Below, in pieces: positions 1 through 26,646 of a stretch of DNA of 26,646 nucleotides. Every line of letters starts with the position of its first letter. Position 1 is the first letter of the stretch. Source of the DNA: an uncultured Alcaligenaceae bacterium (GTDB taxonomy: Bacteria; Planctomycetota; Planctomycetia; Gemmatales; Gemmataceae); the NCBI GenBank assembly GCA_964474955.1, contig CAYYUU010000002.1, positions 1 through 26,646 of the forward strand, read 5' to 3'. A program made the translations under genes and the position numbers. The notes beneath the pieces were generated by a model. The model worked only from the letters and a program-made list of their open reading frames with translations, had not been told where the DNA came from and did not search any database.

Positions 1-1446
1 CTCTCCGGCGTTGACAGCCGGAACGGTGACCTCGGCCGTCGCGATGCCGTTCTGGTACGACACGGGGTAGACTTGCTTGGCCCCGTCCCCAGCCTGGGCC
101 TGAGGTTGACTAAGCGCTGGCGGGCGATCTTTACCGGGGCGTCCCGGCCATACCTCGACCTGGATTCGTTGAATCTTCTTGAACGGATCGAGACAGGCGC
201 AACGGATGGGGACGCGGACCGACCCCTGAGTCGCATATGGTTCACCGACCTCCGACGAGAGCAAACGCCCATTCAGGAGCATCCGGACGTACGGAGCGGG
301 AACGGCGAAGTTGATCTGGGTCCCGCGGATTCCGGCCACCGAAACGCCGACAACGTTCCCGGCCGAGTCGACGACGGGTCCGCCAGAGTTACCGGGGTGC
401 ATGCCTCCGTTGACCTGGATTCGCTGGAGCGTTCCGGCGGCATCCTTGCGGAGGCTCGAGACGGTCGAATCGCTGACAGTGATGTTGTTCCCGAGTTCCT
501 TACCGAGTGGGAACCCGAAGATCCAAACTTTCTGGGTCTCGACGAGCCCGTCCGTTGTCCCAAGGGCTAGCGGCGTGGTCCCGGTGTTCGGGACTCGAAC
601 GACGGCCAGGTCGGTCGTTCGATCAACGCCCAGGACTTTGCCAACAAGGCGCCTCTCGTTGGGTTCGCCACTGTGCAGGACGACTTCGACTTTCCGAGGC
701 GGCTGACTCGTTTTGCTCAGCATCCCCAGGACGTGGGCGTTGGTGATGACGACGCCGGGCTCGATTGCGAAAAACCCGCTACCCTCACCGACCTGCCCGC
801 CGCCGGAAGTAACGCGGAGGTAAACGGTCGCTTCCTTCGTCTTGCGGACGGTCTCGGCCTTGATATTCCCCTGAGGATCGGCGGGTTTGGGTTGTGGAAT
901 CGCTGGGTTCAGATTCGGAGCCTTCGGGCCCTTGGCTTGGGGCTGAGATTTCTGCTCAGTTTTGTCTTTTTGGGGCGTGTCATTGCTGCCTGAACTGCCG
1001 ACCCACACGATGACGGCGATGGCGATCAAGAGCAATCCACCACCGCCGGCACTCAACCCAATGATCAATCCGGTCGGACTCCCGGATTCCTTCTTAGATT
1101 TCTTTCTCGCCCGGCGAGGACTTCGGTCGTCGTCATAATCATCCCGACCGTCGTAGGCGTCCTGAAGAGTGGATCGTTTCCTTTGCAAGTCGTCTCGGTC
1201 GTCGTAATCGTTTCGCCGCGACGGTCGAGAGGCTCGGCGGTCGTCGCGCCGGGACGTGTTCCGGGGTGGTTCCTTACGTGCCTGAACCCGGTCGCGGTGC
1301 GGTTGCGTGGACGAACGCCCTGGTAGCTGAAGGCCCTCTTTACACTCAGGACACCGGATTCGTTTGTCTCGCATACTGTCCGGAACTCTAGCCGTCGTTT
1401 GGCAATTTGGACAAGTGACCCATAGGGCGGAGGGTTGAGAACTCAT
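1..1446 (-). CDS. Membrane-anchored trypsin-like (S1) serine protease with N-terminal zinc ribbon; runs off the left edge (3' partial)
   Basis: Hand translation of the minus strand is open from ATG 1446 (GAGGT SD upstream) to base 1. It reads MSSQPSALWVTCPNCQTTARVPDSMRDKRIRCPECKE (two CxxC), then an Arg/Asp-rich linker, a TM helix (LIIGLSAGGGGLLLIAIAVIVWVG, ~1068-997) and a Pro/Lys linker. The protease domain shows GSGFF, ITNAHV (His), TDLAV (Asp) and HPGNSGGP (Ser, 393-376). Confidence 0.92.
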   Translation of the reverse strand, partial: MSSQPSALWVTCPNCQTTARVPDSMRDKRIRCPECKEGLQLPGRSSTQPHRDRVQARKEPPRNTSRRDDRRASRPSRRNDYDDRDDLQRKRSTLQDAYDGRDDYDDDRSPRRARKKSKKESGSPTGLIIGLSAGGGGLLLIAIAVIVWVGSSGSNDTPQKDKTEQKSQPQAKGPKAPNLNPAIPQPKPADPQGNIKAETVRKTKEATVYLRVTSGGGQVGEGSGFFAIEPGVVITNAHVLGMLSKTSQPPRKVEVVLHSGEPNERRLVGKVLGVDRTTDLAVVRVPNTGTTPLALGTTDGLVETQKVWIFGFPLGKELGNNITVSDSTVSSLRKDAAGTLQRIQVNGGMHPGNSGGPVVDSAGNVVGVSVAGIRGTQINFAVPAPYVRMLLNGRLLSSEVGEPYATQGSVRVPIRCACLDPFKKIQRIQVEVWPGRPGKDRPPALSQPQAQAGDGAKQVYPVSYQNGIATAEVTVPAVNAGE

Positions 1447-2180
1447 AAGGATTACCTCGGGCGGAAGACCGCGAAGACCTTCGAACGGACACAGGAACGG
1501 CGCAGAAGACGATAGTCGCCGAGTACAGTCGAGAACGAAAACGGAGAGGTCGAGAAAAACAGCTGGTGATATAGGGTACAAACCTTATGACTCGAGTGCC
1601 AGTTTTTTCCGATGTGCTTTTGGGAAGAAACGCAATCACTATTGCGAAAGAGTCAAGTTTGGAAAAGTCGCCAAGGACAAAGAACTTCTCGGGGCCCCTC
1701 AAAGCGACCATTCCCTTTACACCAAATCAGGACGATTATTTCTCCCTCCGCCTCCACGATAGGCGACCGGCCCCGAATCGCCACATTTCCTTATCCGGTG
1801 GTTTCTTGGAAAATCGTTAGTTCCGATCGTTTGTGTATTTCTACGGACGTTGCATGTCCTCGGCCTCGAACACGACATTCGCAAGCCGGTTTTTTCCTGC
1901 TCGTGTGCCGCCCAGAGGCTCTTAAAGCCTCAGAATGTCTTTGGCACACATGCCTCGAGCGTTGCTCATCAATACCTTCGTCACTTCCGGACGTTGAGTC
2001 GTGACTGGATGTTGTTGCCACGAGAAGACACACCTGACGGACCCGACGTTGTGAACGTCCAAGTCCCGAGACACGGCGTGACACTCGAGAAATTGTCTTG
2101 GGTTAGGACGCCCTACGCGAGAATCCCTGCGACGGCGATACTTCGCCAAAAAGCCGAGCGAGAGCGAGAACCGAATACGC

Positions 2181-2534
2181 TCAAACCGAACAGAAAAAGT
2201 AGGCGTTTTCGATGTTTTCGGACTGATGTCCGATTTGGGTCGCGTCGAGCACGAGAATTCATCAGGCTTTGGGGAACTGTTTCTCTTCGGCGAGTAGGGC
2301 CTGGGCCATTTGGTGCAACAGGACCCAGTTCTTGGCCCAGGGTTGCCTTTGCAAAAAGCGGATGACGTTGGCCTTGTCGCGGGGGCGAGCCTTCAAAGCC
2401 GCCGCGGCCGACATGCGTTTTCGGAACGAGAGGAACGCGACCATTCATCAAAGGACGTAGTCTCTGGTCGAGTCGGTCACACCGAAGATGGCAAGAAGGA
2501 CTTGGCAATACGGCAGCGGATATGGTCGAATCAC
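2181..2534 (-). pseudogene. Probable N-terminal remnant of a DDE transposase (IS701/IS4-like), with in-frame stops
   Basis: One frame from GTG 2534 reads VIRPYPLPYCQVLLAIFGVTDSTRDYVL**MVAFLSFRKRMSAAAALKARPRDKANVIRFLQRQPWAKNWVLLHQMAQALLAEEKQFPKA**ILVLDATQIGHQSENIENAYFFCSV*. The VAFL..RMSA..R...NV.RFL...W...LDxT..ENxY pattern matches my recollection of planctomycete transposase N-termini, with LDAT as the first catalytic Asp. Not confirmed by a search. Confidence 0.5.
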
Positions 2535-2661
2535 AGGACAACGCCTTCGGTGTTTGTGGTCTTTGAGGAGTTCCAACGTAGTTCGTTGGAGACACAAACG
2601 CCAAGGAGTTTGTTCACAACTACCGCCATAGTGTACAACGTACAGCGCAACCTCAAAACTT

Positions 2662-2728
2662 GCGCTTCAGGCTTGTCAAAACGCCAAGCCAACTCCAATT
2701 CTTCGCTCGCGCTTCAGGCTTGTCAAAA
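2662..2728. repeat. Two tandem half-copies of a REP-like element
   Basis: GCGCTTCAGGCTTGTCAAAA occurs at 2662-2681 and 2709-2728. It shares the core GCTTCAGGCTTGT with the palindrome at 8586-8654. Confidence 0.75.
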
Positions 2729-2797
2729 TACGAAGGACCAAGGGTGTGGCTTCGCTTTGTTTGTCGCACTCCCCAAAACACCAATCGCTTCCGCCCA

Positions 2798-3277
2798 TCA
2801 CCCGAGGTCTTCGACTTCGCCTTTGCGGTTCAAGTATTCTTCGTTTCCGGCGCAATGAAAGACGAATCGATTCCCGTTCTCCCAATCTTTGACGTCGTCG
2901 GGGCTCATTTCGAAGGAATCGGGTTTGGTGTAGAACTCGGCCAGAATCTCGGGCATGTCTTCGATTCCGATGGCGTGATCCGGGAGCCAGAATCGCTTCA
3001 CCTTGATCGGACACTCCTCGAATTTCAGTTCGCTCGGCCAGCTTTCGCTGCAGTCTGCCGTCGCTTCGGATCTGTTTTCCCACTCCGGCGGCACAGGATA
3101 TTGTTTCGCATCCTCGATCTTGAGGATGTTTCCCTGGCGGTCAAAATGCAGCGCAGCCGTCGGGGTTCGGAGGAATTGGATCTCGTCATGGATGACGCCA
3201 GTCCACCATCCGTCTTCGGGGTTGCTTCGGAGGAAGTAGTTATGGTCCTCAGGTCTGTTGTAGAAAGGTTCGTCCAT
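2798..3277 (-). CDS. Hypothetical acidic protein (159 aa)
   Basis: Part of ORF 2798..3391. The likely start is ATG 3277 (MDEPFYNRPE), preceded by GGAGAGGA. The composition is protein-like and rich in aromatic and acidic residues (IKVKRFWLPDHAIGIEDMP, DWENGNRFVFHCAGNEEYLNRKGEV). Confidence 0.75.
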   Translation of the reverse strand: MDEPFYNRPEDHNYFLRSNPEDGWWTGVIHDEIQFLRTPTAALHFDRQGNILKIEDAKQYPVPPEWENRSEATADCSESWPSELKFEECPIKVKRFWLPDHAIGIEDMPEILAEFYTKPDSFEMSPDDVKDWENGNRFVFHCAGNEEYLNRKGEVEDLG

Positions 3278-3303
3278 TCCTCTCCGCGTCCTCGAAAATA
3301 GCC

Positions 3304-3340
3304 AAGCCCTGGAAGGCGTTGAGCCCACCTTCCAGGGCTT
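3304..3340. repeat. 13-bp perfect inverted repeat (hairpin) in the leader of the acidic-protein gene
   Basis: AAGCCCTGGAAGG (3304-3316) pairs with CCTTCCAGGGCTT (3328-3340), with an 11-nt loop. Confidence 0.6.
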
Positions 3341-3508
3341 GAAGTTGTTTGACTTCCATCGGGCGAGGAAACATCCGCCGGTCCGTGTCACTCGAACTCC
3401 GGACTGAGTCTATTTTCCTCAGACCCACTCTCTAGCATAACAAAAGCCCAAGGCCACTCGTCCAGGGAATTTCTCATTTTCACGGACAGACCCGTAAGGC
3501 GCGTGGCA

Positions 3509-3763
3509 TCATAACCAACCTAGATGTTTCGCCAAATCTTGCAACCCAACTTCGACGGCGGCGGTTTCGTCTTTTGCCGTGCTGGCGCTGGGGATGGTTT
3601 TTCCGTTGTTGGTCTGGACGATGGCACAGCCAAACTCTCGCCCCACCGGTCGGGGTCGGAGTCGGTACTGTAATTGGTCGGTGAGAACCACATACCATGT
3701 GTGTTGTTGAGGTCCGGGTTTGAGGGACCCACCTCGCCGCGTCAACCAGTCTGGTGAGTTCAT
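3509..3763 (-). CDS. Small conserved hypothetical protein (84 aa)
   Basis: The ATG at 3763 has GGAG upstream. The sequence (PDWLTRRGGSLK...W...AIVQTNNGK...GLQDLAKHLGW) resembles a small planctomycete hypothetical family as I recall it. Confidence 0.75.
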   Translation of the reverse strand: MNSPDWLTRRGGSLKPGPQQHTWYVVLTDQLQYRLRPRPVGREFGCAIVQTNNGKTIPSASTAKDETAAVEVGLQDLAKHLGWL

Positions 3764-4004
3764 GTTCCGTTCTCCGTGGCCGCAAGAATTGGCACAAACG
3801 CTGGCTTGATAATCCGAATGTATGAAAAAGCCCGAGATATTGTAGAGTGAAAAGGATACGCTGGGGAGAGAAGCGCATTCTCAAAGACGTTGCCACAGAG
3901 AATATTTTGGGGGCCTTCGCTGTGCTTGCCCTCCCCGGCAACAACGAAAATGGCAACACGACATTTCTTTCGGTCAGGATACACTTGCTGCGAGGAGATA
4001 AACG

Positions 4005-5648
4005 ATGACGTTGCATCCATTAGCCGGCCAACCGGCCCCAACAGACGCACTGATCGACGTGGAGAAATTACTTCAGGATTTTTCTGGCCTGCAACCCAAC
4101 CCCAACGACCCAAAGCAAGCCGTCAGTTTCGGCACGAGCGGCCACCGTGGTTCGGCTTCGAATGCCGCGTTCAACGAACCTCACATCGTAGCGATCACCC
4201 AGGCCATCTGCGAGTTCCGAAGGAGCAAAGGCTTGTTCGGCCCAGTCTTCGTGGGAAAGGATTCCCATGCCTTGTCGGTCCCGGCAGAAAGGACGGCCCT
4301 CGAAGTCTTGGTGGCCAATGGGATCGAGACGTTCTACCAGCAAGACAATGGGTACACGCCGACACCCGTGGTCTCTCACGCCATTCTGAACTACAACCGT
4401 GCGAGGACGGCTGGGCTGTGTGACGGCATCATCATCACACCTTCGCACAACCCGCCATCGGATGGCGGGTTGAAATACAATCCTCCGAACGGCGGTCCGG
4501 CCGAAAGTGAAATGACCGACTGGATTCAGAATCGGGCGAACGACATTCTTCGCGGCGGCGTCGGGAAGGTCAAGCGGACTCCCTACGAGCAAGCGGTCGC
4601 AGCGAAAACGACTGTCGCAGCGGATCTCATGACGCCTTACATCGAAGACCTGGGTAAAGTCATCGACTTCGATGCCATCAAATCATCGGGTTTGAAAATC
4701 GGCGTCGATCCTCTTGGCGGGGCGAGCGTCCGATACTGGGAGCCGATTGCCGCTCGCTATGGGTTGAACATCACCGTAGTCAACAAAGAGGTCGATCCCA
4801 CGTTCCGATTTTTGACGCTCGATCACGACGGCAAGATTCGCATGGATTGTTCGAGCCCCCACGCCATGGCCAATCTCGTCAAGCTAAAGGACGATTATGA
4901 CGTGGCGTTCGGCAACGACCCGGACGCGGACCGCCACGGCATCGTGACGCCTTCGGCGGGTCTCATGAACCCGAACCACTACCTCGCTGTGGCCATCCGG
5001 TATTTGTTCGGCTACCGAAAGAAGTGGTCGGCGTCCGCGGCCATTGGCAAGACGCTCGTGTCGAGCAGCATGATCGACCGGGTGGCGAAACAACTCAATC
5101 GTAAGCTCGTCGAAGTGCCGGTCGGTTTCAAATGGTTCGACAGTGGGTTGTTCGACGGTTGGCTCGGATTCGGCGGAGAAGAAAGCGCCGGAGCGAGTTT
5201 CTTACGCACCGACGGAACGGTCTGGACGACCGACAAGGACGGAATCATTATGTGCCTGTTGGCTGCCGAGATGACTGCGAAAACCGGCAAGGACCCCGGA
5301 GAGCACTATCAAGAGCTGACGAGCCAATTCGGTGTGCCGTTCTACAAACGTGTCGACCAACCTGCGACGCGCGAACAAAAGGCCGTGCTCAAGAAACTCG
5401 CTCCCGATGCCGTCACGGCTTCTACTCTCGCGGGAGACCCCATCATCGCCAAACTCACCCGTGCGCCTGGAAACAACGCGGCCATAGGCGGACTGAAGGT
5501 CACGACCGAACACGGTTGGTTTGCGGCTCGGCCCTCGGGCACGGAGGATATCTACAAAATCTACGCCGAGAGCTTCAAAGGCGAGGAGCATCTCAACACG
5601 ATTCTGGAAGAGGCGGCGACGATCGTCAACAAGGCGTTGGGTGGATGA
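4005..5648 (+). CDS. pgm: Phosphoglucomutase (alpha-D-glucose-1,6-bisphosphate-dependent)
   Basis: 547 aa with FGTSGHRG, the catalytic TPSHNPP, the metal-binding [14 protein letters not shown] and [17 protein letters not shown]. Confidence 0.97.
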
Positions 5649-5681
5649 GATCAAGATGAGATCAGGTCGCACGACGTTCAT

Positions 5682-6161
5682 TCAGTCGGGAGCATCAGAC
5701 GTCTGTCCTTCTGCGCCGTAACCTCGTCGTTCCAAGGCCCCGAGGAGTTTTCGTAACACCCGCCCCATGTCTTTCCGGTCGGTGGCCGTCAACTCCTCGG
5801 CGAACAGTTCCACGATCGCGGCTTGCAAAGCCTCGTTGGCTTTTGCCCCAGCTTGTCGCCCTGCCGCCGTGAGTTCGATCAACGTTACACGGCGGTCGTG
5901 GTCGTGAGGACGTCGGCGAACGAGTTCTTCCTTCTCCAACGCATCGACGAGGGTCGTGACGGCACGCGGGGTGACCTGAAGTTGCTCGCTCACGTCCGTC
6001 ATTTTCATGGCTTGGCCACAGCTCAACACCAGGAGCAATCGGCTGCGTGCGGTCGTCGTCTCCACTTCCTGCATTCGGTCTTGCAGATAACGCTTGTACT
6101 GAAAGCCAAAGCTGGCCATCAATTCGGCCAGTTCTTTTACATCGGGCAAACCATCGGACAT
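5682..6161 (-). CDS. MarR family transcriptional regulator
   Basis: 159 aa winged helix with VSEQLQVTPRAVTTLVDALEKEELVRRRPHDHDRRVTLIELTAAG (DRR motif). Confidence 0.93.
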   Translation of the reverse strand: MSDGLPDVKELAELMASFGFQYKRYLQDRMQEVETTTARSRLLLVLSCGQAMKMTDVSEQLQVTPRAVTTLVDALEKEELVRRRPHDHDRRVTLIELTAAGRQAGAKANEALQAAIVELFAEELTATDRKDMGRVLRKLLGALERRGYGAEGQTSDAPD

Positions 6162-6177
6162 GGCGTCAGGGAAGTTG

Positions 6178-6224
6178 TGTCAATCTTGACAAAGTGAGGT
6201 TGTTGTAAATATACAATATGTATA
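6178..6224. promoter_or_regulatory. AT-rich divergent promoter with palindromic operator candidates
   Basis: TGTCAA-TC-TTGACA (6178-6191), TTGTA-AATA-TACAA (6203-6216) and TATACA-ATA-TGTATA (6210-6224) lie between the divergent MarR and PQQ-propeller genes. Confidence 0.6.
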
Positions 6225-6272
6225 GTTTCAAATTGTATCCGATTCCATTTCTACGACCTTTAGGATACGGAG

Positions 6273-8198
6273 ATGCCAGCGATGTCGACAACCCCAGAAA
6301 ACCAAACGCCTTCGTCCCAAATCCAGACCGACGGCCCGCAAGCACAGGCCACCCAGATTCAAGCCGACAAACCTGCCACGAGTCCGCTGCCGGACGTCCA
6401 GAGCCAACGCGAGCCAACGGCACGCCCGGTCCGACTCTGGCCGGGGTTGGTCCTCAGTGTTTTTGGAATCGTTGTTTTCGTGCTGACGTACTTCCTGGTC
6501 GACCTTTTCGAGGCAACCCAGGAATGGAGTAACTCGATCGTGGTGCTTTTCTCTGCGGCCTTGGCCCCCGCGGCGTGCTCAATTTTCCTACTCATTTGGT
6601 GGCTATTTTTTAGTCGGCAGGCTTGGTTCACCAAGGGGAAAGTCCTTGCCCTACTCGCACTGGCCACGACGGCAGTGATGTTCGCGTGCGAGGAGGGTGC
6701 TCGATTCGTCGTCGCGATGTGGGGAATCCCGGCGACAACAGCCGTGATGGTTTTGTACTGGGCGATTTCATCGTCGACGGCCAGCCGGAGTCGAAACATC
6801 GGTTTGGTACTTGTGACCTTGGCCAGTCTTCTGCCGTGGGTAGCATTTCGATTTCAAGGCTCTGCGGGGAATGCTCTGCCGAACTTGACCTTGCGTTGGA
6901 ATGTGACGGTGCGAGACGTCCAAGAACCCGACGAGAACGTCAATCTGGCTTCGATTATGTTACCGAAGGCCGAAACGGTTCGTGAAGATTGGCCCGGATT
7001 TCGCGGACCGAACCGAGATGCGATCATTCCGAACCTAACCATCTCGCCCGAGTTTGTCACGACACCGCCCAAGCCCCTTTGGAAGACGGACGTCGGAGAC
7101 GGCTGGTCGTCGTGCGTCATCGTTGGGAATTTGCTCTACACCCAAGAACAACGCAACACAGAATACGAAGCGGTCGTCTGCTACGACGCGGACAACGGGG
7201 AAGCGATTTGGATTCACAAGGAGAAAGCTCGATTCTTCGAGAGCCAGGGGCGGGCCGGCCCTCGCGCCACTCCGACTTACGAAGACGGCAAGCTCTACGT
7301 CATGGGTGCGACGGGTCTTTTGCTGTGCCTGGACGCGCGAGACGGTTCCAAGAAATGGGGCGTCAACATCACCGATACCATCCAGGCCGAAGTGCCGACG
7401 TGGGGCTTCTCGGCCTCGCCTTTGGTTTATAAGGACACGGTATACGTCCAGGGGGGAGGGAAAAATAATCAACCGATCTTGCTGGCCTTCGACAAGAAGA
7501 CCGGCGATTTCAAATGGGGCGCCGGGTCGGGCGACACGCAATATTGTTCTCCGGTCCTCATGAAGCTCGATGGCGTGGAACAAATCATCATGCAATCCGG
7601 GTCCGGCATCACGAGCCACGATCCGAAGAGCGGGGATGTCCTGTGGAAACTCAAATGGGGTGCGCCCATGCCATCGAGTGTTGTTGCAATGCCCTGCAAG
7701 GTCGGGCCGAATTCTCTGGTCGCGGCAGTGGGTCATGGTTCCGGCATGAAACGATTGAAGGTCACGAAATCCGGTGGAAAGTGGAACGTCGAAACGCAAT
7801 GGAAAACGACCCGATTTGATCCGCGGTTCAACGACTTCATTTGCCACAACGGATACCTGTATGGGCTCTCTGCGGGCTTCCTCGAATGTTACGACCTCGA
7901 AACCGGAAGCCGCAAATGGCGAGGCGAGAAATACGGTTTCGGGCAATTACTGCTGGTCGGCGACAAGCTACTCGTGGTTTCGGAGAAGCGGGTGTTTACT
8001 GCCGAAAAAGGTTTTGTTGTGTTGGTGAAAGCCGACCCCAGCAGATTCACGCCTCTCGGGAAGTTTCTCGCCATCAACGGAAAAGCCTGGAATCATCCAG
8101 CCATCGCCGACAATAAGTTGTATCTGCGGACGGACAAGCAGATGGTTTGTTATCCGCTCATGTTGGGCGAGAATGCTCCCGACGCGAAGAAGGAGTGA
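6273..8198 (+). CDS. Membrane-anchored PQQ-binding-like (BamB-like) beta-propeller protein
   Basis: The N-terminal ~200 aa contain several hydrophobic TM helices. These are followed by DWPGFRGPNRD, GDGWSS, GPRATPT, WGFSASPL, YCSPV, WNHPAI and LYLRT, typical of planctomycete PQQ_2 propellers. An alternative start is at 6282. Confidence 0.9.
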   Translation: MPAMSTTPENQTPSSQIQTDGPQAQATQIQADKPATSPLPDVQSQREPTARPVRLWPGLVLSVFGIVVFVLTYFLVDLFEATQEWSNSIVVLFSAALAPAACSIFLLIWWLFFSRQAWFTKGKVLALLALATTAVMFACEEGARFVVAMWGIPATTAVMVLYWAISSSTASRSRNIGLVLVTLASLLPWVAFRFQGSAGNALPNLTLRWNVTVRDVQEPDENVNLASIMLPKAETVREDWPGFRGPNRDAIIPNLTISPEFVTTPPKPLWKTDVGDGWSSCVIVGNLLYTQEQRNTEYEAVVCYDADNGEAIWIHKEKARFFESQGRAGPRATPTYEDGKLYVMGATGLLLCLDARDGSKKWGVNITDTIQAEVPTWGFSASPLVYKDTVYVQGGGKNNQPILLAFDKKTGDFKWGAGSGDTQYCSPVLMKLDGVEQIIMQSGSGITSHDPKSGDVLWKLKWGAPMPSSVVAMPCKVGPNSLVAAVGHGSGMKRLKVTKSGGKWNVETQWKTTRFDPRFNDFICHNGYLYGLSAGFLECYDLETGSRKWRGEKYGFGQLLLVGDKLLVVSEKRVFTAEKGFVVLVKADPSRFTPLGKFLAINGKAWNHPAIADNKLYLRTDKQMVCYPLMLGENAPDAKKE

Positions 8199-8354
8199 CC
8201 CTCGATTCGAAAGTGATATATTGGAAAAAAGTGTAAAGCCACGGGGCGAATAGATAAATCCGAGTCGTGTTCGTGATATTTCGGGGAGTGTCGTCTTTCG
8301 CTCCTTTGAAAGAACGCCTCTGTGATGTTGTTTCGAATCCAAAGCGGGAAATGT

Positions 8355-8407
8355 GTACGCAAAAAGCACAAAAACCCCTAATCCTGATTTTTGCGCTTTT
8401 TGTGTAC
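8355..8407. repeat. A-tract-rich 20-bp imperfect inverted repeat
   Basis: GTACGCAAAAAGCACAAAAA (8355-8374) pairs with TTTTTGCGCTTTTTGTGTAC (8388-8407) with two deviations and a 13-nt loop, in the gap between convergent genes. Confidence 0.7.
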
Positions 8408-8585
8408 CTAATTTCCCGTCCCCGTCTCGAATTTGGGAGTTCCCACAACCATCGGTTCGGAGCTTCTGAGAGTAGCTCGGGCTTGTGTTGAGATCGACAA
8501 CAACAGCGCTCCTGCCTGTTGGGAACCGGAAAGTCTCGAACCAAGGCGACCTACCCGAGAGCGGTTCACGCTTGGGTTGGGCACA

Positions 8586-8654
8586 TTTCTACAAGCCTGA
8601 AGCGTAAGCGAAGGACAAGAAAGAGCCTTCGTCCCCGCTTCAGGCTTGTAGAAA
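8586..8654. repeat. REP-like palindrome (19-bp perfect arms plus inner 6-bp stem)
   Basis: TTTCTACAAGCCTGAAGCG (8586-8604) pairs with CGCTTCAGGCTTGTAGAAA (8636-8654). The inner stem is CGAAGG/CCTTCG. Confidence 0.8.
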
Positions 8655-8814
8655 ATGCCTGCGGATGACCTCCAACTGTCACCAAAGCAAATGTTATCTG
8701 CTCTTAACGAGATGCACTCTCTGTCTTTTGCCTTCCCCGAGAAAGAACGCACCTCTTTGGCGTCCTTTCGCTCATCGAAAGGCGACACTACAAAACTACT
8801 CCGCCCATAACCTC

Positions 8815-11800
8815 TCAACTCCCCTCCTTCTCCGATTTCCGGACCGCAAGTCGCAGTCCTTCTCCTTCGAACCGTAGATACAATCCATGATCCACGACTC
8901 CGTTGTCGACACGGATAAGGACCTGGTTCCATCCTTTTGCCATGCCCACCACGACGCGGTCGGAATCGGGATTCGCGGATCGAGGCTCGTTCACGTCGTG
9001 AACCTTGTTTCCATTGATCCACACTCGCATCGTGTCGTCCGACCCACAAATCATCGTCGCCCGCTGAGCTTTCGGCGAGAACACGTATGTCAGAGCATAG
9101 GCCGACACGTTCTCACGCTTGAAACGGCTCTTCTAGTTCACGAAGCCATTCGGTTCGGCTCGCGGAATTTCCCACTTGAGTTTTTTCTTCCCGACCTTGT
9201 AAGTGGCATCCGGAACAGGATTTTTCTCCGGCGGATGCGAAACACTTCGGTCTGAGGAGAACGGCCCGACGACCCAGAACTCCAGACCCATCCCACGAAT
9301 CTCTTCCTGGGCCTTACGGTTTTTCAAGAACGCTACAAGGTCGAGGAACTGCTCGAACGTCAGGTGTTTGACCACGTCATCGGGCATCAACGATGTTGCC
9401 GACGGTTTGATCGCCTGGAGGTCATTCGTTGCGATGCGAATTTCTTTCGCATTCGGATCCCGGAGAACGACTTCGTTCGGAGTTTGCGAAACCTTCAACC
9501 CCGTGAAAATCTGCCCCTTCTTCGTAAGAGCCGTGTAACTCTGGAAGCCTTCTTTGATTTCCTTGCTCGGCTCAAGAAGATGCTCGATGATCTTCTCGGT
9601 CGATTGCGTGTCCCACGAACGAGTGAGGTCGGGACCAACGTTCCCGCCGACGCCTTCGAGTTGGTGGCAACTCATGCACGCGATTTTCTTGTGGCTCAAA
9701 TAAAGGACTCGACCGCGAATTGGATTCCCACGCTCGCGAACGAGCTTTCGAATCGACTTGAGATCCTTCGGCGACACGTTCAACAAGCCGCTCTTCATGA
9801 CCTTTTGCAGAACAGGAGTAACGGCCTTGTTCCTCTTGGCGTAGCGCCGAAGGACTTCCGCGACCTGTGGCAACAACGCTCGCGGGAGTTTCCCGTCGAG
9901 GAATTTCTGGCCGACCAACATGGCTCCGCTGGCTCGGGTGCCGAGGACCGTGATGGCTTCCTTTTGCAATGAGAAATTCGACTTCGGCAAGACCTTGGCC
10001 GCCAGCCTCGCTGCCGCGACGCCATCGATCATGCCGAGCGCCCGGAGTGCTTGGGCTTGTACGTCCTGACCTTCCTCCGACGAACCGAGTTCTTTCTCTT
10101 CGACCATCTCTTCCAAAATCGAGGCGGCAGCTTTGACCTTCAAAACGCCGACGGCGTTGATGAGTGCGCTCCGTTCGCCGTTCTTCAAGCCCGAGACCGC
10201 CAACGCTTTGACCAACACCGGAGCCGCTTTTTGGACGCGGTTGTTAGCGATGGCTTCGACGGCCGCGATCCGCACTTTCATGTTCGGTTCGTCGTCGAGA
10301 AACCGAACTAACAACTTGTTGACGGTCGGAGAATCCAACGCCTTGGATGCCGCCAGCACCTTGAGCCCGGCCAACTTGATCTTCTCGAGCTTGGCCAGGT
10401 TCTTCGCCGGTTCTTTCGACATCCGGGCGAGTTTGTCCACCTTCACCAGATATTTGACGATGGGTTCGACCGACACGGCAGGCTCGAGTTGATAGTTCGT
10501 GTATGATTCGATCAGGCGAGCCTTTTGGTCTCTGCTCAAATGGTAGTTGGTGAGCAACTTGGGCAACGCCTTCGAAGCCGGTCGAGTCCGGAAGGCCAGA
10601 AACGTTTCGACGACGGTATCGAGGTCGCGGGCATTTCCGGAGTTGGCCAACGTGTCGAGCGACTCCATTCCTTTCTTGCCGAGACGCTCGATGCTTCGAA
10701 TGATGGCGTCGCGAAGAAACGCATCTTTTCCGTCGTTGAACTTCAAGACGTTCACGAGAGCATCGCCGGCACCGTTCGCGCCGATTCGTCCCATGGCCAG
10801 TACGATCGAACGTAGCACCTCGGGTTCGCGTTCGTTGAGCACCCGATTCAACGCCGCGTGGGCTTTCTTGTCACCCTTCTTCGAATTCAGCCCAAGACCT
10901 TCCGCCGCAAGCCTTCGCATGTCCGGGTCGAGATCACGAAGCAGTTTTTGGAACGCTTTCGACACGTCCGCATCCCAAAACGACTGGACGACACCGACCG
11001 CGGCAATCCTCGCTTCGAGAGGTTTCTCGACGTCGACGATAATCTTTAAGAGTGCCTTTCGGTTTTTCTCGCCACGCTTTCGGAGTTGGGTTTGGGCCTT
11101 GCAGCGGTCGCTGAAGTTCTCGCTTTCGAGCGTCTTCAAGAGTTCTTCGTTGGACTGCTTTGCGATCTTGGCCCAGCTATCCATCTCCCGCAACGCGATG
11201 GCCAGATGGTTTTTCGTTCCGGCCCAGCTGACACGATAAATACGCCCTTTGGTTCCGTTCCCCCAGAGTTTCCCCGCGCCGCCAGAATCGGTCCGCCAAT
11301 CGCAAATGTACATCGCGCCATCCGGCCCAAGAATCATCTGGCAAGGACGGAACAACGGATCGTTCGACTTCATGAATTCAAATTCGTGCGTCACGCGGAA
11401 CGTCGCGCCGTCTTGCTCAACGACATACGCACGGATCAACTTTCGGAAAACGTCCGGATAATACAGCACGCCCCGGTAGTGTTTTGGGAAATACGTGTCG
11501 TTATAGATCAAAAGGCCCGCTGGCGAACCACGGCCCGTTTTCAACATCGGCGGGAGTTTCCCCGGGAGTTCGCCATACACGGCGCTTCGCGTGAAGTCTG
11601 GACGGCAACACCTCGCGCCCGGTCGCAAACGCCATCCGTAGTCAATTCCCTCGGGGATGTGCATGAGCCGACACCCTGTCCACTTCGATCCGTCTTCGTT
11701 ATCGTTGTCAACGTGGAACATGTTGAACTTTGTGTCGAACGCGACGTCTCGATAGGGGTTACGAAATCCTCGGGCGAACTCGTGGAGTTTGGTCCCGTCC

Positions 11801-12534
11801 GGAAGACAGCGAAAGACCGCACCGGTTCGCAGAACGTTGACCCGAGCGCCGTCAGAACCTTCGACATAGTTATCGTCATCCCCCGATGTGATGTAGAGCC
11901 AACCATCGTTGCCGATCGTCAAACCCGAAACTTGGTGATGGTGAAAGCCACAGAATCCCTGAGCGATGACCTCTTTCTTTCCATACGGACCTTCCGGAGC
12001 CGTCTGCTTGTAGCGACGCACGGTCCCCTGACCGCTCAGATAGACATACCCATCGTGAACCAGAATGCTCGAAGGGAGTTCGTCCTTGAGAACCACTTTG
12101 GCCTTGTCGAATTTGCCGTCATTGTCGGTATCGCGCAAAACCTTGACTTGATCCGGAATCGGCTTCTTCATGATGGCGACCTTGCGTTTCGATCCGTCCT
12201 TGTACGTGAACGTCACCGAACTCGCGGGAAAATTACCGCCTTTCCACTTCACCCATTCGAGGACATACAAGGTGCCGTCGGGGCCGAACGTCATCCCCAC
12301 CGGATTGATCACCTGAGGAGCTTCCGCAACGATCTCGACCTTGAGACCTTCGGGCGTGATGTATCCCTTCAAGCGAGGATCGTTCTTCCCTTGGTCGAAC
12401 GCCTTGAACCACTCGGGCGTCGGCTTCGGCGGGGATTGTTGGAACTTCAGATCTTTCGGCACGTCTGTCTGCGTGAGTCCCCAATTGCAGGCAAACGCCA
12501 ACACGATGACCAGACCTAGTAACAACCGTTTCAC
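8815..12534 (-). CDS. PVC-type heme-binding CxxCH protein (signal peptide, beta-propeller, HEAT repeats, cytochrome c, C-terminal jelly-roll), interrupted by an in-frame TAG at 9135-9133
   Basis: The likely start is GTG 12534 (VKRLLLGLVIVLAFACNWG) after GGAGG. Motifs include GFRNPY, GRGSPAGL, DPLFRP, DW, HEAT-like repeats, CMSCH and VGPDLT. The same frame continues past the TAG as KSRFKRENVSAYALTYVFSP...GSDD to the stop at 8815. Confidence 0.88.
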
Positions 12535-12864
12535 AGAAATATTCCTCCATCTCGGGAAGATGAGTTCGTGGTCGAGAAAAGTAAATGTCGCGCGTAGAGC
12601 CCGACAAGCGTTGGATTCGAGAACGGGAAAATTGGTTCCGGAATCTGTCTTCCAGAGTACATCGGAAGCAAAGGGAGTGGGACGAAAAAGTTGTCGGATC
12701 ATCGGCTGGGAAGTTGCTTTTCGCTCTGCGAAAAGTTTTCTGTCTTTGGCACCTACCTTCTTTCCATCCTCTCCCTCTCTTGTCTCCATACGTTCCCAAC
12801 TCCCATCGGTTTCATATAAAGACCACTCAAACAACCCTCTATACATTGCCATCCCCTCCCACGA

Positions 12865-14832
12865 ATGAGGATTCGAATCGTGCCCCCGAATGTTGATCTC
12901 GATGCCGAGTGGTTGGAGACGGACGGTCTCGGTGGTTATGCTTCGGGGACGGTGGGCGGATGTCGCACGCGGAGGTATCACGCGGTGCTTCTCGTGGCCA
13001 AGACGCCGCCGACAGGGCGTTTCGTTCTGGTCAATGGTTTTGACGCATGGGTCGACACCGATTCGGGACCGTATCCGATTTCGTCGCAATATTACGTCCC
13101 CAACGTCACCACGCCCGACGGGGCCAATCGCATCCAGGGGTTTACGCTCGATCCGTGGCCACGCTGGACGTACCAAATCGGCAAAGACACGATCCTAGAG
13201 CAAGAACTCTTCGTCCCGAATGGCAAACAAGCAGTCGTCTTGCGGTGGCGTGTGCTCAGCGGTTCTCGTTTTGCGAGCCTTCGATTGCGCCCCTTTCTGT
13301 CGGGCCGAGATTACCATTCGTTGCACCACAGCAATCCGGGCTTTGCGACCGGCGTGGAACAACAAGGCGACCGGGTTTCGTGGTTCCCGTATCCGGGAGT
13401 TCCGGAGATACACGCCCTCGCCAACGCCTCGTATCATCACAGTCCAATCTGGTACTACAACTTTCTGTACACGAAAGAACGCGAGCGAGGAATGGACTCG
13501 ATGGAAGACCTCATGTCGCCGGGGGAGTTCACGTTTGAATTCTCGGCGGGTGACGCCATCTTGATCTTCCACACGGCTCTGGATTCCGAAACGTCCCTCG
13601 ATGCTAGTTGGGATCCCTCTCAGGCTTACTCCGCTCTCGCCAGCGCCGAACAACTCCGTCGGGAACGATTCCCCTCTCGTCTACATCGAGCCGCCGACGA
13701 ATACCTTGTTCGTCGGGGTCATGGCAAAACGATCATTGCCGGATATCCGTGGTTTACGGATTGGGGACGCGATACGTTCATCGCCATGCGTGGCCTGTGT
13801 CTTGCGACAGGTCGGCTCGACGTTGCAAAAGAAATCCTCCTGGCCTGGTCGTCGGCGGTCTCGGAAGGGATGCTCCCGAATTTGTTTGTCGATGCCGGGG
13901 ACGCGCCGGAATTCAATTCTGTGGATGCCTCCTTGTGGTACGTCATAGCCGTGCACGAGTTTCTGGAAGAGGCGAGGCGTTCGGAGTTTGGGGTGACGCA
14001 ACAGGAGAAACATCGGCTGGAACTTGCGGTCGATGCGATCTTGCGAGGATACGCGAGTGGGACCCGGCACATCATTTCGATTGACCTGGACGGATTGCTG
14101 TCGGCGGGCGAAGCGGGCGTGCAACTCACATGGATGGACGCCAAAGTGGGCGACTGGGTCGTCACTCCTCGGATCGGCAAGCCCGTCGAAGTTCAGGCCC
14201 TTTGGTTGAACGCGTTGTGGATCGGCGGGCAACGACACGAAGAATTCCAAGAATGGTATGACCAAGCAAAAGAGTCCTTCGAAAAAAGATTCTGGTATGC
14301 CGACGGCCAATATTTATACGACGTCGTGGACTTGGACCACGCCCACGGGAACGTCGACTCCACGCTCCGTCCGAATCAAATCTTCGCAGTCGGTGGACTA
14401 CCGCTCCAGGCACTGGACGGAAACCAAGCTCGCAAGGTCGTCGATCTGGTCGAGCGACAACTTTATACACCGATCGGCGTTCGCTCGCTCGCGCCCGACG
14501 ATCCATCGTATCGCCGGAAGTATCAAGGCGGCATCTTCTCTAGAGACGGAGCGTACCACCAGGGAACCGCCTGGGCGTGGTTGCTCGGTCCGTTCGTCGA
14601 AGCGTGGGTCCGAGTTCGCGGATCGACGCGAACAGCCATCGAGGAGGCACGTCAACGATTCTTGCCTCCGTTGCTGGATCACCTCAATGTGGCTGGTCTC
14701 GGCCATGTCTCGGAGATCGCCGACGGAGACGAGCCACACACGCCAAGGGGATGCCCGTTTCAAGCCTGGTCGTTGGGAGAGTTGTTGCGGTTACACGAAA
14801 AGGTCTTGGTTCCGACGGATCGCGGCGAATGA
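12865..14832 (+). CDS. Amylo-alpha-1,6-glucosidase (glycogen debranching enzyme)
   Basis: 655 aa with EWLETDGLGGYASGT, RRYHAVL, IIAGYPWFTDWGRDTFIA, LTWMDA, GKPVEVQALW, RPNQIFA, YHQGTAWAWL and PRGCPFQAWS. Confidence 0.95.
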   Translation: MRIRIVPPNVDLDAEWLETDGLGGYASGTVGGCRTRRYHAVLLVAKTPPTGRFVLVNGFDAWVDTDSGPYPISSQYYVPNVTTPDGANRIQGFTLDPWPRWTYQIGKDTILEQELFVPNGKQAVVLRWRVLSGSRFASLRLRPFLSGRDYHSLHHSNPGFATGVEQQGDRVSWFPYPGVPEIHALANASYHHSPIWYYNFLYTKERERGMDSMEDLMSPGEFTFEFSAGDAILIFHTALDSETSLDASWDPSQAYSALASAEQLRRERFPSRLHRAADEYLVRRGHGKTIIAGYPWFTDWGRDTFIAMRGLCLATGRLDVAKEILLAWSSAVSEGMLPNLFVDAGDAPEFNSVDASLWYVIAVHEFLEEARRSEFGVTQQEKHRLELAVDAILRGYASGTRHIISIDLDGLLSAGEAGVQLTWMDAKVGDWVVTPRIGKPVEVQALWLNALWIGGQRHEEFQEWYDQAKESFEKRFWYADGQYLYDVVDLDHAHGNVDSTLRPNQIFAVGGLPLQALDGNQARKVVDLVERQLYTPIGVRSLAPDDPSYRRKYQGGIFSRDGAYHQGTAWAWLLGPFVEAWVRVRGSTRTAIEEARQRFLPPLLDHLNVAGLGHVSEIADGDEPHTPRGCPFQAWSLGELLRLHEKVLVPTDRGE

Positions 14833-14899
14833 AATGGTGTGTTGTTTTGTTTTTTTAGTAGCAGGCACACTCCGAACGGGAAATAAAGAAATGTCCGTT

Positions 14900-14932
14900 T
14901 CGTAGGCACACGCGGCTCGCGTCTACCTACGA
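14900..14932. terminator. Hairpin downstream of the debranching-enzyme gene (possible terminator)
   Basis: The outer stem is TCGTAGG/CCTACGA and the inner stem is ACGCG/CGCGT. There is no clean U-tract. Confidence 0.35.
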
Positions 14933-14960
14933 CAAAGACGACAAACCGGACAGCAATAGA

Positions 14961-14992
14961 TTGACATTAGTCTGCATCGATGTGCATCGATG
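14961..14992 (+). promoter_or_regulatory. TTGACA box followed by a tandem 10-bp repeat, upstream of the giant gene pair
   Basis: TTGACA is at 14961-14966. TGCATCGATG occurs twice, at 14973-14982 and 14983-14992. There is no recognisable sigma70 -10 element at canonical spacing. Confidence 0.35.
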
Positions 14993-15048
14993 GCGATGGA
15001 ATGGTCGTTTGGCTTTCTATTTCCTAATCCCTATTCTCTCATCAACCC

Positions 15049-18000
15049 ATGAGCCAATTCACTCCAATTCAAAGAACGTTCTTGACCAACGTGTTGTCCG
15101 TCACCGTGACGCCGCGCACAGGGATTTCCAAGCTCAAACCGAAACGGTTTCGATCGGACGAGGAGAACCTGGCGACCGATCTCGTCAATTCGTTCGAAGA
15201 TTACCAAAAGGAAGAATCGAAGATTTTGGAAGAGGTCAAAGAGGTTGGAAATCAACTCAAGGATCCGAAATACAAGGCCATTCCCGGAGTCGCGAATCTT
15301 GCCAAGGATCTGGTGAAAGAACTCCAGGGCGCTCAACAAATTGCCAAAGCGGGAAAGAAAGAAGACAAGCAACAAGCCTTGGCCCAGTTCAAGCAAGCTG
15401 CGGGATTGCTCGACAAGATCAAGAAGGATACTCGGCAGGTCCTCGACACCCTCGATGATTACCTGGGCGGCATGAAGGAAGCCACCGACCTGCGAGACAA
15501 ACTCTCGACCGAGAACCGGCACCCTCATCCTCCTTTTGACAAGCCCCTCAGGGACCTCGTGAACGAAGCAGTGACTTTGGCCACGGCAGCCAAACACGCC
15601 GAGGCGGTCGCCAAGTTGGGGACGGCCAAATCGCTGTACGATCAGGGGCAGAAGGCCGTCCAACTGGCCCACGATCAGGACGTTGGCAGGGCCAAGTACG
15701 AACCCATCTACAAGGAATTGCGCAAGCGGGCCGTCGAAGGGCTGGCCGAACTCAGGGACTTGCCCGGTGCGAAGTCCGACCACGACGCCATCAAGCAAAA
15801 GGTCGACACGGCCGATACTGCGGCACAGCAGAATCGATACGAGGACGCCTATCACGAACTCAAGGGCATCGAAAAGGACGTAAAGAAGGCCCACAAGAAT
15901 GCCCAGAGCTATCACGACAAGGCCGGCAACAAGGACTACCGAAAGGTACTCGAGGAAGCCGAGGAGGCCTACAAGACACTCGCCGGTTTGATCGAAATGT
16001 CCGACCCGCAAACGCTCGAAAGCTTCCGCAAGACTATCGACGATACCCTCCGAGCCCTCGACGGCGTCAAGAGCAAAGACGAAACGACCATCACCCCACA
16101 GATCAACGCTCTGAAGCATTGTATCCAACAGATGCAGGTCGAAACCAACAAGATGAAGGATAAGGCCGACGAAGCTCGGAACCTTTACAACGAACTCGAC
16201 AAGTCCGTCTTGACCGATCTGAGTGCCCTCATGCCCACCGCCGACTTCGCCCCTTGGGGTTCGAGAGTGTGGTCGGCTCGGACGTTAATGGGGGCCGGTC
16301 AATATCAACAAGCCATCGACGAACTGGAGCAAATCAAGAAAGACGTCAAAAAGACCCAGACGAAGTACCAGGACAAAGCCAAGAAGTGGGAAGACCTGGT
16401 GAAGGACTACGAAACGAACCACAAGGCACTCGTCACCAAGGGCCAGAGTCACACTTTCTTCCCGGACGTCCAGACCGCGGCGAACGCCGTCGACTCGGCC
16501 TTGCAAACTTCCGTCCTGCGAGTGAAGGAGACGCACGACTACGACGAAATTCATAAAGTCTTCCAGCAAACTCTCAAAGACAAGATGCCAACGATCACGA
16601 GCGGCCTCGATCAATTCGAGAAGTCCAAGGCCGCTTTCGACGAATTGAAGCAAGCCTACAACGATGGGGCTAAAGAAGTCCGAGAGAAAATCCAGGAACT
16701 CCAAAAGAAAGAAGGCGACACCGAACCGTTCACCAAGGCCCTGGCCGACGAGGAGACCGAATACACAAAGACCGTGAATGGGCTCCTCGGTAAACCTGCC
16801 AGCGCCATCACTCCCGCCAAGGACACGACCGTCCAGCGCCTCAAGAAAATCGTCACCGACATCGAGGCCGTCCTGGGCGACACCCGAAAGCTCCAGCAAA
16901 GCAAGGATTCGGCGACCACGAAGCAACTACAAGCCAAAGGACAAAAACTCGAAAGAGAAATCCAGAACGCCTTGAAGATATTGGCCCTGAGCGATCCCAC
17001 CAAGGCCAAGAACTATACCCAGGATCTCCAAAACGCCGGATCGAACTACGATCAGGCTCACATCACCGAGTTGGAAAAGGTCAAGACGAAGGCCGAGAAC
17101 GCCAACGAGGAGAACGCCAACAAGGTCAAGGACATCAAGGAAAAGGCAACCACGCAAGCCAAAGAGTTGAAGGACCTGGCGGGCAAGTTGGAGCGAGGAA
17201 TGCCCATTCTCCACATCGGCGGACACAAGGACTACCACCCCTATTTTGAATCGCTCAAGGGGGAAATCCAGGACGCCCTGGCAATGTCCGAAAGTTCTGT
17301 GTTGGAGGTCGCCCAAGCAGGCAAGCGGAAGCTCGACGAACTCAAGCAAAAGATCGAGCGGATGCAAACCGAAAACGACAGCAAGGATCCCAATGCCAAA
17401 AACTACGCCGCTGTCGATAAGGGGATCAAGGAGATCGAGAAGTTGCTCTCATCCAAGGATCTGAAGGAGTGCAAGCCGACCGCCCAGAAAGTCTTCGAGC
17501 ATCGACTCAAGAACGAGGTCCGTCCCAAAATCTATGCCCTCTCGCCGGAAGCCGCACTGGCCAACACCGGCCCACTCAAGGAGTTCAAGAAAGAAATCGC
17601 CGCAGCCATTCGCGAGGCCCAAAAGCGAACCGAACAACGGAAGACGCTCAACGAGGACGGCGAGAAGTTGCTCAAGGAACTTGAAGAGTTGGACAAAAAA
17701 TCCGCCTTCCGGAAGCAACTCGAAGACCAAATCAAGGGAGCCATGAAGCCCGGCGAAGACAAGGAAGAAACGGCCATCTTGAACATGAAAAATTACGAGA
17801 GACAAATATCGCAGGCCAAGGACCCACAGAACTTGCTGATCCTTGAACAGGTCGCCCACCAACGAGAGTTCGAGGCCGAAAAGCAAAAGGCCGCGTGGGA
17901 AGCGAACAAGAAGATTTACGAGGAGACGACCAAGAAAGACCTCGAAGAAGCGTACAACGAGGCCGAGAAAAAGACCCGCGACGGGGCCCGTTATAAAGAA

Positions 18001-18531
18001 GCGGGACAGTTGTACAAGGAGGCCCTCAAGCACGCCAAGAAGGAAAACTACCTTGCCGCCAATCAGACGATCGAGGAGGCCACCTCCGCGGCCCTAACGT
18101 TCATCGCGAGTCCTCAGGGCGACAACTTCACGGCGCGAGGCAAACTGCCGAAAATCTACAAAGGATGGCAGCAAGCTGTCTCGGCCTTTTTGGCGAACAT
18201 CTCGGCACTCAAGAAGAAGATCACCGAAGTCGCGGCGACCGACCCGAGCGTCGATCCCAAGAATGCCATCGCGGCGCTGGATCTGGCGGCCCGGTCGTTC
18301 GACGCCCGGATGTTCGACCAGACCATCAAGGACATCACCGACAAGGACGCGACCTTGACAAAGATCCGCGTGGCCAAAGAAAACGGATTACGGTATCTGC
18401 GCCAATATCGCAACGTGCTGGACACCGATCCGGTCATCGAACACCTGCGCGAGAATCCGTTTACCCAGTTCACGACCGTCATGTTGGAAGACAAGATTCG
18501 GGATTTTGAATTGAGCCTGCTTCGTTCGTAA
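15049..18531 (+). CDS. Large alpha-helical / coiled-coil hypothetical protein A (1160 aa)
   Basis: A long ORF with strong GC3-biased coding pattern, rich in K/E/A/D/L, with no signal peptide or TM segment and with internal helical repeats. Confidence 0.9.
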   Translation: MSQFTPIQRTFLTNVLSVTVTPRTGISKLKPKRFRSDEENLATDLVNSFEDYQKEESKILEEVKEVGNQLKDPKYKAIPGVANLAKDLVKELQGAQQIAKAGKKEDKQQALAQFKQAAGLLDKIKKDTRQVLDTLDDYLGGMKEATDLRDKLSTENRHPHPPFDKPLRDLVNEAVTLATAAKHAEAVAKLGTAKSLYDQGQKAVQLAHDQDVGRAKYEPIYKELRKRAVEGLAELRDLPGAKSDHDAIKQKVDTADTAAQQNRYEDAYHELKGIEKDVKKAHKNAQSYHDKAGNKDYRKVLEEAEEAYKTLAGLIEMSDPQTLESFRKTIDDTLRALDGVKSKDETTITPQINALKHCIQQMQVETNKMKDKADEARNLYNELDKSVLTDLSALMPTADFAPWGSRVWSARTLMGAGQYQQAIDELEQIKKDVKKTQTKYQDKAKKWEDLVKDYETNHKALVTKGQSHTFFPDVQTAANAVDSALQTSVLRVKETHDYDEIHKVFQQTLKDKMPTITSGLDQFEKSKAAFDELKQAYNDGAKEVREKIQELQKKEGDTEPFTKALADEETEYTKTVNGLLGKPASAITPAKDTTVQRLKKIVTDIEAVLGDTRKLQQSKDSATTKQLQAKGQKLEREIQNALKILALSDPTKAKNYTQDLQNAGSNYDQAHITELEKVKTKAENANEENANKVKDIKEKATTQAKELKDLAGKLERGMPILHIGGHKDYHPYFESLKGEIQDALAMSESSVLEVAQAGKRKLDELKQKIERMQTENDSKDPNAKNYAAVDKGIKEIEKLLSSKDLKECKPTAQKVFEHRLKNEVRPKIYALSPEAALANTGPLKEFKKEIAAAIREAQKRTEQRKTLNEDGEKLLKELEELDKKSAFRKQLEDQIKGAMKPGEDKEETAILNMKNYERQISQAKDPQNLLILEQVAHQREFEAEKQKAAWEANKKIYEETTKKDLEEAYNEAEKKTRDGARYKEAGQLYKEALKHAKKENYLAANQTIEEATSAALTFIASPQGDNFTARGKLPKIYKGWQQAVSAFLANISALKKKITEVAATDPSVDPKNAIAALDLAARSFDARMFDQTIKDITDKDATLTKIRVAKENGLRYLRQYRNVLDTDPVIEHLRENPFTQFTTVMLEDKIRDFELSLLRS

Positions 18532-18561
18532 AGGCCCACCTCGCTCGAATGGTCGAATGAG

Positions 18562-18611
18562 TTTCTACCAACTCGAAGCGCGAGGGAACAGGGAACAGAA
18601 AGACTCCCTCG
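18562..18611. repeat. Degenerate REP-like element between the two giant genes
   Basis: TTTCTACCAACTCGAAGCG-CGAGGGA aligns with TTTCTACAAGCCTGAAGCGTAAGCGAAGGA (8586). CGAGGGA (18581-18587) pairs with TCCCTCG (18605-18611). Confidence 0.5.
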
Positions 18612-18767
18612 TTCGCAGCATTATTGGCTCCGGCCCGCCACGCATCCCTTTTGTGCCAAAAGGCTGCGGGCGGACCTACGCGGATCGGGCTGGTGTCAGA
18701 CAAGGCCAACAAGAGGCAACGTCCTCGCACAGACTATCCCCACACAACTCATCAAGGACATGGCCCC

Positions 18768-26646: not shown

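Follow-up and report, generated by a model that had tools for sequence, protein, structure and literature searches.

Genes A and B and their conserved regions

The window (the whole stretch of DNA that was analysed, 26,646 nt) contains two large co-oriented genes on the + strand, which we designated A and B. Gene A (15049–18531, +) is an intact ORF whose translation has 1160 aa, and gene B (18768–21404, +) was defined by translation and alignment as a gene of 878 aa; the two unannotated ORFs thus stand as the original prediction described them. The reading frame of B opens at TTG 18624. We placed its start at ATG 18768, because the conserved N-terminus MALDDKQKQW matches MALSEKQKQW of the nearest homologue. 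The spacer between the two genes (18532–18767) is 236 bp long, compared with 93–105 bp in the relatives L001 and L003. No promoter-like site was found in this spacer, terminator-like sites across 14700–21800 were not above shuffled expectation, and the promoter and terminator scans around the gene pair as a whole did not exceed it either. The neighbours in the window encode a phosphoglucomutase, a glycogen debranching enzyme, PQQ-like beta-propellers, a DUF7133-HEAT-cytochrome c protein and a xylose-isomerase-like TIM barrel, and no secretion genes occur within the 26,646 nt.

Protein A is rich in K/A/L/E, and none of its 19-residue windows reached a Kyte-Doolittle (KD) hydropathy of 1.2. AlphaFold modelled it as helical throughout (pLDDT 87.6, pTM 0.61), forming a rod of serial helical bundles, which agrees with its earlier description as a soluble helical rod. 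Its C-terminal bundle (residues 1022–1160; 18112–18531, +, the last three bases being the stop codon) is the most conserved part of alignment A4, in which E1111 is invariant and P1022, L1033, F1089 and P1137 are nearly so. The bundle carries the motif 'PxG...W..AV...D.NPF...L.DLE.NL' and is the predicted B-docking domain. At the other end, the N-terminus of A has a W/F helix resembling that of B.

Protein B (AlphaFold model: pLDDT 84.8, pTM 0.79) consists of an alpha/beta N-terminal docking domain, a variable helical middle and a conserved C-terminal core with two hydrophobic helical hairpins. The N-terminal domain (residues 1–215; 18768–19412, +) contains a long N-terminal helix with W10 and the motif 'PLVREGLxPET.VP..S.T'; W10, P145, R148, S162 and Y175 are at least 90% conserved among 81 sequences. 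A hydropathy scan located hydrophobic stretches at residues ~545–571 and 608–651, and DSSP assignment on the model resolved hairpin 1 (20313–20528, +) into helices 516–548 and 550–587, with the turn at a conserved G-P-L-A-I. Hairpin 2 (20544–20795, +; helices 593–629 and 631–676) is Gly/Ala-rich with a glycine-zipper-like tip, GAIIECAGGHIGVAVGKGLQAGATIAGA, and the five closest sequences all share G623, G630, G634, G638 and K639. A 19-residue KD value of at least 1.2 was reached in the hairpin 1 region of 90% of the 81 family sequences, compared with 5–9% in other conserved domains, and in the hairpin 2 region of 86% of family members. The hairpins are moderately hydrophobic (KD 1.2–1.7; 1.5–1.6 for hairpin 1) and retain conserved Lys and Glu. 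The proposed layout of a coiled coil followed by Gly-rich hydrophobic segments was recovered as a charged helix followed by conserved Gly/Ala-rich hydrophobic helical hairpins. Directly after hairpin 2 lies the most conserved block of B (20796–21047, +), with the motif 'RPENRKLGL...NPTLAKYAxAWGA...DP'; R681 and N691 are invariant, T693–Y697, A700, G702 and A703 are at least 90% conserved (81 sequences), and this 40-residue block has a conservation of 0.65, the highest in the protein.

An undescribed gene family and its predicted A–B interface

Searches of A and B against Pfam, NCBIfam and PADLOC returned nothing below E 0.08, and hmmscan against Pfam at E up to 1 gave chance-level matches only (four for A, two for B). 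A word-seeded homology search had suggested near-orphan status, with four relatives for B and one for A; this was overturned by a full HMM search. The B profile found 523 representative clusters (50% identity), 337 of them at E 1e-30 or better. A co-oriented gene of at least 750 aa lies directly upstream of B in 42 of the 46 full-length B loci, which span six phyla, so the A–B adjacency is far from chance; homologues of the two genes are linked in almost all genomes with B, and their reading as a functional pair gains corresponding support. Protein A aligned with a 1178-aa gene product of the T6SS cluster in L003 at 24% identity over 1016 residues (E 2e-48). In about half of those 42 loci the upstream gene is itself preceded by an A-related gene of 300–900 aa (usually present as a gene of 450–720 aa), which we designated C. 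A feature-based Atlas search with the small N-terminal domain of C yielded no usable match. A belongs to this A/C family, which precedes B in other genomes, and the C-family proteins end in the same terminal motif as A. We conclude that the module comprises three genes in the order C-A-B, of which A and B come last, that it is widespread and undescribed, and that the family is wholly unannotated and without a known fold; a literature search found no paper describing it.

The family occurs in Planctomycetota, Pseudomonadota, Acidobacteriota, Myxococcota, Verrucomicrobiota and Thermodesulfobacteriota. In the B tree, Planctomycetota are scattered among Pseudomonadota, Acidobacteriota and Thermodesulfobacteriota, and the supported branches require at least five changes. 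Two divergent modules coexist in several genomes (L071; L043 and L069; L037 and L045). Cultured carriers include Pseudorhodobacter sp. E13, Ideonella aquatica 4Y11, Aquariibacter albus SJAQ100, Aporhodopirellula aestuarii ICT_H3.1 and Pirellula staleyi (UniProt D2QZN2). The C gene is absent from the window; C-like genes are present elsewhere in the same genome, together with a distant B-like gene of 1393 aa (BLAST E 4e-4), and tblastn and HMM searches of that genome found no close paralogue of A or B. RefSeq labels a B homologue from Qingshengfaniella as a 'VapC family toxin', a name that no PIN domain backs.

The predicted A+B complex reached an ipSAE of 0.75–0.76 in three runs, compared with 0.00 for the best of three controls. 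Among 80 solved complexes, 58 attained the mark applied to this score, as did 2 of 110 mismatched pairs; this calibration holds only roughly here because unpaired custom alignments were used. The runs shared at least 94% of their contacts, with a partner pLDDT of 83. In these models, the conserved C-terminal bundle of A is predicted to grip the conserved N-terminal helix of B, contacting residues 3–43 and 140–150 of B, and the predicted interface is built from the most conserved residues of both proteins.

No meaningful fold match was found for A in Foldseek against the PDB or in VIA-align wide. For B, the same searches and AFDB clusters yielded only two uncharacterised AFDB family members. 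The resemblances of A to talin, vinculin, alpha-catenin and EzrA (E above 0.1) and of B to MATE/MurJ (E at least 0.05, TM ~0.1) were generic helical ones and were rejected. The original prediction had named SMC, chemoreceptor and tape-measure proteins as possible housekeeping folds, and none of these was matched significantly. Profile searches against PDB sequences hit designed helical proteins and apolipoproteins only, and no toxin. As a weak lead, the named families closest in protein-language-model features included the RTX pore domain (0.85) and SseF (0.76).

Association with type VI secretion

[quoted passage not shown] On a metagenome contig (L003/L011), the order is tssA-tssB-tssC-hcp-hcp-tagJ-tssE-tssF-tssG-clpV-C-A'-B', followed by a PAAR gene and a fused TssBC-like gene. 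In Pseudorhodobacter sp. E13, tssK-tssL-tssM-tagF-pppA-A'-B is followed by a convergent Ser/Thr kinase gene, inside the main T6SS cluster. The module of Aquariibacter albus begins ~3 kb after tssK-L-M-tagF and a fused TssBC-like gene, and in two complete genomes from the class of the window the distance between B and tssC is 13 kb. In L003, a C-like gene comes immediately after a PAAR gene, and in L025 C-A-B comes immediately after a DUF4280 (PAAR-like) gene; a 132-aa gene of L024 showed no similarity to that DUF4280 gene. Most modules are located far from a T6SS cluster, and T6SS genes are lacking within 10 kb at about 80% of loci.

B and T6SS also co-occur across genomes. TssC was found in 5/5 isolates and in 35 of 39 further B-carrying genomes, the four without it being incomplete MAGs, and every isolate or complete genome with B has a T6SS. 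In the Paracoccaceae sample, TssC was present in all 11 B-positive genomes, compared with 77/301 in the background (26%), and in the sample of the window's own class in 4/4, compared with 84/200 (42%); the total of 15/15 over both clade samples leaves out two seed genomes, and the genomes behind all these counts are phylogenetically non-independent. The window's own genome encodes TssC, TssF, TssK, TssL, TssM (N-domain) and PAAR on other contigs. An export system encoded elsewhere had been proposed for the pair, and it is likely this T6SS, which in several relatives adjoins the module.

The distribution of B is cargo-like rather than that of a core component, as judged by low frequency in T6SS genomes, distant loci, double modules and the scattered B tree. 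B occurs in ~5–14% of the T6SS-positive genomes sampled (4/84 in the window's own class and 11/77 in Paracoccaceae), not in essentially all of them, and canonical parts are not missing. Replacement of the TssJLM membrane complex by A/B was rejected, as canonical TssK, TssL and TssM are present in the window's own genome and in full in Pseudorhodobacter. Kinship of A or C to the repeat-rich middle or tail of the fused TssBC-like proteins was likewise rejected; those regions consist of acidic 'DPELAALLADLE'-type tandem repeats with no similarity to A or C. Pfam detected no trafficking marker (PAAR, VgrG or Hcp fusion; MIX, FIX, RIX or Rhs) and no known adaptor domain (DUF4123, DUF1795, DUF2169) in A, B, the C-like proteins or eight long B-family members. 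In ~50 contexts, no gene family recurred downstream of B as a cognate immunity gene would; the downstream genes are unrelated housekeeping genes, regulators, ABC exporters, a kinase and ion channels.

A candidate T6SS cargo module and its alternatives

The reading that we favour, and to which we give about an even chance, is that C-A-B is a T6SS cargo module comprising a helical adaptor and a membrane-inserting effector. A would serve as a long soluble rod whose C-terminal 'NPF' bundle is predicted to clamp the N-terminal amphipathic helix and PLVREG loop of B. Since C shares the terminal bundle of A, and A begins with a B-like W/F helix, the three proteins may dock head to tail (C→A→B), and C may tie the chain to the PAAR/VgrG spike. 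The two conserved Gly/Ala-rich hairpins of B are packed within a soluble helical bundle in the model; after delivery by the T6SS encoded on the other contigs, they would enter a membrane of the target and disturb or permeabilise it. The lack of a conserved immunity gene would fit a eukaryotic target, such as grazers in the microbial mat, or a protein that is harmless to its producer. The original prediction had suggested that the pair may be a two-component membrane-attacking or translocation module. The pairing stands, 'two-component' does not, as there are normally three genes, and A and C resemble docking adaptors more than they do pore subunits; pore formation is a putative activity. In its fullest form, which we consider rather doubtful, this reading holds that a head-to-tail C-A-B chain of more than 300 kDa is assembled through an undescribed docking code (the 'NPF' bundle gripping the N-terminal W/F helix of the next protein), hangs from the PAAR/VgrG tip of a T6SS subtype with a fused TssB-TssC-like protein, and delivers a membrane-inserting helical protein that has no immunity partner into competing cells or eukaryotic grazers.

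Some observations sit uneasily with a cargo role. An antibacterial pore former would usually come with an immunity gene, and none is conserved here; A, B and C were not seen fused to any known T6SS trafficking domain; the window has no C, and an A+B cargo of ~230 kDa would be large. The hairpins of B might just as well be helices of a buried core, or anchor B in the membrane of the producer. In one alternative, in our view unlikely, A, B and C are not secreted but belong to the accessory parts of a single T6SS subtype, with B held in the inner membrane of the producer by its two hairpins and with A and C acting in the cytoplasm as helical scaffolds through which the machine is positioned, regulated or stabilised, for example as part of a threonine-phosphorylation checkpoint. 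The position of A'-B between tagF-pppA and the kinase gene in Pseudorhodobacter is typical of T6SS regulators and fits this alternative, as do the lack of a conserved immunity gene and the likeness of A, generic only, to scaffold rods of the talin, vinculin and EzrA type. B is also nested among genomes with a fused TssB-TssC-like gene (11/11 B-positive Paracoccaceae genomes, compared with 33/301 overall), and a second weak VipB match occurs in 5/5 B-positive genomes of the window's class, the window's own counted. However, only about a third (11/33) of the genomes with that T6SS subtype carry B, and the remote position of most modules, the two divergent modules in some genomes and the strong transfer of the family across phyla are not what an accessory part would lead one to expect. 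Moreover, neither a signal nor a clear TM topology is present in B, whose amphipathic hairpins retain conserved charges, and PAAR or PAAR-like genes directly precede C-like genes at two loci.

Two further alternatives separate the module from the T6SS. One is that it belongs to a T6SS-independent cytoplasmic or membrane system (membrane-remodelling, cytoskeletal or defence) that merely shares mobile islands with T6SS genes. The loci without a nearby T6SS gene, the four B-carrying MAGs without TssC and the lack of a known function or fold for A and B are compatible with it; we consider it improbable, as those MAGs are incomplete, all isolates and complete genomes with B carry a T6SS, the module is embedded in T6SS operons of independent lineages, and PADLOC finds nothing. 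The other is export by a type I secretion system (ABC exporter plus HlyD) of an RTX-like helical pore former, with the T6SS correlation reflecting shared ecology or islands. A T1SS ABC permease/ATPase and an HlyD adaptor are encoded directly upstream of C-A-B on a plasmid of Qingshengfaniella alkalisoli, B is directly followed by ABC_membrane+ABC_tran genes in L042 and L048, such genes occur within 10 kb at four more loci, and the RTX pore domain is the nearest named family by language-model features. Yet an adjacent exporter is seen at only three of ~50 loci, all alphaproteobacterial and one with HlyD, the Qingshengfaniella plasmid also carries a T6SS, and the association with T6SS is far broader. 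There are no RTX repeats, no recognisable C-terminal T1SS signal and no Pfam RTX match, and confident compact helical folds are atypical of T1SS substrates before export, which makes type I export very improbable.

How large cargo effectors are recognised and loaded is among the less understood parts of T6SS biology, and the known markers (MIX, FIX, RIX, PAAR, Rhs, Tap, Eag) account for no more than a part of all effectors, chiefly those of Proteobacteria. If the predicted A–B docking is real, it would provide a new, testable loading code and a sequence marker for further cargo; a second module in the genome of the window has the same N-terminal motif. A true head-to-tail chain would add a principle of cargo loading, and a pore or translocon fold, that are new to T6SS. 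Insertion of B into membranes with no immunity protein would suggest that T6SS are used against eukaryotes in microbial mats and in planctomycetes, a group in which, to our knowledge, the function of T6SS is essentially unstudied. If the module is instead an accessory part, it would be a new regulatory or anchoring part of a T6SS subtype.

Comparison with known systems

Bipartite and tripartite alpha-pore-forming toxins (XaxAB/YaxAB, Hbl/Nhe, AhlABC and MakABE; the ClyA superfamily) resemble the module in having co-encoded helical partners, long helical hairpins whose tips are hydrophobic, and a soluble state in which the hydrophobic segment is concealed. The tip and translocator proteins of T3SS (SctE/SctB/SctA) resemble it in combining a hydrophobic helical-hairpin protein with a soluble helical partner and in lacking a Sec signal. 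The original prediction had noted no sequence-level match to the XaxAB/YaxAB, Hbl/Nhe or SctA/SctE families, and Pfam and PDB searches bore this out: hmmscan at E up to 1 matched neither A nor B to the alpha-pore-forming families (Pfam HBL, HlyE and XaxA-type), and searches of Pfam, PDB and AFDB gave no match to the translocators. The machine with which the module associates is a T6SS, and T3SS genes were absent from the ~50 contexts examined. The module is probably not a relative of XaxAB or Hbl, and it is not one of the T3SS translocators.

The T6SS adaptors, namely RIX-domain tethers, Tap/Tec (DUF4123) and Eag (DUF1795), are encoded directly upstream of their cargo, bind it through a dedicated domain and are needed for spike loading. 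The predicted grip of the A C-terminus on the B N-terminus would fit this logic; unlike those adaptors, A and C are far larger and have no RIX, DUF4123, DUF1795 or DUF2169 domain. We know of no described T6SS counterpart of the proposed C→A→B chain.

VasX of Vibrio cholerae, a T6SS effector with the accessory protein VasW and the immunity protein TsiV2, is a mostly helical cargo of more than 1000 aa whose C-terminal hydrophobic helices act on membranes. It depends on a dedicated accessory protein encoded upstream, its gene frequently lies apart from the core genes, and it acts on eukaryotic grazers. Pfam showed no VasX N-terminal, MIX or colicin pore domain in the module, and there was no PDB sequence or fold match to colicin pore domains. 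The module differs from VasX in that the partner is a 1160-aa rod and not a small adaptor, that a C gene is usual and that no immunity gene is conserved. It is similar to VasX in its large helical putative cargo, its hydrophobic helices, its upstream partner and its loci, which often lie away from the core T6SS genes.

Genes A and B and their family

Two long co-oriented ORFs were confirmed in the window, which has a GC content of ~0.55 and spans the entire contig C2 of the 8.35-Mb, 1504-contig metagenome-assembled genome (MAG). Gene A (15049–18531, +) encodes 1160 aa, rich in K/A/L/E and containing no hydrophobic window. Alignment with homologues placed the start of gene B (+) at the ATG at 18768, the frame being open from 18624; the product has the 878 aa claimed in the original prediction, an N-terminus of MALDDKQKQW... 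and moderate hydrophobicity at ~545–571 and ~608–651. Neither protein matched Pfam (best E 0.08), NCBIfam or PADLOC. Their neighbours are metabolic or periplasmic-type genes, encoding phosphoglucomutase, a glycogen debranching enzyme, PQQ-like propellers, a DUF7133-HEAT-cytochrome c protein and a TIM-barrel isomerase. The window DNA was present in microbial-mat and stromatolite metagenomes and in no RNA run.

Two paralogous PQQ_2/BamB-like beta-propeller genes (6273–8198, +; 22904–24136, +) lie on either side of the region. A 399-aa gene just 3' of B (21699–22898) had no family match and is not kept beside B elsewhere. The DUF7133-HEAT-cytochrome c ORF (9133–13176, −; 1347 aa counted from the first TTG) and the divergent debranching enzyme gene (12865–14832, +) overlap at their starts by ~310 bp; the true start of the former is probably further downstream.

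A word-seeded search returned only four relatives of B and one of A. When a B profile was run in a full HMM search, it returned 523 representative clusters at E ≤0.001, including 337 at ≤1e-30, every named member being a 'hypothetical protein'. A species-genome scan gave 48 loci, spread over Planctomycetota, Burkholderiales, Paracoccaceae, Rhodospirillales, Acidobacteriota, Myxococcota, Verrucomicrobiota and Thermodesulfobacteriota. Genes were called in all loci and then clustered: 42/46 full-length B loci had a co-oriented gene of at least 750 aa directly 5' of B with a small gap, and most of these genes clustered with A. About half of the loci, including that of the nearest relative (B 57% and A 52% identical; order C-A-B), have a further A-related gene of 300–900 aa, designated C, 5' of A. 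The window is without C, its place being taken by the debranching enzyme gene; three further contigs of the MAG carry C-like genes, two of which precede B-related genes. No other gene family recurred beside the module in these neighbourhoods, and nothing immunity-like was found 3' of it.

Ion_trans (voltage-gated-type cation channel) genes occur at L037:12372–14284, L044:4885–5733 and L074:13697–14545, in loci of other genomes. In a Puniceicoccales MAG the channel gene is directly 3' of B, in a planctomycete MAG it is 5' of the module, and in the Pseudorhodobacter type VI secretion system (T6SS) cluster it stands between clpV and the fused TssBC-like gene.

Structure models and a proposed docking chain

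A and B were modelled with confidence by AlphaFold2 with family alignments. The B model (pLDDT 84.8, pTM 0.79) has four predicted parts: a long N-terminal helix with a small alpha/beta domain (residues 1–215), a middle part that is helical but poorly conserved, two very long helical hairpins (516–548/550–587 and 593–629/631–676) and a C-terminal four-helix bundle. The A model (pLDDT 87.6, pTM 0.61) is predicted to be all helix, with bundles in series. Apart from two uncharacterised B-family entries, no significant relatives of either model were found in PDB or AFDB. Conserved Gly/Ala-rich hydrophobic stretches of B lie beside the turns of both hairpins, and Kyte-Doolittle hydropathy (19-residue window) reached at least 1.2 in the hairpin regions of 86–90% of 81 family members, versus 5–9% in other conserved domains.

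We predicted a complex of B(1–860) with A(1022–1160). Its interface score, ipSAE, was 0.75–0.76 in three runs, versus 0.00 for the best of three controls, so that the prediction passed its controls; the mark set by the tool's calibration was reached by 58/80 solved complexes and 2/110 mismatched pairs, a calibration only roughly valid for A-B because our own alignments were used. Contacts in the predicted complex agreed between runs to at least 94%, with a partner pLDDT of 83. The predicted interface comprises residues 3–43 (including the nearly invariant W10) and 140–150 (PLVREG motif; P145, R148) of B, and 1058–1080, 1103–1138 and 1151–1160, around the invariant E1111, of A. The model supports, but does not show, binding of the A C-terminus to the B N-terminus.

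C-family C-termini share the motif of A, '...D/N-P-L-I..-I-D-x-N-P/G-F...L..L'. NP[FYWI] was present in the last 60 residues of 22/42 A, 7/21 C and 0/46 B proteins and 8/280 controls, and relaxed forms of the terminal motif are visible in most C proteins. The A N-termini form an amphipathic helix in which a W or F is conserved ('QWCEEARKIL' in many, 'QRTFLTNVL' in the window), reminiscent of 'QKQWLTRL' in B. Because C carries the A-type end motif and A a B-like N-terminal helix, we propose that the proteins would dock head to tail, C to A to B. The small N-terminal domain of C, or another part of it, would then touch the T6SS spike; in two loci a PAAR or PAAR-like gene immediately precedes a C-like gene, which fits such a contact.

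Two other contigs of the MAG probably carry additional modules with the same docking logic. On C79 (L021:4571–10341), a C-like gene is followed by one for a distant B-like protein of 1393 aa, which contains hydrophobic helices as well as an 'NP..AKMY' block. C781 (L022:957–4456) has a C-like gene and a 172-aa gene ahead of one for a protein with the B-type N-terminal motif (MPITTEQRSWADTFLG). A small domain of ~130 aa ('KGKARKFFLIYKGASIKTLVVFKKG...') stands alone at L003:12715–13113 (−) and is N-terminal in two C-like proteins of the same T6SS cluster (L003:4466–6316 and L003:15185–16558); it gave no family or language-model match.

Association with the T6SS

TssC was found in 5/5 B-carrying isolates and 35/39 further B-carrying genomes, the four exceptions all being MAGs. 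Of 301 evenly sampled Paracoccaceae, 11 carried B and 77 carried TssC, and all 11 B-positive genomes had TssC; in the window's own class the figures were 4/200, 84/200 and 4/4. The genomes behind these counts are phylogenetically non-independent, and the direction is uniform. Other contigs of the MAG encode TssC, TssF, TssK, TssL, a TssM N-domain and PAAR. A fused TssBC-like gene occurred in each B-carrying genome checked; since all 11 B-positive Paracoccaceae carry it, versus 33/301 of all sampled, B is linked to a single T6SS subtype.

The fused gene joins VipA/TssB-like and VipB/TssC-like domains (600–1300 aa) and lies in T6SS clusters on top of normal tssB and tssC; examples are C318 of the same MAG (L079:2649–5951), L074:14548–18483, L076:8166–10007 and L003:17108–18922. 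Its products often include long tandem repeats of acidic character ('EEDPELAALLADLEG' type), either as insertions or as appended stretches.

The module also lies physically next to T6SS genes. One metagenome contig (L003/L011) has the order tssA-tssB-tssC-hcp-hcp-tagJ-tssE-tssF-tssG-clpV-C-A'-B'; on the opposite strand, a C-like gene comes immediately after a PAAR gene and is itself followed by a fused TssB-TssC-like gene. Pseudorhodobacter sp. E13 has tssK-tssL-tssM-tagF-pppA-A'-B, then a convergent Ser/Thr kinase gene, on the contig that holds tssA...clpV. The module of Aquariibacter albus begins ~3 kb past tssK-L-M-tagF and a fused TssBC-like gene, a TssBC-like gene is within 10 kb in Aporhodopirellula, and two complete genomes from the class of the window have tssC and B 13 kb apart. 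In locus L025, a DUF4280 (PAAR-like) gene lies directly 5' of C-A-B.

Function of the module and known systems

Replacement of the membrane complex by A and B was ruled out, because canonical TssJLM-type components are present. B occurs in only 5–14% of sampled T6SS-positive genomes; where the T6SS is of the fused-TssBC subtype, about one third have it. Module loci are mostly orphan, and several genomes hold a divergent pair of modules. Phyla are intermixed in the B tree: the Planctomycetota label requires at least five changes on supported branches, and a clade with full support joins the window B to Sphaerotilaceae, Bryobacteraceae and Desulfovibrionaceae sequences. Such low frequency, orphan loci, duplicate modules and phylum mixing are what cargo or accessory modules typically show, unlike core parts.

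Our leading reading, held at about even confidence, is a cargo module of the T6SS: B would be an effector that inserts into membranes, and A would be a secreted adaptor or co-effector, as would C in genomes that have it. That no immunity gene is conserved points to a eukaryotic target or to a form that does no harm to kin. In an alternative that we consider unlikely, the module would not be secreted but would be an accessory or regulator of this T6SS subtype; its position beside pppA and the kinase gene, and its nesting in one subtype, favour this. A system independent of the T6SS is distinctly improbable, and export by a type I system less probable still. Type I export is suggested by ABC/HlyD genes that abut the module in three alphaproteobacterial loci, namely directly 5' of C-A-B on the Qingshengfaniella alkalisoli plasmid NZ_CP042263.1 (L080, 10173–20858; ABC permease/ATPase and HlyD adaptor) and, as ABC exporter genes, directly 3' of B in L042 and L048, but the Qingshengfaniella plasmid carries a T6SS as well. 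RefSeq names the B homologue of this plasmid 'type II toxin-antitoxin system VapC family toxin'; no PIN domain was detectable in it, and the name is probably a misannotation.

The A/B family is new, widespread and unannotated, and its job is probably of a known kind, T6SS cargo with adaptor. What is unusual is the combination of three genes, a proposed head-to-tail architecture and no immunity gene. The original prediction, two helical proteins exported through machinery encoded elsewhere, was partly right; the analogies it drew with alpha-pore-forming toxins and type III translocators found no support as kinship, the likeness seen being one of general layout (a soluble helical partner and a hydrophobic hairpin protein). 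Neither a sequence match nor a significant fold match placed the module in these families or in those of VasX or RIX. VasX with its accessory VasW is closest in function, and the 'secreted adaptor' logic resembles that of RIX proteins.
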